Made by a program: the position numbers and the translations under genes | Notes under the pieces: model-generated | Database searches by the model: none | What the model was told of the DNA's origin: nothing | The model's input: only the letters and a program-made list of their open reading frames with translations | Shown: one piece after another, positions 1 to 31,048 of the stretch | Numbering within the stretch: the stretch's first letter is position 1 | How the letters are laid out: every line of letters starts with the position of its first letter | UHGV virus genome: UHGV-0096129 | Strand: one strand, 5' to 3' | DNA: 31,048 bases | Origin: a virus

Positions 1-40
1 AAAAGGCTCTGACCTTTCTGAAAAGCCAGAGGGTATGGAA

Positions 41-541
41 ATGACAGTGATGACGCTCAATCTCGTTGAAAAACAGCCAGCAACTATGCGCCGGATAATT
101 GGTAAGCATCTGGCCGTCCCTCGCTGGCAGGAGACATGCGATTATTATAATCAGATGATGGAACGTGAACGGCTAACGGTTTGCTTCCATGCGCAGTTAA
201 AACAGCGTCACGCAACGATGCGTTTTGAAGAAATGAACGACGTCGAACGTGAACGACTGGTATGTGCAATTGATGAATTGCGTGGGGCATTCTCAAAACG
301 CCGTCAGGTTGGCGCAAGTGAGTATGCATATATTAGTTTTTTAACAGTCAGTCAGCGTCGCACTTTATTTATGCACGCACGACTGACAGAAAAAGAATTT
401 AACCAGCCATACTGGCGAATTAATGAAGAATCATGTTACTGGCGTGATGCTTTATTCCGTGCATTACGTGAATTATTCAGTCTGTTTGAGTATGCACCGA
501 CAATTCTGACGTCGGTAAAACCAGAGCAATATCTGCATTAA
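41..541 (+). CDS. B: Replication protein gpB (DnaB helicase loader-like, P2 B homolog)
   Basis: ORF 35-541. I prefer the ATG at 41 because GAGGG at 29-33 lies 7 nt upstream. That gives 166 aa, the length I recall for P2 B. Its position just upstream of the orf80-83/A block fits P2. Confidence 0.75.
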   Translation: MTVMTLNLVEKQPATMRRIIGKHLAVPRWQETCDYYNQMMERERLTVCFHAQLKQRHATMRFEEMNDVERERLVCAIDELRGAFSKRRQVGASEYAYISFLTVSQRRTLFMHARLTEKEFNQPYWRINEESCYWRDALFRALRELFSLFEYAPTILTSVKPEQYLH

Positions 542-604
542 GTAATTAACCAGAGTTTTCAACGCACTTAATTGTGCGGGGCTTCTTTTTGCCTGGAGAA
601 AGTC

Positions 605-829
605 ATGCATACAGTTTCTGAAAATCAGTGCGGTATATACGCATTACTGCTGCAACAGGCCAGAACCGAAGCACAGGCCGACGCTGCGACGCGCTTTTCT
701 TCTCATCTTGACGCCATGATTCGCCACATCACAAAGGCGGAGTTATCCCGCGTGGAGATAGTCGAGCTGCTCAGTCAGGAGTCGGAAAAATTTCACAATA
801 TCGGATTGTCTCGCGGGGAGGTGCTTTGA
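605..829 (+). CDS. Small early protein, P2 orf80-position hypothetical
   Basis: ORF 572-829. The internal ATG at 605 has GGAG 7 nt upstream, so I prefer it to the TTG at 572. The stop overlaps the next start (ATGA-type coupling at 826-829). Confidence 0.6.
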
Positions 830-1131
830 TGTCCTGTTCTCGTTCAGTTGTATTACTGAATAACGCCTTAAAAATCACCGTTATGAAAAATGGCGATTTA
901 TCTCTTATTCAACCTGGTATTGATAAAGAAAAACGCGAAATAACTGAGTCTGTTATCGCGATTTATCAGAACGAATTAAATCTCCTGTCTGATGTGGTCA
1001 ATTTACTTGTTAAACGCGCTGTATTTCACAAGCAAATCTCCTCCGTGGATGAACTGACGAAATTAACGACAGAAATTGCCAGCTATTGCGCTGATGAATT
1101 TAAAAAACTTAACGACAAAAGGAGCTGGTAA
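826..1131 (+). CDS. Small early protein, P2 orf81-position hypothetical
   Basis: 101-aa ORF translationally coupled on both sides (overlaps at 826-829 and at 1131). No recognisable motif. Confidence 0.6.
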
Positions 1132-1355
1132 TGCCGGACAACGTAGATTTTATTCAGGAACAACAGGCTGAATTACTGGAGCGTCAGATTAACGCGGCAA
1201 GGGTAAAACATTGCGGTGCTTCTGCGCTGGTTTGCGAAGAGTGTGACGCGCCAATACCTGCTGCCCGTCGTGCGGCTTATCCGTCAGCCACGCGTTGTGT
1301 TTCCTGCCAGTCAGTCTTTGAAGCAAAAAACAAACATTACCGGAGAACGGCATGA
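1131..1355 (+). CDS. TraR/DksA-family C4 zinc-finger protein (P2 orf82 position)
   Basis: 74 aa with CEEC-x17-CVSC (CEECDAPIPAARRAAYPSATRCVSC), the four-cysteine TraR/DksA-type zinc finger typical of this P2 early ORF. Confidence 0.8.
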   Translation: MPDNVDFIQEQQAELLERQINAARVKHCGASALVCEECDAPIPAARRAAYPSATRCVSCQSVFEAKNKHYRRTA

Positions 1356-1627
1356 GTATTCGTATTGAAATTGGCGAACGTTATGTCGTTACCAGTGACA
1401 GCTTTCAGTTTATTCTCCACGAGAAAAAGAGAGCGGAAAGCGGTAAAAACGCCGGTCAGGAATGGCTGGCGGTGGTTGGTTATTATCCGAAATTAAGCCA
1501 GCTCGTTTCCGGCCTGATGCATCACGATATTCTGACCGGAAGCGCAAAGTCTTTTGCTGATTTAAACGCGCAGGTTGAGCAACTCAGCAGGCGTTGTTCA
1601 GAGGCTTTTGGCTCATATGGCCGTTAA
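1352..1627 (+). CDS. Small early protein, P2 orf83-position hypothetical
   Basis: 91-aa ORF coupled to the upstream gene (overlap 1352-1355). Its 3' end overlaps the gpA start at 1617. Confidence 0.6.
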   Translation: MSIRIEIGERYVVTSDSFQFILHEKKRAESGKNAGQEWLAVVGYYPKLSQLVSGLMHHDILTGSAKSFADLNAQVEQLSRRCSEAFGSYGR

Positions 1628-3902
1628 AGCCTCCGGGCGTTTTGTCCCTCCGTCAGCATTTGCTGCAGGCACCGGTAAGGCGTTTACCGGTGCTTATGCA
1701 TGGAACGCGCCACGCGAGGCCGTCGGGCGCGAAAGACCCCTTACACGTGACGAGATGCGTCAGGTGCAAGGTGTTTTATCCACGATTAACCGCCTGCCTT
1801 ACTTTTTGCGCTCGCTGTTTACTTCACGCTATGACTACATCCGGCGCAATAAAAGCCCGGTGCACGGGTTTTATTTCCTCACATCCACTTTTCAGCGTCG
1901 TTTATGGCCGCGCATTGAGCGTGTGAATCAGCGCCATGAAATGAACACCGACGCATCGTTACTGTTTCTGGCAGAGCGTGACCACTATGCGCGCCTGCCG
2001 GGAATGAATGACAAGGAGCTGAAAAAGTTTGCCGCCCGTATCTCATCGCAGCTTTTCATGATGTATGAGGAACTCAGCGATGCCTGGGTGGATGCGCATG
2101 GCGAAAAAGAATCACTGTTTACGGATGAGGCTCAGGCTCACCTGTATGGTCATGTTGCTGGCGCTGCACGTGCTTTCAATATTTCCCCGCTCTACTGGAA
2201 AAAATACCGTAAAGGACAGATAACCACGAGGCAGGCATATTCTGCCATTGCCCGCCTGTTTAACGATGAGTGGTGGACTCATCAGCTTAAAGGCCAGCGT
2301 ATGCGCTGGCATGAGGCGTTACTGATTGCTGTCGGGGAGGTCAATAAAGACCGTTCTCCTTATGCCAGTAAACATGCCATTCGTGATGTGCGTGCGCGCC
2401 GCCAGGCAAATCTGGAATTTCTTAAATCGTGTGACCTTGAAAACAGGGAAACCGGCGAGCGCATCGACCTTATCAGTAAGGTGATGGGCAGTATTTCTAA
2501 TCCTGAAATTCGCCGGATGGAGCTGATGAACACCATTGCCGGTATTGAACGTTACGCCGCCGCAGAGGGTGATGTGGGGATGTTTATCACGCTGACCGCG
2601 CCGTCAAAGTATCACCCGACACGTCAGGTCGGAAAAGGCGAAAGTAAAACCGTTCAGCTTAATCACGGCTGGAACGATGAGGCATTTAATCCAAAGGATG
2701 CGCAGCGTTATCTCTGCCGTATCTGGAGCCTGATGCGTACGGCATTCAAGGATAATGATTTACAGGTCTACGGTTTGCGTGTCGTCGAGCCACACCACGA
2801 CGGAACGCCGCACTGGCATATGATGCTTTTTTGTAATCCACGCCAGCGTAACCAGATTATCGAAATCATGCGTCGCTATGCGCTCAAAGAGGATGGCGAC
2901 GAAAGAGGAGCCGCGCGAAACCGTTTTCAGGCAAAGCACCTTAACCGGGGCGGTGCTGCGGGATATATCGCGAAATACATTTCAAAAAATATCGACGGCT
3001 ATGCACTGGATGGTCAGCTCGATAACGATACCGGTAAGCCGCTTAAAGATACTGCCGCGGCTGTTACCGCATGGGCGTCAACGTGGCGCATCCCGCAATT
3101 TAAAACGGTTGGACTGCCGACAATGGGGGCTTACCGTGAACTACGCAAATTGCCTCGCGGCGTCAGTATTGCTGATGAGTTTGACGAACGCGTCGAGGCT
3201 GCTCGCGCTGCCGCAGACAGTGGTGATTTTGCGTTGTATATCAGCGCGCAGGGTGGGGCAAATGTCCCGCGCGATTGTCAGACTGTCAGGGTTGCCCGTA
3301 GCCCGTCGGATGACGTTAACGAGTACGAGGAAGAAGTCGAGAGAGTGGTCGGCATTTACGCGCCGCATCTCGGCGCGCGTCATATTCATATCACCAGAAC
3401 GACGGACTGGCGCATTGTGCCGAAAGTTCCGCTCGTTGAGCCTTTGACTTTAAAAAGCGGCATCGCCGCGCCTCGGAGTCCTGTCAATAACTGTGGAAAG
3501 CTCACCGGTGGTGATACTTCGTTACCGGCTCCCACACCTTCTGAGCACGCCGCAGCAGTGCTTAATCTGGTTGATGACGGTGTTATTGAATGGAATGAAC
3601 CGGAGGTCGTGAGGGCGCTCAGGGGAGCATTAAAACACGGCCTGAAAACACCAAATCGTCAACAAAGAAACGGAAGCCCGTTAAAAACACATGAAATTGC
3701 ACCGTCGGCCAGACTGACCCGGTCGGAACGAATGCAAATCACCCGTATCCGCGTTGACCTTGCTCAGAACGGTATCAGGCCTCAGCGATGGGAGCTTGAG
3801 GCGCTGGCGCGTGGAGCGACCGTAAATTATGACGGGAAAAAATTCACGTATCCGGTCGCTGATGAGTGGCCGGGATTCTCAACAGTAATGGAGTGGACAT
3901 AA
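1617..3902 (+). CDS. A: Replication initiation endonuclease gpA (rolling-circle HUH nickase)
   Basis: From the ATG at 1617 the product is 761 aa, the recalled P2 A length. It has the HUH-type metal motif PHWHMMLF and the catalytic tyrosine motif GYIAKYISKN. In P2 the replication origin lies inside the 3' part of this gene; I cannot pin down the nick site here. Confidence 0.95.
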   Translation: MAVKASGRFVPPSAFAAGTGKAFTGAYAWNAPREAVGRERPLTRDEMRQVQGVLSTINRLPYFLRSLFTSRYDYIRRNKSPVHGFYFLTSTFQRRLWPRIERVNQRHEMNTDASLLFLAERDHYARLPGMNDKELKKFAARISSQLFMMYEELSDAWVDAHGEKESLFTDEAQAHLYGHVAGAARAFNISPLYWKKYRKGQITTRQAYSAIARLFNDEWWTHQLKGQRMRWHEALLIAVGEVNKDRSPYASKHAIRDVRARRQANLEFLKSCDLENRETGERIDLISKVMGSISNPEIRRMELMNTIAGIERYAAAEGDVGMFITLTAPSKYHPTRQVGKGESKTVQLNHGWNDEAFNPKDAQRYLCRIWSLMRTAFKDNDLQVYGLRVVEPHHDGTPHWHMMLFCNPRQRNQIIEIMRRYALKEDGDERGAARNRFQAKHLNRGGAAGYIAKYISKNIDGYALDGQLDNDTGKPLKDTAAAVTAWASTWRIPQFKTVGLPTMGAYRELRKLPRGVSIADEFDERVEAARAAADSGDFALYISAQGGANVPRDCQTVRVARSPSDDVNEYEEEVERVVGIYAPHLGARHIHITRTTDWRIVPKVPLVEPLTLKSGIAAPRSPVNNCGKLTGGDTSLPAPTPSEHAAAVLNLVDDGVIEWNEPEVVRALRGALKHGLKTPNRQQRNGSPLKTHEIAPSARLTRSERMQITRIRVDLAQNGIRPQRWELEALARGATVNYDGKKFTYPVADEWPGFSTVMEWT

Positions 3903-4354
3903 TGGCAAAAATTCACGAGGTAAAGCTGCACGCAAAATATTTTGACCTTGTGCTGGAAGGAAAGAAACGCGCAGAGTTTCGGAAAAATGACCGTAATTAT
4001 GAGCGCGGGGACACGTTGATTTTGCATGAATGGGTGCAGGGTGTGTATACGGGGCGAAAGGTTGAAGCCCAGATAACAGATGTTACTGACCTGTCAGACT
4101 GGCTGGAAGATTATGTCTTGCTAAGTATTGAGCGGCTTAATACAGGCGCATGTGAGATTGTGAACTGGAAAGAACTTAGTGAGCGTGGTCTGGTATTCAG
4201 AATTAATCATGAAATTATGCATCAGCTCGGCCTTGCTGTTATGTATGAACCAGAGACGGGGATGTCTGGCGGGGCAATGGTTGCCACGGATGGAGCATGG
4301 AACTATTCAGATGAACAGATTGAGCGTGCACAGCAAAACGGGTGGCTTGGATAA
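3902..4354 (+). CDS. ASCH/DUF3850-like domain protein with a C-terminal extension
   Basis: The start ATG at 3902 overlaps the gpA stop (TAATG). The N-terminus KIHEVKLHAKYFDLVLEGKKRAEFRKNDRNYERGDTLILHEW looks like the DUF3850/ASCH beta-barrel signature seen in phage early regions. The C-terminal ~75 aa are unassigned. Confidence 0.65.
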   Translation: MAKIHEVKLHAKYFDLVLEGKKRAEFRKNDRNYERGDTLILHEWVQGVYTGRKVEAQITDVTDLSDWLEDYVLLSIERLNTGACEIVNWKELSERGLVFRINHEIMHQLGLAVMYEPETGMSGGAMVATDGAWNYSDEQIERAQQNGWLG

Positions 4355-4560
4355 TGCACAGAATACCAGGTGAGATACCGCACCATAAAACTAAAAATAT
4401 CAAGCTGATGGCTATTGTTCAGCGTTTGCAGCAGATTATGGTCAACGAAAATCTGACGCCCGATGAGCTGGTCGGGTGTGCCGAAATAGTCCGGGATAAT
4501 TACGGGCGGTTTAACCATATCGGTCAATCCAGAGTTATGCCACCACCACGCAGACGATAG
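4342..4560 (+). CDS. Possible small hypothetical protein (start uncertain; ATG at 4408 is an alternative)
   Basis: 72-aa ORF with backbone-like composition. No convincing Shine-Dalgarno at either start. It is the last ORF before the composition changes. Confidence 0.3.
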   Translation: MAWIMHRIPGEIPHHKTKNIKLMAIVQRLQQIMVNENLTPDELVGCAEIVRDNYGRFNHIGQSRVMPPPRRR

Positions 4561-4789
4561 AGAACGCCGCCAGTCGTGAAACTTGTTTTCAGGGCTGGCG
4601 GGGTTGAACAACGAGCGAAGCGAGGCGTTAGTTGACAGTAATATTTTTACTGCGTTGGTGCTGTTTTTTGACGGTTGAAAGGAGTTAGCTCGGAGAGCTA
4701 AAGCTAACAACTTACAAATATTCAAAAGTAAGCTTCCTGTTGCTAACATAAGGTCGATTTTTTATGTGGATGATGCAAAAAGGATAGCT

Positions 4790-5521
4790 ATGGATACTGT
4801 AATCGCTTTTCTATCACTCGCTTTTTTCGTTGCTTTTTTCATCGGATTAATCAAACCATCACTGGTGCGGATGCCAAACCGTAAAAGTGCAAGTGCGGTT
4901 TATCTCGGAGGAGGTTTTGTATTGAGCATAATTGGTTCAATACTCTATCCAACAGAAAAAAGCCAGCCAGTTGCTAAAACTGAAACATCAACCGTTGCAG
5001 AACACCAAGTCCAAAAAAAATTCGAATATGGTGGAAAAACACTCAAGGAATATCGGAACGAGCCAAAGAAAACTCGACACGATATTGTGAATAGTTACAT
5101 TGATTTTAAGGAAGTGCCAGTCACCGCATCAGATGCATTTTATGCCTGCATGAGTGAATATACTTTTACCAAAGATGATGAGTTGAAACTCGGTGATGTT
5201 CTTGGATGGTGCTTTAATGATTATGAAAAAGATCCGAAATCACTAAACAATAAAATCAACCTTGATACATTTCAGAGTAATTTTAGCGGTTGGGATGGTT
5301 CTTATCGACCATTGGAAAAGCTAATTAAAGAGAATATGAACGATGATTCATCTTATAAACATGTGTCAACAGTGTATCATTTGGTTTTGAATAAAGATCC
5401 GCACGCCATTGTGAAAACAACATTTCGCGGAACTAATGCTTATGGCGGAGTGGTGAAACAGACCGTTGCGGCGCGCGTCAATGTTCGAACTGGTGAGGTA
5501 ACTTCAATAATTGATAACTAA
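4790..5521 (+). CDS. Two-TM membrane protein with a ~190-aa predicted periplasmic C-terminal domain; function unknown
   Basis: ORF 4766-5521. I prefer the ATG at 4790 (AGGA at 4781-4784, 5-nt spacer), giving 243 aa. There are two hydrophobic helices (VIAFLSLAFFVAFFIGLI and AVYLGGGFVLSIIGSILY). They are separated by a basic loop (KPSLVRMPNRKSAS), which under the positive-inside rule places the C-terminal domain outside the cytoplasm. Confidence 0.7.
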   Translation: MDTVIAFLSLAFFVAFFIGLIKPSLVRMPNRKSASAVYLGGGFVLSIIGSILYPTEKSQPVAKTETSTVAEHQVQKKFEYGGKTLKEYRNEPKKTRHDIVNSYIDFKEVPVTASDAFYACMSEYTFTKDDELKLGDVLGWCFNDYEKDPKSLNNKINLDTFQSNFSGWDGSYRPLEKLIKENMNDDSSYKHVSTVYHLVLNKDPHAIVKTTFRGTNAYGGVVKQTVAARVNVRTGEVTSIIDN

Positions 5522-5545
5522 AGTGAAGGGCTAGGCCATGTTATG

Positions 5546-5574
5546 TTTAAGCCATAATATGGCTTTTTTATGAT
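5546..5574 (+). promoter_or_regulatory. Candidate sigma70 promoter for the 198-aa gene
   Basis: TTTAAG (5546-5551), a 17-nt spacer, then TATGAT (5569-5574), about 30 nt upstream of the ATG at 5604. AT-rich context makes chance matches likely. Confidence 0.25.
5550..5569 (+). terminator. Weak rho-independent terminator candidate after the membrane-protein gene
   Basis: AGCCATAATATGGCT (5-7 bp stem) is followed directly by a T6 run ending at 5569, 29 nt after the stop codon. The stem is short and AT-rich. Confidence 0.35.
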
Positions 5575-5603
5575 TTGGGTAAATTGATAAGGAGTCGATT
5601 TAA

Positions 5604-6200
5604 ATGAATTCAAAAAAAAGGAATAAATACCTCAAGTTAATGTTTGAGTGTAGAAAAAGAATTGAAACGCTACATGATTTAGCATCCGGACATACAGGAG
5701 GACTTTATCTTCAAGTTTTAATAGAAATAGAAGCGTTACAACTCAGAAAGTTATTGGAGCTTATCGCATTTTCATCGTTAATTTCATATGAGGAATCCTA
5801 TAAGACTGTTGCGAAGAGTATTGATGGTGTATGGAAAGCCAAGCGTATTATAAGTGAGTTAGAAAAAATAAATCCAAATTTTTACCCGTTACCTGTATCA
5901 TCATTTACCAATGACGGGTGGAAGAAATTGAAAGGTGGATATTTAACAAAAAAACAATTTATTGCACTGTATGATGAATGTTCAACTCATATTCATGTTA
6001 GAAACCCATACAGGATAAGCGAAAACTCGCTGGCTTTTCATAGAAAAGTACCTTCATACTTAGAGAGAATTGAATGTTTATTATCTAAACATATTGTTTC
6101 ACTTGTAGATGATAGGGAGTTTCTTTTTGTAGAGGTACCTCATTTTGAAGATTCGGCTACCCCTCTAAGAATTAGATGTTTAATTAAAAATAGAGGGTAA
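5604..6200 (+). CDS. Hypothetical cytoplasmic protein, 198 aa, no recognised domain
   Basis: Strong RBS (AAGGAG at 5589-5594, 9-nt spacer). AT-rich codon usage like its neighbours. Predicted mostly helical, with no TM segment or signal peptide. Confidence 0.75.
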   Translation: MNSKKRNKYLKLMFECRKRIETLHDLASGHTGGLYLQVLIEIEALQLRKLLELIAFSSLISYEESYKTVAKSIDGVWKAKRIISELEKINPNFYPLPVSSFTNDGWKKLKGGYLTKKQFIALYDECSTHIHVRNPYRISENSLAFHRKVPSYLERIECLLSKHIVSLVDDREFLFVEVPHFEDSATPLRIRCLIKNRG

Positions 6201-6446
6201 ATTTTTATTATCCCTTAATGATAACTTACATTAGTTATGATAAAAGTTTGATAACGTCAGTAGTGCTGGAGCTGTCCTTCAGCACTGATGGAGTTGAACA
6301 ATGAGCACTTCTGGACGTTATATTAATACTGATATAGTTAGTGGTTTTATTCTAAATTATTAGCGTAGCGCCGAAACTCACTATTTACAATGGTGGGGTA
6401 ACGCTGAAAGAACCGGAGCGTAGATATCTTTTTTTACTGAAAAATT

Positions 6447-6468
6447 GTGGTCAATATTGCTTGACCAC
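6447..6468 (-). terminator. Candidate terminator hairpin downstream of the FRG gene
   Basis: Perfect 8-bp stem GTGGTCAA / TTGACCAC with a 6-nt loop. On the minus strand it is followed by AATTTT, 4 nt, then an A-run. It lies about 150 nt beyond the minus-strand stop at 6617. The U-tract is short. Confidence 0.3.
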
Positions 6469-6616
6469 TATACAGCGTCAGTTCAAACTACAATTAATAA
6501 AGTTAAGGTTCATAGCCTTTTTGAAGGGTACGTATCCAAGAGGCCTGTGCTCACTATGTGGTAAAGAGTCAAAATATCGTTATGTCTGATTCTTACGCAC
6601 AATTGTAATATTTCTT

Positions 6617-7972
6617 TTAAATGTCAGACATATATTTCTTTGCGATTTCAGAAGCTGTCTTTTCTATACTTGGATAAACAGTGCTCTCAGTAATGTTCAA
6701 TTGTGCAAGTTCTTTCAAGATTATTTTTTTATTAACTATGTCAACTCTGTCAAGAGGAAAGTCTTCTGTTGTCTCTGGGAGTACTGCCTCGTGACCAAAT
6801 AATAGAAATGCGCCAGACTGTGATTGAATGCGTTCATTATTTATTCTGGCGCGGATGAATAGTATTTTCCGAAGATCATGCAGGTCTATATTTTTTTTAA
6901 AATATGGTTTTTCAGCTTGAATATGATCTAAAAGTTTATTGAGTAGTTCTTTTGCGTGAGATTTGTCGTTTTCAATTAAGCTTTTTGATATAGTGCTTAA
7001 GATATTGTGTGGCATAAATGCCAGATTGGCTATACAGCTAACAGTATCAGAGTCAAAATATTTGATATTTTTTCTTTCTGTAGGAAACGAGATGACTTGT
7101 CCGGTGTCTTCAGGATCTTCACAGCATGCAAAATATAAAGCAATTAGCGGGTTGGATGTAATATCTAGCAATCTTGTAGGTAAACCATAATGCTGCATTC
7201 TAACTAATTTATCGATCGTAAAATTATCAGATATAAATTCATTAGGCCTTGCTGACAGAATTTCACGAACCATAGATGATTCTGAATCAAGGTGCTTATG
7301 AGTCCCGTTATCATGTTTCCGGAAAAGAGATGGGATAAGTTCATATTTATTTCGTGAATGTCCTCTATAAAAAATTTCAGAGTTTGAATTGTTGGATTTT
7401 TCTATAAAACTGATATATTCCTTTAAGCTCTTTATTTTTCTTATTTTTGATGTTCTTTTGATGTTTCCAATTTTGGAGGTGTTAGAGAGAATTTTTTCAG
7501 TTGTATCGTTTTTGGTTTTATTTAGCTCAAGTTTTAGCAGTGTTTCTCTTAATTTTTTATCTTTAACTGCCCAGTGGGTTCTGCTAAGACCATAAGCACC
7601 TAAGTCTAATATTTCTTTATATTGTTTTATTTCGGGGTTCTTGATTTCGCCAAAATCATGAACGATTTCAAAGTGATAACAAACATCATCATTGTCTATG
7701 TGTAAGTTGCCGACTTTTCCAAGTCTTACTCTTAAATATCTATTTTTGTCACCGTCTTTATCGTATATTTCAGTCATGAAAAGAACAGGTAGCTTAGATA
7801 GAGCGTCTAAAGTTATAGGGCTTACTGGTGTTAATTTTTTATAAAGTAAGGATGGTGTACCTTCTAGCATTCGGGAAAGAGAGAAACTATCTTCCCCATT
7901 TTTAATATTAGGATCCATAGATGGCCATCTATCAAACACAGAGGGCTCACCCCCGATAATGAGATTAAACAT
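6617..7972 (-). CDS. FRG-domain protein with an uncharacterised ~185-aa N-terminal domain
   Basis: 451 aa, with GGAG 7 nt upstream of the ATG. FRG-family signatures are present: FYRGHSRNKYELIPSLFR (res 201-218), MQHYGLPTRLLDITSNPLIALYFAC (res 259-283) and NERIQSQSGAFLLF (res 379-392). A Lys/Arg-rich linker (res ~165-185) precedes the domain. Confidence 0.85.
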   Translation of the reverse strand: MFNLIIGGEPSVFDRWPSMDPNIKNGEDSFSLSRMLEGTPSLLYKKLTPVSPITLDALSKLPVLFMTEIYDKDGDKNRYLRVRLGKVGNLHIDNDDVCYHFEIVHDFGEIKNPEIKQYKEILDLGAYGLSRTHWAVKDKKLRETLLKLELNKTKNDTTEKILSNTSKIGNIKRTSKIRKIKSLKEYISFIEKSNNSNSEIFYRGHSRNKYELIPSLFRKHDNGTHKHLDSESSMVREILSARPNEFISDNFTIDKLVRMQHYGLPTRLLDITSNPLIALYFACCEDPEDTGQVISFPTERKNIKYFDSDTVSCIANLAFMPHNILSTISKSLIENDKSHAKELLNKLLDHIQAEKPYFKKNIDLHDLRKILFIRARINNERIQSQSGAFLLFGHEAVLPETTEDFPLDRVDIVNKKIILKELAQLNITESTVYPSIEKTASEIAKKYMSDI

Positions 7973-8230
7973 TCTAACTCCTTTTTACTTAAGAAATGAC
8001 ATTGATTGTCTTAATGTTGTCGTAAGGGCGATGTAGATTGCCAGATCTGATTCAGCACTACCAGAGAAAACTGTCAGTCTATGTTTGACTCTGTGGGAAG
8101 GTAGTTTTGCGTACATTATTGCATCAAATTGCATTTGCTATTATTTGGCCTTTCATACAAATGAGCTCAAAACTGACGTGCTTTCGCCTGGCTTATACAT
8201 TTGCATCAAAACCGACCCATGAAGCGGGCG

Positions 8231-8249
8231 GGCGAGGCGGGGAAAGCAC
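8231..8249. other. cos: cos cohesive-end sequence (P2-type, 19 nt)
   Basis: GGCGAGGCGGGGAAAGCAC matches the P2 cohesive-end sequence I recall. It is correctly placed just beyond the portal gene Q. Confidence 0.85.
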
Positions 8250-8391
8250 TGCGCGCTGGCGGTGGTGCTGATTTTATTTTTTCAGCGTCTGAGCGCGTCG
8301 TGATGGCGTTTAAATTGTGCGCTGGGGCGTTGCTGTGTCTGCGGGCTGTTTTGTGCGGTGGTGAGCGTGTGAGGGCGTGATGACGGGATGT

Positions 8392-8413
8392 AAAAAAGCC
8401 GCCCGCAGGCGGC
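8392..8413 (-). terminator. Rho-independent terminator of the P-Q operon
   Basis: On the minus strand: GCCGCC-TGCG-GGCGGC (6-bp GC stem, 4-nt loop) followed by TTTTTT, starting 6 nt after the Q stop codon. Confidence 0.7.
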
Positions 8414-8418
8414 GATGT

Positions 8419-9453
8419 TCAGCCGTTGTCAGTGTCCAGTGAGTAGTTTTTAAAGCGGATGACCTCCTGACCGAGCCAGCCGTTTATTTCCCGAATCCTG
8501 TCCTGTAACGGGATAAGCTCATTGCGGACAAAGACCTTTGCCACTTTCTCAATATCGCCCAGCGACCCGACATTCTCCGGCTTACCGCCCATCAACTGAA
8601 AGGGGATGCGGTGTGCGTCCAGCAGGTCAGCGGCGCTGGCTTTTTTGATATTAAAAAAATCGTCCTTCGTTGCCACTTCACTGAGCGGGATAATTTTAAT
8701 ACCGTCGGCTTTTCCCTGTGGGGCGTAGAGAAACAGGTTTTTAAAGTTGTTGCGGCCTTTCGACTTCACCATGTTTTCGCGAAGCATTTCGATATCGTTG
8801 CGATCCTGCACGGCATCGGTGACGTACATGATGTATCCGGCATGTGCGCCATTTTCGTAATACTTGCGGCGGAACAGCGTGGCCGACTCATTCAGCCAGG
8901 CAGAGTTAAGGGCGCTGAGATATTCCGGCAGGCCGTACAGCTCCTGATTAATATCCGGCTCCAGCAGGTGAAATACGGAGCCGGGCGCGAAAGGTGTCGG
9001 CTCGTTGAAGGACGGCACCCACCAGTAAACATCCTCCTCCACGCCACGGCGGGTATATTTTGCCGGTGAGGTTTCCAGTCTGATGACCTTACCGGTGGTG
9101 CTGTAACGCTTTTCCAGAAACGCATTACCGAACACCAGAAAATCCAGCACAAAGCGGCTGAAATCCTGCTGGGAAAGCCACGGGTGCGGGATAAACGTTG
9201 AAGCCAGAATATTACGTTTGACGTAAATCGGTGAGCTGTGATGCACGGCAGCACGCAGACTTTTTGCCAGACCGGTAAAGCTGACCGGCGGCTCATACCA
9301 TCTGCCGTTACTGATGCATTCGACGTAATCCAGAATGTCACGGCGGTCGAGTACCGGCACCGGCTCGCCAAAGGTGAATGCCTCCATTTTCGGGGCGCTG
9401 GCGGTCATTGTTTTTGCCGCAGGTTGCGGTGTTTTCCCTTTTTTCTTGCTCAT
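8419..9453 (-). CDS. Q: Portal protein gpQ
   Basis: 344 aa, the recalled P2 Q length. It is divergent from O and lies next to cos, as in P2, and is coupled to P (shared base 9453). Confidence 0.95.
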   Translation of the reverse strand: MSKKKGKTPQPAAKTMTASAPKMEAFTFGEPVPVLDRRDILDYVECISNGRWYEPPVSFTGLAKSLRAAVHHSSPIYVKRNILASTFIPHPWLSQQDFSRFVLDFLVFGNAFLEKRYSTTGKVIRLETSPAKYTRRGVEEDVYWWVPSFNEPTPFAPGSVFHLLEPDINQELYGLPEYLSALNSAWLNESATLFRRKYYENGAHAGYIMYVTDAVQDRNDIEMLRENMVKSKGRNNFKNLFLYAPQGKADGIKIIPLSEVATKDDFFNIKKASAADLLDAHRIPFQLMGGKPENVGSLGDIEKVAKVFVRNELIPLQDRIREINGWLGQEVIRFKNYSLDTDNG

Positions 9454-11225
9454 CAGTAAAACTCCAGAATGGTGGATGTCAGCGGGGTGCTGATACCGGC
9501 GGTGAGTGGCTCATTTAACAGGGCGTGCATGGTCGCCCAGGCGAGGTCGGCGTGGCTGGCTTCCTCGCTGCGGCTGGCCTCATAGGTGGCGCTGCGTCCG
9601 CTGCTGGTCATGGTCTTGCGGATAGCCATAAACGAGCTGGTGATGTCGGTGGCGCTGACGTCATATTCCAGACAGCCACGGCGGATAACGTCTTTTGCCT
9701 TGAGCACCATTGCGGTTTTCATTTCCGGCGTGTAGCGGATATCGCGCGCGGCGGGATAGAACGAGCGCACGAGCTGGAACACGCCGACACCGAGGCCGGT
9801 GGCATCAATCCCGATGTATTCAACGTTATATTTTTCGGTGAGTTTGCGGATGGATTCCGCCTGGGTGGCAAAGTCCATGCCTTTCCACTGGTGACGCTCA
9901 AGTATTCTGAATTTGCCACCGGCCACCACCGGCGGTGCCAGCACCACGCATCCGGCGCTGTCGCCACGGTGTGACGGGTCGTAACCAATCCATACCGGGC
10001 GGGAGCCGAACGGATTGGCGGCAAACGGCGCATAGTCTTCCCATTCTTCCAGCGTGTCGACCATGCAGCGTTGCAGCTCCTCGAACGGGAACACCGACGC
10101 CTTGTCGTCAACAAATTCACACATGAACAGGTTTTTAAAATCGTCGGCGCTGTTTTCACGTTTGAGCTGCTCAATGTCGAACAGCGTGCAGCCACCTTTC
10201 AGGGCGTCCTCAATGGTGACAATCTGCCGCCACTGGCCGTCCGCACAGAGAAGCCCACCGGCAAGGGCGTTATGACTGACGTCGATTTCCACGCGTTCGG
10301 CGGCGCTGGCGCGTCCCCGGTTGAACAGTTCACCTGACCAGAACGGGTAGGCGTCGTGCGCCAGCGTGGACGGGGTGGAGAAATAGGTCGAGCGCAGGTG
10401 ACTCTGTGAGGCCATACCTGATGCCACCTTACGCAGTACCTGAAAATTCGGGATCCAGAAAATCTCGTCGACGTACAGGTCGCCGTTATGGCTCTGTGCG
10501 GTGTTGGAGTTGGTGCCGAGAAAAATCAGTTTTGCGCCGTTATTGCCCAGGACAATCGGGTCACCGGTCAGGTCAATGTCAACCAGACGGGCAAAGGCGA
10601 TGATGTATTCACGGAACACATACGCCTGCGTTTTACTGGCCGACAGAAAAATCTGGTTATGACCGGTTTTCAGGGCGCGCAGCAGCGCCTCGCGGGAAAA
10701 ATAAAACGTCGCGCCAATCTGGCGGGATTTCAGGATATCGCGGATGCGGTGCTCAAGCCCGGCGCGATACCAGTGCAACTGATAGTCGAAAGACTGCTCA
10801 AAGAAAATCTGCTCCAGCTTTTCGATGGCCTCGTCACTGAAAAAATTCTTTTTCGGTTTGCGCCGCCCGCCTTTGTTGCGGTTAGCGACGTTCGGATTAA
10901 GGTCTGCCTCGTTGCCGGTCTGGCTGTAACGGTTGACCCGTGCCAGTCGTTCAATCTGGCGTCCGAGCAGGTCAATTTCCTTGAAGTCACCGCCGGTTTT
11001 CTGCGGTTTGATGATGAGCTGGGTCAGCCGCGCTTCCAGACTCATTTCGACACGGCTGATGGGGGCAACGCTGTCCCAGCCGTCGCGCTGTTTCCAGCTC
11101 TGCACCGTCGGGCGTTTCATCTGCAACATGGCGGCAATCTGCGGCACGGAAAACCCCTGCCAGTACAGCAGCGCCGCCTGACGACGCGGGTCGTGTAAAA
11201 GAGTGGTGTCTGTGGTGATGGTCAT
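9453..11225 (-). CDS. P: Terminase large subunit gpP
   Basis: From the ATG at 11225 (GAGG 6 nt upstream) the product is 590 aa, the recalled P2 P length. It has an N-terminal HTH-like region and an ATPase/nuclease-sized body. Confidence 0.95.
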   Translation of the reverse strand: MTITTDTTLLHDPRRQAALLYWQGFSVPQIAAMLQMKRPTVQSWKQRDGWDSVAPISRVEMSLEARLTQLIIKPQKTGGDFKEIDLLGRQIERLARVNRYSQTGNEADLNPNVANRNKGGRRKPKKNFFSDEAIEKLEQIFFEQSFDYQLHWYRAGLEHRIRDILKSRQIGATFYFSREALLRALKTGHNQIFLSASKTQAYVFREYIIAFARLVDIDLTGDPIVLGNNGAKLIFLGTNSNTAQSHNGDLYVDEIFWIPNFQVLRKVASGMASQSHLRSTYFSTPSTLAHDAYPFWSGELFNRGRASAAERVEIDVSHNALAGGLLCADGQWRQIVTIEDALKGGCTLFDIEQLKRENSADDFKNLFMCEFVDDKASVFPFEELQRCMVDTLEEWEDYAPFAANPFGSRPVWIGYDPSHRGDSAGCVVLAPPVVAGGKFRILERHQWKGMDFATQAESIRKLTEKYNVEYIGIDATGLGVGVFQLVRSFYPAARDIRYTPEMKTAMVLKAKDVIRRGCLEYDVSATDITSSFMAIRKTMTSSGRSATYEASRSEEASHADLAWATMHALLNEPLTAGISTPLTSTILEFY

Positions 11226-11398
11226 GAATACCTCGCCGTGATGAATACACGGCAAGGCTACTTAGTCGCGCCCCGCGATTCGCTAAGGTGCTGTTGTGTC
11301 AGTGATAAGCCATCCGGGACTGATGGCGGAGGATGCGCATCGTCGGGAAACTGATGCCGACATGTGACTCCTCTAATCACTATTCAGGACTCCTGACA

Positions 11399-12253
11399 AT
11401 GGCAAAAAAAGTCTCAAAATTCTTTCGTATCGGCGTTGAGGGTGACACCTGTGACGGGCGTGTCATCAGTGCGCAGGATATTCAGGAAATGGCCGAAACC
11501 TTTGACCCGCGAGTCTATGGTTGCCGCATTAACCTGGAACATCTGCGCGGCATCCTGCCTGACGGTATTTTTAAACGTTATGGTGATGTGGCCGAACTGA
11601 AGGCCGAAAAGATTGACGATGATTCGGCGCTGAAAGGCAAATGGGCGCTGTTTGCGAAAATCACCCCGACCGATGACCTTATCGCGATGAACAAGGCCGC
11701 GCAGAAGGTCTATACCTCCATGGAAATTCAGCCGAACTTTGCCAACACCGGCAAATGTTATCTGGTGGGGCTGGCCGTCACCGATGACCCGGCAAGCCTC
11801 GGCACGGAATACCTGGAATTCTGCCGCACGGCAAAACACAACCCTCTGAACCGCTTCAAATTAAGCCCTGAAAACCTGATTTCAGTGGCAACGCCCGTTG
11901 AGCTGGAATTTGAAGACCTGCCTGAAACCGTGTTCACCGCCCTGACCGAAAAGGTGAAATCCATTTTTGGCCGCAAACAGGCCAGCGATGACGCCCGTCT
12001 GAATGATGTGCATGAAGCGGTGACCGCTGTTGCTGAACATGTGCAGGAAAAACTGAGCGCCACTGAGCAGCGCCTCGCTGAGATGGAAACCGCCTTTTCC
12101 GCACTTAAGCAGGAGGTGACTGACAGGGCGGATGAAACCAGCCAGGCATTCACCCGCCTGAAAAACAGTCTCGACCACACCGAAAGTCTGACCCAGCAGC
12201 GCCGCAGCAAGGCCACCGGTGGTGGCGGTGACGCCCTGATGACGAACTGCTGA
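11399..12253 (+). CDS. O: Capsid scaffolding protein gpO
   Basis: From the ATG at 11399 (AGGA 9 nt upstream) the product is 284 aa, the recalled P2 O length. The C-terminal half is coiled-coil-like. It is divergent from P. Confidence 0.9.
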   Translation: MAKKVSKFFRIGVEGDTCDGRVISAQDIQEMAETFDPRVYGCRINLEHLRGILPDGIFKRYGDVAELKAEKIDDDSALKGKWALFAKITPTDDLIAMNKAAQKVYTSMEIQPNFANTGKCYLVGLAVTDDPASLGTEYLEFCRTAKHNPLNRFKLSPENLISVATPVELEFEDLPETVFTALTEKVKSIFGRKQASDDARLNDVHEAVTAVAEHVQEKLSATEQRLAEMETAFSALKQEVTDRADETSQAFTRLKNSLDHTESLTQQRRSKATGGGGDALMTNC

Positions 12254-12311
12254 CCGGCGTCAGCCAGTCCGGGAAAACCTTCACGATTAACCCTTAATTT
12301 CAGGAAAAACT

Positions 12312-13385
12312 ATGCGCCAGGAAACCCGCTTTAAATTTAATGCCTACCTGTCCCGTGTTGCCGAACTGAACGGCATTGACGCCGGTGATGTGTCGAAAAA
12401 ATTCACCGTTGAACCGTCGGTCACCCAGACCCTGATGAACACCATGCAGGAGTCCTCTGACTTTCTGACCCGCATCAACATTGTGCCGGTCAGCGAAATG
12501 AAAGGGGAAAAAATTGGTATCGGTGTCACCGGCTCCATTGCCAGCACCACCGACACCGCCGGTGGCACCGAGCGTCAGCCGAAGGACTTCTCGAAGCTGG
12601 CGTCCAACAAGTACGAATGCGACCAGATTAACTTCGATTTTTATATCCGCTACAAAACGCTGGACCTGTGGGCGCGTTATCAGGATTTCCAGCTCCGTGT
12701 CCGTAACGCCATTATCAAACGTCAGGCTCTTGATTTAATCATGGCCGGTTTTAACGGTGTGAAGCGTGCCGAAACCTCTGACCGCAGCAGTAACCCGATG
12801 CTGCAGGATGTGGCGGTCGGCTGGCTGCAGAAATACCGCAATGAAGCCCCGGCGCGCGTGATGAGCAAGGTTACTGACGAGGAAGGTCACACCACCTCTG
12901 AGGTCATCCGCGTGGGTAAGGGCGGTGATTATGCCAGCCTCGATGCACTGGTAATGGATGCGACCAACAACCTGATTGAGCCGTGGTATCAGGAAGACCC
13001 TGACCTTGTGGTGATTGTGGGGCGTCAGCTACTGGCGGACAAGTATTTCCCTATCGTCAACAAGGAGCAGGACAACAGCGAAATGCTGGCCGCTGACGTC
13101 ATCATCAGCCAGAAACGCATCGGTAACCTGCCGGCGGTACGCGTCCCGTACTTCCCGGCGGATGCGATGCTCATCACGAAGCTGGAAAACCTGTCCATCT
13201 ACTACATGGATGACAGCCATCGCCGCGTGATTGAGGAAAACCCGAAACTCGACCGCGTGGAGAACTACGAGTCAATGAACATTGATTACGTGGTGGAAGA
13301 CTACGCCGCCGGTTGTCTGGTGGAAAAAATTAAGGTCGGTGATTTCTCCACACCGGCTAAGGCGACCGCAGAGCCGGGAGCGTAA
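12312..13385 (+). CDS. N: Major capsid protein gpN
   Basis: 357 aa, the recalled P2 N length, following O. Confidence 0.95.
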   Translation: MRQETRFKFNAYLSRVAELNGIDAGDVSKKFTVEPSVTQTLMNTMQESSDFLTRINIVPVSEMKGEKIGIGVTGSIASTTDTAGGTERQPKDFSKLASNKYECDQINFDFYIRYKTLDLWARYQDFQLRVRNAIIKRQALDLIMAGFNGVKRAETSDRSSNPMLQDVAVGWLQKYRNEAPARVMSKVTDEEGHTTSEVIRVGKGGDYASLDALVMDATNNLIEPWYQEDPDLVVIVGRQLLADKYFPIVNKEQDNSEMLAADVIISQKRIGNLPAVRVPYFPADAMLITKLENLSIYYMDDSHRRVIEENPKLDRVENYESMNIDYVVEDYAAGCLVEKIKVGDFSTPAKATAEPGA

Positions 13386-13388
13386 CCG

Positions 13389-14132
13389 ATGACGAGTCCC
13401 GCACAGCGCCACATGATGCGGGTCTCGGCAGCGATGACCGCGCAGCGGGAAGCCGCCCCGCTGCGACATGCAACTGTCTATGAGCAGATGCTGGTTAAGC
13501 TCGCCGCAGACCAGCGCACACTGAAAGCGATTTATTCAAAAGAGCTGAAGGCCGCAAAAAAACGCGAACTGCTGCCGTACTGGTTGCCGTGGGTGAACGG
13601 CGTGCTGGAACAGGGCAAAGGTGCACAGGATGACATTCTGATGACGGTCATGCTGTGGCGTCTGGATACCGGCGATATTGCCGGTGCGCTGGAGATTGCC
13701 CGTTATGCCCTGAAATACGGTCTGACCATGCCGGGTAAACACCGCCGTACCCCGCCGTACATGTTCACCGAGGAGGTCGCACTCGCGGCCATGCGTGCCC
13801 ACGCTGCCGGTGAATCCGTGGATACCCGCCTGCTGACGGACACCCTCGAACTGACCGCCACGGCTGACATGCCTGATGAAGTGCGCGCAAAGCTGCACAA
13901 AATCACCGGTCTGTTTCTGCGTGACGCTGGTGATGCCGCAGGGGCGCTGGCTCACCTGCAACGCGCGACACAGCTCGACTGTCAGGCAGGCGTCAAAAAA
14001 GAGATTGAACGACTGGAGCGGGAGCTGAAACCGAAGCCGGAGCCGCAGCCAAAAGCGGCCACCCGCGCCCCGCGTAAGACCCGGAGTGCGACACCGGCAA
14101 AACGTGGACGCCCGAAAAAGAAAGCCAGTTAA
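13389..14132 (+). CDS. M: Terminase small subunit gpM
   Basis: 247 aa, the recalled P2 M length. It has a basic C-terminal tail (KTRSATPAKRGRPKKKAS). Confidence 0.9.
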   Translation: MTSPAQRHMMRVSAAMTAQREAAPLRHATVYEQMLVKLAADQRTLKAIYSKELKAAKKRELLPYWLPWVNGVLEQGKGAQDDILMTVMLWRLDTGDIAGALEIARYALKYGLTMPGKHRRTPPYMFTEEVALAAMRAHAAGESVDTRLLTDTLELTATADMPDEVRAKLHKITGLFLRDAGDAAGALAHLQRATQLDCQAGVKKEIERLERELKPKPEPQPKAATRAPRKTRSATPAKRGRPKKKAS

Positions 14133-14231
14133 CAACCGAATGCGCCCCGCGCCAGGGCGGCACGCCGGTCAGTGAGGGTGAATCATCTGACACTGCACCG
14201 GCGTCCACCGCCCGACTTTTCAGAGGTAGTC

Positions 14232-14741
14232 ATGATGACGCTGATTATTCCGCGAAAGGAGGCTCCCGTGTCCGGTGAGGGTACGGTGGTCATCCCGCAA
14301 CCGGCAGGCGACGAGCCGGTGATTAAAAACACGTTCTTTTTTCCCGATATCGACCCGAAGCGCGTCCGGGAACGTATGCGCCTTGAGCAGACTGTCGCCC
14401 CCGCCCGTCTGCGTGAGGCCATCAAGTCAGGCATGGCGGAAACAAATGCGGAGCTGTACGAGTACCGCGAACAGAAAATTGCCGCCGGTTTTACGCGTCT
14501 GGCGGACGTCCCGGCGGACGACATCGACGGTGAAAGTATCAAAGTTTTTTACTACGAGCGCGCCGTGTGTGCGATGGCGACCGCGTCGCTTTATGAGCGT
14601 TACCGCGGCGTGGATGCCAGTGCGAAAGGAGACAAGAAGGCCGACAGCATTGACAGCACCATTGATGAGCTGTGGCGGGATATGCGCTGGGCAGTGGCGC
14701 GCATCCAGGACAAGCCGCGCTGCATCGTGAGTCAAATCTGA
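14232..14741 (+). CDS. L: Head completion/stabilisation protein gpL
   Basis: From the ATG at 14232 (AGAGG upstream) the product is 169 aa, the recalled P2 L length. Its stop overlaps the X start (TGATG). Confidence 0.9.
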   Translation: MMTLIIPRKEAPVSGEGTVVIPQPAGDEPVIKNTFFFPDIDPKRVRERMRLEQTVAPARLREAIKSGMAETNAELYEYREQKIAAGFTRLADVPADDIDGESIKVFYYERAVCAMATASLYERYRGVDASAKGDKKADSIDSTIDELWRDMRWAVARIQDKPRCIVSQI

Positions 14742-14944
14742 TGAAGACCTTTGCGCTACAGGGCGACACGCTCGACGCCATTTGTGTCCGGTATTACGGG
14801 CGCACTGAGGGCGTGGTTGAGACCGTGCTCGCCGCAAATCCGGGACTGGCTGAACTGGGTGCGGTGCTGCCACACGGCACCGCCGTCGAACTGCCCGACG
14901 TTCAGACCGCGCCCGTGGCTGAAACTGTCAATCTGTGGGAGTAA
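14741..14944 (+). CDS. X: Tail protein gpX (LysM-like)
   Basis: 67 aa from the ATG at 14741, the recalled P2 X length. It contains a LysM-like segment (GDTLDAICVRYYG...). Confidence 0.85.
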   Translation: MKTFALQGDTLDAICVRYYGRTEGVVETVLAANPGLAELGAVLPHGTAVELPDVQTAPVAETVNLWE

Positions 14945-14947
14945 CGC

Positions 14948-15229
14948 ATGACAGCAGAAGAAAAAAGCGTCCTGTCGCTTTTCATGATTGGGGTGCTGAT
15001 TGTTGTCGGCAAGGTGCTTGCCGGTGGTGAACCCATCACCCCGCGTCTGTTTATCGGGCGCATGTTGCTCGGTGGTTTTGTCTCGATGGTTGCCGGTGTT
15101 GTTCTGGTGCAGTTTCCTGACCTGTCACTGCCTGCGGTGTGCGGTATCGGCTCCATGCTGGGTATCGCCGGTTATCAGGTGATTGAGATTGCCATTCAGC
15201 GCCGCTTTAAGGGCAGGGGGAAACCGTAA
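14948..15229 (+). CDS. Y: Holin gpY
   Basis: 93 aa with hydrophobic TM helices and a basic C-terminus (RRFKGRGKP). It lies immediately upstream of the endolysin. Confidence 0.85.
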   Translation: MTAEEKSVLSLFMIGVLIVVGKVLAGGEPITPRLFIGRMLLGGFVSMVAGVVLVQFPDLSLPAVCGIGSMLGIAGYQVIEIAIQRRFKGRGKP

Positions 15230-15726
15230 TGCCGGTTATTAACACGCATCAGAATATCGCCGCCTTTCTCGACATGCTGGCCGTGTCCGAAGGGACGGCA
15301 AACCATCCGCTGACGAAAAACCGGGGCTATGACGTGATAGTCACCGGACTGGACGGGAAGCCGGAAATTTTCACCGACTACAGTGACCACCCGTTCGCAC
15401 ATGGCCGACCGGCGAAGGTGTTTAACCGTCGCGGTGAAAAATCCACGGCCTCCGGTCGCTATCAGCAGCTTTACCTGTTCTGGCCGCATTACCGCAAACA
15501 GCTTGCCCTGCCGGATTTCAGTCCGTTGTCACAGGACAGACTCGCCATTCAGTTGATCCGCGAACGCGGTGCACTGGATGACATCCGGGCGGGACGCATT
15601 GAACGCGCCATTTCACGCTGTCGCAATATCTGGGCGTCCCTGCCGGGTGCCGGTTACGGTCAGCGTGAGCATTCACTGGAAAAACTGGTCACCGTCTGGC
15701 GTACCGCTGGCGGCGTACCGGCTTAA
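15229..15726 (+). CDS. K: Endolysin gpK (lambda R-like lytic transglycosylase)
   Basis: 165 aa. FLDMLAVSEGT, GYDVIV, FTDYSDHP, GRYQ and NIWASLPGAGYGQ closely mirror the lambda R endolysin sequence. Confidence 0.92.
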   Translation: MPVINTHQNIAAFLDMLAVSEGTANHPLTKNRGYDVIVTGLDGKPEIFTDYSDHPFAHGRPAKVFNRRGEKSTASGRYQQLYLFWPHYRKQLALPDFSPLSQDRLAIQLIRERGALDDIRAGRIERAISRCRNIWASLPGAGYGQREHSLEKLVTVWRTAGGVPA

Positions 15727-15740
15727 ACGGAGTAAACACC

Positions 15741-16166
15741 ATGAAGAAATTATCCCTTTCACTGATGCTGAACGTGTCGCTGGCGCTGATGCTGGCACTG
15801 TCCCTGATTTACCCGCAGAGCGTGGCCGTCAGTTTTGTCGCTGCCTGGGCGATTCTGGCGACGGTTATCTGTGTGGTTGCCGGTGGTGTCGGCGTGTATG
15901 CCACTGAGTATGTGCTGGAACGCTACGGGCGGGAGCTGCCGCCGGAATCGCTGGCCGTGAAGATTGTCACGTCGCTGTTTTTGCAGCCGGTGCCGTGGCG
16001 CAGGCGGGCAGCGGCTCTGGTGGTGATGGTGGCGACGTTTATCTCGCTGGTCGCTGCCGGGTGGATTTTTACTGCGCTGATTTATCTCGTGGCGTCGCTG
16101 TTCTTCCGGCTGATACGTACGGCCTGCCGTCAGCGTCTTGAGGGGCGGGAACTATGTCAAAGCTGA
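15741..16166 (+). CDS. lysA: Lysis timing protein LysA (multi-TM)
   Basis: 141 aa, with several hydrophobic helices, at the P2 lysA position and of the recalled lysA length. Confidence 0.8.
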   Translation: MKKLSLSLMLNVSLALMLALSLIYPQSVAVSFVAAWAILATVICVVAGGVGVYATEYVLERYGRELPPESLAVKIVTSLFLQPVPWRRRAAALVVMVATFISLVAAGWIFTALIYLVASLFFRLIRTACRQRLEGRELCQS

Positions 16167-16579
16167 TGATTGTGCTGGTCGTGTTGTTATCGCTGGCGGT
16201 GGTCGGTCTGTTTCTGGTGAAACACAAAAATGCCAGCCTGCGCGCCTCGCTGGACAGGGCGAACAACGTCGCCAGCGGGCAGCAGACGACCATCACCGTG
16301 CTGAAAAATCAGCTTCATGTTGCCCTCACCAGGGCAGACAAAAACGAGATGGCGCAGGTGGCACTGCGTCAGGAGCTGGAGAACGCCGCGAAGCGTGAAG
16401 CACAGCGCGAGAAAACCATCACGAGGTTACTTAATGAAAACGAAGATTTTCGCCGCTGGTACGGTGCTGACCTGCCTGATGCTGTGCGCCGGTTGCACCA
16501 TCGCCCGGCCTGCACCGACGCCAGTGATTGTCCACAACGCCTGCCCGAAAGTGAGTCTTTGCCCGATGCCGGGCAGTGA
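16154..16579 (+). CDS. lysB: LysB, Rz-like inner-membrane spanin
   Basis: 141 aa. N-terminal TM helix (LMIVLVVLLSLAVVGLFLV) followed by a coiled-coil periplasmic domain. Confidence 0.8.
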   Translation: MSKLMIVLVVLLSLAVVGLFLVKHKNASLRASLDRANNVASGQQTTITVLKNQLHVALTRADKNEMAQVALRQELENAAKREAQREKTITRLLNENEDFRRWYGADLPDAVRRLHHRPACTDASDCPQRLPESESLPDAGQ

Positions 16580-16724
16580 CCCGCAGAAGAACGGCGATTT
16601 AAGTGCCGATATCCGGCAGCTTGAGAACGCGCTGGCACGCTGTGCCAGCCAGGTAAAAATGATTAAACACTGTCAGGACGAAAACGATGCTCAAACCCGA
16701 CAGCCTGCGCAGGGCGCTGACTGA
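16434..16724 (+). CDS. lysC: LysC, Rz1-like outer-membrane lipoprotein spanin; its 5' half overlaps the end of lysB in another frame
   Basis: From the ATG at 16434 the product is 96 aa. It has a signal peptide plus lipobox (LMLCAGC) and a Pro-rich mature region. Its 3' end overlaps the start of R, as in P2. Confidence 0.75.
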   Translation: MKTKIFAAGTVLTCLMLCAGCTIARPAPTPVIVHNACPKVSLCPMPGSDPQKNGDLSADIRQLENALARCASQVKMIKHCQDENDAQTRQPAQGAD

Positions 16725-17154
16725 TGCCGTCACGGTGCTGAAAACTAACCCCGATATGCTGCGGATATTCGTGGATAACGGGAGTATTGCCTCCACGCTG
16801 GCGGCGTCGTTGTCATTCGAAAAGCGTTACACGCTCAATGTCATTGTGACCGACTTTACCGGTGATTTTGACCTGCTCATCGTGCCGGTGCTGGCGTGGC
16901 TGCGGGTAAATCAGCCCGACATCATGACCACCGACGCAGGTCAGAAAAAGGGCTTCACGTTTTATGCAGACATCAACAATGACAGCAGCTTTGATATCAG
17001 TATCAGCCTGATGCTGACCGAGCGCACGCTGGTCAGTGAGGTTGAAGGTGCACTGCATGTGAAGAATATCCCGGAACCTTCGCCGCCGGAGCCAGTCACC
17101 CGCCCGATGGAGCTGTATATCAATGGCGAACTGGTGAGCAAGTGGGATGAATGA
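16687..17154 (+). CDS. R: Tail completion protein gpR
   Basis: 155 aa, the recalled P2 R length and position. Confidence 0.9.
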   Translation: MLKPDSLRRALTDAVTVLKTNPDMLRIFVDNGSIASTLAASLSFEKRYTLNVIVTDFTGDFDLLIVPVLAWLRVNQPDIMTTDAGQKKGFTFYADINNDSSFDISISLMLTERTLVSEVEGALHVKNIPEPSPPEPVTRPMELYINGELVSKWDE

Positions 17155-17599
17155 GTTTAAGCGTTTTGAAGACCGGCTGGCCGGACTGACTGAATCGCTG
17201 TCACCGTCTGGGCGTCGGCGACTGAGTGCCGAACTGGCGAAACGTCTGCGGCAGAGTCAGCAGCGTCGGGTGATGGCTCAGAAAGCCCCGGACGGCACAC
17301 CCTACGCGCCACGCCAGCAGCAGAGCGCCAGAAAAAAGACCGGTCGCGTTAAGCGAAAAATGTTTGCGAAACTTATCACCAGTCGTTTTTTGCATATCCG
17401 CGCCAGCCCGGAACAGGCATCAATGGAGTTTTACGGCGGGAAGTCACCGAAAATCGCCAGTGTGCATCAGTTCGGTCTGTCGGAAGAAAACCGGAAAGAC
17501 GGTAAGAAAATTGATTATCCGGCGCGCCCTCTGCTCGGCTTCACCGGTGAGGATGTGCAGATGATTGAAGAGATTATCCTGGCTCACCTTGAGCGTTAG
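17147..17599 (+). CDS. S: Tail completion protein gpS
   Basis: 150 aa, the recalled P2 S length and position. It overlaps R by 8 nt. Confidence 0.9.
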   Translation: MNEFKRFEDRLAGLTESLSPSGRRRLSAELAKRLRQSQQRRVMAQKAPDGTPYAPRQQQSARKKTGRVKRKMFAKLITSRFLHIRASPEQASMEFYGGKSPKIASVHQFGLSEENRKDGKKIDYPARPLLGFTGEDVQMIEEIILAHLER

Positions 17600-17665
17600 T
17601 TGTGCCATTCCCGACACCTCATCGTCACATTGCCGCCGGTATGACCCGGCGGCATCCTTCCCGTT

Positions 17666-18307
17666 ATGAACACTCTCGCAAATATTCAGGAACTCGCGCG
17701 CGCACTGCGCAACATGATTCGCACCGGCCTTGTCGTCGAAACCGACCTTAACGCCGGTCGCTGCCGTGTGCAGACCGGCGGCATGTGCACCGACTGGCTT
17801 CAGTGGCTGACCCATCGCGCCGGACGTTCGCGCACATGGTGGGCACCTTCCGTGGGGGAGCAGGTGCTGATTCTGGCCGTGGGCGGTGAACTTGACACGG
17901 CGTTTGTTCTGCCGGGGATTTATTCCGGCGATAACCCGGCGCCGTCTGCGTCGGCGGATGCCCTGTACATCCGTTTCCCTGACGGGGCGGTGATTGAGTA
18001 TGAACCCGAAACCAGTGCGCTCACGGCAAGCGGAATTAAAACGGCCAGCGTGACGGCTTCTGATTCTGTTACCGCCACGGTGCCGGTGGTCATGGTGAAA
18101 GCGTCAACCCGCATCACCCTGGACACACCGGAGGTGGTCTGCACCAACAAGCTGACTACCGGCACGCTGGAAGTGCAGAAGGGCGGGAAGATGCACGGCA
18201 ACATCGAGCATACCGACGGGAAATTCACTTCTAACGGCGTTCAGGTGGATGACCACGGTCACGGTGGTGTTAAGTCAGGAGACAACTGGACACAGGGGAC
18301 AAAATGA
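17666..18307 (+). CDS. V: Baseplate central spike gpV
   Basis: 213 aa. The N-terminal ~190 aa read almost like the P2 V sequence I recall (MNTLANIQELARALRNMIRTG...). The extreme C-terminus differs. Confidence 0.9.
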   Translation: MNTLANIQELARALRNMIRTGLVVETDLNAGRCRVQTGGMCTDWLQWLTHRAGRSRTWWAPSVGEQVLILAVGGELDTAFVLPGIYSGDNPAPSASADALYIRFPDGAVIEYEPETSALTASGIKTASVTASDSVTATVPVVMVKASTRITLDTPEVVCTNKLTTGTLEVQKGGKMHGNIEHTDGKFTSNGVQVDDHGHGGVKSGDNWTQGTK

Positions 18308-18651
18308 CAGCGCGTTATCTCGGAATGAATCACAGTGATGGCCTGACTGTCACTGACCTTGAACATATCAGCCAGAGTATCGGCGATATCCTGCGCACAC
18401 CGGTCGGCTCACGGGTGATGCGTCGTGATTACGGCTCGTTGCTGGCATCAATGATTGACCAGCCGCAGACCCCGGCGCTTGAGTTGCAGATTAAGGTCGC
18501 CTGTTACATGGCGGTGCTGAAATGGGAACCCCGCGTCACCCTGTCATCCGTTACTACGGCGCGCAGCTTTGACGGGCGAATGACGGTCACGTTAACCGGC
18601 CAGCACAACGACACCGGCCAGCCACTTTCGTTAACCATCCCTGTGAGTTGA
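18304..18651 (+). CDS. W: Baseplate wedge protein gpW (gp25-like)
   Basis: 115 aa, P2 W length and position, coupled to V (ATGA). Confidence 0.9.
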   Translation: MTARYLGMNHSDGLTVTDLEHISQSIGDILRTPVGSRVMRRDYGSLLASMIDQPQTPALELQIKVACYMAVLKWEPRVTLSSVTTARSFDGRMTVTLTGQHNDTGQPLSLTIPVS

Positions 18652-18655
18652 AACC

Positions 18656-19564
18656 ATGCCGATTATCGACCTGAACCAGCTACCCGCACCGGATGTGGTC
18701 GAGGAACTGGACTTTGAAACCATTCTTGCCGAACGCAAGGCGACACTGATTTCCCTTTACCCGGAAGACCAGCAGGAGGCGGTCGCCCGTACCCTGACGC
18801 TGGAATCCGAACCTCTCGTCAAACTGCTGGAGGAAAATGCTTATCGTGAGCTTATCTGGCGTCAGCGTGTGAATGAGGCCGCACGGGCGGTGATGCTGGC
18901 CAGTGCCGCCGGTAATGACCTTGATGTGATTGGTGCCAATTACAATACCACGCGCCTGATTATCACCCCGGCAGATGATTCGACCATCCCGCCGACACCG
19001 GCAGTAATGGAATCTGACACTGATTATCGTCTGCGTATTCAGCAGGCGTTTGAAGGTTTAAGCGTCGCCGGGTCGGTGGGTGCCTATCAGTATCATGGCC
19101 GCAGTGCCGACGGGCGTGTCGCGGATATCTCTGTCACCAGTCCGTCTCCGGCCTGTGTCACCATCTCTGTGCTGTCACGTGAAAATAACGGTGTCGCTTC
19201 CGAAGACCTGCTGGCGGTGGTGCGTAACGCCCTTAATGGCGAGGACGTCAGACCGGTGGCCGACCGCGTGACCGTGCAGTCTGCCGCCATCGTTGAATAC
19301 CAGATAAACGCCACGCTTTACCTTTACCCTGGTCCCGAAAGCGAACCAATTCGCGCTGCTGCAGTGAAAAAACTGGAAGCGTACATCACGGCACAGCACC
19401 GGCTGGGGCGCGACATCCGTCTGTCTGCCATTTATGCCGCTTTGCATGTGGAAGGCGTGCAGCGTGTCGAACTGGCTGCACCGCTGGCCGATATCGTGCT
19501 TAACAGCACGCAGGCGTCTTTCTGTACCGAATACCGCGTCGTGACCGGAGGCTCGGATGAGTGA
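18656..19564 (+). CDS. J: Baseplate wedge protein gpJ
   Basis: 302 aa, P2 J length and position. Confidence 0.9.
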   Translation: MPIIDLNQLPAPDVVEELDFETILAERKATLISLYPEDQQEAVARTLTLESEPLVKLLEENAYRELIWRQRVNEAARAVMLASAAGNDLDVIGANYNTTRLIITPADDSTIPPTPAVMESDTDYRLRIQQAFEGLSVAGSVGAYQYHGRSADGRVADISVTSPSPACVTISVLSRENNGVASEDLLAVVRNALNGEDVRPVADRVTVQSAAIVEYQINATLYLYPGPESEPIRAAAVKKLEAYITAQHRLGRDIRLSAIYAALHVEGVQRVELAAPLADIVLNSTQASFCTEYRVVTGGSDE

Positions 19565-20087
19565 TTCGCGACTGCTGCCGACCGGCTCATCACCGCTTGA
19601 AGTCGCCGCTGCAAAAGCCTGTGCGGAAATTGAAAAAACGCCGGTCAGTATTCGTGAGCTGTGGAACCCGGACACCTGTCCGGCAAATCTGCTGCCGTGG
19701 CTGGCGTGGGCGTTTTCGGTCGACAGGTGGGATGAAAAGTGGCCGGAAGCGACAAAACGCGCCGTTATCCGCGATGCGTATTTCATCCACTGTCATAAAG
19801 GCACTATAGGCGCAATCCGGCGTGTGGTGGAGCCGCTCGGCTATCTCATTAACGTAAAGGAATGGTGGGAGACAAACGACCCGCCCGGAACCTTTCGCCT
19901 TGATATCGGCGTGCTGGAAAGCGGTATCACAGAGGAAATGTATCTGGAAATGGAACGGCTGATTGCCGATGCCAAACCCGCAAGTCGCCACCTTATCGGT
20001 CTGAACATTATCCAGGACATTCCCGGCTATCTGTATACAGGCGGTGTGGTCTGTGATGGTGATGTTATTACTGTTTATCCCGGATAA
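19557..20087 (+). CDS. I: Baseplate protein gpI
   Basis: 176 aa, P2 I length and position. It overlaps J by 8 nt. Confidence 0.9.
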   Translation: MSDSRLLPTGSSPLEVAAAKACAEIEKTPVSIRELWNPDTCPANLLPWLAWAFSVDRWDEKWPEATKRAVIRDAYFIHCHKGTIGAIRRVVEPLGYLINVKEWWETNDPPGTFRLDIGVLESGITEEMYLEMERLIADAKPASRHLIGLNIIQDIPGYLYTGGVVCDGDVITVYPG

Positions 20088-20097
20088 GTGAGAAACA

Positions 20098-22833
20098 ATG
20101 AGCACGAAATTTAAAACCGTTATCACTACTGCCGGAGCCGCAAAGCTGGCAGCCGCCACTGTCCCCGGCGGGAAAAAAGTAAACCTGTCTGCAATGGCCG
20201 TGGGTGATGGTAATGGCAAATTGCCGGTGCCGGATGCCGGTCAGACGAAACTGGTGCATGAGGTCTGGCGTCACGCTCTGAATAAAGTCAGCGTGGATAA
20301 CAAGAATAAAAACTATATCGTGGCTGAACTGGTTGTACCGCCAGAAGTGGGCGGCTTCTGGATGCGTGAACTTGGTCTGTATGACGATGCCGGAACACTG
20401 ATTGCGGTATCCAACATGGCAGAAAGCTATAAGCCAGAACTGGCTGAAGGCTCCGGACGTGCGCAGACCTGCCGCATGGTTATTATTCTCAGCAACGTGG
20501 CGTCCGTTGAGCTGAGTATTGATGCCAGCACGGTGATGGCGACGCAGGATTACGTCGATGACAAAATCGCAGAGCATGAGCAGTCCCGCCGCCATCCTGA
20601 CGCCACGCTGACAGAAAAAGGTTTTACTCAGTTAAGCAGTGCAACAAACAGCACCAGTGAAAAGCTGGCGGCAACGCCAAAAGCGGTCAAGGCAGCAAAT
20701 GACAACGCAAATTCACGTCTGGCGAAAAATCAGAACGGTGCAGATATCCAGGATAAATCAGCTTTTCTGGACAATATTGGTGTTACCAGCCTGACGTTTA
20801 TGAAAAACAACGGCGAAATGCCAGTTGATGCTGATCTCAATACATTTGGTCCCGTTAAGGCTTATCTTGGCGTCTGGTCTAAAGCTACATCCACTAACGC
20901 GACGGCTGCTAAAAATTTCCCTGAAGACGGTGCAGTCGGTGTACTGGAGGTATTCAATGGCGGTAATTTTTCAGGAATGCAGCGTTATACCACCAGAACA
21001 GGCAATGTTTATATGCGCAACCTTTCTGGCACATGGAATGGTTCAGACGGTCCGTGGAGTTACTGGCGTCAGGTTCAGTCTGCAACACGCCCCCTGAGCA
21101 CAACCATTGACCTGAACACGCTCGGAGGCGCAGAGCATCTTGGTTTATGGCGAAACAGTAGTGGCTCAATCGCTTCATTTGACCGCAACTATCCGGAAGA
21201 AGGAAGTTATGGTCAGGGACTCCTTGAAGTTCTTGAAGGTGGTGGTTACTCGCGAACGCAGCGTTACACGACCCGCCGTGGAAATGTTTATGTTCGCTGT
21301 CTTTCGGCCTCGTGGGATGCAGAGAACCCACAGTGGGAGCCGTGGTCAAGAGTGGGCTACCAGTCAGAAAGCCGTTATTACGATGGTGATTTGAATGATG
21401 TAACCTCACCAGGTATTTACAGCGTTACAGGTAAAGCGACCAATGGTCCAATACTGGACGGAAACGGCGTGACAGTCCTCGGTATTCTGGAAGTGTTGAG
21501 GCGCTTTGATGGTGTTAACGTATGGCAGCGTTATACAACTGCCGGAACAGGTACAACCCTTAAAGGTCGCACGTTTGAGCGCGTTTTTACCGGCAGCTCA
21601 TGGAGCGAATGGCGGGAAGTTTACACATCTTATTCACTTCCCCTGAATCTGGGTATCGGTGGCGCAGTAGCAAAACTCACCAGCCTGGACTGGCAGACCT
21701 ACGATTTTGTGCCGGGCAGTCTGATAACCGTTCGGCTGGATAATATGACCAACATTCCCGACGGTATGGACTGGGGCGTCATTGATGGCAACCTGATAAA
21801 CATCGCAGTTGGTCCGAGTGATGATTCCGGTACGGGGCGCTCAATGCATGTATGGCGCAGCACTGTAAGTAAAGCCAACTACCGCTTTTTTATGGTGCGC
21901 ATTTCAGGAAATCCGGGAAGCCGCACGATCACAACAAGACGAGTACCAATCATTGACGAAGCCCAGACATGGGGCGCGAAACAGACATTCAGTGCTGGCC
22001 TTTCTGGTGAACTGTCCGGCAATGCGGCGACAGCAACAAAGCTGAAAACAGCCCGTAAAATTAATAACGTTTCGTTTGATGGAACATCAGATATTAACCT
22101 GACGCCGAAAAATATTGGTGCATTTGCTTCAGGAAAAACAGGAGACACTGTTGCGAATGATAAAGCCGTTGGATGGAACTGGAGTAGCGGAGCCTATAAC
22201 GCAACTATTGATGGGGCATCAACGTTAATTCTTCATTTTAATATCGGTGAAGGAAGTTGTCCCGCCGCCCAGTTTCGCGTTAATTATAAGAACGGTGGTA
22301 TTTTTTATCGTTCTGCTCGTGACGGTTACGGATTCGAGGCTGACTGGTCTGAGTTTTATACCACAACGCGAAAACCTACAGCGGGAGATGTCGGTGCACT
22401 GCCGTTATCTGGTGGTCAATTGAATGGTGCTCTGGGTATAGGAACATCCAGTGCTCTTGGCGGTAATTCGATTGTTTTGGGTGATAATGACACGGGCTTT
22501 AAACAAAATGGTGATGGTAATCTGGATGTTTATGCTAATAGCGTCCATGTTATGCGCTTTGTCTCCGGAAGCGTTCAAAGTAATAAAACCATAAATATTA
22601 CGGGGCGTGTTAATCCCTCGGATTACGGTAACTTTGATTCCCGCTATGTGAGAGATGTCAGACTTGGCACACGTGTTGTCCAGACCATGCAGAAAGGGGT
22701 GATGTATGAGAAAGCAGGGCACGTAATTACCGGGCTTGGTATTGTCGGTGAAGTCGATGGTGATGACCCCGCAGTATTCAGACCAATACAAAAATACATC
22801 AATGGCACATGGTATAACGTCGCACAGGTGTAA
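20098..22833 (+). CDS. H: Tail fibre protein gpH, extended mosaic version
   Basis: 911 aa. The N-terminus is the conserved P2 H baseplate-attachment region. It carries the conserved fibre-collar motif (GAKQTFSAGLSGELSGNAATATKLKTARKINNVSFDGTSDINL) and a distal receptor-binding region. It is longer than the 669 aa I recall for P2 H. Confidence 0.9.
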   Translation: MSTKFKTVITTAGAAKLAAATVPGGKKVNLSAMAVGDGNGKLPVPDAGQTKLVHEVWRHALNKVSVDNKNKNYIVAELVVPPEVGGFWMRELGLYDDAGTLIAVSNMAESYKPELAEGSGRAQTCRMVIILSNVASVELSIDASTVMATQDYVDDKIAEHEQSRRHPDATLTEKGFTQLSSATNSTSEKLAATPKAVKAANDNANSRLAKNQNGADIQDKSAFLDNIGVTSLTFMKNNGEMPVDADLNTFGPVKAYLGVWSKATSTNATAAKNFPEDGAVGVLEVFNGGNFSGMQRYTTRTGNVYMRNLSGTWNGSDGPWSYWRQVQSATRPLSTTIDLNTLGGAEHLGLWRNSSGSIASFDRNYPEEGSYGQGLLEVLEGGGYSRTQRYTTRRGNVYVRCLSASWDAENPQWEPWSRVGYQSESRYYDGDLNDVTSPGIYSVTGKATNGPILDGNGVTVLGILEVLRRFDGVNVWQRYTTAGTGTTLKGRTFERVFTGSSWSEWREVYTSYSLPLNLGIGGAVAKLTSLDWQTYDFVPGSLITVRLDNMTNIPDGMDWGVIDGNLINIAVGPSDDSGTGRSMHVWRSTVSKANYRFFMVRISGNPGSRTITTRRVPIIDEAQTWGAKQTFSAGLSGELSGNAATATKLKTARKINNVSFDGTSDINLTPKNIGAFASGKTGDTVANDKAVGWNWSSGAYNATIDGASTLILHFNIGEGSCPAAQFRVNYKNGGIFYRSARDGYGFEADWSEFYTTTRKPTAGDVGALPLSGGQLNGALGIGTSSALGGNSIVLGDNDTGFKQNGDGNLDVYANSVHVMRFVSGSVQSNKTINITGRVNPSDYGNFDSRYVRDVRLGTRVVQTMQKGVMYEKAGHVITGLGIVGEVDGDDPAVFRPIQKYINGTWYNVAQV
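20827..21627 (+). repeat. Three tandem ~92-aa protein-level repeats inside gpH (knob-like modules)
   Basis: Units start at 20827 (DADLNTF), 21103 (TIDLNTL) and 21382 (DGDLNDV). Each contains G.LEV-x-QRYTT-x-G-x-R and ends W..W..V. The period is 276-279 nt. Confidence 0.65.
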
Positions 22834-22836
22834 TTT

Positions 22837-23364
22837 ATGCAGCATTTAAAAAATATTACTGCGGGTAATCCAAAAACTGTTGCCCAATATCAACTGACAA
22901 AAAATTTTGATGTTATCTGGTTATGGTCCGAAGAGGGAAAAAACTGGTATGAGGAAGTAAGTAATTTTCAGGAAGACACGATAAAGATTGTTTACGATGA
23001 GAATAATATAATTGTCGGCATCACCAGAGATGCTTCAACGCTCAACCCTGAAGGTTTTAGCGTTGTCGAGGTTCCTGATATTACCGCCAACCGACGTGCT
23101 GATGACTCAGGTAAATGGATGTTTAAGGATGGTGCCGTGATTAAGCGGATTTATACGGCAGACGAACAGCAACAACAGGCAGAATCACAAAAGGCCGCGT
23201 TACTTTCCGAAGCGGAAAGCGTTATTCAGCCACTGGAGCGCGCTGTCAGGCTGAACATGGCAACAGATGAGGAGCGTAGCCGACTGGAAGCATGGGAACG
23301 CTACAGTGTTCTGGTCAGCCGTGTGGATCCTGCAAATCCTGAATGGCCGGAAATGCCGCAATAA
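22837..23364 (+). CDS. G: Tail fibre assembly chaperone gpG (Tfa family)
   Basis: 175 aa directly after H. The C-terminal motif ([30 protein letters not shown]) is typical of Tfa/gpG chaperones. Confidence 0.85.
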
Positions 23365-23515
23365 GTTGTATGAGCTGACATATCTATAGCACAGAGTAAA
23401 GCCTAATCTGACAGTCCGCTCTGTGCAAGGAGCGGACATTACCTAACACATTGGTAACCTTCACAGATTTACGCGTTCTACATAGTTAGCATTGTATCTG
23501 ATGAGTTATCATGTT

Positions 23516-24295
23516 TTAAAATATCCAACTGATAAATCCACCTGAATACTTTTCACTAATTTTGATTGCATAAAGATCATGAAGAGTTATAAATAAATCA
23601 TTATCTTCTTTGAAAATTAACTCCTCATATTCTGCCATTATCAAATTATGCTGTGTTGTTAGTTTAGATATGTTATCTATTTCACTGGCAAGCATGGATT
23701 TGTTTACATTGGTGTGTGGATCCATGGCAATATATTTCCGCATCAATGGAATTAGTTGATCAGGGTCTATATTTTTTGCATTTTCCTTTGCTTTTTTTTG
23801 TCTTTCTGAATAGATGGAGTTAATTGTGTCAGTGTGTTTTTTCGCCAGTCTCTTAAACTCTGGATATGAACCAGTAACTAATGCAAGCTCTTCGTACTTA
23901 AGGAATAAATCGATATTGCATTTTTTTACCGTCATTTCAAGATCTTCAACTCTTTTTTTTAACTCTTCATTTGTTTTAATAAGAGACATCGGGAGAACTT
24001 CATAATGTTGTCCTAATTCTGAATCAGGGCTCATTGCCATATGTACTATTTCATTATACATGAGCTGATAAGAAGCAGATAACTCTCCATACTTTAGAAA
24101 TAGTTCATTATGTGAAGATGAACAAGAACTTTGTAATTTCATCATTGGCCTAAAGTAATCCTTTATAAACTCCTCCTGAAGATCTTGGTCTTTTTTGTAG
24201 CTCTCTAGGATTCCAGCAAAAAGAAATGACCCTAAAGATATAGAGATTATGGATATTAGCAATTGACTAAGGAATGATTGTGTTTCATTACTCAT
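23516..24295 (-). CDS. Membrane-anchored helical protein, 259 aa, unknown function (cargo at the P2 Z/fun position)
   Basis: AGGA 8 nt upstream of the ATG. One N-terminal TM helix (FLSQLLISIISISLGSFLFAGIL), then a Lys/Glu-rich helical region. Very AT-rich (about 25% G+C in line 23581-23640 by hand count). It is antisense to the flanking late operons. Confidence 0.75.
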   Translation of the reverse strand: MSNETQSFLSQLLISIISISLGSFLFAGILESYKKDQDLQEEFIKDYFRPMMKLQSSCSSSHNELFLKYGELSASYQLMYNEIVHMAMSPDSELGQHYEVLPMSLIKTNEELKKRVEDLEMTVKKCNIDLFLKYEELALVTGSYPEFKRLAKKHTDTINSIYSERQKKAKENAKNIDPDQLIPLMRKYIAMDPHTNVNKSMLASEIDNISKLTTQHNLIMAEYEELIFKEDNDLFITLHDLYAIKISEKYSGGFISWIF

Positions 24296-24554
24296 AAAAC
24301 ATCCTTAAAAAATAACACGAAAAGTGACTCCTGACAGGGAAGAAACGACAGGTCGGAAACAAACTTAACTGATGAGTTAGCCGTAGTCCAGAACCTTGTT
24401 TGAACACTTAGTGTGACTGTTTGCATCTCAGGAATTTGTGCCAATAATATTTGAATCCTTATAATTTATTTAAATCAAATTTAGTTACTCGCTCAAAGCA
24501 GGCTGTCAGATTTGATAGCGTTTGGGCTATGTAAACTGTCAGTCGGAAAATGAG

Positions 24555-24572
24555 TGTGTACAAATCAGGACA
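24555..24572 (+). promoter_or_regulatory. Candidate Ogr-type activator site (TGT-N12-ACA) of late promoter PF
   Basis: TGTGTACAAATCAGGACA fits the TGT-N12-ACA dyad described for P2/P4 late promoters. Its centre is about 55 nt upstream of a point just past a weak -10-like TTTCAT (24608-24613), and the FI ATG is at 24696. A single dyad can occur by chance. Confidence 0.4.
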
Positions 24573-24695
24573 GGCGAGCTGATTGCCCGCCTTTTCTTTA
24601 TCTGTTGTTTCATCCACTGACCAGCCAGGTCAAATAGCGTCTCATGCACTGCCCAACAGAAAATAGTTGCACCCATTAACCACGGAGTTAAACGG

Positions 24696-25886
24696 ATGAG
24701 TGACTATCATCATGGCGTGCAGGTGCTGGAGATTAACGACGGCACCCGCGTCATTTCCACTGTATCCACGGCCATTGTCGGCATGGTCTGCACGGCCAGC
24801 GATGCGGATGCGGAAACCTTCCCCCTCAATAAACCGGTGCTGATTACCAATGTGCAGAGCGCAATTGCAAAGGCCGGTAAAAAAGGCACGCTGGCGGCAT
24901 CGTTGCAGGCCATCGCCGACCAGTCAAAACCGGTCACCGTTGTCGTGCGTGTGGAAGACGGCACCGGCGACGACGAGGAAACGAAACTCGCGCAGACCGT
25001 TTCCAATATCATCGGCACCACTGACGAAAACGGTCAGTACACCGGACTGAAAGCCCTGCTGGCGGCGGAGTCGGTAACCGGTGTTAAGCCGCGCATTCTC
25101 GGTGTGCCGGGACTGGACACCAAAGAGGTTGCCGTCGCACTGGCATCAGTCTGTCAGAAGCTGCGCGCTTTCGGGTATATCAGCGCATGGGGCTGTAAAA
25201 CCATTTCTGAGGTGAAAGCCTACCGCCAGAATTTCAGCCAGCGTGAACTGATGGTTATCTGGCCGGATTTCCTCGCATGGGATACGGTCACCAGTACCAC
25301 CGCCACCGCGTATGCCACCGCCCGTGCGCTGGGTCTGCGTGCAAAAATCGACCAGGAGCAGGGCTGGCATAAAACGCTGTCCAACGTCGGGGTAAACGGT
25401 GTTACCGGCATCAGTGCCTCTGTATTCTGGGATTTGCAGGAGTCCGGCACCGATGCTGACCTGTTGAACGAGTCAGGTGTCACAACGCTGATTCGCCGTG
25501 ACGGTTTCCGCTTCTGGGGTAACCGTACCTGCTCTGATGACCCGCTGTTCCTCTTTGAAAACTACACCCGCACCGCGCAGGTGCTGGCCGACACGATGGC
25601 TGAGGCGCACATGTGGGCGGTGGACAAGCCCATCACTGCAACGCTGATTCGCGACATCGTTGACGGCATCAATGCCAAATTCCGTGAGCTGAAAACAAAC
25701 GGCTATATCGTGGATGCGACCTGCTGGTTCAGCGAAGAATCCAACGATGCGGAAACCCTCAAGGCCGGAAAACTGTATATCGACTACGACTATACACCGG
25801 TGCCTCCTCTTGAAAACCTGACCCTGCGCCAGCGTATTACCGATAAATACCTGGCAAATCTGGTCACTTCGGTTAACAGCAATTAA
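24696..25886 (+). CDS. FI: Contractile tail sheath protein FI
   Basis: 396 aa, P2 FI length and position. Confidence 0.95.
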   Translation: MSDYHHGVQVLEINDGTRVISTVSTAIVGMVCTASDADAETFPLNKPVLITNVQSAIAKAGKKGTLAASLQAIADQSKPVTVVVRVEDGTGDDEETKLAQTVSNIIGTTDENGQYTGLKALLAAESVTGVKPRILGVPGLDTKEVAVALASVCQKLRAFGYISAWGCKTISEVKAYRQNFSQRELMVIWPDFLAWDTVTSTTATAYATARALGLRAKIDQEQGWHKTLSNVGVNGVTGISASVFWDLQESGTDADLLNESGVTTLIRRDGFRFWGNRTCSDDPLFLFENYTRTAQVLADTMAEAHMWAVDKPITATLIRDIVDGINAKFRELKTNGYIVDATCWFSEESNDAETLKAGKLYIDYDYTPVPPLENLTLRQRITDKYLANLVTSVNSN

Positions 25887-25898
25887 GGAGCCTGACCG

Positions 25899-26417
25899 AT
25901 GGCAATGCCGCGCAAACTCAAGTTAATGAACGTCTTTCTGAACGGCTACAGCTATCAGGGCGTTGCAAAGTCCGTCACGCTGCCAAAACTGACCCGTAAG
26001 CTCGAAAACTATCGCGGTGCGGGGATGAACGGCAGCGCACCGGTAGACCTCGGCCTTGATGACGATGCGCTGTCAATGGAGTGGTCGCTCGGGGGCTTCC
26101 CGGATTCGGTTATCTGGGAGCTTTACGCCGCAACCGGTGTGGATGCCGTGCCGATTCGTTTTGCAGGCTCTTACCAGCGCGACGATACCGGCGAAACGGT
26201 AGCCGTCGAGGTGGTCATGCGTGGACGTCAGAAAGAAATCGACACCGGCGAGGGTAAACAGGGAGAAGACACCGAGTCGAAAATCTCCGTGGTCTGCACC
26301 TATTTCCGGCTGACGATGGACGGTAAGGAGCTGGTCGAAATCGACACCATCAACATGATTGAGAAGGTGAACGGCGTCGACCGGCTGGAGCAACACCGCC
26401 GCAATATCGGCCTGTAA
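25899..26417 (+). CDS. FII: Tail tube protein FII
   Basis: 172 aa, P2 FII length and position. Confidence 0.95.
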   Translation: MAMPRKLKLMNVFLNGYSYQGVAKSVTLPKLTRKLENYRGAGMNGSAPVDLGLDDDALSMEWSLGGFPDSVIWELYAATGVDAVPIRFAGSYQRDDTGETVAVEVVMRGRQKEIDTGEGKQGEDTESKISVVCTYFRLTMDGKELVEIDTINMIEKVNGVDRLEQHRRNIGL

Positions 26418-26473
26418 TTGTCATCCGGTCAGCCTGGCTGACCGGTTAACCCCGATTCAGAAGTGAGAAAACC

Positions 26474-26749
26474 ATGAACAAAGAAAACGTCATTACCCTG
26501 GACAATCCGGTCAAACGTGGTGAGCAGGTTATCGAACAGGTCACGCTGATGAAACCTAACGCCGGGACGCTGCGCGGTGTCAGTCTGGCTGCGGTCGCGA
26601 ACTCCGAAGTCGATGCACTGATTAAGGTGCTGCCGCGCATGACTGCACCGATGCTGACCGAGCAGGAAGTCGCCGCACTGGAACTGCCTGACCTTGTGGC
26701 GCTGGCCGGTAAGGTGGTCGGTTTTTTGTCGCCGAACTCGGTGCAGTGA
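26474..26749 (+). CDS. E: Tail assembly chaperone gpE
   Basis: 91 aa, P2 E length and position, upstream of the tape measure gene. Confidence 0.9.
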   Translation: MNKENVITLDNPVKRGEQVIEQVTLMKPNAGTLRGVSLAAVANSEVDALIKVLPRMTAPMLTEQEVAALELPDLVALAGKVVGFLSPNSVQ

Positions 26750-26901
26750 CGTTTCCGAAAAATCTCTCGGTCGATGACCTGATGGCGGATGTGGCAGTGA
26801 TATTTCACTGGCCGCCATCAGAACTGTATCCCATGAGCCTGACCGAACTCATCACATGGCGCGAAAAGGCGCTCCGGCGAAGCGGAAACACGAATGAGTA
26901 A
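26474..26901 (+). CDS. E+E': Frameshift-extended tail chaperone gpE+E' (-1 programmed frameshift)
   Basis: Slipping -1 at T TTT TTG (26722-26728) opens a frame that runs to the TAA at 26899-26901. The total is 142 aa, the recalled P2 E+E' length. Its end overlaps the T start at 26894. Confidence 0.75.
26722..26728 (+). promoter_or_regulatory. Slippery heptamer TTTTTTG for the E/E' -1 frameshift
   Basis: In the E frame it reads GG-T TTT TTG. This is the same heptamer and relative position as the documented P2 E/E' frameshift site. Confidence 0.75.
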
Positions 26902-29341
26902 CAATGTAAAATTACAGGTATTGCTCAGGGCTGTTGACCAGGCATCCCGCCCGTTTAAATCCATCCGTACAGCGAGTAAGTCGCTGTCGGGGGATATCCG
27001 GGAAACACAAAAATCACTGCGCGAGCTGAACGGTCACGCATCCCGTATTGAGGGATTCCGCAAGACCAGTGCACAGCTTGCCGTGACTGGTCATGCACTT
27101 GAAAAGGCACGGCAGGAAGCCGAAGCCCTTGCCACACAGTTTAAAAACACCGAACGTCCGACCCGTGCTCAGGCGAAAGTGCTGGAATCCGCAAAGCGTG
27201 CGGCGGAGGACTTACAGGCGAAATATAACCGCCTGACGGATTCCGTTAAACGCCAGCAGCGGGAACTGGCCGCTGTGGGAATTAATACCCGCAATCTTGC
27301 ACATGATGAGCAGGGACTGAAAAACCGTATCAGTGAAACCACCGTACAGCTTAACCGTCAGCGTGACGCGCTGGCGCGTGTCAGTGCGCAACAGGCAAAA
27401 CTTAACGCAGTAAAACAGCGTTATCAGGCCGGAAAGGAACTGGCCGGAAATATGGCCTCAGTGGGCGCTGCCGGTGTGGGGATTGCTGCTGCGGGAACGA
27501 TGGCCGGAGTTAAGTTGCTGATGCCCGGTTATGAGTTTGCGCAGAAAAACTCAGAATTGCAGGCTGTGCTCGGTGTGGCAAAAGACTCCGCCGAAATGGC
27601 CGCATTACGCAAACAGGCGCGCCAGCTCGGCGACAATACCGCCGCCTCGGCAGATGATGCAGCCGGTGCGCAGATTATTATTGCGAAAGCCGGTGGGGAT
27701 GTTGATGCCATTCAGGCGGCAACGCCGGTCACGCTGAACATGGCGCTGGCGAACCGCCGCACGATGGAAGAAAACGCCGCCCTGCTGATGGGGATGAAAT
27801 CCGCCTTTCAGCTTTCAAACGATAAGGTCGCTCATATCGGGGATGTTCTCTCCATGACGATGAACAAAACCGCCGCCGATTTTGACGGCATGAGCGATGC
27901 GCTGACCTATGCCGCACCTGTGGCAAAAAATGCCGGTGTCAGCATTGAAGAAACCGCCGCAATGGTCGGGGCGCTGCATGATGCAAAAATTACAGGCTCA
28001 ATGGCGGGGACGGGAAGCCGTGCCGTGTTAAGTCGCCTGCAGGCACCAACGGGAAAAGCATGGGATGCACTGAAAGAGCTTGGCGTGAAAACCTCAGACA
28101 GTAAAGGGAATACTCGACCAGTATTTACCATTCTGAAAGAAATGCAGGCCAGTTTTGAGAAAAACCGGCTCGGTACTGCCCAGCAGGCTGAATACATGAA
28201 AACTATTTTCGGGGAGGAGGCCAGCTCAGCCGCCGCCGTGCTGATGACTGCCGCCTCAACTGGAAAGCTGGACAAACTGACCGCTGCGTTTAAAGCCTCA
28301 GACGGGAAGACCGCCGAGCTGGTAAATATCATGCAGGACAACCTCGGCGGTGACTTTAAAGAGTTTCAGTCCGCTTATGAGGCGGTGGGGACTGACCTGT
28401 TTGACCAGCAGGAAGGCTCGCTGCGTAAGCTCACGCAGACGGCCACAAAGTATGTGTTAAAACTCGATGGCTGGATACAGAAAAACAAATCACTGGCGTC
28501 AACCATTGGCCTCATTGCCGGTGGCGCGCTGGCGCTTACTGGCATCATCGGTGCAATTGGTCTTGTAGCCTGGCCGGTTATCACCGGCATCAATGCCATC
28601 ATCGCGGCAGCAGGCGCAATGGGGGCAATCTTCACGACGGTTGGCAGTGCTGTTATGACGGCCATCGGGGCGATTAGCTGGCCTGTTGTGGCCGTGGTGG
28701 CCGCCATTGTCGCCGGGGCGTTGCTTATCCGTAAATACTGGGAGCCTGTCAGCGCATTCTTTGGCGGTGTGGTGGAAGGGCTGAAAGCGGCATTTGCGCC
28801 GGTGGGGGAACTGTTCACGCCACTTAAGCCGGTGTTTGACTGGCTGGGCGAAAAGTTACAGGCCGCGTGGCAGTGGTTTAAAAACCTGATTGCCCCGGTT
28901 AAAGCCACCCAGGACACCCTGAACCGTTGCCGTGATACGGGCGTCATGTTCGGGCAGGCACTGGCTGACGCGCTGATGCTGCCGCTTAATGCGTTCAACA
29001 AACTGCGCAGTGGTATTGACTGGGTACTGGAAAAACTCGGTGTTATCAACAAAGAGTCAGACACACTTGACCAGACCGCCGCAAGGACTAATGCCGCCAC
29101 GTATGGCACCGGTGGTTATATTCCGGCGACCAGCTCTTATGCAGGCTATCAGACTTATCAGCCGGTTACGGCACCGGCTGGCCGCTCTTATGTGGACCAG
29201 AGTAAAAACGAATATCACATCAACCTGACGGGCGGTACTGCGCCGGGAACACAGCTTGACCGCCAGTTACAGGATGCGCTCGAAAAATACGAGCGGGATA
29301 AACGTGCGCGCGCCCGTGCCAGCATGATGCATGACGGTTAA
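26894..29341 (+). CDS. T: Tail tape measure protein gpT
   Basis: 815 aa, the recalled P2 T length. It has an N-terminal coiled coil and a long Gly/Ala/Ile-rich hydrophobic block (res ~545-625) typical of tape measure proteins. Confidence 0.95.
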   Translation: MSNNVKLQVLLRAVDQASRPFKSIRTASKSLSGDIRETQKSLRELNGHASRIEGFRKTSAQLAVTGHALEKARQEAEALATQFKNTERPTRAQAKVLESAKRAAEDLQAKYNRLTDSVKRQQRELAAVGINTRNLAHDEQGLKNRISETTVQLNRQRDALARVSAQQAKLNAVKQRYQAGKELAGNMASVGAAGVGIAAAGTMAGVKLLMPGYEFAQKNSELQAVLGVAKDSAEMAALRKQARQLGDNTAASADDAAGAQIIIAKAGGDVDAIQAATPVTLNMALANRRTMEENAALLMGMKSAFQLSNDKVAHIGDVLSMTMNKTAADFDGMSDALTYAAPVAKNAGVSIEETAAMVGALHDAKITGSMAGTGSRAVLSRLQAPTGKAWDALKELGVKTSDSKGNTRPVFTILKEMQASFEKNRLGTAQQAEYMKTIFGEEASSAAAVLMTAASTGKLDKLTAAFKASDGKTAELVNIMQDNLGGDFKEFQSAYEAVGTDLFDQQEGSLRKLTQTATKYVLKLDGWIQKNKSLASTIGLIAGGALALTGIIGAIGLVAWPVITGINAIIAAAGAMGAIFTTVGSAVMTAIGAISWPVVAVVAAIVAGALLIRKYWEPVSAFFGGVVEGLKAAFAPVGELFTPLKPVFDWLGEKLQAAWQWFKNLIAPVKATQDTLNRCRDTGVMFGQALADALMLPLNAFNKLRSGIDWVLEKLGVINKESDTLDQTAARTNAATYGTGGYIPATSSYAGYQTYQPVTAPAGRSYVDQSKNEYHINLTGGTAPGTQLDRQLQDALEKYERDKRARARASMMHDG

Positions 29342-29355
29342 GGAGGTGACGAAAA

Positions 29356-29835
29356 ATGATGCTCGCGTTAGGTATGTTTGTTTTTATGCGCCAGACACTG
29401 CCACACCAGACCATGCAGCGTGAATCGGATTATCGCTGGCCGTCAAATTCCCGTATCGGTAAACGGGATGCCTACCAGTTTCTCGGTGTGGGTGAGGAAA
29501 ACATCACGCTGGCCGGTGTGCTTTATCCCGAACTGACCGGCGGAAAGCTGACGATGACCACGCTCAGGCTGATGGCAGATGAAGGCCGGGCGTGGCCGTT
29601 GCTGGATGGCACCGGCATGATTTACGGCATGTATGTCATCAGCAAGGTGAGTGAAACAGGGAGTATTTTCTTTACAGACGGCACACCCCGGAAAATTGAT
29701 TTTACGCTGTCGCTCACCCGCGTTGATGAATCACTGGCCGCGCTTTATGGCGATATCGGTAAACAGGCGGAGTCGCTCATCGGTAAGGCCGGTAGTCTGG
29801 CGACCAGATTCACGGGGATGACGGGGGCGGAATAA
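29356..29835 (+). CDS. U: Tail protein gpU
   Basis: 159 aa, with AGGAGG 9 nt upstream, at the P2 U length and position. Confidence 0.9.
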   Translation: MMLALGMFVFMRQTLPHQTMQRESDYRWPSNSRIGKRDAYQFLGVGEENITLAGVLYPELTGGKLTMTTLRLMADEGRAWPLLDGTGMIYGMYVISKVSETGSIFFTDGTPRKIDFTLSLTRVDESLAALYGDIGKQAESLIGKAGSLATRFTGMTGAE

Positions 29836-30998
29836 TGCTGGATGCGCTGACATTTGATGCAGGCAGTACGCTGACGCCGGATTACATGCTGATGCTCGAC
29901 AGCAGGGATATTACCGGCAATATCAGCGACCGTCTGATGAGCATGACCCTGACGGATAACCGGGGCTTTGAGGCTGACCAGCTTGATATTGAACTGAACG
30001 ATGCCGACGGGCAGGTCGAGCTGCCGGTTCGTGGCGCTGTCCTGACGGTGTATATCGGCTGGAAAGGTTTTGCCCTGGTATGCAAAGGGAAATTTACCGT
30101 TGATGAGGTTGAACACCGGGGCGCACCGGATGTGGTCACCATCCGCGCCCGGAGTGCAGATTTTCGCGGGACGCTCAATTCCCGCCGGGAAGGCTCATGG
30201 CATGACACCACGCTCGGTGCGATTGTTGAAGCGATAGCCTCCCGTAACAGGCTGGAAGCCAGTGTCGCGCCGTCACTGGCCGGAATTAAAATCCCGCACA
30301 TCGACCAGTCGCAGGAGTCTGATGCGAAATTCCTGACCCGTCTTGCAGAACGCAACGGCGGTGAGGTGTCGGTAAAAATGGGAAAACTGCTGTTTCTCAA
30401 AGCGGGGCAGGGGGTGACTGCCAGCGGTAAAAAAATCCCGCAGATTACCATCACCCGCAGCGACGGTGACCGTCATCATTTTGCGATTGCTGACCGTGGA
30501 GCCTATACCGGCGTAACGGCAAAGTGGTTACACACCAAAGACCCGAAACCACAAAAGCAGAAGGTAAAACTGAAACGCAAAAAGAAAGAAAAACACCTGC
30601 GCGCACTGGAGCACCCGAAAGCGAAACCAGTCACGCAGAAGAAAGCGCCAAAAGTACCGGAAGCGCGCGAAGGTGAATACATGGCCGGTGAGGCTGACAA
30701 TGTTTTTGCACTGACCACGGTATATGCCACGAAAGCACAGGCCATGCGCGCCGCTCAGGCGAAGTGGGATAAACTGCAACGGGGTGTAGCGGAGTTCTCC
30801 ATCAGTCTGGCTACTGGTCGGGCAGATATTTACACGGAAACGCCGGTCAAAGTGTCAGGTTTTAAGCGCGTCATAGACGAGCAGGACTGGACAATCACTA
30901 AGGTGACACATTTTCTGAATAATAGCGGCTTCACGACGTCCTTGGAGCTTGAGGTCAGGCTTTCTGATGTGGAGTACGAAACAGAAGATGATGAGTGA
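29835..30998 (+). CDS. D: Tail/late control protein gpD
   Basis: 387 aa, P2 D length and position, coupled to U (ATAATG). It has an internal Lys-rich insert (KPQKQKVKLKRKKKEKH). Confidence 0.9.
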   Translation: MLDALTFDAGSTLTPDYMLMLDSRDITGNISDRLMSMTLTDNRGFEADQLDIELNDADGQVELPVRGAVLTVYIGWKGFALVCKGKFTVDEVEHRGAPDVVTIRARSADFRGTLNSRREGSWHDTTLGAIVEAIASRNRLEASVAPSLAGIKIPHIDQSQESDAKFLTRLAERNGGEVSVKMGKLLFLKAGQGVTASGKKIPQITITRSDGDRHHFAIADRGAYTGVTAKWLHTKDPKPQKQKVKLKRKKKEKHLRALEHPKAKPVTQKKAPKVPEAREGEYMAGEADNVFALTTVYATKAQAMRAAQAKWDKLQRGVAEFSISLATGRADIYTETPVKVSGFKRVIDEQDWTITKVTHFLNNSGFTTSLELEVRLSDVEYETEDDE

Positions 30999-31048
30999 TG
31001 TTTTTATTTTATCTGTTTGTTTTATAAGGATAAATTAACTAAAATGGC

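Follow-up and report, generated by a model that had tools for sequence, protein, structure and literature searches.

That the P2 hotspot beside cos yields anti-phage genes is proven, and the cargo catalogued there by Rousset et al. 2022 (PMC9122126) lies between gpA and gpQ. Table S5A of that study includes, among the P2 hotspot loci, an arrangement of an FRG gene, three hypothetical genes and a DUF3850/ASCH gene, and no FRG locus is among the systems that were cloned and tested there. In coliphage 186, the depositors' GenBank note to orf97 reads "expression from plasmid blocks 186 infection", an exclusion phenotype that concerns orf97 expressed alone; in the passage of PMC5322425 that cites Brumby et al. 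1996, Orf97 comes second, after tum, in the SOS operon p95 (tum-orf97). FRG proteins are antiviral effectors by Aravind-lab prediction, and PADLOC classes them as a candidate system, PDC-S15. Our search of the literature on FRG in defence returned this prediction and the PADLOC listings, and no experimental report of phage protection. Here we compare with these precedents an island in UHGV virus genome UHGV-0096129, of which we analyzed a stretch of 31,048 nucleotides (the window).

Cargo in the P2 A-cos hotspot

As the initial annotation had proposed, the P2 A-cos (tin/old) hotspot here holds AT-rich cargo that is foreign to the backbone. Similarity to P2, Wphi, and other P2-like genomes breaks at about 4633 and restarts at 8202, and the true variable interval is therefore 4634-8201, near the 4561-8230 delimited at first. 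The sharp drop in G+C reported between the replication module and cos was confirmed, with 0.349 in the insert against 0.533 in the remaining window; the only other 500-bp windows with a G+C of 0.40 or less lie at 23300-24700, which is the Z/fun position. The cargo sits between gene A (plus orf91) and cos with portal gene Q, and its flanks are matched by 2,155 E. coli genomes but the whole island by only 7. The left-flank gene (Pfam DUF3850, E = 1e-17; ASCH, E = 8e-11) is kept in P2, Wphi, and many P2-like phages and lies outside the variable cargo. The features of the region are as follows.

1575-3902: gpA, the P2 replication gene (Pfam Phage_GPA, E = 8e-124)
3866-4560, plus strand: left backbone flank, a DUF3850/ASCH+DUF7415 gene of the P2 orf91 type (Pfam) and a 72-aa ORF
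3866-4354: the DUF3850 gene itself
4634-8201, no strand: variable AT-rich cargo interval of the A-cos hotspot, from G+C and homology breaks
4790-5521, plus strand: gene 1, Orf97-family inner-membrane protein of 243 aa, by homology to 186 orf97
5533-5573, plus strand: terminator-like hairpin between genes 1 and 2, a 13-bp stem followed by the U-run TTTTTTAT
5604-6200, plus strand: gene 2, stand-alone cytoplasmic protein of 198 aa from a large unannotated family
6201-6616, no strand: non-coding gap between the convergent genes 2 and 3, with no ORF that has homologs
6617-7972, minus strand: gene 3, FRG-domain protein of 451 aa, PADLOC candidate PDC-S15 (Pfam, PADLOC, phrog_4962)
6629-7468, minus strand: FRG module of gene 3 (residues 169-448), placed by the Aravind lab in the ADP-ribosyltransferase superfamily
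7523-7972, minus strand: N-terminal domain of gene 3 (residues 1-150), candidate PUA-like (EVE/YTH/ASCH-type) nucleic-acid reader
8231-8249, plus strand: cos, the right hotspot anchor, an exact match to the 19-mer GGCGAGGCGGGGAAAGCAC, which we take to be the P2 cohesive end
8419-9453: portal gene (Q) in the right flank, alongside terminase

All three cargo ORFs lie where they were first placed. For gene 1, which could start at 4766 or 4790, the ATG at 4790 is the better start, being where both the PHROG profile and the annotation in RefSeq begin, with an AAGGA upstream. Chance ORFs are ruled out, since each of the three genes has a conserved family behind it. A search for RNA families (Rfam) identified none in the island, with a single sub-threshold chance match.

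When the three proteins were scanned against PADLOC, Pfam, NCBIfam, and PHROGs, the only matches were to FRG/PDC-S15 for gene 3 and to unnamed PHROGs for the other two. In agreement with the initial annotation, no model of Old, retrons, Gabija, DarTG, TIR, Sir2, restriction-modification, or toxin-antitoxin systems in PADLOC, Pfam, or NCBIfam matched any of them, and the island is unrelated to the Old, Tin, DUF4238, and DprA-PRTase entries of the hotspot catalogue. PADLOC 2.0 presumably includes the three-hypothetical-protein system of Rousset and colleagues. The wider statement that no recognizable known defence system is present did not hold, as two of the three genes are already on record, one as a homolog of 186 Orf97 and the other, the FRG protein, under PDC-S15. 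The gene arrangement of the island is also the one entered in Table S5A of Rousset et al. 2022. A match to named systems in defence databases, which the same annotation had set down as refuting its proposal, was found for gene 3, where the name is that of an unvalidated candidate, and genes 1 and 2 gave no PADLOC match at E<=1.

An Orf97-family membrane protein and its 198-aa neighbour

Gene 1 is 78.6% identical in amino acid sequence to 186 orf97 over its full length (residues 1-243; E = 2e-119), matches phrog_3403 (E = 2e-144), and lies in a nucleotide block, 4740-5522, that matches 186. No Pfam or PADLOC (E<=1) match was obtained for the protein itself; a PDB sequence search with its profile returned nothing below E = 1, and a lenient Pfam scan of 41 homologs gave noise only. 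The two-transmembrane protein with a periplasmic domain that was first described is consistent with the hydropathy profile, in which hydrophobic segments at residues 4-21 and approximately 38-53 are separated by a K/R-rich loop, and a predicted topology of two N-terminal transmembrane helices followed by a periplasmic C-terminal domain is thereby supported. This C-terminal domain contains two invariant cysteines.

Gene 1 shares its position with 186 orf97, in the plus-strand gene block that comes last before cos, and many 186/P2-like phages carry homologs. In contrast to orf97, which belongs to the LexA-controlled tum-orf97 operon, gene 1 has no DinI/tum gene upstream and no LexA box (CTG-N10-CAG) was found between 4200 and 8450, its upstream region included; unlike orf97, it precedes two more cargo genes. 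By homology with 186 Orf97, gene 1 would most likely exclude superinfecting P2/186-type phages at the envelope, through a block of DNA entry or of the receptor and with a periplasmic domain that is probably disulfide-bonded. The gene would in this way tie the island to an old exclusion phenotype, that of 186 Orf97.

The 198-aa product of gene 2 had been called an orphan, a description overturned by 80 matches in a word-indexed search and by 2,620 clusters at 50% identity in an exhaustive one. This large family is described by no database: gene 2 has no Pfam model and no PADLOC match at E<=1, and PDB sequence searches with its profiles (two alignments) returned nothing below E = 1. Longer relatives with extra regions contain no Pfam domain that names a partner function. 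The predicted fold is a HEPN-like helical core with a small C-terminal β-sheet, for which the Z-score against a HEPN toxin was equaled by those of unrelated helical bundles. Residues Y9, R19, R48, E52, H131, N134, and H163 are invariant, and the HEPN Rx4-6H motif is absent, with no arginine 4-6 residues before any conserved histidine. Gene 2 differs from HEPN toxins (MNT-HEPN SO_3166, 7ae2) in lacking this motif, in standing next to neither an MNT nor an antitoxin gene, and in its extra C-terminal β-sheet. In what is our least certain assignment, gene 2, which has a conserved R/E/H/N/H cluster, would act as a solo RNA-directed or nucleotide-directed effector.

The FRG-domain protein

Gene 3 encodes the convergent FRG-domain protein that was first annotated, with a match to Pfam FRG PF08867 at E = 9e-23 (81.5 bits, where the cut-off is 25). 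It matches 14 PADLOC PDC-S15 models, the best being PDLC04936 (E = 5.7e-98; profile positions 13-297 of 300), and phrog_4962 (E = 6e-92). More than 3,900 homologs were found, spanning Enterobacterales to Alphaproteobacteria among the matches listed, and the full-length architecture is kept in 120 of 120 of the matches listed, at 42% identity or above. With PDC-S15 the gene shares the solo occurrence of its homologs, which in full length stand beside unrelated neighbours in eight contexts. The S in PDC-S15 denotes a single gene. The best PDC-S15 profiles, however, span only residues 169-448 of gene 3, and an N-terminal domain of approximately 150 residues falls outside them.

In the AlphaFold2 model (pLDDT 85.8), the invariant residues R203, T272-S273, and Q385 of the FRG module lie at strand ends. 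The catalytic triad of the ADP-ribosyltransferase superfamily is carried by strands 1, 2 and 5 (R/H, S-T-S or Y, E). ADP-ribosyltransferase-superfamily toxins (RES toxins, DarT, Rhs TreX, and pertussis-like toxins) have Glu at the third catalytic position, whereas gene 3 apparently has Gln (Q385), and no antitoxin or immunity partner adjoins it. A PDB sequence search with the full gene 3 profile returned nothing below E = 1, Foldseek of the model against the PDB gave no match at E<=0.001, and a lenient Pfam scan of 62 full-length homologs yielded noise only.

The N-terminal domain has invariant or near-invariant residues W16, F30, F65, F101, H133, and W134, which are candidates, from conservation, for the aromatic pocket that would hold a modified base. 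None of 22 gene 3-type N-terminal domains matched the EVE, YTH, ASCH, or PUA Pfam families at E<=10, a PDB profile search with the domain gave no match below E = 1, and hhalign with the ASCH protein encoded in the window returned a probability of 0.2%, indicating that the two are unrelated. In modification-dependent (type IV) restriction with PUA-superfamily readers (EVE-HNH VcaM4I, YTH-like McrB-N, PD-T4-3) the effector is a nuclease, whereas gene 3 has an FRG/ADP-ribosyltransferase-type domain; no nuclease domain was found in gene 3 or its neighbours, so the reader-plus-nuclease combination is not present. NAD or ADP-ribosyl partners go unmentioned throughout the census of EVE proteins (PMC7641849).

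Gene 3 is possibly a nucleic-acid-sensing, NAD-dependent abortive-infection protein, and it is the most testable lead of the three. In such a mechanism the N-terminal PUA-like domain would bind foreign or modified nucleic acid, and the FRG module would consume NAD+ or ADP-ribosylate a target, with the result that infection is aborted; the targets of the reader could include hydroxymethylated or glucosylated T-even DNA, which would switch on the FRG domain. In this protein a nucleic-acid reader and an effector that uses NAD may be joined in a new combination, and it would give the widespread FRG domain (PDC-S15) its first function and mechanism. We regard as doubtful the stronger proposition that in gene 3 an NAD-dependent effector is, for the first time, coupled to sensing of the restriction type and that gene 2 is at the same time the first recognized member of a stand-alone defence family of about 2,600 clusters.

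Separability of the three genes

A survey of synteny across P2-like prophages had been suggested to establish whether the genes co-occur or travel separately; each was found to occur without the others. Gene 1 occurs without gene 2 in 186, 9W, and P24A7b and, at megablast sensitivity, in 77 of 84 E. coli carriers. Gene 2 is alone at the hotspot in Yersinia phage vB_YpM_50 and in Enterobacter prophages, and elsewhere it is found at non-phage sites. Gene 3 is alone in Tritos, in P22H1, and at chromosomal sites. Seven E. coli genomes carry the island's genes 2 and 3, always with gene 1 as well, and the copies in these seven, which share at least 99% identity, therefore count as one event. Because each gene is found without the others in other phages, the island is a mosaic rather than one system. 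We consider it fairly probable that it consists of three independently mobile single-gene cassettes, each of which, we infer, is probably anti-phage by itself. The data show where the locus lies, its foreign composition, the families of its genes, their separability, and the predicted folds; the biochemical activities and phenotypes proposed for it are inferred. The island adds to the hotspot three compact, singly clonable candidates; the general view of prophage-borne defence is unchanged, and what the locus offers is a choice of targets rather than a conceptual surprise.

The initial annotation had allowed for two modules, genes 1-2 and gene 3. Genes 1 and 2 would then work as a pair, for instance as a sensor or effector in the membrane and its cytoplasmic partner, and gene 3 would be a single-gene system of its own. 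This division comes closer than a single system would, but synteny resolves three separable units, and we judge it unlikely. Genes 1 and 2 share a strand across a gap of 82 nt, and a continuous block (4740-6305; 78.5% nucleotide identity) with both genes and without gene 3 occurs in Salmonella 186-like (BTP5-type) prophages, whose gene 2 homolog P0123 has index entries in 806 blocks of the assembly collection. Against this pairing stand the gene 1 carriers without gene 2, among them 186, where the exclusion note concerns orf97 alone, and the solitary copies of gene 2 at the hotspot and in non-phage sites. The two genes are also separated by a terminator-like hairpin (folding energy -16 kcal/mol, z = -1.8), which the Salmonella block keeps only in part and which is weak evidence, and by a strong Shine-Dalgarno sequence of gene 2's own.

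It is improbable that the genes are not anti-phage at all and instead have a role in lysogenic conversion or in the cycle of the prophage itself; examples would be an action of Orf97 in SOS induction and a counter-defence or NAD-metabolism function of the FRG protein. The LexA-controlled induction operon in which orf97 accompanies the antirepressor tum agrees with such roles, as do the housekeeping genes amid which solo homologs of genes 2 and 3 sit and the non-defence cargo, partition systems and toxins among it, that Rousset et al. 2022 (PMC9122126) also note at the hotspot. The exclusion phenotype in the depositors' note and the standing of FRG proteins as PADLOC defence candidates and predicted antiviral effectors argue against it, and the sporadic, AT-rich, cassette-exchanged nature of all three genes fits poorly with conserved phage-cycle genes.

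One integrated three-gene system of a new kind, with the FRG enzyme cooperating with the membrane protein and the small helical one, is very improbable and is rejected on synteny: although the genes are adjacent, AT-rich, and together in 7 of 7 E. coli genomes with this gene 2 and gene 3, those copies represent one event, at greater divergence every gene is found apart from the other two, PADLOC classes FRG proteins as a single-gene candidate, and gene 3 is convergent to genes 1 and 2 across a 416-bp gap. The first ~105 bp of this gap still lie within the block of genes 1 and 2 that is shared with Salmonella.

A foreign cargo island between gene A and cos

By its sequence, the window is a P2-like prophage, and the left part of it is laid out as follows:

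to 3902: gene A (Pfam Phage_GPA, E=8e-124)
3866-4354: DUF3850/ASCH gene, next after gene A
4342-4560: 72-aa ORF, next after the DUF3850/ASCH gene
4766/4790-5521, plus strand: g1, Orf97-family inner-membrane protein
5533-5573: terminator-like hairpin with U-run, 5' of g2
5604-6200, plus strand: g2, 198 aa
6201-6616: non-coding gap of 416 bp between the convergent g2 and g3
6617-7972, minus strand: g3, FRG-domain protein, 451 aa
8231-8249: cos, identified by sequence match, GGCGAGGCGGGGAAAGCAC
8419-9453, minus strand: portal, in the right flank with terminase

The 19-mer at 8231-8249 is the P2 cohesive-end sequence. Sequence similarity to P2, to Wphi, and to thousands of P2-like prophages in E. 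coli ends at ~4633 and restarts at 8202, and the G+C content between these points is 0.349 versus 0.533 in the remainder of the window; the AT-rich island is therefore real, with a true variable interval of 4634-8201. This bears out the initial annotation, which placed an AT-rich foreign island holding three ORFs between the replication module and cos in the P2 anti-phage hotspot. The locus is the same as the hotspot of Rousset et al. 2022 (PMC9122126), where 1,650 arrangements were counted, many loci held more than one system, and several were validated. Table S5A of that study includes the island's own gene arrangement (an FRG gene, three hypotheticals and DUF3850/ASCH) as well as "hypothetical + FRG + RVT_1", and none of the cloned systems is an FRG locus; the island is thus catalogued but lies outside the cloned set. 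Two of its genes carry earlier flags (g1, the exclusion phenotype of Orf97; g3, the PADLOC phage defence candidate PDC-S15), and the third, g2, is by sequence comparison a member of a large undescribed family.

Elsewhere in the window, G+C falls to 0.40 or below only near 23300-24700, at the P2 Z/fun position. A second cargo is found there, a 259-aa AT-rich gene (23516-24295, minus strand; G+C about 0.34) flanked by tail-fibre assembly and tail sheath, for which Pfam and PADLOC scans returned no match. E. coli STEC2017-197, which carries a near-identical island, has another gene at this position, annotated as a restriction endonuclease. Position 1 of its chromosome record (NZ_CP075663.1) is rotated to the prophage replication gene A; the start point looks like an automatic choice in which gpA was wrongly taken to initiate replication of a replicon.

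Separability of the three genes

The reading that fits the island best is a stack of three cassettes, each of a single gene. Across 5,426 complete genomes of E. coli, its flanks were matched in 2,155 and the whole island in only 7; these copies are at least 99% identical to one another and were therefore counted as one recent assembly. Each gene is found without the others. Carriers of g1 number 84 E. coli genomes, and in phages 9W, S164, P24A7b, and P22H4 an unrelated 232-aa gene follows it. In Yersinia phage vB_YpM_50, g2 (70% identical) is the sole gene from the DUF3850 gene to portal; in Enterobacter prophages a 64%-identical g2 is solitary or accompanied by other genes, and distant homologs are small chromosomal insertions in Pseudomonas, Marinobacter, Sulfuricurvum, and Acidobacteria, one of them adjoining a Type ISP restriction enzyme. 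Full-length g3 homologs are solitary in the lambdoid phage Tritos (59%), lie beside a convergent reverse-transcriptase gene in P22H1 (47%) and beside IS2 in PhiR11_1 (40%), and are single-gene insertions in Sphingomonas, Aeromonas, and Klebsiella. By blastn, block borders fall at gene-sized limits: 4740-5522 matches phage 186 (g1 only), 5603-6175 the Yersinia phage (g2 only), and 6636-7939 Tritos (g3 only). The sole larger common block, 4740-6305 (g1 and g2, 78.5% nucleotide identity), occurs without g3 in Salmonella BTP5-type 186-like prophages.

Within the island, g2 has its own AAGGAG ribosome-binding site, and the hairpin 5' of it is of modest stability and only partly conserved. No Rfam family was found in the 416-bp gap, where only a weak hairpin (6447-6468) was seen. 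Homologous pieces of the backbone immediately left of the island (4354-4631) were found downstream of orf97 in 186 and of g2 in the Salmonella prophages; blastn identity is 87% to the 186 DNA (over 4563-4631) and 75% to the Salmonella counterpart. Because the same pieces recur in different order, this segment may be a recombination joint serving cassette exchange.

The Orf97 homolog g1

Translation of g1 likely starts at ATG 4790, giving 243 aa, because AAGGA lies upstream and this is where both the PHROG profile and the RefSeq annotation start. The protein has hydrophobic segments at residues 4-21 and about 38-53, and the loop between them contains three Lys/Arg (four with the adjacent K22) and no acidic residues; by the positive-inside rule, the 190-residue C-terminal domain is predicted to be periplasmic, a location compatible with its two invariant cysteines, C120 and C141. 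The two-TM topology with a periplasmic domain proposed earlier is consistent with these features. Searches of Pfam, PADLOC, NCBIfam, and PDB sequences yielded no matches, and tblastn against phage genomes identified g1 as a homolog of coliphage 186 orf97 (78.6% identity across all 243 residues), with relatives in Erwinia, Yersinia, Salmonella, and Klebsiella phages and in Vibrio phage VHML (44%). The GenBank record of 186 states of orf97 that "expression from plasmid blocks 186 infection" and places it second in the LexA-controlled p95 SOS operon, after the antirepressor gene tum and between terminators t95a and t95b; PMC5322425 credits this operon to Brumby et al. 1996. Whereas 186 orf97 lies behind tum, the window contains no tum/DinI gene, and no CTG-N10-CAG (LexA) box was found across 4200-8450, so the g1 copy is uncoupled from SOS control. 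Its transcription may come from early-operon read-through or from a promoter of its own.

The g2 family and the FRG protein g3

The initial annotation had called g2 an orphan, which its abundant relatives contradict: a word-indexed search returned 80, all of about 200 residues, and an exhaustive profile search 2,620 clusters at the 50% identity level (E<=1e-3; 577 of them at E<=1e-30), almost all of them stand-alone and about 200 aa long. Neither Pfam nor PADLOC has a model that covers g2 or ten sampled relatives, and the family has no NCBIfam model. The predicted structure (pLDDT 89.7) is made up of five helices with a small sheet after them. R19, R48, E52, H131, and H163 are invariant in both alignments, one of which was drawn from 62 divergent sequences, and Y9 and N134 in the broader one. 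We do not assign g2 to HEPN because the Rx4-6H motif is missing from the alignments. The polar residues that are conserved form a cluster on what is, in the model, a HEPN-like scaffold, which suggests an enzyme or ligand-binding site, and, mainly from the gene's location, g2 is a possible solo abortive-infection effector.

In g3, Pfam detects the FRG domain at 81.5 bits against a cut-off of 25 (residues 199-288), and 14 PADLOC PDC-S15 models match, the best (E=5.7e-98) at residues 169-448 over nearly the entire profile. These matches count against the earlier statement that the island held no recognisable known defence system and touch the refuting condition set there, a match to systems already named in defence databases, with the reservation that PDC-S15 is an unvalidated candidate. 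Among more than 3,900 scored homologs, the best 120 all retain the complete architecture (about 450 residues) and range from Enterobacterales to Aeromonas, Sphingomonas, Brucella, and Sinorhizobium. The FRG part contains the conserved motifs FYR203-G-H205, R258-M-Q-H-Y-G-L-P-T-R-L-L-D270-x-T-S-N-P, and N379-x-R-x-x-S384-Q385-S-G, and the N-terminal domain (residues 1-150) contains R131-T-H-W-A-V-K137.

No experiments on FRG proteins were found in the literature searched; the Aravind lab placed Frg beside RES in the ADP-ribosyltransferase (ART) superfamily and predicted it to be an antiviral effector, possibly with NADase activity. Our hypothesis, drawn from a moderate structural signal and this published prediction, is that the N-terminal domain would act as a PUA-like reader sensing foreign or modified nucleic acid, upon which the ART-type domain would consume NAD+ or modify a target. 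Independent checks did not add support: the AlphaFold2 model (62 sequences; mean pLDDT 85.8) gave no Foldseek matches at E<=0.001, and PDB profile searches and lenient Pfam scans gave no match. The EVE census (PMC7641849) describes fusions to nucleases, McrB, GNAT, and PIN and never mentions ADP-ribosyl or NAD partners. A further-reaching interpretation, in which g3 joins such a reader with an effector that uses NAD and g2 founds a new defence family, we consider unlikely.

The product of the DUF3850/ASCH gene (P2 orf91 type, conserved backbone), which also has DUF7415, has a match in 3iuw, a solved structure of the ASCH type (E=2.5e-13), so that a PUA-superfamily protein is encoded beside an island whose g3 may bear another PUA-like domain; hhalign found no sequence relation between the two. 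In the P2-like Peduovirus P22H1 (320-2743), the FRG gene (47% identity) and a gene annotated "polymerase" are convergent, a pair that matches the "hypothetical + FRG + RVT_1" entry, so the hotspot there holds a probable retron alongside FRG.

Follow-up and report, generated by a model that had tools for sequence, protein, structure and literature searches.

Anti-phage defense genes have a major reservoir in the P2-like prophages and their hotspots. One of these hotspots, between gpA and gpQ of P2 (tin/old, or 'TO'), is said to have been described by Odegrip in 2006. Stable hairpins of polycistronic transcripts located directly 3' of coding regions, such as the REP/BIME elements and the RNase III hairpins of the T7 early genes, can protect or define the 3' ends of mRNAs. 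As reportedly described by Arbiol et al. in 2010, T4-type phages contain promoter-early stem-loop (PeSL) cassettes that flank mobile ORFs in hyperplastic regions. The attC sites of integrons are imperfect palindromes located 3' of each gene unit, with a stem closed by AAC...GTT and strand-specific folding, and the resulting units of a gene and an element occur in varied order. The gpA-gpQ hotspot is the subject of Rousset 2022 (PMC9122126) and has been re-analysed in NAR 2026 (PMC13586616). In these two studies, the hotspot is bounded by the flanking protein genes, the mechanism behind the rapid exchange is stated to be unknown and a 'second homologous recombination' is put forward, and no hairpin or junction element is mentioned.

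The window analyzed here, that is, the complete stretch of 31,048 nt from the virus genome UHGV-0096129, contains the same locus, and its island (gene 1, gene 2 and the FRG/PDC-S15 gene) is ordinary variable cargo located by cos. Two copies are present here of a discrete, hairpin-forming, non-coding element of about 70 nt, denoted E, of P2/186-like prophages of Enterobacterales. E marks the place where the cargo genes of the hotspot get swapped and does not represent the beginning of a gene that has disappeared. It refines the left boundary of the hotspot from a flanking protein gene to 70 nt and, beyond the published definition, shows sub-structure inside some islands. The relevant features are the following:

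4342-4560 (+): orf37-like gene, 72 aa, the backbone gene that bears E copy 1 (phrog_11386, E-value 5e-39)
4562-4631 (+): E copy 1, canonical, at the left edge of the gpA-gpQ hotspot; holds the first 29-mer
4563-4605 (+): hairpin 1 of copy 1, with a 19-position stem and a 5-nt loop (inverted-repeat search)
4632-4789 (+): spacer between E and gene 1, common to the E. coli islands with gene 1 only; homology to the Salmonella module starts at 4740
4790-5521 (+): cargo gene 1, 243 aa from the ATG at 4790, with an N-terminal hydrophobic segment (phrog_3403)
5533-5575 (+): canonical intrinsic-terminator-like hairpin with a T-run, between genes 1 and 2 (terminator scan)
5604-6200 (+): cargo gene 2, 198 aa (phrog_13799)
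6252-6321 (+): E', a diverged copy and the cognate 3' element of the gene 1-gene 2 module; holds the second 29-mer
6253-6295 (+): hairpin 1 of E', in register with that of copy 1, with different stem bases (model alignment)
6301-6363 (+): 20-codon ORF opened by an ATG inside E'; not a gene
6617-7972 (-): FRG-domain cargo gene, 451 aa (Pfam FRG, E-value 9e-23; PADLOC PDC-S15, E-value 6e-98)
8231-8249 (+): cos cohesive-end sequence GGCGAGGCGGGGAAAGCAC, the right boundary of the hotspot (exact match, 0 expected by chance)

The initial annotation noticed two imperfect direct repeats of 29 nt, TTCAGGGCTGGCGGGGTTGAACAACGAGC at 4588-4616 and TTCAGCACTGATGGAGTTGAACAATGAGC at 6278-6306. As reported there, they are identical at 23 of the 29 positions, including 15 of 17 in the core, and the second repeat contains the ATG at 6301 where the first has ACG. 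These repeats are the cores of copy 1 and E'. The bare match is marginal: 2% of Markov simulations of the 4.8-kb region contain a direct pair with 23/29 identity, which extrapolates to roughly one such pair per 31-kb window, and the two 29-mers are absent from the top 20 families of a repeat search. The likeness of the two copies, however, extends over the full 70-nt unit (43 of 70 positions identical, without gaps), so the match is real. A covariance model of 56 other copies, with E' left out, matches E' at 6249-6324 with 48.2 bits (E-value of about 3e-10), whereas the best unrelated match scores 11.8 bits; copy 1 scores 96.9 bits at 4559-4634, and both copies cover model positions 1-76 without indels. 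When only the 51 columns outside the pattern used to collect the family are scored, E' ranks second among the 61,944 76-mers of the window, after copy 1. The 5' and 3' arms of hairpin 1 pair in register at 17 of 19 positions in either copy, and none of 100,000 shuffles of the 5' arm equals the value for E'. The model score, the column ranking, the pairing test and an orthologous copy of E' 3' of gene 2 in Salmonella refute a chance similarity of the two sites, a possibility to which we give a negligible probability.

From 5' to 3', E consists of a 19-bp hairpin (hairpin 1), the core GGTTGAACAAC, a small second hairpin of 5 bp and the tail GCGTTAG. The family is represented in at least 120 IMG/VR contigs, 63 phage records and 518 of 5426 E. 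coli genomes. Among species-representative genomes, all real copies belong to Enterobacterales; of the 41 matches to the 20-mer pattern used for the genome collection, the model identified 31 as due to chance, most of them in genomes of high GC content, and these were discarded. Part of the invariance that canonical copies show in the core is an artefact of the search pattern with which they were collected. E. coli genomes carry E in 1-2 places, and the sampled loci are P2/186-type prophage regions; P2/186-like phages have 1-3 copies per genome, with copy 1 conserved in P2, Wphi, P24A7b and others. E is missing from certain P2-like phages (Enterobacter L131-134 and P22H1), so that the element is dispensable for the phage and for the variability of the hotspot. 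Copies internal to the cargo are found only in the island family of the window, whereas the other extra copies bracket an orf37-like gene, about 405 nt upstream. The internal copies are decayed (e.g., the one in P24A7b scores 17.7 bits), a sign that not every copy is under strong selection. An Rfam 15 search of positions 3800-8600 at an E-value of up to 1 yields no family and only noise, the best match being Giardia RNase MRP (20.9 bits, E-value 0.069, gathering score 60). The sequence strings of E have no match in the literature searched, and an earlier description is possible.

Folding of positions 4555-4645 as RNA gives -35.2 kcal/mol on the plus strand (z = -4.4) and -20.2 kcal/mol on the minus strand. 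Across the family, 94.6% of the cells of hairpin 1 are paired, compared to 31-49% with the partner slid; double-sided changes occur at 8 of 18 pairs, and the covariation score is matched in none of 500 shuffles. Because G-U is the most common pair at three stem positions of hairpin 1, only the plus strand, which has the sense of the early operon, folds well. Hairpin 1 is closed by AAC...GTT in both copies of the window, and hairpin 2 alternates within the family between tandem G.A/A.G and U-A/C-G. Single-nucleotide indels in 10 of 100 distinct copies, the absence of a 3-nt periodicity in a tally of the listed variable sites, and the rarity of ATG (3 of 90 distinct copies; the remainder have ACG or ACT) indicate that E is non-coding. 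The ORF 4303-4749, which crosses E on the minus strand and matches phrog_33524, is ruled out as a coding sequence by these indels and by codon-position statistics: in 26 diverged homologs of the orf37-like gene, substitutions at codon positions 3, 1 and 2 of the plus frame number 527, 178 and 89, respectively, so that the plus-strand gene is real and the antisense ORF is not. A spurious protein family, called antisense across E, is thereby flagged.

E follows genes. A stop codon on the same strand is located 0-23 nt before E in 121 of 132 contexts (92%), and in 73 of the 132 the distance is exactly 1 nt. Copy 1 begins 1 nt 3' of the stop codon of the orf37-like gene, a homolog of PSP3 gp37, whereas E' lies, in the orientation of gene A, 51 nt 3' of the stop codon of gene 2 (53 nt in the Salmonella ortholog). 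The initial annotation had interpreted the motif as the duplicated 5' end of a displaced cargo gene, complete with a Shine-Dalgarno sequence and a start codon. In E', a GGAG is indeed found 7 nt 5' of the ATG that opens the short ORF, but the resemblance is incidental, given that the ORF has 20 codons only, ATG is rare in the family, single-nucleotide indels affect 10% of the copies, hairpin 1 shows covariation of the RNA type, E comes after stop codons rather than before genes, and the flanks on either side are unrelated between phages. These observations refute a displaced gene start, which we consider extremely improbable. What stands of that interpretation is a duplicated hotspot junction, that is, two full copies of an element whose family occupies the hotspot edge in P2/186-like prophages; the motif is present at the hotspot junctions of these relatives, although not as a conserved gene start.

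In being a stable hairpin after a coding region, with no U-tract behind it, E resembles the REP/BIME elements and the T7 RNase III hairpins. It differs from REP/BIME in that it occupies one prophage locus, with the few places per genome given above, instead of hundreds of chromosomal positions, and from both by its second hairpin and by a conserved core that is unpaired. As there is no U-tract after the stem, which is followed by GGGGTTGAACAAC, E is no intrinsic terminator, and the consensus terminator scan that reports the site at 5533-5565 reports neither copy. A consensus promoter scan likewise finds no promoter-like site in copy 1 and a weak one (9/12) in E'. An RNA-level function can be inferred from the sequence: E is probably under selection as a structured element in the 3' UTR of early mRNA, where it would most likely act as a hairpin that protects or processes the mRNA 3' end.

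The cargo around the two copies is mosaic. Gene 1 has no match in Pfam or PADLOC; its product shares 81% aa identity with a Salmonella homolog in an alignment that begins at the ATG. Homologs of gene 2 are found in Salmonella 186-like prophages (83%), the Yersinia phage YpM_50 (70%) and Enterobacter P2-like prophages (64%); the hotspots of YpM_50 and of the Enterobacter prophages have no other annotated or called gene. A blastn search shows that window positions 4740-6305, which run from gene 1 through the terminator and gene 2 into E' as far as the core, form one contiguous block that is 78.5% identical to Salmonella 186-like prophages (L127), where the block occupies another position; the homology breaks off inside the core of E'. 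Thus, E', whose 5' part continues the homology of gene 2, accompanies gene 2 and not the FRG gene. In position, E' is orthologous to the E copy behind tumB/DinI in PSP3. Positions 4300-5522 are 94% identical to the E. coli island L124 (blastn), and in the alignment L124 and P24A7b have a copy of E in place of the terminator between genes 1 and 2 (in L124, E'' at 5391-5466, 59.8 bits). E. coli genomes that have gene 1 alone in common with the window number 77, with the breakpoint directly 3' of its stop codon. With slashes at cassette borders, the orders are orf37-E / gene 1-gene 2-E' in the window, DinI / gene 1-gene 2-E' / orf37-E in Salmonella, orf37-E / gene 1-E'' / another gene in E. coli L124, and tumB-E / orf37-E in PSP3.

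These comparisons confirm that the repeats bracket genes 1 and 2, with copy 1 on one side and E' on the other, and bear out an island built in more than one step, as seen from the differently placed Salmonella block and the 77 genomes with gene 1 only. The proposal that genes 1 and 2 arrived as one inserted module is not supported, because gene 1 is found without gene 2 and gene 2 without gene 1. Nothing supports the further proposal of an older FRG cassette: no island with only E and FRG was found, and the FRG homologs occur in P22H1 (47% aa identity), which lacks E, in another P2 hotspot (72%) and in non-phage islands (61-63%), the latter two with no E near them. The FRG gene is independently mobile and a candidate defense gene.

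The flanks of E change abruptly on both sides, with 10 upstream and 30 downstream types in 51 combinations, and one cargo type is found behind 6 different upstream genes. On the left, homology of the backbone to relatives stops at about 4631, the end of copy 1, and it restarts on the right at about 8202. In a conditional linkage test, sites before E track the upstream gene, sites 56-58 in loop 2 track the downstream cargo (z of 3.9-5.7), and the sites of hairpin 1 track neither flank. Since the loop-2 sites follow the cargo and the sites before E follow the upstream gene, exchanges take place inside E; they map to the edges and the core of this conserved structured element. The best explanation, which we hold to be somewhat better than evenly probable, is that E is a structured 3' element of the early mRNA that also serves as portable homology for cargo exchange at the hotspot. 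At the left edge of the gpA-gpQ/cos defense hotspot, E is joined to the 3' ends of genes that are transcribed with the early operon, copy 1 being the backbone copy behind the orf37-like gene, and E' moves with gene 2 within the block of gene 1, terminator, gene 2 and E'. Being the only sequence common to otherwise unrelated neighbors, E would provide homology for exchange between different phages, probably by homologous recombination, with the partner exchange point on the right at or near cos. Crossovers at the edges of E and within its conserved core would generate units of one or more genes with a 3' E, in orders that differ by phage, as well as islands with E on either side of genes 1 and 2, as in the window.

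The most conserved stretch of E is only about 20 nt, which is short for RecA-dependent recombination in E. coli, and the abrupt flank changes could also come from illegitimate recombination followed by selection that retains E. E would then be a functional RNA or protein-binding element only. The strong structural conservation, the covariation, the strand specificity and the tight placement 1 nt 3' of stop codons are all expected for such an element, and the window's breakpoint 3' of gene 1 coincides with the edge of the E'' site of its relatives rather than lying inside an E. Under illegitimate exchange, however, one would not account readily for loop-2 polymorphisms that go with the downstream cargo while the sites before E go with the upstream gene, for the end of the Salmonella homology within the core of E', or for units of genes with E that recur in permuted order, and we consider this alternative unlikely, albeit deserving of attention. 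The preferred explanation, with E as portable homology, parallels the role proposed for the PeSL of T4-type phages, which also are short conserved intergenic hairpin repeats that bracket accessory genes in a variable region and would supply homology for modular shuffling. In contrast to PeSL, E has no general promoter, is appended 3' to the preceding gene instead of standing 5' of the next one, and is present in 1-3 copies per genome of temperate P2/186-like phages; the two share no sequence similarity. For the question of cargo exchange, E, which borders the hotspot on the left and separates certain cassettes, is a concrete, mutable target.

The location of E a few hundred nt 3' of the replication gene is compatible with a different role, namely that of a single-stranded DNA signal for P2 replication, such as a hairpin for lagging-strand initiation or helicase loading, with the extra copies as by-products. 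P2 replicates by the rolling-circle mechanism from an ori inside gene A and requires protein B for lagging-strand synthesis (PMC3986222). By analogy with phiX174, the displaced strand would be the sense strand; a signal downstream of the gene A origin would act on that strand, and the strand of E that folds is indeed that of gene A, with conserved unpaired segments beside the long hairpin. The position of E, however, is set by the stop codon of any preceding gene and not by gene A, three stem positions are mostly G-T, a weak pair in DNA, some phages have two or three copies, and some P2-like phages with the same gene A family have none. We therefore regard a replication signal as quite improbable. 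A copy of the replication origin is likewise rejected, as no site within gene A exceeds 11.8 bits with the covariance model, although a short nick motif may be common to E and the origin.

The likeness to attC raises the prospect of an integron-like, site-specific recombination site, in which the hairpin, extruded from the strand displaced during rolling-circle replication, would be cut and rejoined near GTT by Int or by the HUH protein gpA. If true, defense cassettes, each a gene with its E, would be excised, inserted and reordered at the hotspot. Like attC, E lies at the 3' end of each unit and folds strand-specifically; the base of its stem is an invariant AAC...GTT, and GTTGAAC, which fits the R' consensus GTTRRRY, is present in both copies of the window and nearly all canonical copies. 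The inferred crossover zone takes in that GTT, and arrays of E, gene and E are found together with permuted cassette orders. The 5' boxes of E (AGCAAAC, GACAAAC, AGAGAAC and TGATAAC), however, misfit the R'' consensus RYYYAAC, and pairing at the ends stops at AAC/GTT. Furthermore, arrays contain at most 3 copies, which are diverged or decaying when internal, and the majority of cargo genes are not followed by an E; gene A contains nothing that resembles E. A general scan of the ORFs around the island noticed neither an integron-type integrase nor an IntI/attI/Pc platform, and the related loci have an ordinary P2-type Phage_integrase distant from the hotspot. A site of this kind thus appears very unlikely, and the new cassette system that it would entail is equally a long shot. 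The terminal inverted repeat AACGCC...GGCGTT was considered separately as MITE-like ends or a closing helix and rejected: it is present in the consensus but shows no covariation, the observed values being reached in 93-161 of 500 shuffles. This lack of covariation in the terminal complementarity also speaks against the integron-like site.

For genome annotation, E offers a precise hotspot boundary on the left and a candidate RNA family. On the right, where cos delimits the hotspot, a minor sequence coincidence is seen: the 8-mer GCGAGGCG is common to the tail of E and the cos overhang, with about one chance match estimated per 62 kb of two-strand sequence.

The window is a P2-like (Peduovirus) prophage, and the locus analyzed here is the gpA-gpQ defence hotspot of Rousset et al. 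2022 (PMC9122126), with the following layout:

Features of the hotspot in the window
1575-3902, gene A, replication endonuclease
between gene A and the orf37-like gene, DUF3850/ASCH gene
4342-4560, plus strand, small orf37-like gene, 3' of the DUF3850/ASCH gene
about 4640 to 8000, low-G+C island
4790-5521, gene 1, inside the island
5533-5575, intrinsic-terminator-like hairpin between genes 1 and 2
5604-6200, gene 2, inside the island
6617-7972, minus strand, FRG-domain gene; the protein matches PADLOC candidate PDC-S15
8231-8249, cos sequence GGCGAGGCGGGGAAAGCAC, followed by portal gene Q on the minus strand

The initial annotation reported imperfect 29-nt direct repeats (4588-4616 and 6278-6306) bracketing genes 1 and 2, and both the positions and the identity (23 of 29 positions, 15 of 17 in the core) are exact. 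Taken as a bare repeat, the match is weak: Markov simulations of the 4.8-kb region produce a 23/29 direct pair in 2% of runs, which extrapolates to about one per 31-kb window, and the pair is not among the top families in a repeat search of the window. However, the similarity covers a whole 70-nt unit, ungapped and identical at 43 of 70 positions between 4562-4631 (element E, copy 1) and 6252-6321 (E', copy 2); the two copies open with long hairpins that share their register but differ in stem bases. A covariance model of 56 distinct E copies, with copy 2 excluded, gives 96.9 bits for copy 1 and 48.2 bits for copy 2 (E~3e-10, over the full length and without indels); no unrelated match in the window exceeds 11.8 bits. 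Because the collection pattern had been designed to fit both window copies, the 51 columns outside it were scored separately, and copy 2 ranked second among 61,944 window 76-mers, behind copy 1 only. The two arms of copy 2 pair at 17 of 19 positions, a value reached by none of 100,000 shuffles, and some E copies outside the pattern were identified independently of it (e.g., 5391-5466 in the related prophage locus L124, 59.8 bits). Thus, E' is a genuine diverged member of the E family, the probability that the two sites are similar by chance is negligible, and the junction is indeed duplicated, as the initial annotation proposed.

Among the IMG/VR matches listed, the limits of E are sharp (AAACGCCGCCGGTGCTGAAACTCGCTTTCAGTGCTGGCGGGGTTGAACAACGAGCnnnGCGAGGCGTTAG) and the flanks on either side are unrelated between phages. 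Hairpin 1 comprises 19 positions closed by an invariant AAC...GTT; across 33 diverse copies, 94.6% of the cells are paired, vs 31-49% after a shift of the 3' partner by 1-3 columns, two-sided changes occur in 8 of 18 pairs, and the covariation score is reached by 0 of 500 shuffles. Hairpin 2 has 5 bp, with conserved outer and inner pairs and two middle positions that are tandem G.A/A.G or U-A/C-G. Since G-U is the commonest pair at three stem positions of hairpin 1, where the other strand would have C.A mismatches, and folding around copy 1 is stronger on the plus strand (-35.2 vs -20.2 kcal/mol on the minus strand), the functional strand of E is the early-operon sense strand, in the form of RNA or single-stranded DNA. 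The DNA form would suit a single-strand replication signal on the displaced strand, a reading that we consider unlikely. Of 132 distinct contexts, 121 have the end of a same-strand open frame (50 codons or longer) 0-23 nt ahead of E, the gap being exactly 1 nt in 73. A terminator is ruled out by the absence of a U-tract after the stem, a promoter scan finds no general promoter in E, and no Rfam family matches it.

The ends of E are complementary in the consensus (AACGCC...GGCGTT, 4563-4568 / 4624-4629), without covariation across the 33 copies (shuffles match the observed values in 93-161 of 500); in E' (6253-6258 / 6314-6319), both sides are altered together to AACGTC...GACGTT. The conserved tail includes GCGAGGCG (4619-4626), which is also found in the first 9 bases of the cos cohesive end GGCGAGGCGGGG (8231-8249) and so occurs at both hotspot borders, an 8-mer match that is estimated to be at about chance level in the window.

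The interpretation of the motif as the 5' end of a displaced gene fails, and we regard it as highly improbable: the ATG of copy 2 is seen in only 3 of 90 distinct copies, 1-nt indels are present in 10 of 100, and a tally of the listed variable sites lacks 3-nt periodicity, so that E is rejected as coding sequence. On the minus strand, a 148-aa ORF (4303-4749) runs across the orf37-like gene and E and has a match to phrog_33524 (E=5e-45); the annotation of phage P24A7b also includes an overlapping CDS on that strand. Where the ORF overlaps the plus-strand orf37-like frame, substitutions at positions 3/1/2 of the latter number 527/178/89, which shows the plus-strand gene to be the real one; the minus-strand ORF is a spurious call, and phrog_33524 therefore looks like a family of such calls over conserved non-coding and antisense DNA.

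P2, Wphi, P24A7b and numerous other P2-like phages conserve the surroundings of copy 1 up to about 4631. Scanned with a pattern, IMG/VR yields at least 120 loci; of 5426 complete E. coli genomes, 518 have E, each at 1-2 places. In species-representative genomes, the real copies found all belong to Enterobacterales (Citrobacter, Kluyvera, Trabulsiella, Scandinavium, Enterobacter, Erwinia and Escherichia); 31 of 41 matches to a 20-mer pattern, mostly in high-G+C genomes, have no score against the covariance model and are due to chance. Some P2-like phages, the Enterobacter prophages L131-134 and P22H1, lack E altogether and have nothing E-like at its position. PSP3 carries two copies, one 3' of tumB and one 3' of orf37. 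In about 25 of the 120 IMG/VR loci listed, E pairs 394-429 nt apart bracket the small orf37-like gene, as in Enterobacter chuandaensis (L170, 5829-5904 and 6226-6301); several of these pairs have a strongly diverged upstream member (30-57 bits) whose upper stem, GCGCAAAAA/TTTTTGCGT, differs yet still pairs.

The whole window island is found in only 7 E. coli genomes, and partial islands exist for each of the first two genes. Gene 1 alone is shared by 77 other E. coli genomes (92-96% identity); in L124, the one such island examined, an internal copy, E'' (59.8 bits), lies 10 nt past the gene 1 stop and abuts an unrelated gene, and P24A7b has a decayed copy (17.7 bits) at the equivalent position. 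Yersinia phage YpM_50 (70% aa) and Enterobacter prophages (64% aa) have gene 2 as the sole gene annotated or called in the hotspot. Salmonella 186-like prophages have the order DinI, gene 1 (81% aa), gene 2 (83% aa), E (57 bits), orf37, E (99 bits); a single contiguous alignment (78.5% over 1577 nt) joins window 4740-6305 to this block and stops in the E' core. The 3' flank of the E that follows Salmonella gene 2 is homologous to that of the first E of PSP3, which makes E' the positional ortholog of the E normally found after tumB/DinI; in Salmonella, genes 1 and 2 lie between the DinI stop codon and this E.

Order of cassettes
Window: orf37-E / gene 1-gene 2-E'
Salmonella: gene 1-gene 2-E' / orf37-E
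L124: orf37-E / gene 1-E'' / other gene
PSP3: tumB-E / orf37-E

Thus, the same parts recur in permuted order, and the island is composite, as initially proposed. The further proposal, that an FRG cassette was there first and genes 1 and 2 were then inserted upstream of it as a single module, is unsupported because the two genes are separable, E' goes with gene 2 and the FRG gene is undated. Among the FRG-homolog loci examined, none is an island with only E and FRG: homologs at 61-72% aa reside in non-phage islands lacking E or in the other P2 hotspot, and P22H1 has one (47% aa) in a hotspot lacking E.

The flanks of 96 distinct E copies fall into 10 upstream and 30 downstream types, which are joined in 51 combinations; one cargo type lies 3' of six different upstream genes. 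Analysis of conditional linkage reveals that, with the cargo held fixed, sites just before E track the upstream gene (z 3-10) and, with the upstream gene held fixed, loop-2 sites 56-58 track the cargo (z 3.9-5.7); sites past TTAG track the cargo only, and hairpin-1 sites are linked to neither side. This pattern places the exchanges at the 5' edge of E and between hairpin 1 and loop 2, in the conserved core GGCGGGGTTGAACAACGAGC. That E is an attC-like site-specific recombination site is improbable. The best-supported reading, which we hold with slightly better than even confidence, is that E would be a structured 3' element under selection in early-strand transcripts and would double as portable homology for cargo exchange, providing the left-hand crossover which Rousset et al. 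(PMC9122126) postulated alongside cos. Both the RNA role and the recombination pathway are what we infer from the sequence-level observations; an RNA element with no active part in recombination, compatible with the paired stems and strand preference, has a smaller though appreciable probability. The mechanism of hotspot exchange is called unknown in PMC9122126 and PMC13586616, neither of which mentions an E-like element. The E sequence strings have no match in the literature searched, and an earlier description, for example in Odegrip 2006 or Liu 1994, is possible. In kind, E resembles hairpin repeats already known to punctuate, between genes, the variable regions of phages, but differs from them in sequence, 3'-of-gene placement and locus.

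The internal E of L124 (5391-5466) ends at the start codon of the next gene (5465-6121) with a 2-nt overlap, so that the E tail may supply the translation-initiation region of the following gene in gene-1-only E. coli islands. A second low-G+C patch of the window (23500-24500, 31-34% vs about 55%) contains a minus-strand ORF of 259 aa (23516-24295; phrog_7729, of unknown function, no PADLOC match) and no E copy; judged by position, it is probably the second, Z/fun-type P2 hotspot. Of the FRG homologs whose context could be retrieved, the closest (72% aa; 5001-6341 of L135, a Logan ERR11480052 contig) occupies a P2-like prophage's other hotspot, flanked by gpU and the tail-fibre genes, so that this defence candidate moves between both hotspots of the phage family. 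Upstream of the window FRG gene, an alignment anchored at cos shows about 110 nt (7990-8105) that relatives lack. A 19-nt inverted repeat (6768-6786 / 8053-8071, 84% complementary) has one arm in this stretch and the other within the FRG coding sequence.

What the first reader, a model, noticed from the sequence alone, without database searches (positions are those of the whole stretch)
4790..5521. Periplasm-facing 2-TM protein: candidate superinfection-exclusion factor or membrane partner of the adjacent orphan
The predicted topology puts a ~190-aa soluble domain in the periplasm, anchored by a helical hairpin. Prophage-encoded envelope proteins of this kind typically block DNA injection or mask receptors, as with Sie, Imm and Cor-type functions. 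I do not recognise the C-terminal module (FSGWDGSYRPLEKLIKENMNDDSSYKHVST...GTNAYGGVVKQTVAARVNVRTGEV) as a named family. A weak hairpin with a T6 run follows the gene, so it may be expressed on its own.
Basis: inference. Interest (0 to 1): 0.5.

Follow-up and report, generated by a model that had tools for sequence, protein, structure and literature searches.

The report
Phage 186 Orf97-type exclusion protein
This gene in a P2-like prophage encodes a membrane-anchored protein facing the periplasm; it is a close relative of coliphage 186 Orf97, which the 186 genome record says blocks 186 infection when expressed from a plasmid, so it is a known but mechanistically unexplored phage-exclusion gene.

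Summary
The ORF at 4790-5521 (+) is real. It encodes 243 aa, is under strong purifying selection (dN/dS 0.05-0.11) and has more than 150 full-length homologues across Enterobacterales.

- a strong positive-inside charge bias;
- a Cys120/Cys141 pair that always co-occurs;
- homologues in which the same domain follows a lipoprotein signal peptide;
- homologues in which it follows a cytoplasmic zinc ribbon plus one TM helix.

The module does have a name. It is 79% identical over its full length to Orf97 of coliphage 186. The GenBank record for 186 notes that orf97 'expression from plasmid blocks 186 infection'. It is also the untested, unnamed single-gene '2 TM' system #12 of the P2 hotspot catalogue of Rousset et al. 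2022.

So the exclusion idea is supported by orthology. The alternative idea, a partner of the adjacent orphan, is not supported:
- the 198-aa neighbour accompanies the gene in only 7 of 84 E. coli genomes;
- downstream genes differ and are unrelated to each other;
- in Kluyvera and Erwinia the gene sits alone.

The mechanism is unknown. The periplasmic part combines an HdeA/Tai4-like helical subdomain with a cystatin/NTF2-like domain. That domain has no Pfam family although relatives of the profile, mostly matching it, number at least 2,884 protein clusters.

Verdict: new member of a known kind, of moderate interest.

The parts
4566..4631 (+). Conserved structured 66-nt element of the P2/186 backbone. 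It marks the left edge of the variable region. It lies upstream of the orf97 homologue here and downstream of orf97 in phage 186.
   Evidence: RNA fold -35.2 kcal/mol, z = -4.25. Found once in the window. The same element follows orf97 in phage 186, K. oxytoca and Kluyvera, and two copies flank IS3 plus orf97 in E. coli bR_120. P2 homology ends near 4634. No Rfam family matches.
4705..4789 (+). Leader homologous to the t95a-orf97 intergenic region of phage 186, with the Shine-Dalgarno AAGGA at 4780-4784. The t95a hairpin of 186 is eroded here.
   Evidence: Alignment with 186, Klebsiella and Erwinia. The 186 t95a folds at -21.7 kcal/mol (z = -3.7), against -7.5 kcal/mol (z = -0.16) for window 4722-4775.
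4790..5521 (+). Coding sequence of the Orf97 homologue, 243 aa including the stop codon.
   Evidence: 79% identity to 186 Orf97. dN/dS 0.05-0.11.
4793..4852 (+). TM helix 1 (residues 2-21), with the N-terminus facing outward.
   Evidence: Kyte-Doolittle 2.67. Helix 2-21 in the model. The N-tail is acidic.
4853..4894 (+). Conserved basic cytoplasmic loop (residues 22-35, KPSLVRMPNRKSAS).
   Evidence: Mean 4.6 K/R and 0.03 D/E, with 72% mean identity across the family. G19, L20, P23, V26, M28 and R31 are invariant.
4895..4948 (+). TM helix 2 (residues 36-53).
   Evidence: Kyte-Doolittle 1.81 at residues 34-52. Helix 31-52 in the model.
4949..5020 (+). Variable, disordered periplasmic tether (residues 54-77).
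   Evidence: pLDDT below 50 at residues 53-72. 30% mean identity and length variation across the family.
5021..5254 (+). Helical periplasmic subdomain (residues 78-155) with the Cys120 (5147-5149) and Cys141 (5210-5212) pair. The fold is HdeA/HdeB/Tai4/Rap1a-like.
5255..5518 (+). C-terminal alpha plus four-strand beta domain (residues 156-243) with the motif F-S-x-W-D-G-S-(H/Y)...K...N-D-x-x-S-Y-x-H..T...N. The fold is cystatin/NTF2-like. This is the most conserved part of the protein.
5533..5571 (+). Intrinsic-terminator-like hairpin (13-bp stem) followed by a T-run. Homology with other orf97 loci ends at the stop codon just upstream.
   Evidence: Alignment A3 shows similarity between loci ending at the stop codon.

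Best explanation
The gene is an orthologue of coliphage 186 orf97, carried here as a self-contained single-gene cassette at the left edge of the gpA-to-portal cargo hotspot of a P2-type prophage.

**The protein.** It inserts in the inner membrane as a helical hairpin with the N-terminus out, a basic loop in the cytoplasm and the C-terminus out. A flexible tether of about 24 residues then presents a two-part periplasmic domain: a disulfide-stapled helical subdomain followed by a cystatin/NTF2-like domain.

**Proposed function.** Most likely it is a superinfection-exclusion factor. When produced, it blocks infection by 186/P2-type phages. Because it is tethered to the inner membrane and cannot reach the outer face of the outer membrane, the block probably acts after adsorption, while the tail tip and DNA cross the periplasm and inner membrane.

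**Shown or predicted here:**
- gene reality;
- orthology to Orf97;
- topology, by prediction and by homologue architecture;
- fold;
- autonomy from neighbouring genes.

**Taken from the 186 record:** plasmid expression of Orf97 blocks 186 infection.

**Inferred:**
- that this allele does the same;
- the stage of the block;
- that the periplasmic domain is the active part.
For: **Orthology.** Identity to 186 Orf97 is 79% over 243/243 residues with no gaps. The 186 GenBank U32222 and RefSeq note reads 'expression from plasmid blocks 186 infection'.

**Topology.** Charge bias. A perfectly co-occurring Cys pair. The same soluble domain directly follows lipoprotein signal peptides or a zinc ribbon plus one TM helix in relatives. 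An anchor swap occurs at the same prophage position in Photorhabdus.

**Autonomy.** The gene is alone in the hotspot in Kluyvera and Erwinia tracheiphila. The downstream genes seen in different loci differ; the three E. coli ones compared show no BLASTP similarity. It has its own terminator, and homology stops at the stop codon. Rousset et al. list it as a single-gene system, #12, with 210 occurrences.

**Prophage cargo character.**
- It sits at the gpA-portal hotspot in Escherichia, Klebsiella, Serratia, Erwinia, Citrobacter, Enterobacter and Rahnella.
- It sits next to ogr in Photorhabdus and Xenorhabdus.
- It follows gpD in Vibrio phage VHML.
- It lies beside the repressor in Vibrio prophages.
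- The C-terminal domain lies inside the repressor-integrase gene cluster (same strand) of Aeromonas phage LPM4.

**Fold.** The matched folds are typical of periplasmic binders and inhibitors.
Against: - The exclusion phenotype is known to me only from a one-line database note for the 79%-identical orthologue. The primary paper (Brumby et al. 1996, Virology 219:105) is not in the library.
- The phenotype came from plasmid expression, so it may be an over-expression effect.
- No promoter was identified in the window, and no LexA box or tum gene precedes the gene here. When it is expressed is therefore unknown.
- The protein is under strong purifying selection with no sign of diversification.
- The C-terminal domain is conserved in thousands of clusters, some with no phage gene recognised nearby. 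That fits binding of a conserved envelope component better than recognition of a fast-evolving phage protein.
- There is no sequence similarity to any characterised Sie, Imm or Cor protein.
Confidence: 0.55

Rival explanations
1. Envelope-protective or immunity-type protein. The periplasmic domain would bind or inhibit a periplasm-acting enzyme or toxin (for example a T6SS peptidoglycan amidase effector, a colicin or a lysozyme), or act as a chaperone or binder of a conserved envelope component. Any block of phage infection would then be secondary or an over-expression effect.
For: The helical subdomain's best structural matches are HdeA/HdeB chaperones and the T6SS amidase immunity proteins Rap1a and Tai4, all small disulfide-containing periplasmic proteins. 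The C-terminal domain has the cystatin/NTF2/PepSY-type fold used by many inhibitors. It is deeply conserved, with near-invariant polar residues across 135 diverse representatives. Selection is strongly purifying. Relatives occur as ordinary lipoproteins, for example in Photobacterium and Oxalobacter.
Confidence: 0.15
2. Receptor-level exclusion. The protein would alter LPS or outer-membrane biogenesis from the periplasmic face of the inner membrane, so that 186/P2-type phages, which use the LPS core (from my own knowledge), adsorb poorly.
For: It is a periplasm-facing inner-membrane protein in prophages whose relatives bind LPS. The conserved Ser/Asp/His/Lys/Asn residues in the C-terminal domain could form a small active or binding site. 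Blocking 'infection' does not say at which stage.
Against: The 88-residue domain matched no Pfam or NCBIfam family, enzymatic or otherwise, and fold matches are to binders and scaffolds. Known prophage LPS modifiers, such as the Gtr and Oac types, are polytopic enzymes (from my own knowledge).
Confidence: 0.12
3. One half of a two-gene system with the adjacent 198-aa orphan (5604-6200), acting as its membrane partner or effector.
For: The two genes are co-oriented and 82 nt apart. The pair recurs in 7 E. coli genomes and in Enterobacter chuandaensis, with the 198-aa ORF at 86% identity.
Against: 77 of 84 E. coli genomes with the target lack the 198-aa gene. Downstream genes elsewhere are unrelated or absent. 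A terminator separates the two genes, and homology between loci breaks exactly at the target's stop codon. Phage 186 Orf97 acts from a plasmid without such a partner.
Confidence: 0.04
4. Abortive-infection membrane effector that kills or depolarises the infected cell.
For: Transmembrane proteins in P2/P4 hotspots are often proposed as suicide effectors (PMC9122126).
Against: It has only a 2-TM anchor, which in Photorhabdus is replaceable by a zinc ribbon plus one TM helix and in other relatives by a lipid anchor. The conserved, constrained part is the soluble periplasmic domain. No sensor partner is present.
Confidence: 0.05

Closest known systems
Orf97 of coliphage 186 (Eganvirus ev186; GenBank U32222, AAC34191.1 / NP_052294.1)
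   Same: Same length (243 aa) and 79% identity without gaps. It has the same 2-TM anchor, conserved loop, Cys pair and C-terminal domain. The roughly 85-nt leader is homologous. The record notes that plasmid expression blocks 186 infection.
   Different: In 186 the gene is the second gene of the LexA-repressed SOS operon (p95, tum, partial terminator t95a, orf97, t95b), and it lies before the conserved 66-nt backbone element. Here there is no tum and no LexA box, the t95a hairpin is eroded, and the gene lies after that element inside the cargo hotspot of a P2-type phage, followed by other cargo.
P2-hotspot system #12 ('2 TM', unnamed single gene) in Table S5B of Rousset et al. 2022 (PMC9122126)
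   Same: Same protein family, a near-identical E. coli allele, listed as a one-gene system with 210 occurrences. The exact window arrangement (FRG + 3 hypotheticals + DUF3850/ASCH) is listed in Table S5A with WP_053263921.
   Different: That catalogue gives no function. The sequence does not appear among the cloned and tested systems in Table S2.
Inner-membrane superinfection-exclusion proteins that block DNA entry (T4 Imm, P22 SieA, HK97 gp15; from my own knowledge)
   Same: A small phage-encoded inner-membrane protein that acts alone and stops infection by incoming phage.
   Different: No sequence similarity was detected, because no exclusion-annotated PHROG matched. Those proteins, as far as I know, lack a 190-aa folded periplasmic domain of this type. 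The stage of the Orf97 block is unknown.
HdeA/HdeB acid chaperones and Tai4/Rap1a T6SS amidase immunity proteins
   Different: Identity is only 6-16%. Those proteins are free soluble dimers, not membrane-tethered and not fused to a cystatin-like domain. No functional test was possible.
Cystatin / NTF2-like / PepSY / VirB8-type domains
   Different: The resemblance is at fold level only, at 3-19% identity. The family's own signature (FSxWDGSH...K...NDPxSYxH..T...N) is not covered by any Pfam model or any solved structure.

Membership tests
Phage 186 Orf97 family (phrog_3403) | Full-length sequence homology to 186 Orf97 | tested here: met
   BLASTP 191/243 identical, E = 3e-151, no gaps. phrog_3403 matched 1-243 of 243, E = 1.9e-144.
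Phage 186 Orf97 family (phrog_3403) | Location in a P2/186-type (Peduoviridae) prophage downstream of the replication gene A | tested here: met
   gpA at 1575-3902, portal at 8419-9453(-), terminase at 9453-11255(-). The same position occurs in 186 and in many genera.
Phage 186 Orf97 family (phrog_3403) | Membership of a LexA-controlled SOS operon with tum | tested here: not met
   No tum/DinI gene lies between gpA and the target. LexA-box-like matches are at chance level and none lies upstream. The t95a hairpin is eroded. This feature belongs to the 186 locus, not to the protein family. Serratia and Rahnella loci also appear to lack tum: in Serratia the gene follows gpA directly, and Rahnella shows the same spacing.
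Phage 186 Orf97 family (phrog_3403) | Expression blocks infection by 186-type phage | not testable with these tools
It needs a plating experiment with this allele.
Characterised superinfection-exclusion families (Sie, Imm, Sp, Cor, Llp, Sim) | Sequence homology to a characterised exclusion protein | tested here: not met
   A PHROGs scan at E<=0.1 returned only four families of unknown function. PADLOC, Pfam and NCBIfam returned none.
Characterised superinfection-exclusion families (Sie, Imm, Sp, Cor, Llp, Sim) | Single phage-encoded envelope protein that is sufficient on its own | tested here: inconclusive
   Genomic autonomy is shown. Sufficiency is reported only for the 186 orthologue.
HdeA/HdeB-like and Tai4/Rap1a-like periplasmic helical proteins | Fold similarity of the helical subdomain | tested here: met
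HdeA/HdeB-like and Tai4/Rap1a-like periplasmic helical proteins | Sequence-level homology or shared function (acid chaperone; amidase immunity next to an effector) | tested here: not met
   Identity is 6-16%. A profile search of PDB sequences found nothing. No effector genes are adjacent.
Known anti-phage defence systems (PADLOC-DB v2) | Match to a defence-system HMM | tested here: not met
   The target matched 0 families. The neighbouring FRG gene does match PDC-S15.
Extracytoplasmic (periplasmic) domain proteins | Domain is exported: positive-inside topology, conserved disulfide pair, homologues with export signals | tested here: met
   Loop 4.6 K/R against N-tail 0.08. Cys/Cys co-occurs in 70/70. 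Lipobox-bearing homologues P0127, P0132, P0163, P0172, P0185 and P0193 have the domain starting right after the lipid-modified Cys.

The most novel reading that the evidence does not exclude
The Orf97 C-terminal domain (FSxWDGSH...NDPxSYxH) may define a large, still unnamed family of extracytoplasmic domains. Relatives of the Orf97 profile, many matching only this domain, number at least 2,884 clusters at 50% identity, with no Pfam model and no solved structure. The domain would bind a conserved envelope component through a near-invariant polar pocket. Prophages of several types (P2/186-like, VHML-like, lambdoid-like Vibrio prophages, Aeromonas Peduoviridae) would deploy it on interchangeable membrane anchors as a general, mechanistically new way to close the periplasm or inner membrane to incoming phage genomes.
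Probability: 0.25. Interest if true: 0.6.

Novelty: new member of a known kind. Interest (0 to 1): 0.4.

Why it matters
Orf97 has been sitting in the phage 186 record with a one-line exclusion phenotype, from a study I attribute to 1996. The same protein is among the dozen commonest cargo items of the E. coli P2 hotspot, yet it is absent from defence databases and has never been studied mechanistically.

Linking the two gives a concrete, cheap experiment. It also identifies a widespread, unannotated periplasmic domain whose ligand could reveal which envelope step P2/186-type phages depend on for genome entry.

For genome annotation, it means the many 'hypothetical protein' calls for this family in Enterobacterales prophages could be renamed 'Orf97-like putative superinfection exclusion protein'.

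Tried and rejected
**Family and structure searches of the target**
- Pfam, NCBIfam and PADLOC scans gave no hits.
- A Pfam scan of 135 diverse relatives found only N-terminal zinc ribbons and similar, nothing on the conserved domain.
- PDB sequence searches with two profiles gave nothing significant.
- Foldseek against viral structures returned only uncharacterised phage (lipo)proteins.
- The afdb50 library was unavailable.

**Searches that added nothing**
- A second large homologue search with the broad alignment returned mostly the same close relatives (a dozen further ones, also unnamed), all 'hypothetical protein'.
- A cluster look-up of distant representatives gave no functional names.
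- The search for related loci with the broad alignment failed for lack of conserved stretches. The narrower alignment worked.

**The two-gene idea**
- Pairwise BLASTP of three alternative downstream genes showed no similarity.
- Pfam scans of seven of the alternative downstream genes gave one hit, ORC-CDC6-like on one of them; a DUF2971 gene follows in Klebsiella oxytoca.
- I rejected the idea on that basis and on distribution.

**Regulation**
- I looked for SOS control. LexA-box matches are at chance level (9 found against 9.6 expected) and none is upstream of the gene.
- The promoter scan found nothing above shuffled expectation. By eye, the best candidate upstream of the gene is TTCAAA-17-TAACAT ending about 4748, at 8/12 matches, which I do not count as evidence.
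- Rfam gave no match for the structured element.

**Literature**
- Accession numbers are not mentioned in any paper text.
- The primary 186 paper is not held.
- The BTP5 transcriptome paper discusses tum but not orf97 expression.

**Model coordinates**
- I could not measure the Cys-Cys distance because model coordinates are not exposed. The disulfide is inferred from co-variation and from both cysteines lying seven residues from the connecting loop of adjacent helices.

Full report
**Setting.** The window is a P2-type (Peduoviridae) prophage. Its genes in this region are:
- the replication endonuclease gpA at 1575-3902 (Pfam Phage_GPA, E = 8e-124);
- an orf91-like DUF3850/ASCH gene at 3899-4354;
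- a small 68-aa ORF;
- the finding at 4790-5521;
- a 198-aa ORF at 5604-6200;
- an FRG-domain gene at 6617-7972 on the minus strand (PADLOC candidate PDC-S15);
- the portal (8419-9453, -) and terminase (9453-11255, -) genes.

This gpA-to-portal interval is the cargo hotspot of P2-like phages described by Rousset et al. 2022 (PMC9122126). Identical arrangements exist in complete E. coli genomes, where RefSeq calls the same 243-aa ORF 'hypothetical protein'.

**Observation.**
- An AAGGA ribosome-binding site lies 5 nt before ATG 4790, and all homologues begin there.
- The gene is real. The first search found 157 homologues, nearly all about 243 aa, from Escherichia, Klebsiella, Citrobacter, Enterobacter, Serratia, Yersinia, Erwinia, Pectobacterium, Photorhabdus and others.
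- Pairwise dN/dS is 0.05-0.11, and lowest (0.03-0.07) in the C-terminal domain.
- A terminator-like hairpin with a 13-bp stem and a T-run follows at 5533-5571.

**Topology.** Two hydrophobic segments (3-21 and 34-52) are the only ones in the protein.
- Across 37 family members, the connecting loop carries on average 4.6 Lys/Arg and almost no acidic residues.
- The three-residue N-tail is acidic, and the stretch after TM2 is slightly acidic. By the positive-inside rule, this places the loop in the cytoplasm and the C-terminal 190 residues in the periplasm.

Three further lines agree:
- The only two cysteines, C120 and C141, are invariant in the family. In a set of 135 diverse relatives they are either both present (70 sequences) or both absent, never one alone. 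In the model they sit seven residues from either end of the loop joining two adjacent helices, as expected for a disulfide staple.
- An exhaustive profile search found 2,884 cluster representatives (E<=1e-3). In some of them the whole soluble domain, cysteines included, follows directly after a lipoprotein signal peptide. In others it follows a cytoplasmic zinc ribbon and a single TM helix.
- In Photorhabdus, the same prophage position holds either the 2-TM form or a zinc-ribbon/1-TM form of the protein.

**Fold.** AlphaFold gives a confident model of residues 78-243 (pLDDT above 90) after a disordered, poorly conserved tether.
- These are fold-level resemblances only.
- The C-terminal domain is the conserved core of the superfamily. 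F165, S166, W168, D169, G170, S171, K180, N184/D185, S188, Y189, H191, T194, T210, N216 and G219 are each the majority residue, most of them in over 85% of the 135 representatives and N184 in about 72%.
- No Pfam model matches it in any of those sequences, and no solved structure matches by sequence.

**Identity.** A translated search of the phage collection showed that the protein is Orf97 of coliphage 186, at 79% identity over all 243 residues with no gaps.
- Both the original GenBank record U32222 and RefSeq NC_001317 annotate orf97 with 'expression from plasmid blocks 186 infection'.
- They place it as the second gene of the LexA-repressed SOS operon: promoter p95, the antirepressor gene tum, a partial terminator t95a, orf97, and terminator t95b.
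It is not in the library, so I rely on the record's note.
- Homologues are also annotated as orf97-like in Salmonella prophage BTP5 and in Vibrio phage VHML.
- Independently, Table S5B of Rousset et al. lists a near-identical E. coli allele as hotspot system #12. It is a single gene with 210 occurrences, no name and the comment '2 TM'. It is not among the systems they cloned.

**Autonomy.** The '198-aa orphan' hypothesis fails.
- That ORF occurs in 7 of 5,426 complete E. coli genomes, always beside the target, whereas the target occurs in 84.
- Elsewhere the gene is followed by unrelated genes of 260, 220, 310, 272 (DUF2971), 297, 575 aa and so on.
- In Kluyvera cryocrescens and Erwinia tracheiphila it is the only substantial gene (ORFs of at least 70 aa from an ATG; Kluyvera also has an 85-aa antisense ORF) before the portal gene.
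- DNA similarity between E. coli loci stops exactly at its stop codon.
- The gene also moves. It lies next to ogr at the other prophage end in Photorhabdus and Xenorhabdus, and after gpD in VHML. More distant relatives lie beside the repressor in Vibrio prophages, and the C-terminal domain lies within the repressor-integrase gene cluster (same strand) of Aeromonas phage LPM4.

**Differences from 186.**
- Here there is no tum and no LexA box.
- The roughly 85-nt leader is homologous to that of 186, but its t95a hairpin is eroded (-7.5 against -21.7 kcal/mol).
- A conserved, strongly folding 66-nt backbone element (4566-4631; -35 kcal/mol, z = -4.25) lies upstream of the gene here but immediately downstream of orf97 in 186, Klebsiella and Kluyvera. 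Two copies bracket IS3 plus orf97 in one E. coli strain.
- The cassette has therefore crossed from the 186-type backbone into the P2-type cargo region.
- No convincing promoter was found, so the timing of expression in this prophage is open.

**Mechanism.**
- What is shown or strongly predicted: an inner-membrane tether, a periplasmic disulfide-containing two-part domain, independence from neighbours, and orthology to a protein recorded as blocking 186 infection.
- What I infer: this allele also excludes 186/P2-type phages. Because the protein is held at the inner membrane on a tether of about 24 residues, I infer that it acts after adsorption, during passage of the tail tip and DNA through the periplasm and inner membrane.
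- The strong conservation and low dN/dS of the C-terminal domain argue that it binds something conserved. That could be a host envelope component or a conserved part of the injection machinery, rather than a rapidly evolving phage surface.
- This is also the main support for the rival view that its primary role is envelope protection or immunity.
- Receptor (LPS) modification, an abortive-infection effector and a two-gene system are less likely, for the reasons given under the rival explanations.

**Verdict.** Interest is moderate. The open questions are the mechanism and the ligand of a very widespread, unannotated periplasmic domain.

Noticed in passing
window 4566-4631 (+); also L042 (phage 186) about 1447-1512, L014 5762-5789, L017 6756-6783, L004 3459-3486 and 5762-5789: A conserved 66-nt element folds into a strong hairpin (-35 kcal/mol, z = -4.25). 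It sits upstream of the orf97 homologue in P2-type loci but directly downstream of orf97 in 186-type loci, and it brackets IS3 plus orf97 in E. coli bR_120. P2 homology to the window ends at its 3' edge. It looks like the border or recombination joint of the cargo region. No Rfam family matches.
   Followed up: partly
window 4722-4775 (+) compared with L042 640-690: The partial terminator t95a that precedes orf97 in phage 186 (-21.7 kcal/mol) has decayed to a non-significant structure here (-7.5 kcal/mol, z = -0.16). This suggests different control of the gene in this prophage.
   Followed up: partly
window 5604-6200 (+): A 198-aa ORF (phrog_13799, no Pfam, NCBIfam or PADLOC hit) occurs in only 7 of 5,426 complete E. 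coli genomes, always next to the Orf97 homologue. An 86% homologue occurs at the same position in Enterobacter chuandaensis (L020). Its function is unknown.
   Followed up: partly
window 6617-7972 (-): A 451-aa FRG-domain protein (Pfam FRG, E = 9e-23) matches the PADLOC defence candidate PDC-S15 (E = 6e-98). It is probably the actual defence cargo of this hotspot.
   Followed up: no
window 23516-24295 (-): A 259-aa ORF with no Pfam match lies on the opposite strand among the tail genes. This is the position of the second cargo site of P2-like phages (the Z/fun locus in P2, from my own knowledge).
   Followed up: no
window 3899-4354 (+): The orf91-like gene combines DUF3850/ASCH (E = 1e-17) with DUF7415 (E = 2e-14). 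It is a conserved P2 accessory gene of unknown role.
   Followed up: no
L041 (Aeromonas phage vB_AsaM_LPM4) 2703-3740: A 345-aa protein whose C-terminus carries the Orf97 C-terminal domain (48% identity over 81 residues) lies between the repressor and integrase genes, on the same strand as both.
   Followed up: no
Protein family level (representatives P0121-P0268): The N-terminal 2-TM hairpin with the motif G-L-I/F-K-P followed by a basic loop recurs as an anchor module. Weak partial matches of residues 1-74 to two PHROGs of unknown function (E = 0.002-0.009) hint that it may accompany other C-terminal domains. The periplasmic domain in turn occurs on at least four anchor types: the 2-TM hairpin, a zinc ribbon plus one TM, an about 70-residue N-terminal segment of unknown kind plus one TM, and a lipobox.
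   Followed up: partly

Follow-up and report, generated by a model that had tools for sequence, protein, structure and literature searches.

The 198-aa gene of a P2-like (Peduovirus-type) E. coli prophage is an autonomous, horizontally mobile one-protein module, found in phage hotspots, integron arrays, plasmids and other islands. Its product is a soluble, real and strongly conserved protein, and we regard the gene as an ordinary-looking, well-founded candidate for a one-protein anti-phage system, not as a surprise. The stretch of DNA analysed, hereafter the window, is the 31,048-nucleotide virus genome UHGV-0096129, which carries the gpA, portal, terminase and scaffold genes of a P2-like prophage.

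The gene lies between gpA (replication) and gpQ (portal), in a low-GC island (33–38%, positions ∼4,500–8,000) of a window that has 51% GC overall, and the RefSeq annotation of a near-identical locus agrees with this gpA–portal placement. The features of the region are as follows:

1575..3902, + strand: gpA-type replication endonuclease, the left hotspot boundary
3866..4354, + strand: DUF3850/ASCH gene, semi-conserved, after gpA; also matches DUF7415
4342..4560, + strand: 72-aa ORF, overlapping the DUF3850/ASCH gene
4766..5521, + strand: membrane-protein gene (phrog_3403), a separate cargo unit upstream
5533..5565, + strand: terminator-like hairpin of 13 pairs, then a T-run, between the membrane gene and the 198-aa gene
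5588..5594, + strand: Shine–Dalgarno sequence TAAGGAG, 9 nt before the ATG of the 198-aa gene, read from the sequence
5604..6200, + strand: coding sequence of the 198-aa protein, ATG start and TAA stop, identical or near-identical to WP_064773178
6246..6299, + strand: stable hairpin without a T-run, 46 nt past the stop (dG −23.9 kcal/mol, z −4.2)
6617..7972, − strand: 451-aa FRG-domain protein (PF08867, E 9e-23; PADLOC candidate PDC-S15, E 5.7e-98)
8419..9453, − strand: portal protein gpQ, the right hotspot boundary
9453..11255, − strand: terminase, a P2-like core gene

A preliminary description had read the 198-aa ORF as a gene with a well-formed ribosome-binding site and the composition of its island, encoding a protein with neither a transmembrane segment nor a recognisable domain, and on each of these points it was right. 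The GC content of the gene (32.3%) is like that of the neighbouring membrane (38.5%) and FRG (33.5%) genes, compared with 53–57% in the phage core. The maximum Kyte–Doolittle hydropathy over a 19-aa span is 1.29, so that a transmembrane segment is absent. Searches of Pfam, NCBIfam and PADLOC with the protein gave no match, and none of the PADLOC-DB 2.0 models matched it at E≤1 (0 families). The protein is basic (pI 9.4), a character that is not uniform in the family, where the median pI is 8.2 and 25% of members fall below 6.5.

The presence of the gene varies among syntenic prophages. Of 5,426 complete E. coli genomes, 28 carry the gene: 7 have the present allele together with the whole island, and 21 have an allele that is 73% identical at the nucleotide level. 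The flanks were found in 2,155 genomes and the whole island in 7. Other prophages hold alternative cargo at the same hotspot position. In the E. coli loci examined for the 21-genome allele the gene is the sole variable cargo, in the order A / DUF3850 / small ORF / gene / Q, and a homolog is likewise the sole hotspot cargo of Yersinia phage vB_YpM_50. At the left hotspot edge, the DUF3850/ASCH gene and the 72-aa ORF (3,866–4,560, + strand) are kept in many P2-like prophages, and they resemble semi-core genes more than variable cargo.

The gpA–gpQ interval is the old and tin locus of P2, a documented anti-phage hotspot that also carries partition systems and a cytolethal distending toxin (PMC9122126). 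Of eight additional systems assayed from the P2 hotspot, three protected and no more (PMC9122126). The gene had been catalogued before as a P2 hotspot system without annotation: in Rousset et al. 2022, WP_064773178 appears in Table S5A within ‘FRG + hypothetical x3 + DUF3850/ASCH’, and Table S5B lists, as curated single-gene system #58, a 70%-identical allele that has no domain and occurs 70 times; both are absent from the tables of assayed systems of that study (PMC9122126). With the single-gene cargo of the P2 hotspot (Tin, Old and a validated DUF4238 protein; Rousset et al. 2022), the gene shares its locus, low GC content, patchy distribution and organisation as one ORF with its own translation signals, but neither sequence nor profile comparison relates the protein to Tin, Old or any validated system.

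The 198-aa protein had been proposed as a possible cytoplasmic effector or regulator paired with the membrane protein encoded upstream. The two genes are indeed adjacent on the same strand, with the 82-nt gap after the membrane-protein ORF (end at 5,521) that had been described, and the same adjacency recurs in Enterobacter (locus L003). However, the distribution of both genes largely refutes a two-gene system, which we now find hardly credible. Each gene is found alone: in other prophages (L054 and L055, 1,991–2,722 in each) the phrog_3403 gene precedes an unrelated 232-aa or 429-aa protein, and the membrane gene accompanies neither the homologs of the 198-aa protein in 21 E. coli genomes and the Yersinia phage nor those in any integron cassette. 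The phrog_3403 gene behaves as a semi-conserved left-hand hotspot gene, and the slot after it is filled differently by prophage, with no Pfam or PADLOC match in the 198-, 232- and 429-aa proteins that occupy it. Co-occurrence of the two genes across the loci revealed no conserved pairing, and clustering of all ORFs across 52–53 loci yielded no conserved neighbour outside the P2 core genes. Moreover, the terminator-like hairpin at 5,533–5,565 stands between the two genes, which argues for separate transcription units. A weak promoter-like element, TTTAAG-17-TATGAT, overlaps the 3′ side of this hairpin (by eye; below the scan threshold).

Downstream of the gene, the hairpin at 6,246–6,299 and ∼110 nt of 3′ sequence are conserved together with the gene in Enterobacter L003 and in the P2-like IMG/VR locus L048, and in the other E. 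coli allele its place is taken by an ordinary intrinsic terminator; the conserved hairpin is probably a 3′ end or an mRNA-stabilising element. The FRG-domain gene beyond it is convergent with the 198-aa gene and, judged by its profile matches, is a candidate for a second, independent defence gene in the same hotspot.

The protein is not the orphan it had been called. It is matched over its full length by phrog_13799 (E 9.7e-93, residues 1–196 against positions 1–196 of a 198-position profile), and a single-sequence search returned 80 homologs of ∼200 aa from Enterobacterales, marine Gammaproteobacteria, Betaproteobacteria, Acidobacteriota and others. A profile search with the family matched 1,530 proteins, and an exhaustive HMM search recovered 2,614 clusters (50% identity) at E≤1e-3, 579 of them at E≤1e-30. 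Nearly all clusters are ∼200 aa long. Among the ∼2,600 family clusters there was no name and no Pfam, NCBIfam or PADLOC match; the longer members (270–378 aa), checked for informative fusions, contained no domain; and Pfam-type searches linked the family to no metabolic family. A Pfam scan of 43 aligned members gave just a sub-threshold match to DUF7717 (PF24835, itself without known function) over the first two helices. This weak match was seen in 4 of the 43 members, the best at 24.3 bits (E 3.8e-5, residues 7–55 against profile 50–98 of 117); it is below the gathering score of 27 and covers the hairpin alone, and the window protein has no match.

Conservation was measured in 283 diverse family members. 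R48, E52 and H131 are invariant (100%) and H163 is nearly so (98%), followed by P135 (98%), E41 and N134 (97% each), R19 (95%), K49 (94%) and Q46 (89%). Further conserved positions are Y66, W77, L114-T115 and Y123, together with the stretch N90-P91-x-F93-Y94-P95-x-P97, and the family motifs read LQLRKxLELIAFSSL, INPNFYPxP and LTKxxFxxLYDxCGxxLHxxNPF. By its conservation pattern, the invariant polar set R19, E41, R48, K49, E52, H131-x-x-N134-P135 and H163 suggests an enzymatic or ligand-binding site. By contrast, H24, H129 and R133 vary among family members. Of the residues H129, H131 and R133 that had been singled out for mutation, H131 alone is conserved. The RIETLH element (residues 19–24) is present and its R19 is conserved, but with a variable H24 it is no conserved motif. 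The residues worth mutating are R48, E52, H131, N134 and H163, not R19/H24 or H129/R133.

Many homologs are integron cassettes. Cassette homologs share a conserved start, GTTAAAC-GGTAAAGC-ATG, with the G|TTRRRY core and GTTAAAC 7–8 nt before the ATG. Starts of this type were found in Shewanella, Halopseudomonas, Marinobacter, Neptuniibacter, Halomonas, Natronospira, Dasania, Marinomonas, Vibrio and Paraglaciecola. At the other end, the TAA stop lies within a TAACAA R″ box that opens an imperfect hairpin of 57–130 nt ending in GTTRRRY. In an alignment of 26 such attC sites, truncated to their ends, 77% of the cells in the R and L stems were paired, versus ≤42% when the partners were slid, and 10 pairs were compensatory, a covariation that supports the attC structure. 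A covariance model built from this alignment replaced heuristics based on strict RYYYAAC/GTTRRRY patterns and minimum free energy, which were too insensitive. The model returned 43 hits (E≤1), every one on the gene strand, and at least 14 loci have an attC that begins at the homolog's stop codon (L006–L010, L012, L013, L015, L016, L020, L041, L045, L057 and L069). These counts are lower bounds, the model having been trained mostly on Marinobacter and Shewanella sites and having found only two attC in L069. Homologs thus show the arrangement of an integron cassette, a single ORF with an attC on its 3′ side and a G|TTRRRY boundary on its 5′ side. Each cassette holds just this ORF, and therefore the protein must work without a dedicated partner.

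An array headed by an integrase was found in Alteromonas sp. KUL17 (L069, 203–20,618), where the homolog lies ∼9 kb into a complete integron of the sedentary type. A divergent IntI-type recombinase (322 aa, Phage_int_SAM_4 + Phage_integrase) stands at its head, followed by dozens of small ORFs on the same strand and by reversed toxin–antitoxin cassettes (ParE/Phd and ParE/ParD), and an attC of 36.6 bits begins at the stop codon of the homolog. On the 193-kb Halomonas plasmid pHAL1 (L057, 5,989–7,819), the homolog and a 351-aa hypothetical gene are each followed by an attC hit; this two-cassette array adjoins an ISL3 transposase and a mer operon. Several other homologs are solo cassettes next to housekeeping genes or an IS. 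Those at L014 (8,001–8,597), L008 (8,001–8,597) and L066 (8,877–9,440) keep the GTTAAAC-GGTAAAGC-ATG boundary or an adjacent attC and lie downstream of genes for a DEAD-box helicase, a thiolase and an acyl-CoA ligase, which suggests insertion at secondary sites outside integrons.

The covariance model had no hit in the window or in the other P2 loci. With filters off, the best score within 4,300–8,450 was 11.7 bits, inside another ORF, and none was found at the ends of the 198-aa gene. The hairpin at 6,246–6,299 and other island sequence were also considered as a relic of an attC, an idea that was rejected: the best score of the model at the hairpin was 5.4 bits.

About one-third of the unknown cassettes of mobile integrons are phage-resistance genes (bioRxiv 10.1101/2024.07.02.601719), and these include single-gene Abi proteins of the HEPN type (10.1101/2024.07.02.601719; 10.64898/2026.03.17.712381). 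The family resembles bacteriophage-resistance integron cassettes (BRiCs), among which are single-gene AbiV- and AbiU2-type HEPN cassettes, in forming cassettes of a single ORF that has an attC at its stop codon, in its presence in sedentary integrons, solo cassettes and a plasmid, and in encoding a helical protein of ∼200 aa. It differs from them in that the 198-aa protein matches no Abi or HEPN profile and the window copy has no attC, and the published descriptions of BRiCs (10.1101/2024.07.02.601719; 10.64898/2026.03.17.712381) contain no match to the family.

The remaining contexts are diverse. On an Oligoflexales contig (L033, 26–5,675), a 218-aa homolog overlaps both a SNF2 helicase gene (982 aa) and an N6/N4 DNA methylase gene (683 aa), in an operon that looks like a restriction-modification-like or DISARM-like module. 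In Nitrosospira a homolog comes after genes for a phage tail protein and a Fic protein, and others adjoin HigB or HicB cassettes. At L060 (6,001–9,999) and L061 (886–4,884) the homolog immediately precedes a gene of the HTH_17 (excisionase-like) type, a 310-aa ORF and an AAA_25 gene, much as at the boundary of a small integrative element or a satellite. On a 6.6-kb Paracoccus plasmid the homolog is one of eight genes, and many of the remaining neighbours of homologs are housekeeping genes.

An AlphaFold2 model was obtained from the 43-sequence alignment with high confidence (pLDDT 89.9, pTM 0.88). It contains four long helices (3–27, 36–59, 116–130 and 142–161), two short ones (63–73 and 79–89), a β-hairpin (96–108) and a small C-terminal sheet (162–193). 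A Foldseek search with this model, as had been suggested, found no confident structural match; HEPN toxins ranked first, at E>1. Nothing was found in BFVD by structure search, and the single match of a profile search of PDB sequences (E 1.4) was due to chance. The helical bundle therefore resembles HEPN domains weakly, with scores that are non-significant and equal to those of generic hairpins. Compared with the bundles of the HEPN clan (the DUF86 MNT-HEPN toxins 7ae2 and 5yep and the 23S rRNA-IVS/S23-family structure 2rld), the protein lacks Rx4-6H, has an extra insert of ∼55 residues (the two short helices, the β-hairpin and NPxFYPxP) and adds a C-terminal three-stranded sheet.

A canonical HEPN RNase toxin, using RIETLH (R19…H24) or another Rx4-6H site, would agree with this faint likeness and with the 95% conservation of R19. 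At the level of motifs, however, such a reading is contradicted by the sequences of the family. H24 is variable, so that the caution with which RIETLH had been treated as a HEPN motif was right, and there is no arginine 4–6 residues before H131 or H163 (positions −4 to −7 of H131 are S/G, C, E/K and D). No HEPN family of Pfam was among the matches of the 43 members at E≤10, none of the Abi or HEPN models of PADLOC matched the 198-aa protein, and hhalign of the family profile against one HEPN_MAE_28990 protein, taken from a paper supplement, gave a probability of 0.2%. The clustering of loci also revealed no antitoxin-like partner. We consider a canonical HEPN toxin very improbable; by its model, the protein is weakly HEPN-like in shape and is not assigned to HEPN.

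As to function, we tentatively favour an anti-phage role, which context and published base rates make possible. It is suggested by the rates at which such genes protect, 3/8 at the P2 hotspot (PMC9122126) and about one-third among unknown cassettes (10.1101/2024.07.02.601719), as well as by the neighbouring PDC-S15 candidate and by the helicase/methylase operon. As cargo of the prophage gpA–gpQ interval, the gene is predicted to be expressed, most likely, from the lysogen, and its product would be a putative anti-phage factor that acts alone, of the superinfection-exclusion or abortive-infection type. A stand-alone abortive-infection protein was also among the options first raised. Its stand-alone part is borne out by the self-contained mobile unit, the sole-cargo copies and the one-ORF cassettes, and its anti-phage part is what residence in an anti-phage locus would suggest. 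A catalytic mechanism may be read from the conservation pattern together with the weak similarity of fold. The leading guess would be a nucleic-acid-directed activity, because the bundle weakly resembles HEPN-clan proteins; this likeness, along with the basic character of the query protein (pI 9.4; family median 8.2), would make nucleic acid the first candidate target.

A somewhat unlikely alternative is an accessory role outside defence: the protein would be a small enzyme or binding protein that confers a different niche advantage (in stress, small-molecule modification or nucleic-acid metabolism, for example), with its gene hitch-hiking in the variable parts of mobile elements. Genes without a role in defence are numerous both among integron cassettes and in P2 hotspots, many copies of this one adjoin housekeeping genes, no defence model matches the protein, and the invariant Arg/Glu/His/His set would suit many enzyme types. 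Against this, the family has repeatedly used slots enriched in anti-phage genes, and has done so in mobile elements of two unrelated kinds, one copy lies in the helicase/methylase operon, and no metabolic family matches. A factor serving the phage or element itself, be it for counter-defence, against satellites (anti-P4) or as a lysogeny-related regulator, seems improbable. It would be in keeping with a phage-borne gene that is the sole cargo of a plaque-forming P2-like phage and that encodes a basic helical bundle with no catalytic signature matching a known family, but most members lie outside phages, in chromosomal integron arrays and bacterial solo cassettes, where a phage-serving function would not persist, and the family is not uniformly basic. 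Within the anti-phage reading, we also consider, as unlikely, a new and widespread class of one-protein effectors that shuttle between integron arrays and phage hotspots and have a split, non-canonical HEPN-like site. R48 and E52 would then lie on helix 2, and H131-xx-NP and H163 after later helices.

Should the protein block phages, it would represent a further defence family of compact proteins (∼200 aa) that need no partner, thousands of them and all without an annotated domain, and it would be a concrete case of one gene moving among integron arrays, plasmids and temperate-phage hotspots. The new effector class, if true, would link two separately described ‘defence biobanks’. Whatever the function, the annotation is corrected: the gene is neither an orphan nor paired with the membrane gene. 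Beyond the existing record of the hotspot system, the family size, the recognition of the family as an integron cassette and the corrected set of conserved positions are new, none of them being noted in the cited literature; no mention of WP_064773178 or DUF7717 was found in main-text literature.

The window contains no tRNA or tmRNA genes. It does contain a second low-GC (32–40%) cargo ORF, of 259 aa (23,516–24,295, − strand), with no match in Pfam or PADLOC. This ORF sits between a tail-fibre assembly gene (22,837–23,364) and the next tail gene (24,696–25,886), a position that, by P2 gene order, we take to be the Z/fun locus.

Follow-up and report, generated by a model that had tools for sequence, protein, structure and literature searches.

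PUA-Cal-HAD is an abortive-infection system in which a PUA-like sensor of m6-dAMP is coupled to a Calcineurin-CE effector, and members of its PUA-like family are also fused to TIR, DrHyd and HEPN domains (bioRxiv 10.64898/2026.01.15.699771). FRG domains have been linked to defence by prediction: a published analysis of sequences assigns FRG to the ADP-ribosyltransferase (ART) superfamily and predicts an NADase effector (PMC9503650), PADLOC carries FRG proteins as the candidate system PDC-S15, and FRG arrangements already appear in a supplementary table of the work that described the gpA–gpQ region of P2-like phages as a hotspot of defence cargo (PMC9122126, PMC9519451). The candidacy of the family for defence is therefore not new, and the prediction of FRG as an ART-superfamily effector likewise predates the present analysis. 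Here we describe an FRG protein encoded beside cos in the virus genome UHGV-0096129, whose 31,048 nucleotides, analysed as a whole, we call the window. Our main reading, to which we give a probability of roughly 45%, is that it acts as a stand-alone prophage defence protein in which ligand-gated consumption of NAD+ would lead to abortive infection.

The element that carries the gene is a P2-like prophage of E. coli. Its 19-nt cohesive-end sequence, GGCGAGGCGGGGAAAGCAC (8231–8249, plus strand), matches the annotated cosR of P2 (NC_001895) at every position, and its gene order runs from A (1575–3902) and an Orf91 homologue (3866–4354) through two plus-strand ORFs to the minus-strand FRG gene, cos and the portal gene Q. 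In P2, A, Orf91 and tin are followed by old, which is encoded on the minus strand and is the gene nearest to cosR on its inner side. The identity of cosR and the gene order agree with the earlier note, which had described a lone minus-strand gene adjoining cos at the position of P2 old. The FRG gene is a complete coding sequence of 451 amino acids (6617–7972, minus strand; stop codon at 6617–6619) whose ATG lies 258 bp from cos on its inner side and 5 nt downstream of a strong Shine–Dalgarno site, AAGGAG (7978–7983, minus strand). When the regions upstream of this gene and of P2 old are aligned, only ~50 bp beside cos are conserved. The GC content of the FRG-gene island is 33–35% (0.335), against 53–56% in the rest of the phage. 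The gene shows the attributes of hotspot cargo, lying between A and portal Q, beside cos, in a segment that varies among phages; the cassette is present in only 7 of the 2155 E. coli genomes that match its flanks, indicating that P2-like phages can dispense with it.

A terminator-like hairpin on the minus strand (6447–6468), ~150 nt past the stop codon, fits a monocistronic arrangement. A simple sigma-70 scan gave no minus-strand promoter candidate upstream of the gene, and promoter-like sites were rarer than in shuffled sequences. Rfam searches of the whole window at the gathering threshold returned no match, indicating that neither a retron nor another known non-coding RNA lies beside the gene; repeats around it were short and at chance level, and an NCBIfam search yielded nothing meaningful. 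The two plus-strand ORFs on the A side constitute a separate cargo module (4766–6200), comprising a 251-residue ORF (4766–5521; phrog_3403) and a 198-residue ORF (5604–6200; phrog_13799). We rejected this pair as partners of the FRG gene, as the two recur without FRG in Salmonella P2/186-like prophages and FRG homologues elsewhere occur without them.

The protein comprises a predicted PUA-like N-terminal domain (approximately residues 1–150; 7523–7972), a K/R-rich linker of lower confidence (approximately residues 151–195; 7388–7522) and an extended FRG domain (approximately residues 196–451; 6620–7387), all on the minus strand. An N-terminal domain of ~185 residues had been proposed; a separate domain is present, but the segment consists of ~150 residues plus a linker of ~45 and is not one unit. 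The basic character ascribed to the linker holds, with 12 K/R against 5 D/E at residues 148–197. The FRG-family motifs are as unambiguous as first claimed: FYRGH (201–205), QHYGLPTRLLD (260–270) and NERIQSQSGAF (379–389) are accompanied by a Pfam FRG (PF08867) match far beyond chance (residues 199–288; 7109–7378, minus strand; E = 8.9e-23, 81.5 bits against a cutoff of 25), which spans just the beginning of the effector domain. Fourteen PDC-S15 models of PADLOC match the FRG half, the best of them, PDLC04936 (326 bits, E = 5.7e-98), aligning residues 169–448 with profile positions 13–297 of 300. Residues R203, G204, H205, Q260, H261, R267, D270 and N274 are invariant in the FRG domain, as are S308, D309, N379, R381, S384, Q385 and G387. 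The glutamines previously numbered Q384 and Q386 are in fact Q383 and Q385, and the invariant pair is S384 and Q385.

The earlier statement that FRG has no established activity stands for experiment, as the literature searched holds no experimental activity and no phenotype for this gene or any FRG protein; it does not stand for prediction, given the published assignment to the ART superfamily and to NADase effectors (PMC9503650). The structure model of the FRG half gave weak matches to ADP-ribosyltransferase folds, among them the DNA-modifying toxin Scabin, in agreement with that assignment and suggesting an ART/NADase-like fold. A Foldseek search against the PDB returned nothing at E < 0.1, with weak Lon-N and YTH matches only and none to ARTs, and PDB sequences gave no match at E ≤ 10 to profiles of either the whole protein or the N-terminal domain. 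In ART enzymes, strands 1, 2 and 5 bear the catalytic triad (R-S-E or H-Y-E), whose Glu is generally required by the transferases. In a mapping by order alone, made without superposition, R203 and H205 stand at the end of a strand, T272-S273-N274 come after the next core strand and Q385 comes before a later one, in the place where the catalytic Glu of a transferase would be expected. Gln at this position fits some NADases, but could also mean a different chemistry.

The N-terminal domain provides the second half of the argument. A fold test identified a PUA-like pseudo-barrel in its structure model, which suggests a PUA-like reader fold, predicted to be a β-barrel of the EVE/YTH/ASCH type. All of its top structural matches fall in a single nucleic-acid/nucleotide-binding clan, and the closest relatives recognize modified bases within polymers (THYN1, VcaM4I, McrB-N and PD-T4-3), several such readers being fused to restriction nucleases. 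The Pfam EVE, YTH and ASCH models gave no match to the domain at E ≤ 10; it is unrecognized at the sequence level, while the fold itself is not new. Kinship with the window's own ASCH/DUF3850 protein was considered and rejected on an hhalign probability of 0.2% for the N-domain profile. The domain is marked by the motifs SRxLExT, LPxLFMxE and RTHWAVK and by the segment GAYGLSRTHWAVKDKKL at residues 125–141. All fusion types share an invariant W134; R34, E37, T39, E68, R131 and H133 are nearly invariant, and K137 is also among the invariant residues. We regard the domain as a probable sensor of a nucleotide or a modified base.

Relatives that read bases within polymers, several of them joined to nucleases, also lend themselves to an alternative in which the PUA-like domain targets rather than gates. 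It would dock on modified phage DNA or RNA (carrying, for example, hmC, glucosyl-hmC or m6A), and FRG would ADP-ribosylate that nucleic acid, blocking replication or translation directly without depleting NAD+. The Scabin match accords with this, the K/R-rich linker could contact nucleic acid, and ART-fold defence enzymes that act on nucleic acids are exemplified by DarT (ssDNA) and CmdT (mRNA), as cited in PMC9519451. The range of effectors to which the N-terminal domain is joined speaks to this choice.

Profile searches with the N-terminal domain recovered 884 cluster representatives (~900 clusters at 50% identity), and fused domains were tallied among the 67 long representatives. FRG (17) and the CAP12/Pycsar TIR (16) were the most frequent, ahead of Abi_C/HEPN (6), kinase (5), TIR_2 (4), TIR (3) and PNP_UDP_1 (2), with SEFIR, KAP NTPase, Schlafen and a DncV-like NTase found once each; none of the 67 was fused to Calcineurin. 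The domain stands directly upstream of the effector in every fusion, indicating that FRG takes the position held by an NADase TIR in sister architectures. One metagenomic protein consists of a CD-NTase (DncV-like NTase), the N-terminal domain and FRG. By itself the domain has no PADLOC match, and the EVE survey of the Koonin laboratory makes no mention of FRG or TIR fusions (PMC7641849). Several of these effectors, namely TIR NADases, PNP nucleosidase, protein kinases and KAP NTPase, do not act on polynucleotides, so that a general sensor fits better than a substrate-targeting module. With Q385 also standing in for the Glu on which transferase ARTs generally depend, direct modification of phage nucleic acid seems unlikely.

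The profile searches and structure prediction proposed in the earlier note for the two halves all spoke for its hypothesis: Pfam FRG and PDC-S15 mark the C-terminal half, for which the models suggest an ART/NADase-like fold, and the N-terminal half, PUA-like in its predicted structure, behaves as an independent, shuffled domain. A wider reading takes the latter as a large, unnamed family of PUA-like sensors of danger nucleotides that gate at least six effector classes, with FRG as a new clade of ligand-activated NADases; we hold this only tentatively and consider it doubtful on balance. The unrelated classes that such a family would gate are FRG, two types of TIR, HEPN, PNP and kinase.

More than 3,900 relatives were scored, and ~2% of complete E. 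coli genomes contain one. Homologues occupy the same slot in other P2-like prophages, appear as a moron (accessory insert) on the cI-side strand of lambdoid prophages, lie beside TIR, MTase, radical-SAM or DUF87 genes in integrase islands and occur on conjugative plasmids; full-length homologues are found in 218 plasmid records. Among phages, full-length homologues are found in temperate ones only and in no virulent phage. At most 3 of the 138 immediate neighbours surveyed at 35 loci of different species belong to any one family, which argues for a single-gene system with no obligatory partner; integrases, RM methylases, type IIG enzymes, IetAS, RES toxins and helicases are the recurrent families, in a survey that is descriptive rather than a formal enrichment, being based on a crude ORF caller of our own without a control set. 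Neither the hotspot nor the neighbours of homologues include a cyclase gene.

These contexts bear on whether the gene serves defence at all. Approximately one quarter of the cargo in the P2 hotspot is non-defence, examples being cytolethal distending toxin and partition systems (PMC9122126), many ART-fold proteins are toxins and homologues are common on conjugative plasmids, as might be expected of a lysogenic-conversion toxin, an addiction module, a virulence factor or a counter-defence factor that destroys, for example, NAD-derived immune signals of the host. We consider such roles very improbable. The FRG protein has neither a signal peptide nor a secretion context, it lacks an antitoxin partner, and no neighbour is conserved; homologues sit beside RM, IetAS, TIR and RES genes in integrase islands, sister architectures bear typical immune effectors, the family is a PADLOC candidate, and virulent phages, in which counter-defence genes are common, lack it. 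The neighbourhoods, descriptive as the survey is, match what had been anticipated: homologues occur in the hotspots of prophages, on conjugative plasmids and in integrase islands. The hypothesis of a single-gene defence protein that unites sensor and effector gains support, as both halves behave as separate modules and the N-terminal one precedes classical immune effectors. Collectively, we infer that the gene is very likely an anti-phage defence gene.

In the mechanism that we favour, ligand-gated NAD+ consumption, sensor, linker and effector would be combined in one prophage-borne gene, which the lysogen would express from the position beside cos that old occupies in P2. The ~150-residue PUA-like domain would bind a cue derived from nucleic acid that arises in infection; this could be a modified base within the DNA or RNA of the phage, or else a nucleotide in free form, perhaps itself modified. 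The C-terminal FRG domain would be freed or assembled on binding and, as a putative divergent enzyme of the ADP-ribosyltransferase fold, would consume NAD+ as an NADase and stop the infected cell before a competing phage finishes its cycle. PUA-Cal-HAD, in which a different PUA-like domain answers a nucleotide-derived danger signal, provides a precedent. A defence protein of different logic, triggered by a phage protein with the N-terminal domain as a mere oligomerization or autoinhibition module, or equipped with an FRG chemistry other than NAD+ consumption (a nuclease or another hydrolase), appears improbable to us. The top structural matches of the N-terminal domain all belong to one nucleic-acid/nucleotide-binding clan, a nucleotide ligand is suggested by the CD-NTase fusion and by how often the domain is joined to TIR domains of the cyclic-nucleotide type, and the ART assignment of FRG comes from an independent sequence analysis (PMC9503650).

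FRG is a widespread domain, and the present gene offers a compact, single-gene example naturally borne by E. coli for assays with coliphages. The N-terminal module is the more valuable lead because it is common to TIR, HEPN, PNP and kinase effectors; its cue, once worked out, would explain the trigger for a whole group of orphan single-gene candidates together, namely parts of PDC-S15, PDC-S35 and PDC-S66. A sensing role would broaden the recent evidence that domains of the PUA-like type can detect nucleotide danger signals. If FRG is an NADase, it would add another fold to immune NAD+ depletion beside TIR, SIR2 and DUF4062, and if the sensor-family reading is true, the ligand would be a new infection cue and both FRG and the sensor family would gain their first biochemical functions.

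Comparison with known systems places the protein between several of them. It shares slot, strand and nearness to cos with P2 Old, a likeness that is positional only: old carries an AAA-family ATPase annotation in P2, and the ATPase and TOPRIM domains of the OLD-family nuclease are absent from the FRG protein, in which Pfam finds FRG alone and which has no sequence or domain relationship to Old. The FRG half has no significant sequence or Foldseek match to ART toxins and effectors (RES toxins and TNT/Tne-type NADases), DarT or CmdT, from which it also differs by a large helical insert (residues 309–354) and the lack of an antitoxin. PUA-Cal-HAD uses a different PUA-like family, with the motifs VWWGWWxKxxExxP and TPxYY in place of those described above, and a phosphoesterase effector with a HAD partner, whereas here the effector is FRG and HAD is absent. 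CBASS and Pycsar pair a cyclase gene with a sensor-effector, a partnership not found at this locus. PDC-S15, a computational candidate only, matches the FRG half and, as here, consists of one gene, no partner being conserved; its models leave the N-terminal domain uncovered, and others among them hold FRG within different flanking regions. The sensor–TIR candidates PDC-S35 and PDC-S66 bear Cap12- and PycTIR-type TIR domains, which FRG replaces here in a window without a cyclase gene, and in the sister proteins the match to the published PDC-S35 models is confined to the TIR part. Those sister proteins join the same N-terminal domain to these TIR domains, which implies that the input is shared and that the output, directed at NAD+, is equivalent.

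The best-supported reading of the FRG protein, to which we assign a probability of roughly 45%, is a stand-alone abortive-infection-type defence in which PUA-like sensing is coupled to an NAD+-consuming FRG domain of ADP-ribosyltransferase (ART) fold. The gene lies exactly where the earlier note had placed it, at 6617–7972 on the minus strand, as a 451-amino-acid open reading frame (ORF) with an ATG start, a Shine–Dalgarno sequence (AAGGAG) 5 nt 5′ of the ATG and a terminator-like hairpin (6447–6468) about 150 nt 3′ of the gene. All of the claimed FRG-family motifs were located (FYRGH, residues 201–205; QHYGLPTRLLD, 260–270; NERIQSQSGAF, 379–389), and residues 199–288 match Pfam FRG (PF08867; E = 8.9e-23, 81.5 bits versus a cutoff of 25). 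The linker at residues 148–197 is basic, as had been read from the sequence (12 K/R versus 5 D/E), whereas the glutamines numbered 384 and 386 are in fact Q383 and Q385. The motif GAYGLSRTHWAVKDKKL spans residues 125–141. The 416-bp non-coding gap (6201–6616) between the gene and a convergent 198-amino-acid ORF contains only a 42-amino-acid ORF (6461–6589) and the hairpin, with no Rfam match and no notable repeats.

Residues 169–448 match PDC-S15, a computational candidate single-gene system of PADLOC (E = 5.7e-98), and the functional domain therefore covers about 250 residues, far beyond the 90 of the Pfam profile; phrog_4962, a family annotated as of function not known, matches the FRG protein over its full length. 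The earlier view that FRG has no established activity stands in that the searchable literature yielded no experimental work on the domain, but an ART/NADase role had already been predicted by the Aravind group, who place Frg in the ART superfamily as a potential antiviral effector and possible NADase (PMC9503650). The structure model matched ArtA (4.9), heat-labile enterotoxin (4.7), pertussis S1 (4.7), RES toxin (4.4), Scabin (4.1), CARDS (4.0) and TccC3 (4.0), and these ART matches belong to the FRG half because they were absent when the N-terminal domain was searched alone. The invariant residues follow in the order R203/H205 at a strand end, T272-S273-N274 immediately behind the following core strand, and then S384-Q385-x-G387 ahead of a later strand. 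Mapped by order and without superposition, we infer that they parallel the ART elements R / S-T-S / [QE]-x-E; some NAD+ glycohydrolases of ART fold, TNT among them, typically have a glutamine at the catalytic position. The structure prediction and enzyme-fold search that the earlier note had proposed gave these weak ART-fold matches but nothing significant by Foldseek, and none among PDB sequence profiles. An ART fold for the FRG half is plausible but not proven.

The N-terminal domain (N-domain) matched THYN1 with 5mC DNA (7.1), YTH domains (6.7–5.4), the modification-dependent nuclease VcaM4I (6.5), ASCH (6.1) and the N-terminal domains of archaeal McrB proteins (4.9 and 4.6). PD-T4-3, an enzyme specific for 5hmC, ranks 22nd, just under this set, with a score of 4.4. 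With such matches beside those to ARTs, the protein might instead be a reader-targeted nucleic-acid ADP-ribosyltransferase comparable to DarT or CmdT, which we consider unlikely.

The sensor–effector reading draws on the company that the N-domain keeps. A profile built from 27 N-domain fragments, searched among 1.84 billion proteins, matched 884 cluster representatives at E ≤ 1e-3, of which 223 reached E ≤ 1e-10, in proteins of about 130 to 1061 residues. Pfam scans of 67 long members identified fusions to FRG (17), CAP12/Pycsar-type TIR (16), Abi_C (HEPN; 6), protein kinase (5), TIR_2 (4), TIR (3) and PNP_UDP_1 (2), and one each to SEFIR, KAP NTPase, Schlafen AlbA_2, DncV-like NTase, EAD2, AbiJ_NTD3 and FGE-sulfatase. 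The domain orders observed include AbiJ_NTD3 + N-domain + TIR, N-domain + PNP + kinase, EAD2 + N-domain + kinase and N-domain + KAP NTPase. Across all fusions the invariant core comprises W134 of RTHW with R34, E37, T39, E68, R131 and H133. The N-domain immediately precedes the effector in every case, the hallmark of a sensory or regulatory input module in conflict systems. FRG takes the place that NADase TIR domains hold in sister proteins. A defence protein with another trigger or another chemistry is, in our judgement, improbable.

In a further set of proteins of about 260 residues (P0174, P0197 and P0239), the N-domain is joined to a C-terminal domain marked by the motif NPNVFYE-GIAHTLGR, whose only match is PADLOC 'Effector TIR' (PDLC00733), with none in Pfam; it may represent a TIR-like or deoxyribohydrolase-like NADase family outside Pfam. 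On metagenome contig ERZ25070530, a 760-amino-acid protein encoded at 6001–8283 and flanked by transposases joins a DncV-like CD-NTase, the N-domain and FRG. It might represent a CBASS-like system fused into one protein or, because a single contig carries it, an artefactual fusion from gene calling or assembly.

The window is a P2-like prophage of E. coli (best match NZ_CP075663, 99.5% identity). Replication gene A (1575–3902) is followed by an Orf91/DUF3850 homolog (3866–4354, plus strand), plus-strand ORFs of 251 (4766–5521) and 198 (5604–6200) amino acids, the minus-strand FRG gene, cos, and the minus-strand genes for portal Q and terminase P. The 19-nt cos (8231–8249) has exactly the sequence annotated as cosR in P2 (NC_001895). 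The first P2 gene inward from cosR is old, on the minus strand, so the FRG gene, 258 bp from cos, holds the position and orientation of old that had been claimed for it. The cargo region is low in GC (0.335 in the FRG gene versus 0.531 in A and 0.558 in Q–P). Of 5426 complete E. coli genomes, 2155 match the flanks of a 4-kb query but only 7 hold the whole cassette, which makes the cassette dispensable, variable cargo of the published gpA–gpQ hotspot (PMC9122126; PMC9519451). A non-defence cargo function for the FRG gene is a reading we regard as very unlikely. FRG arrangements such as 'hypothetical + FRG + RVT_1' appear in Table S5A of Rousset et al., outside the systems tested there.

The Orf91 homolog, in which DUF3850/ASCH precedes DUF7415, belongs to the conserved phage backbone immediately 5′ of the hotspot and adds a second member of the PUA-like clan; no relationship between its sequence and that of the N-domain could be detected. 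The low-GC 251-residue (phrog_3403, hydrophobic N terminus) and 198-residue (phrog_13799) ORFs recur without FRG in Salmonella P2/186-like prophages and hence form a module separate from the FRG gene, which looks like an uncharacterised two-gene cargo; the 198-residue family also occurs outside prophages in Pseudomonas, Shewanella and Marinobacter. A second low-GC island (0.318), bordered by the tail-fibre genes and the sheath gene, holds a 259-amino-acid ORF (23516–24295, minus strand) at the Z/fun locus of P2, the second defence hotspot of Vassallo et al.; it has no Pfam or PADLOC match and a 99.6%-identical protein in Yersinia phage L-413C.

Two-domain homologs (42–74% identity) occur in Enterobacterales, Aeromonas, Sphingomonas and Rhizobiales, and species-representative genomes, when scanned, yielded 305 stretches encoding a relative. 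In lambdoid prophages and phage Tritos, a 60%-identical homolog lies on the opposite, cI-side strand between the replication genes and hok/ninG/rusA/Q, as a moron, an accessory gene lodged within the phage's own gene set. Other P2-like prophages have a 48%-identical homolog in this slot next to gpQ, adjoining a retron-like reverse transcriptase. At five such loci (L002–L006, about 9474–10900) the cargo comprises an RVT_1 protein (316–325 residues) with 106- and 51-residue ORFs, probably a retron-type system, in agreement with the RVT_1 arrangement of Rousset et al. Table S5A. Others lie where a Klebsiella prophage ends, alongside a colicin gene and DUF6602, in one integrase island each of Sinorhizobium, with genes for radical-SAM, MqsA, CAP12-TIR and methylase proteins, and of Proteus, with Fic and DUF87, and on 218 plasmid records, mostly conjugative; full-length homologs in the phage collection come from temperate phages only. 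A descriptive Pfam survey, without a control set, covered 35 loci, each from a different species, with 138 directly adjoining genes. No family recurred in more than 3 of these, and integrases, C5 and N6 methylases, type IIG and type III restriction enzymes, IetAS, RES toxins and helicases were seen repeatedly.

The hotspot, the defence candidacy of FRG proteins (PDC-S15) and the ART prediction are already known, and a defence gene in the old slot will not surprise a specialist. We found no published description of the PUA-like nature of the N-terminal part, the breadth of its effector fusions or the sensor–effector reading of the architecture. We file the gene as a putative single-protein sensor–effector defence whose sensor family and effector are both uncharacterised, and as a handy entry point for the functions of FRG and of a sensor family of about 900 clusters. 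In the proposed mechanism, a nucleic-acid-derived cue would bind the PUA-like domain, which would then activate the putative ART-fold FRG domain to consume NAD+, leading to abortive-infection-type defence. The closest mechanistic precedent is PUA-Cal-HAD, which senses m6-dAMP freed by phage-induced chromosome degradation and whose PUA-like domain, a different one from that described here, is also fused to TIR, DrHyd and HEPN effectors (bioRxiv 10.64898/2026.01.15.699771).

Follow-up and report, generated by a model that had tools for sequence, protein, structure and literature searches.

The stretch of DNA analysed here (the window, 31,048 nucleotides) raises the question of what has come to occupy the place in which P2 carries fun(Z), and what the occupant might do. 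Positions 23365–24695 are the entire gap between a gpG-like gene and the FI sheath gene, and alignment matches this region to the G / fun(Z) / FI interval of P2, with the gpG-like and FI genes on its flanks. Because P2 matches both flanks, and the inverted repeats agree with the ones given in a Z-region record of P2-EC67, the site is indeed the Z/fun position, as a preliminary description of the locus had supposed. The equivalent of the gpG-like gene is annotated as G in Yersinia phage L-413C and as 'tail fiber assembly protein' in E. coli KE50. The interval is framed by:

22837–23364, plus strand: gpG-like tail fibre assembly gene (from the ORF list), the left border, which closes the V/fibre operon
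24573–24597, plus strand: terminator-like hairpin with a run of T residues, in the orientation of the late operons, separating the cargo from the pF region
24696–25886, plus strand: FI tail sheath gene, the right border, which opens the F operon

A single gene in foreign DNA

The cargo has a GC content of 32.5%, against 51.1% for the whole window; along the sequence the GC fraction is 0.32–0.35 over 23400–24400 and rises to 0.55–0.58 downstream. Homology to the P2 backbone stops at 23441 and restarts at 24488 (blastn), leaving about 1047 bp of foreign sequence. Hence the AT-rich insert of about 1.3 kb in the preliminary description is confirmed as AT-rich foreign DNA, but that size is the span of the full gap and not of its foreign part. 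The sole credible gene of the insert and its upstream signals are:

23516–24295, minus strand: cargo gene of the L-413Cp20 family, ATG start, encoding a 259-residue single-pass membrane protein with a helical bundle
24296–24487, minus strand: leader/promoter region, which moves with the gene and is conserved in the enterobacterial copies
24302–24306, minus strand: Shine-Dalgarno sequence AAGGA, 6 nt ahead of the ATG, as read from the sequence

The remaining open reading frames in the gap are only 40–79 amino acids long, one lying inside the cargo gene and one in the leader. The open reading frame, the hydropathy profile and the flanking genes agree that the cargo is one gene, antisense to the late operons and encoding a membrane-anchored protein. 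Compared with eight homologues it has dN/dS values of 0.07–0.31, which mark it as a real gene under purifying selection. This bears directly on the view that it is a decaying or functionless passenger in a recombination hotspot, a view that can point to the gene's rarity (13 of 5426 complete E. coli genomes carry it) and to its having no functional annotation anywhere. Set against these, in addition to the selection, are a length of 259 residues that is kept from E. coli to Vibrio, Teredinibacter and Thiodiazotropha, a Shine-Dalgarno sequence that is invariant across all 10 aligned upstream regions, and a confidently predicted fold (AlphaFold2). The data on selection and conservation effectively refute a passenger, and we consider it very improbable.

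The signals that would drive expression are less clear. On the gene's strand, a standard scan upstream of the open reading frame found no sigma-70 promoter, and relaxed scans returned only weak matches (7–8 of 12 positions). An invariant TGtTATnTT lies 13 nt before the ATG and is implausible as a promoter because it is too close to the Shine-Dalgarno sequence. Expression in the lysogen had been argued from the orientation of the gene; with no convincing promoter found by these scans, it remains an assumption. Likewise, the leader of about 190 nt gave no indication of a regulatory RNA: it has no match in Rfam, its structure z-score is +0.93, and it contains one compensatory pair and essentially no covariation.

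A rare family and a mobile cassette

The preliminary description had left it undecided whether the gene was a fun(Z) allele or something new, and neither proved to be quite the case. BLASTP comparison with P2 Fun(Z) (NP_046777, 528 aa) gave a best E-value of 0.42 over 14 residues, and comparison with P2 Orf30 (NP_046770, 261 aa) a best E-value of 0.095, which excludes orthology to either protein. The sequence is nonetheless already on record: the gene is L-413Cp20 (NP_839869) of L-413C, with 99.5% DNA and 99.6% protein identity and in the same slot, and the protein is WP_065275707, annotated 'hypothetical protein'. Cargo and P2 Fun(Z) are alike in their position between G and FI, antisense orientation, AT-richness, shared inverted repeats and single-gene content, although Fun(Z) is a 528-residue protein without detectable sequence similarity to the cargo and belongs to a separate family.

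Every source lists L-413Cp20 and PHROG 7729 as being of unknown function. PHROG 7729 matches residues 79–259 (E = 1.7e-126) and is an N-terminally truncated profile that lacks the transmembrane (TM) helix; in a scan against PHROG it was the only significant family, so that none annotated as superinfection exclusion matched. Pfam and NCBIfam assign the protein to no family, a PDB profile search with a 66-sequence alignment gave no meaningful match, and a literature search turned up no mention of WP_065275707, NP_839869, L-413Cp20 or phrog_7729. The family is rare, a profile search finding 91 cluster representatives among 1.84 billion. It includes 45 clusters at 37–98% identity, mostly of 257–262 aa with a few shorter fragments. 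Its members also lie overwhelmingly in chromosomes: of 50,697 phage records, the only two that contain one both belong to L-413C, the IMG/VR viral contigs add seven P2-like copies that are 99–100% identical, and neither collection contains it in another phage lineage.

Comparison with the chromosomal copies shows that the cargo is a discrete cassette, which is present outside prophages in the chromosomes of Enterobacter, Phytobacter and Superficieibacter. Its limits and the repeats around it are:

23405–23429, no strand assigned: inverted repeat, left arm, of 25 nt and with 80% complementarity to 24488–24512, on the conserved P2 backbone
23414–23437, no strand assigned: GC-rich 9-bp hairpin at the left junction, −17.3 kcal/mol and z = −3.6 on the plus strand, with no U-tract after it
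23414–24506, minus strand: transferable cassette of 1.09 kb, comprising the 3′ region with the hairpin, the open reading frame and the leader of about 190 nt, common to the non-prophage chromosomal loci
24488–24512, no strand assigned: right arm of the inverted repeat, at the point where the P2 backbone resumes

By blastn, the Enterobacter ludwigii locus matches the cassette at 87.9% identity over 1090 nt, and the Phytobacter and Superficieibacter loci do so at 85.5% over 1097 nt. The left arm corresponds to what AJ512685 labels 'left inverted repeat' and is kept in P2 and in P2-EC67. The junction hairpin is common to the P2 backbone and the chromosomal cassette copies, and the same hairpin lies 3′ of the gene in Enterobacter, Pantoea, Phytobacter and Superficieibacter loci. 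The cassette was probably gained horizontally, by recombination between short sequences at the junctions, which lie within the Z/fun inverted repeats. Its borders provide a clean example of hotspot cargo exchanged between phages and chromosomal islands by way of junction sequences of 19–28 nt.

Protein architecture and its orientation in the membrane

As the preliminary description had it, the protein combines one N-terminal TM helix with a long helical region, and on this hydropathy and structure prediction concur. There is one hydrophobic segment, at residues 8–30 (Kyte-Doolittle peak 2.36), and no second segment; the AlphaFold2 model is all-helical (pLDDT 82.7, pTM 0.72), with helices at residues 8–88, 100–141, 144–172, 178–190 and 196–249. 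The codons that matter most for the following are:

23918–23920, minus strand: Cys126, conserved to 90% or more when the broad alignment is used
24122–24124, minus strand: Cys58, likewise conserved to 90% or more
24206–24274, minus strand: TM helix, residues 8–30, defined by hydropathy and conservation, with the motif G22-S-F-L-F-x-G28 followed by E31-x-Y33-K34

Conservation is highest in the turn between the second and third helices (0.52), the TM helix (0.49), the juxtamembrane region (0.48) and the C-terminal tail (0.47), and lowest in the distal tip (0.26–0.32). Conservation thus clusters at the membrane, and the distal tip is variable. Apart from the start methionine, Cys58 and Cys126 are the only residues that are at least 90% conserved across the family, and they vary together: of 100 members, 93 have both, five have neither and two have one alone. 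This pattern suggests that the two cysteines probably form a disulfide that staples the bundle.

Foldseek returned generic helical bundles, none of them significant. The periplasmic four-helix-bundle sensor domains, such as the ligand-binding domain of Tar (2d4u) and QseE (9m08), are among the closest systems, but the protein has neither a Pfam match to 4HB_MCP nor a bundle set between two TM helices. The pore-forming toxins ClyA and XaxAB were considered and set aside (E = 0.19–0.94, TM-score 0.22–0.25, and the lack of a second hydrophobic segment). A hint of a hemerythrin-like domain (E = 0.1) was rejected because its His/Glu/Asp ligands are missing.

On which side of the membrane the bundle lies can be judged in part from other branches of the family. 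One branch carries a caspase-like protease: in P0120, a 219-residue Peptidase_C14 domain (E = 2.4e-17) stands N-terminal to the TM helix with no signal peptide, and this fusion is present on two independent contigs. The arrangement suggests that the protease is cytoplasmic. Together with the co-varying cysteines, it makes a periplasmic bundle likely, and we therefore suggest an N-in/C-out topology, a cytoplasmic bundle being the less likely arrangement. Distant members have N-terminal tails that are rich in Lys/Arg and reach a length of 49 residues, or N-termini that resemble signal peptides, and these also argue for C-out. The opposite arrangement, in which a membrane-tethered cytoplasmic bundle would hold a metal through Cys58, His62 and Cys126 (a Cys2-His site) and act on a cytoplasmic target, would explain the charge distribution of the close subfamily, where no Lys/Arg precedes the TM helix and three to four follow it, a pattern that is ambiguous or opposite to C-out. 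It would also give a role to the C58-x3-H62 pair, which lies on one helix face, His62 being invariant in the close subfamily. However, His62 is not conserved family-wide, as both cysteines are, the ligand set of hemerythrin is absent, and the features of the distant members point the other way; we consider this arrangement improbable.

Possible roles at the cell envelope

If the bundle is periplasmic, action at phage entry is favoured over sensing of infection inside the cell, and a predicted cytoplasmic part of only about 10 residues could not sense intracellular events. The reading that we prefer, tentatively and at somewhat less than even confidence, is that the cargo is an envelope-acting anti-phage protein that operates at genome entry in a manner akin to superinfection exclusion. 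The protein would be a bitopic inner-membrane protein with a cytoplasmic N-terminal tail of 7–11 residues, a single sequence-conserved TM helix (GSFLFxG), and a helical bundle of some 230 residues rising from the membrane into the periplasm, from which an aromatic C-terminal tail (GFISWIF) would return to the membrane surface. The variable distal tip would meet a component of the delivery apparatus of an incoming phage while the core, made up of the conserved TM and juxtamembrane segments, engages the inner membrane or a partner there, with the result that DNA translocation would fail. The slot and orientation, which are those of P2 fun(Z), may favour this reading, given that P2 fun(Z) is annotated as a lysogenic conversion gene that blocks T5. 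Sensitivity to FUdR is the other trait ascribed to Fun(Z).

Membrane or periplasmic superinfection-exclusion proteins include HK97 gp15, T4 Imm and Sp, P22 SieA, lactococcal Sie2009 and TP-J34 Ltp. Like them, the cargo is a single small prophage-borne gene whose product has a cytoplasmic-membrane anchor, no enzymatic domain and a bulk that here is predicted to lie outside the cytoplasm, a design to be expected of a protein that stops genomes from entering. Unlike them, it belongs to a family found mainly in chromosomes, in defence islands, with one protease-fused branch, and it bears no sequence relationship to them. Several observations run counter to exclusion: the classical exclusion genes are phage-borne and this family lies overwhelmingly in chromosomes, and the fusion of a protease effector fits the sensor-effector logic of abortive infection better than it fits a passive block. 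The charge distribution of the close subfamily, the alternative of a Cys2-His metal site, the lack of a PADLOC match or of one to an exclusion-annotated PHROG, the lack of a convincing promoter and the loci with housekeeping neighbours only count against it as well.

The genomic neighbourhoods of the homologues speak to a defensive role more broadly. The gene is solitary in all 18 loci examined and no conserved partner gene was found among them, the genome scan having used the closer alignment rather than the broad one, so that distant loci are under-sampled. DUF4440 was rejected as a partner, the copies beside the Vibrio and Enterobacter genes being unrelated to each other. The homologues lie in variable regions, and between five (strict) and nine (lenient) of the 18 loci adjoin defence genes; the corresponding binomial P-values (3e-3 to 3e-7) are rough, with a background of 6% that is assumed and not measured. 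This rare family is repeatedly found beside type I restriction-modification (R-M) systems (next to the V. sagamiensis homologue and at the caspase-fusion locus), AbiEi/AbiEii, PDC-S06 (E = 0), PDC-S31 and nucleases, the neighbours also including Mrr_cat, a PLD/DrmC-like protein and a protein whose endonuclease domain resembles Shedu and CBASS effectors. That its relatives in other bacteria sit beside anti-phage genes makes the cargo a good candidate for a new phage-exclusion factor acting at the envelope. The defence role proposed in the preliminary description thus gains support from the neighbours, though not from PADLOC, as none of the PADLOC-DB 2.0.0 HMMs matched the protein at E ≤ 1. For the same reason the cargo differs from the PDC-S series of PADLOC and the systems known from P2/P4 hotspots, which it otherwise resembles as an uncharacterised single gene of prophage hotspots and defence islands; Vassallo 2022 (PMC9519451) is among the sources of such hotspot systems.

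The neighbourhoods also contain hints of an envelope role apart from phage, either immunity to a toxin that acts in the periplasm or membrane (a T6SS/Rhs effector or a bacteriocin) or a lysogenic-conversion factor concerned with envelope stress or with modification of the surface. In one Pectobacterium species the gene follows an Rhs-Imm26-DUF4303 orphan array, and in another it is part of an island with an integrase, and Hcp-VgrG-Rhs follows a short way downstream; the name 'Lysogenic conversion protein' is attached to one UniRef entry, at three to four loci all the neighbours are housekeeping genes, and many immunity proteins are membrane-anchored and face the periplasm. Nonetheless, no toxin gene is consistently paired with these solitary genes, the cassette is independent and has its own leader, and R-M, Abi and nuclease neighbours are far commoner than toxins, so that such a role seems doubtful to us.

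Within a defensive framework, the main competitor to exclusion is an abortive-infection sensor-effector, which we judge less probable than exclusion but more so than the other alternatives. Here the bundle would sense an envelope event (insertion of the tail tube or tape measure, or breaching of peptidoglycan), the TM helices would oligomerise and depolarise the inner membrane, and the cell would be killed or arrested before any phage is released; the fused branch would have the caspase-like protease as its output instead. Peptidase_C14 is a typical effector of conflict systems, placed across the membrane from the family domain, and genes for abortive infection typically occur in defence islands such as these. 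Conservation of the TM helix is unusually high, and the small residues of GSFLFxG suit helix-helix packing; in the fused clade the conserved motif gives way to a generic TM helix, consistent with the helix being the effector where the protease is absent. There are also weak echoes of the folds of ClyA and XaxA/B (Foldseek E = 0.2–0.9). Yet the single hydrophobic segment leaves no buried hydrophobic hairpin, the folds matched are generic helical bundles, the gene has neither an antitoxin nor a regulator beside it, and a stand-alone relative of the fusion (P0134) has neither the TM motif nor the protease. A related and decidedly speculative proposal is that of an outside-in phage sensor, in which the disulfide-stapled periplasmic bundle would detect the genome-delivery apparatus in the periplasm and signal through the TM helix, either to the membrane (oligomerisation, depolarisation) or, in the fused branch, to the cytoplasmic protease.

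Prophage hotspots have proved to be a source of new anti-phage systems, and the Z/fun slot is less explored than old/tin: Rousset 2022 (PMC9122126) covered the old/tin hotspot and not Z/fun. Of eight randomly picked P4 genes of unknown function, six proved protective (Moura de Sousa 2026, PMC13586616). The cargo has no homology to anything characterised and is small enough to be tested in one day, and the features of its family (the predicted periplasmic bundle, the coupled cysteine pair, the TM motif, the variable tip and the caspase-fused branch) translate into falsifiable hypotheses. Should it be an outside-in sensor, immunity would be triggered before phage DNA is in the cytoplasm, by a 1.1-kb cassette moving between hotspots in prophages and defence islands in chromosomes. 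If it does act from the periplasm, the family would join the very few proteobacterial defences known to work at or before genome entry, and it could help to show how phages cross the inner membrane.

A single antisense gene in the Z/fun slot

The window is a P2-like (Peduovirus) prophage, 96.9% identical to Yersinia phage L-413C over ~81% of its first 25 kb. Its Z/fun slot, a known hotspot, is a gap of 1331 bp between a gpG-like gene and FI, with a GC content of 0.32–0.35 compared with 0.55–0.58 downstream. The main features are as follows.

Features of the Z/fun slot
22837–23364, + strand: gpG-like tail-fibre assembly gene, left border of the gap
23516–24295, − strand: cargo gene, 259 codons with an ATG start, the one credible gene of the gap
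24573–24597, + strand: hairpin and T-run resembling a terminator, past the cargo and ahead of the pF region
24696–25886, + strand: FI sheath gene, right border of the gap

A Shine-Dalgarno sequence (AAGGA) lies 6 nt 5′ of the cargo-gene ATG, and the remaining ORFs of the gap encode only 40–79 aa. Only one segment of the protein is hydrophobic (residues 8–30), and a confident AlphaFold2 model built with 26 homologues (pLDDT 82.7, pTM 0.72) is all helical: a long helix (8–88) leads from the transmembrane segment into a bundle, where its partners are helices 100–141, 144–172, 178–190 and 196–249. Comparison with eight homologues gives dN/dS values of 0.07–0.31, and because of these signs of selection the idea that this is a functionless ORF is effectively excluded. 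Taken together, the ORF, the GC dip, the hydropathy, the model and the dN/dS values bear out the preliminary description of an AT-rich insert with a single antisense, membrane-anchored helical gene, which was therefore correct.

The gene is already known as a sequence, annotated as hypothetical. It is L-413Cp20 (NP_839869, “hypothetical protein / unknown”) of L-413C, the only carrier among 50,697 phage records, and WP_065275707 of E. coli KE50, at 100% DNA identity. All members of its cluster are named hypothetical. The gene occurs in 13 of 5426 complete E. coli genomes, while its flanks occur in 1020; seven IMG/VR contigs carry copies that are all 99–100% identical. It is not an allele of fun(Z): the protein is unrelated in sequence to P2 Fun(Z) (528 aa), and also to P2 Orf30 (261 aa). 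No match was found in Pfam, NCBIfam or PADLOC, the last being a comparison that the preliminary description had proposed; the sole PHROG match, family 7729, is a shortened version of the same protein with unknown function. No mention of WP_065275707, NP_839869, L-413Cp20 or phrog_7729 was found in the literature searched.

The other P2 cargo positions of the window can be described briefly. The old/tin position (4800–7800) is also AT-rich (31–37% GC); an FRG-domain protein of 451 aa (6617–7972, − strand; Pfam E = 9e-23) matches the PADLOC candidate system PDC-S15 (E = 6e-98), and ORFs 4766–5521 and 5604–6200 (both +) have no Pfam or PADLOC match. The orf30 position (17147–18307) holds no cargo, an S-like ORF (17147–17599) being followed directly by a V-like ORF (17666–18307).

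Cassette boundaries and leader

Relative to P2, P2-EC67 and ~1000 E. coli prophages, backbone homology ends at 23441 and restarts at 24488. Because the segment 23414–24506 is also found complete in chromosomes outside any P2 prophage, the cargo is a discrete cassette in which the ORF stands between a leader of ~190 nt and ~100 nt of 3′ region. The segment matches an Enterobacter ludwigii chromosome at 87.9% over 1090 nt, and Phytobacter and Superficieibacter at 85.5% over 1097 nt; more diverged copies occur in Pantoea, Citrobacter amalonaticus and Pectobacterium.

Elements at the cassette ends
23405–23429: left arm of an inverted repeat, on the backbone end
23414–23437: GC-rich hairpin closing the 3′ region of the cassette (−17.3 kcal/mol)
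24488–24512: right arm of the inverted repeat, on the backbone end

Both arms correspond to the left and right inverted repeats annotated in AJ512685, the Z-region record of P2-EC67. Cassette and backbone overlap by 28 nt on the left (23414–23441) and 19 nt on the right (24488–24506), and both the P2 backbone and the non-prophage copies in chromosomes have these junctions; they are probably crossover sites for swapping hotspot cargo. The junctions fit the idea of site-specific recombination reportedly put forward by Nilsson et al. in 2004. A TGAGCGAG-like motif recurs at either end of the chromosomal copies.

In enterobacterial copies the leader (24296–24487, − strand) is conserved together with the gene; in Pantoea it is largely deleted, and in Vibrio and Teredinibacter it is absent except for the SD-proximal TGTTATnTTTTAAGGA. 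It has no Rfam match, and searches within it yielded neither an RNA structure signal nor a convincing promoter; that the lysogen expresses the gene is an assumption. If 24573–24597 is the only terminator of the fibre operon, late transcripts would cross the cargo gene in antisense and might shut it down in lytic growth.

The protein family and its neighbourhoods

The protein belongs to a rare family. A word-indexed search gave 45 clusters, mostly of 257–262 aa but including a few fragments; their sources are Enterobacterales, Vibrio, Teredinibacter and Marinomonas. When 1.84 billion representatives were searched exhaustively with a profile, only 91 matches emerged, mostly single-domain proteins of ~245–300 aa, the rest being shorter fragments; named sources reach Acinetobacter, Bordetella, Pseudomonas, Psychrobacter, Verrucomicrobium and a Nitrospirota MAG, and a conjugative plasmid of Burkholderia carries one copy. 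Conservation peaks at the membrane end of the molecule, in the transmembrane helix with GSFLFxG, the juxtamembrane E31-x-Y-K-x-D, the turn that joins helices 2 and 3 (YEELALxTGxY) and the C-terminal tail (EIS...GF), and the membrane-distal loops and helix ends are most variable. Besides the start Met, only Cys58 and Cys126 are at least 90% conserved in the broad alignment, and their presence is coupled (of 100 members, 93 have both, 5 have neither and 2 have just one). In a diverged branch, a 512-aa representative (P0120) has a Peptidase_C14 caspase domain N-terminal to the transmembrane helix (E = 2.4e-17), and this fusion is found on two independent metagenomic contigs (L035, L036).

Among 18 independent loci, with ORFs called by a simple greedy script, the family has no constant partner gene, and defence genes are recurrent immediate neighbours.

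Defence-related neighbours and the caspase fusion
Vibrio sagamiensis: type I R-M
L035 and L036: hsdR-hsdS-AAA_13-hsdM cluster, directly before the caspase fusion
L035 8001–9539 and L036 3593–5131: caspase-like Peptidase_C14, transmembrane helix and family domain (512 aa)
Thiodiazotropha: AbiEi/AbiEii
Phytobacter: PDC-S06 (E = 0)
Vibrio HI00D65: PDC-S31
Enterobacter: Mrr_cat
Superficieibacter: PLD/DrmC-like
Pectobacterium: endonuclease domain like that of Shedu and CBASS effectors

Counting 5–9 of the 18 loci as defence-adjacent gives a rough P of ~3e-3 to 3e-7 with an assumed background of 6%. Further copies lie beside an IS110 transposase, inside an integrase island or by Rhs/T6SS loci, and a few have housekeeping neighbours. 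In the Pectobacterium integrase island (L019 5367–7745, L025 9367–11745), same-strand ORFs of 181 and 288 aa, neither with a Pfam or PADLOC match, flank the family gene at gaps of 89 and 99 nt, and the trio may be a lineage-specific three-gene unit. DUF4440 genes lie just downstream in Vibrio sagamiensis (L008 9127–9513) and Enterobacter ludwigii (L014 7041–7397); this is probably coincidence, since the two proteins are unrelated in sequence.

Topology and possible function

The topology of the family is quite likely N-in/C-out. The caspase domain of P0120 has no signal peptide and so must be cytoplasmic; as it precedes the transmembrane helix, this would place the family domain beyond the cytoplasm. 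Among distant members, N-tails are long and rich in Lys/Arg, or the N-terminus resembles a signal peptide (MKKWQR..., MKKKTKA...), and a Cys pair that co-varies is the pattern expected of a periplasmic disulfide. However, the close subfamily that includes the window protein has an uncharged N-tail, with ESYKKD after the helix, which argues against this orientation. The opposite topology, combined with a metal site of the Cys2-His type, is improbable.

Predicted to leave only ~10 residues in the cytoplasm, and lacking an enzymatic domain, the window protein would be unable to monitor intracellular infection; as a defence it would have to work at the envelope. We tentatively favor a superinfection-exclusion-like factor, in which the variable distal tip would meet the delivery apparatus of an incoming phage, the conserved membrane-proximal core would engage the inner membrane or an inner-membrane partner, and DNA entry would then fail. 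The main rival is an abortive-infection sensor-effector whose conserved transmembrane helices would depolarise the membrane; it is favoured by the protease fusion and by the unusual conservation of the helix, but the protein is without a hidden hydrophobic element and without a regulator, and we consider it rather unlikely. An envelope role unrelated to phage, such as toxin immunity, seems a slim prospect. The cargo is best classed as an uncharacterised single-gene cargo of the prophage-hotspot and defence-island kind; thanks to the evidence from its family, the case for testing it by experiment is stronger and more specific than the preliminary description could make it.
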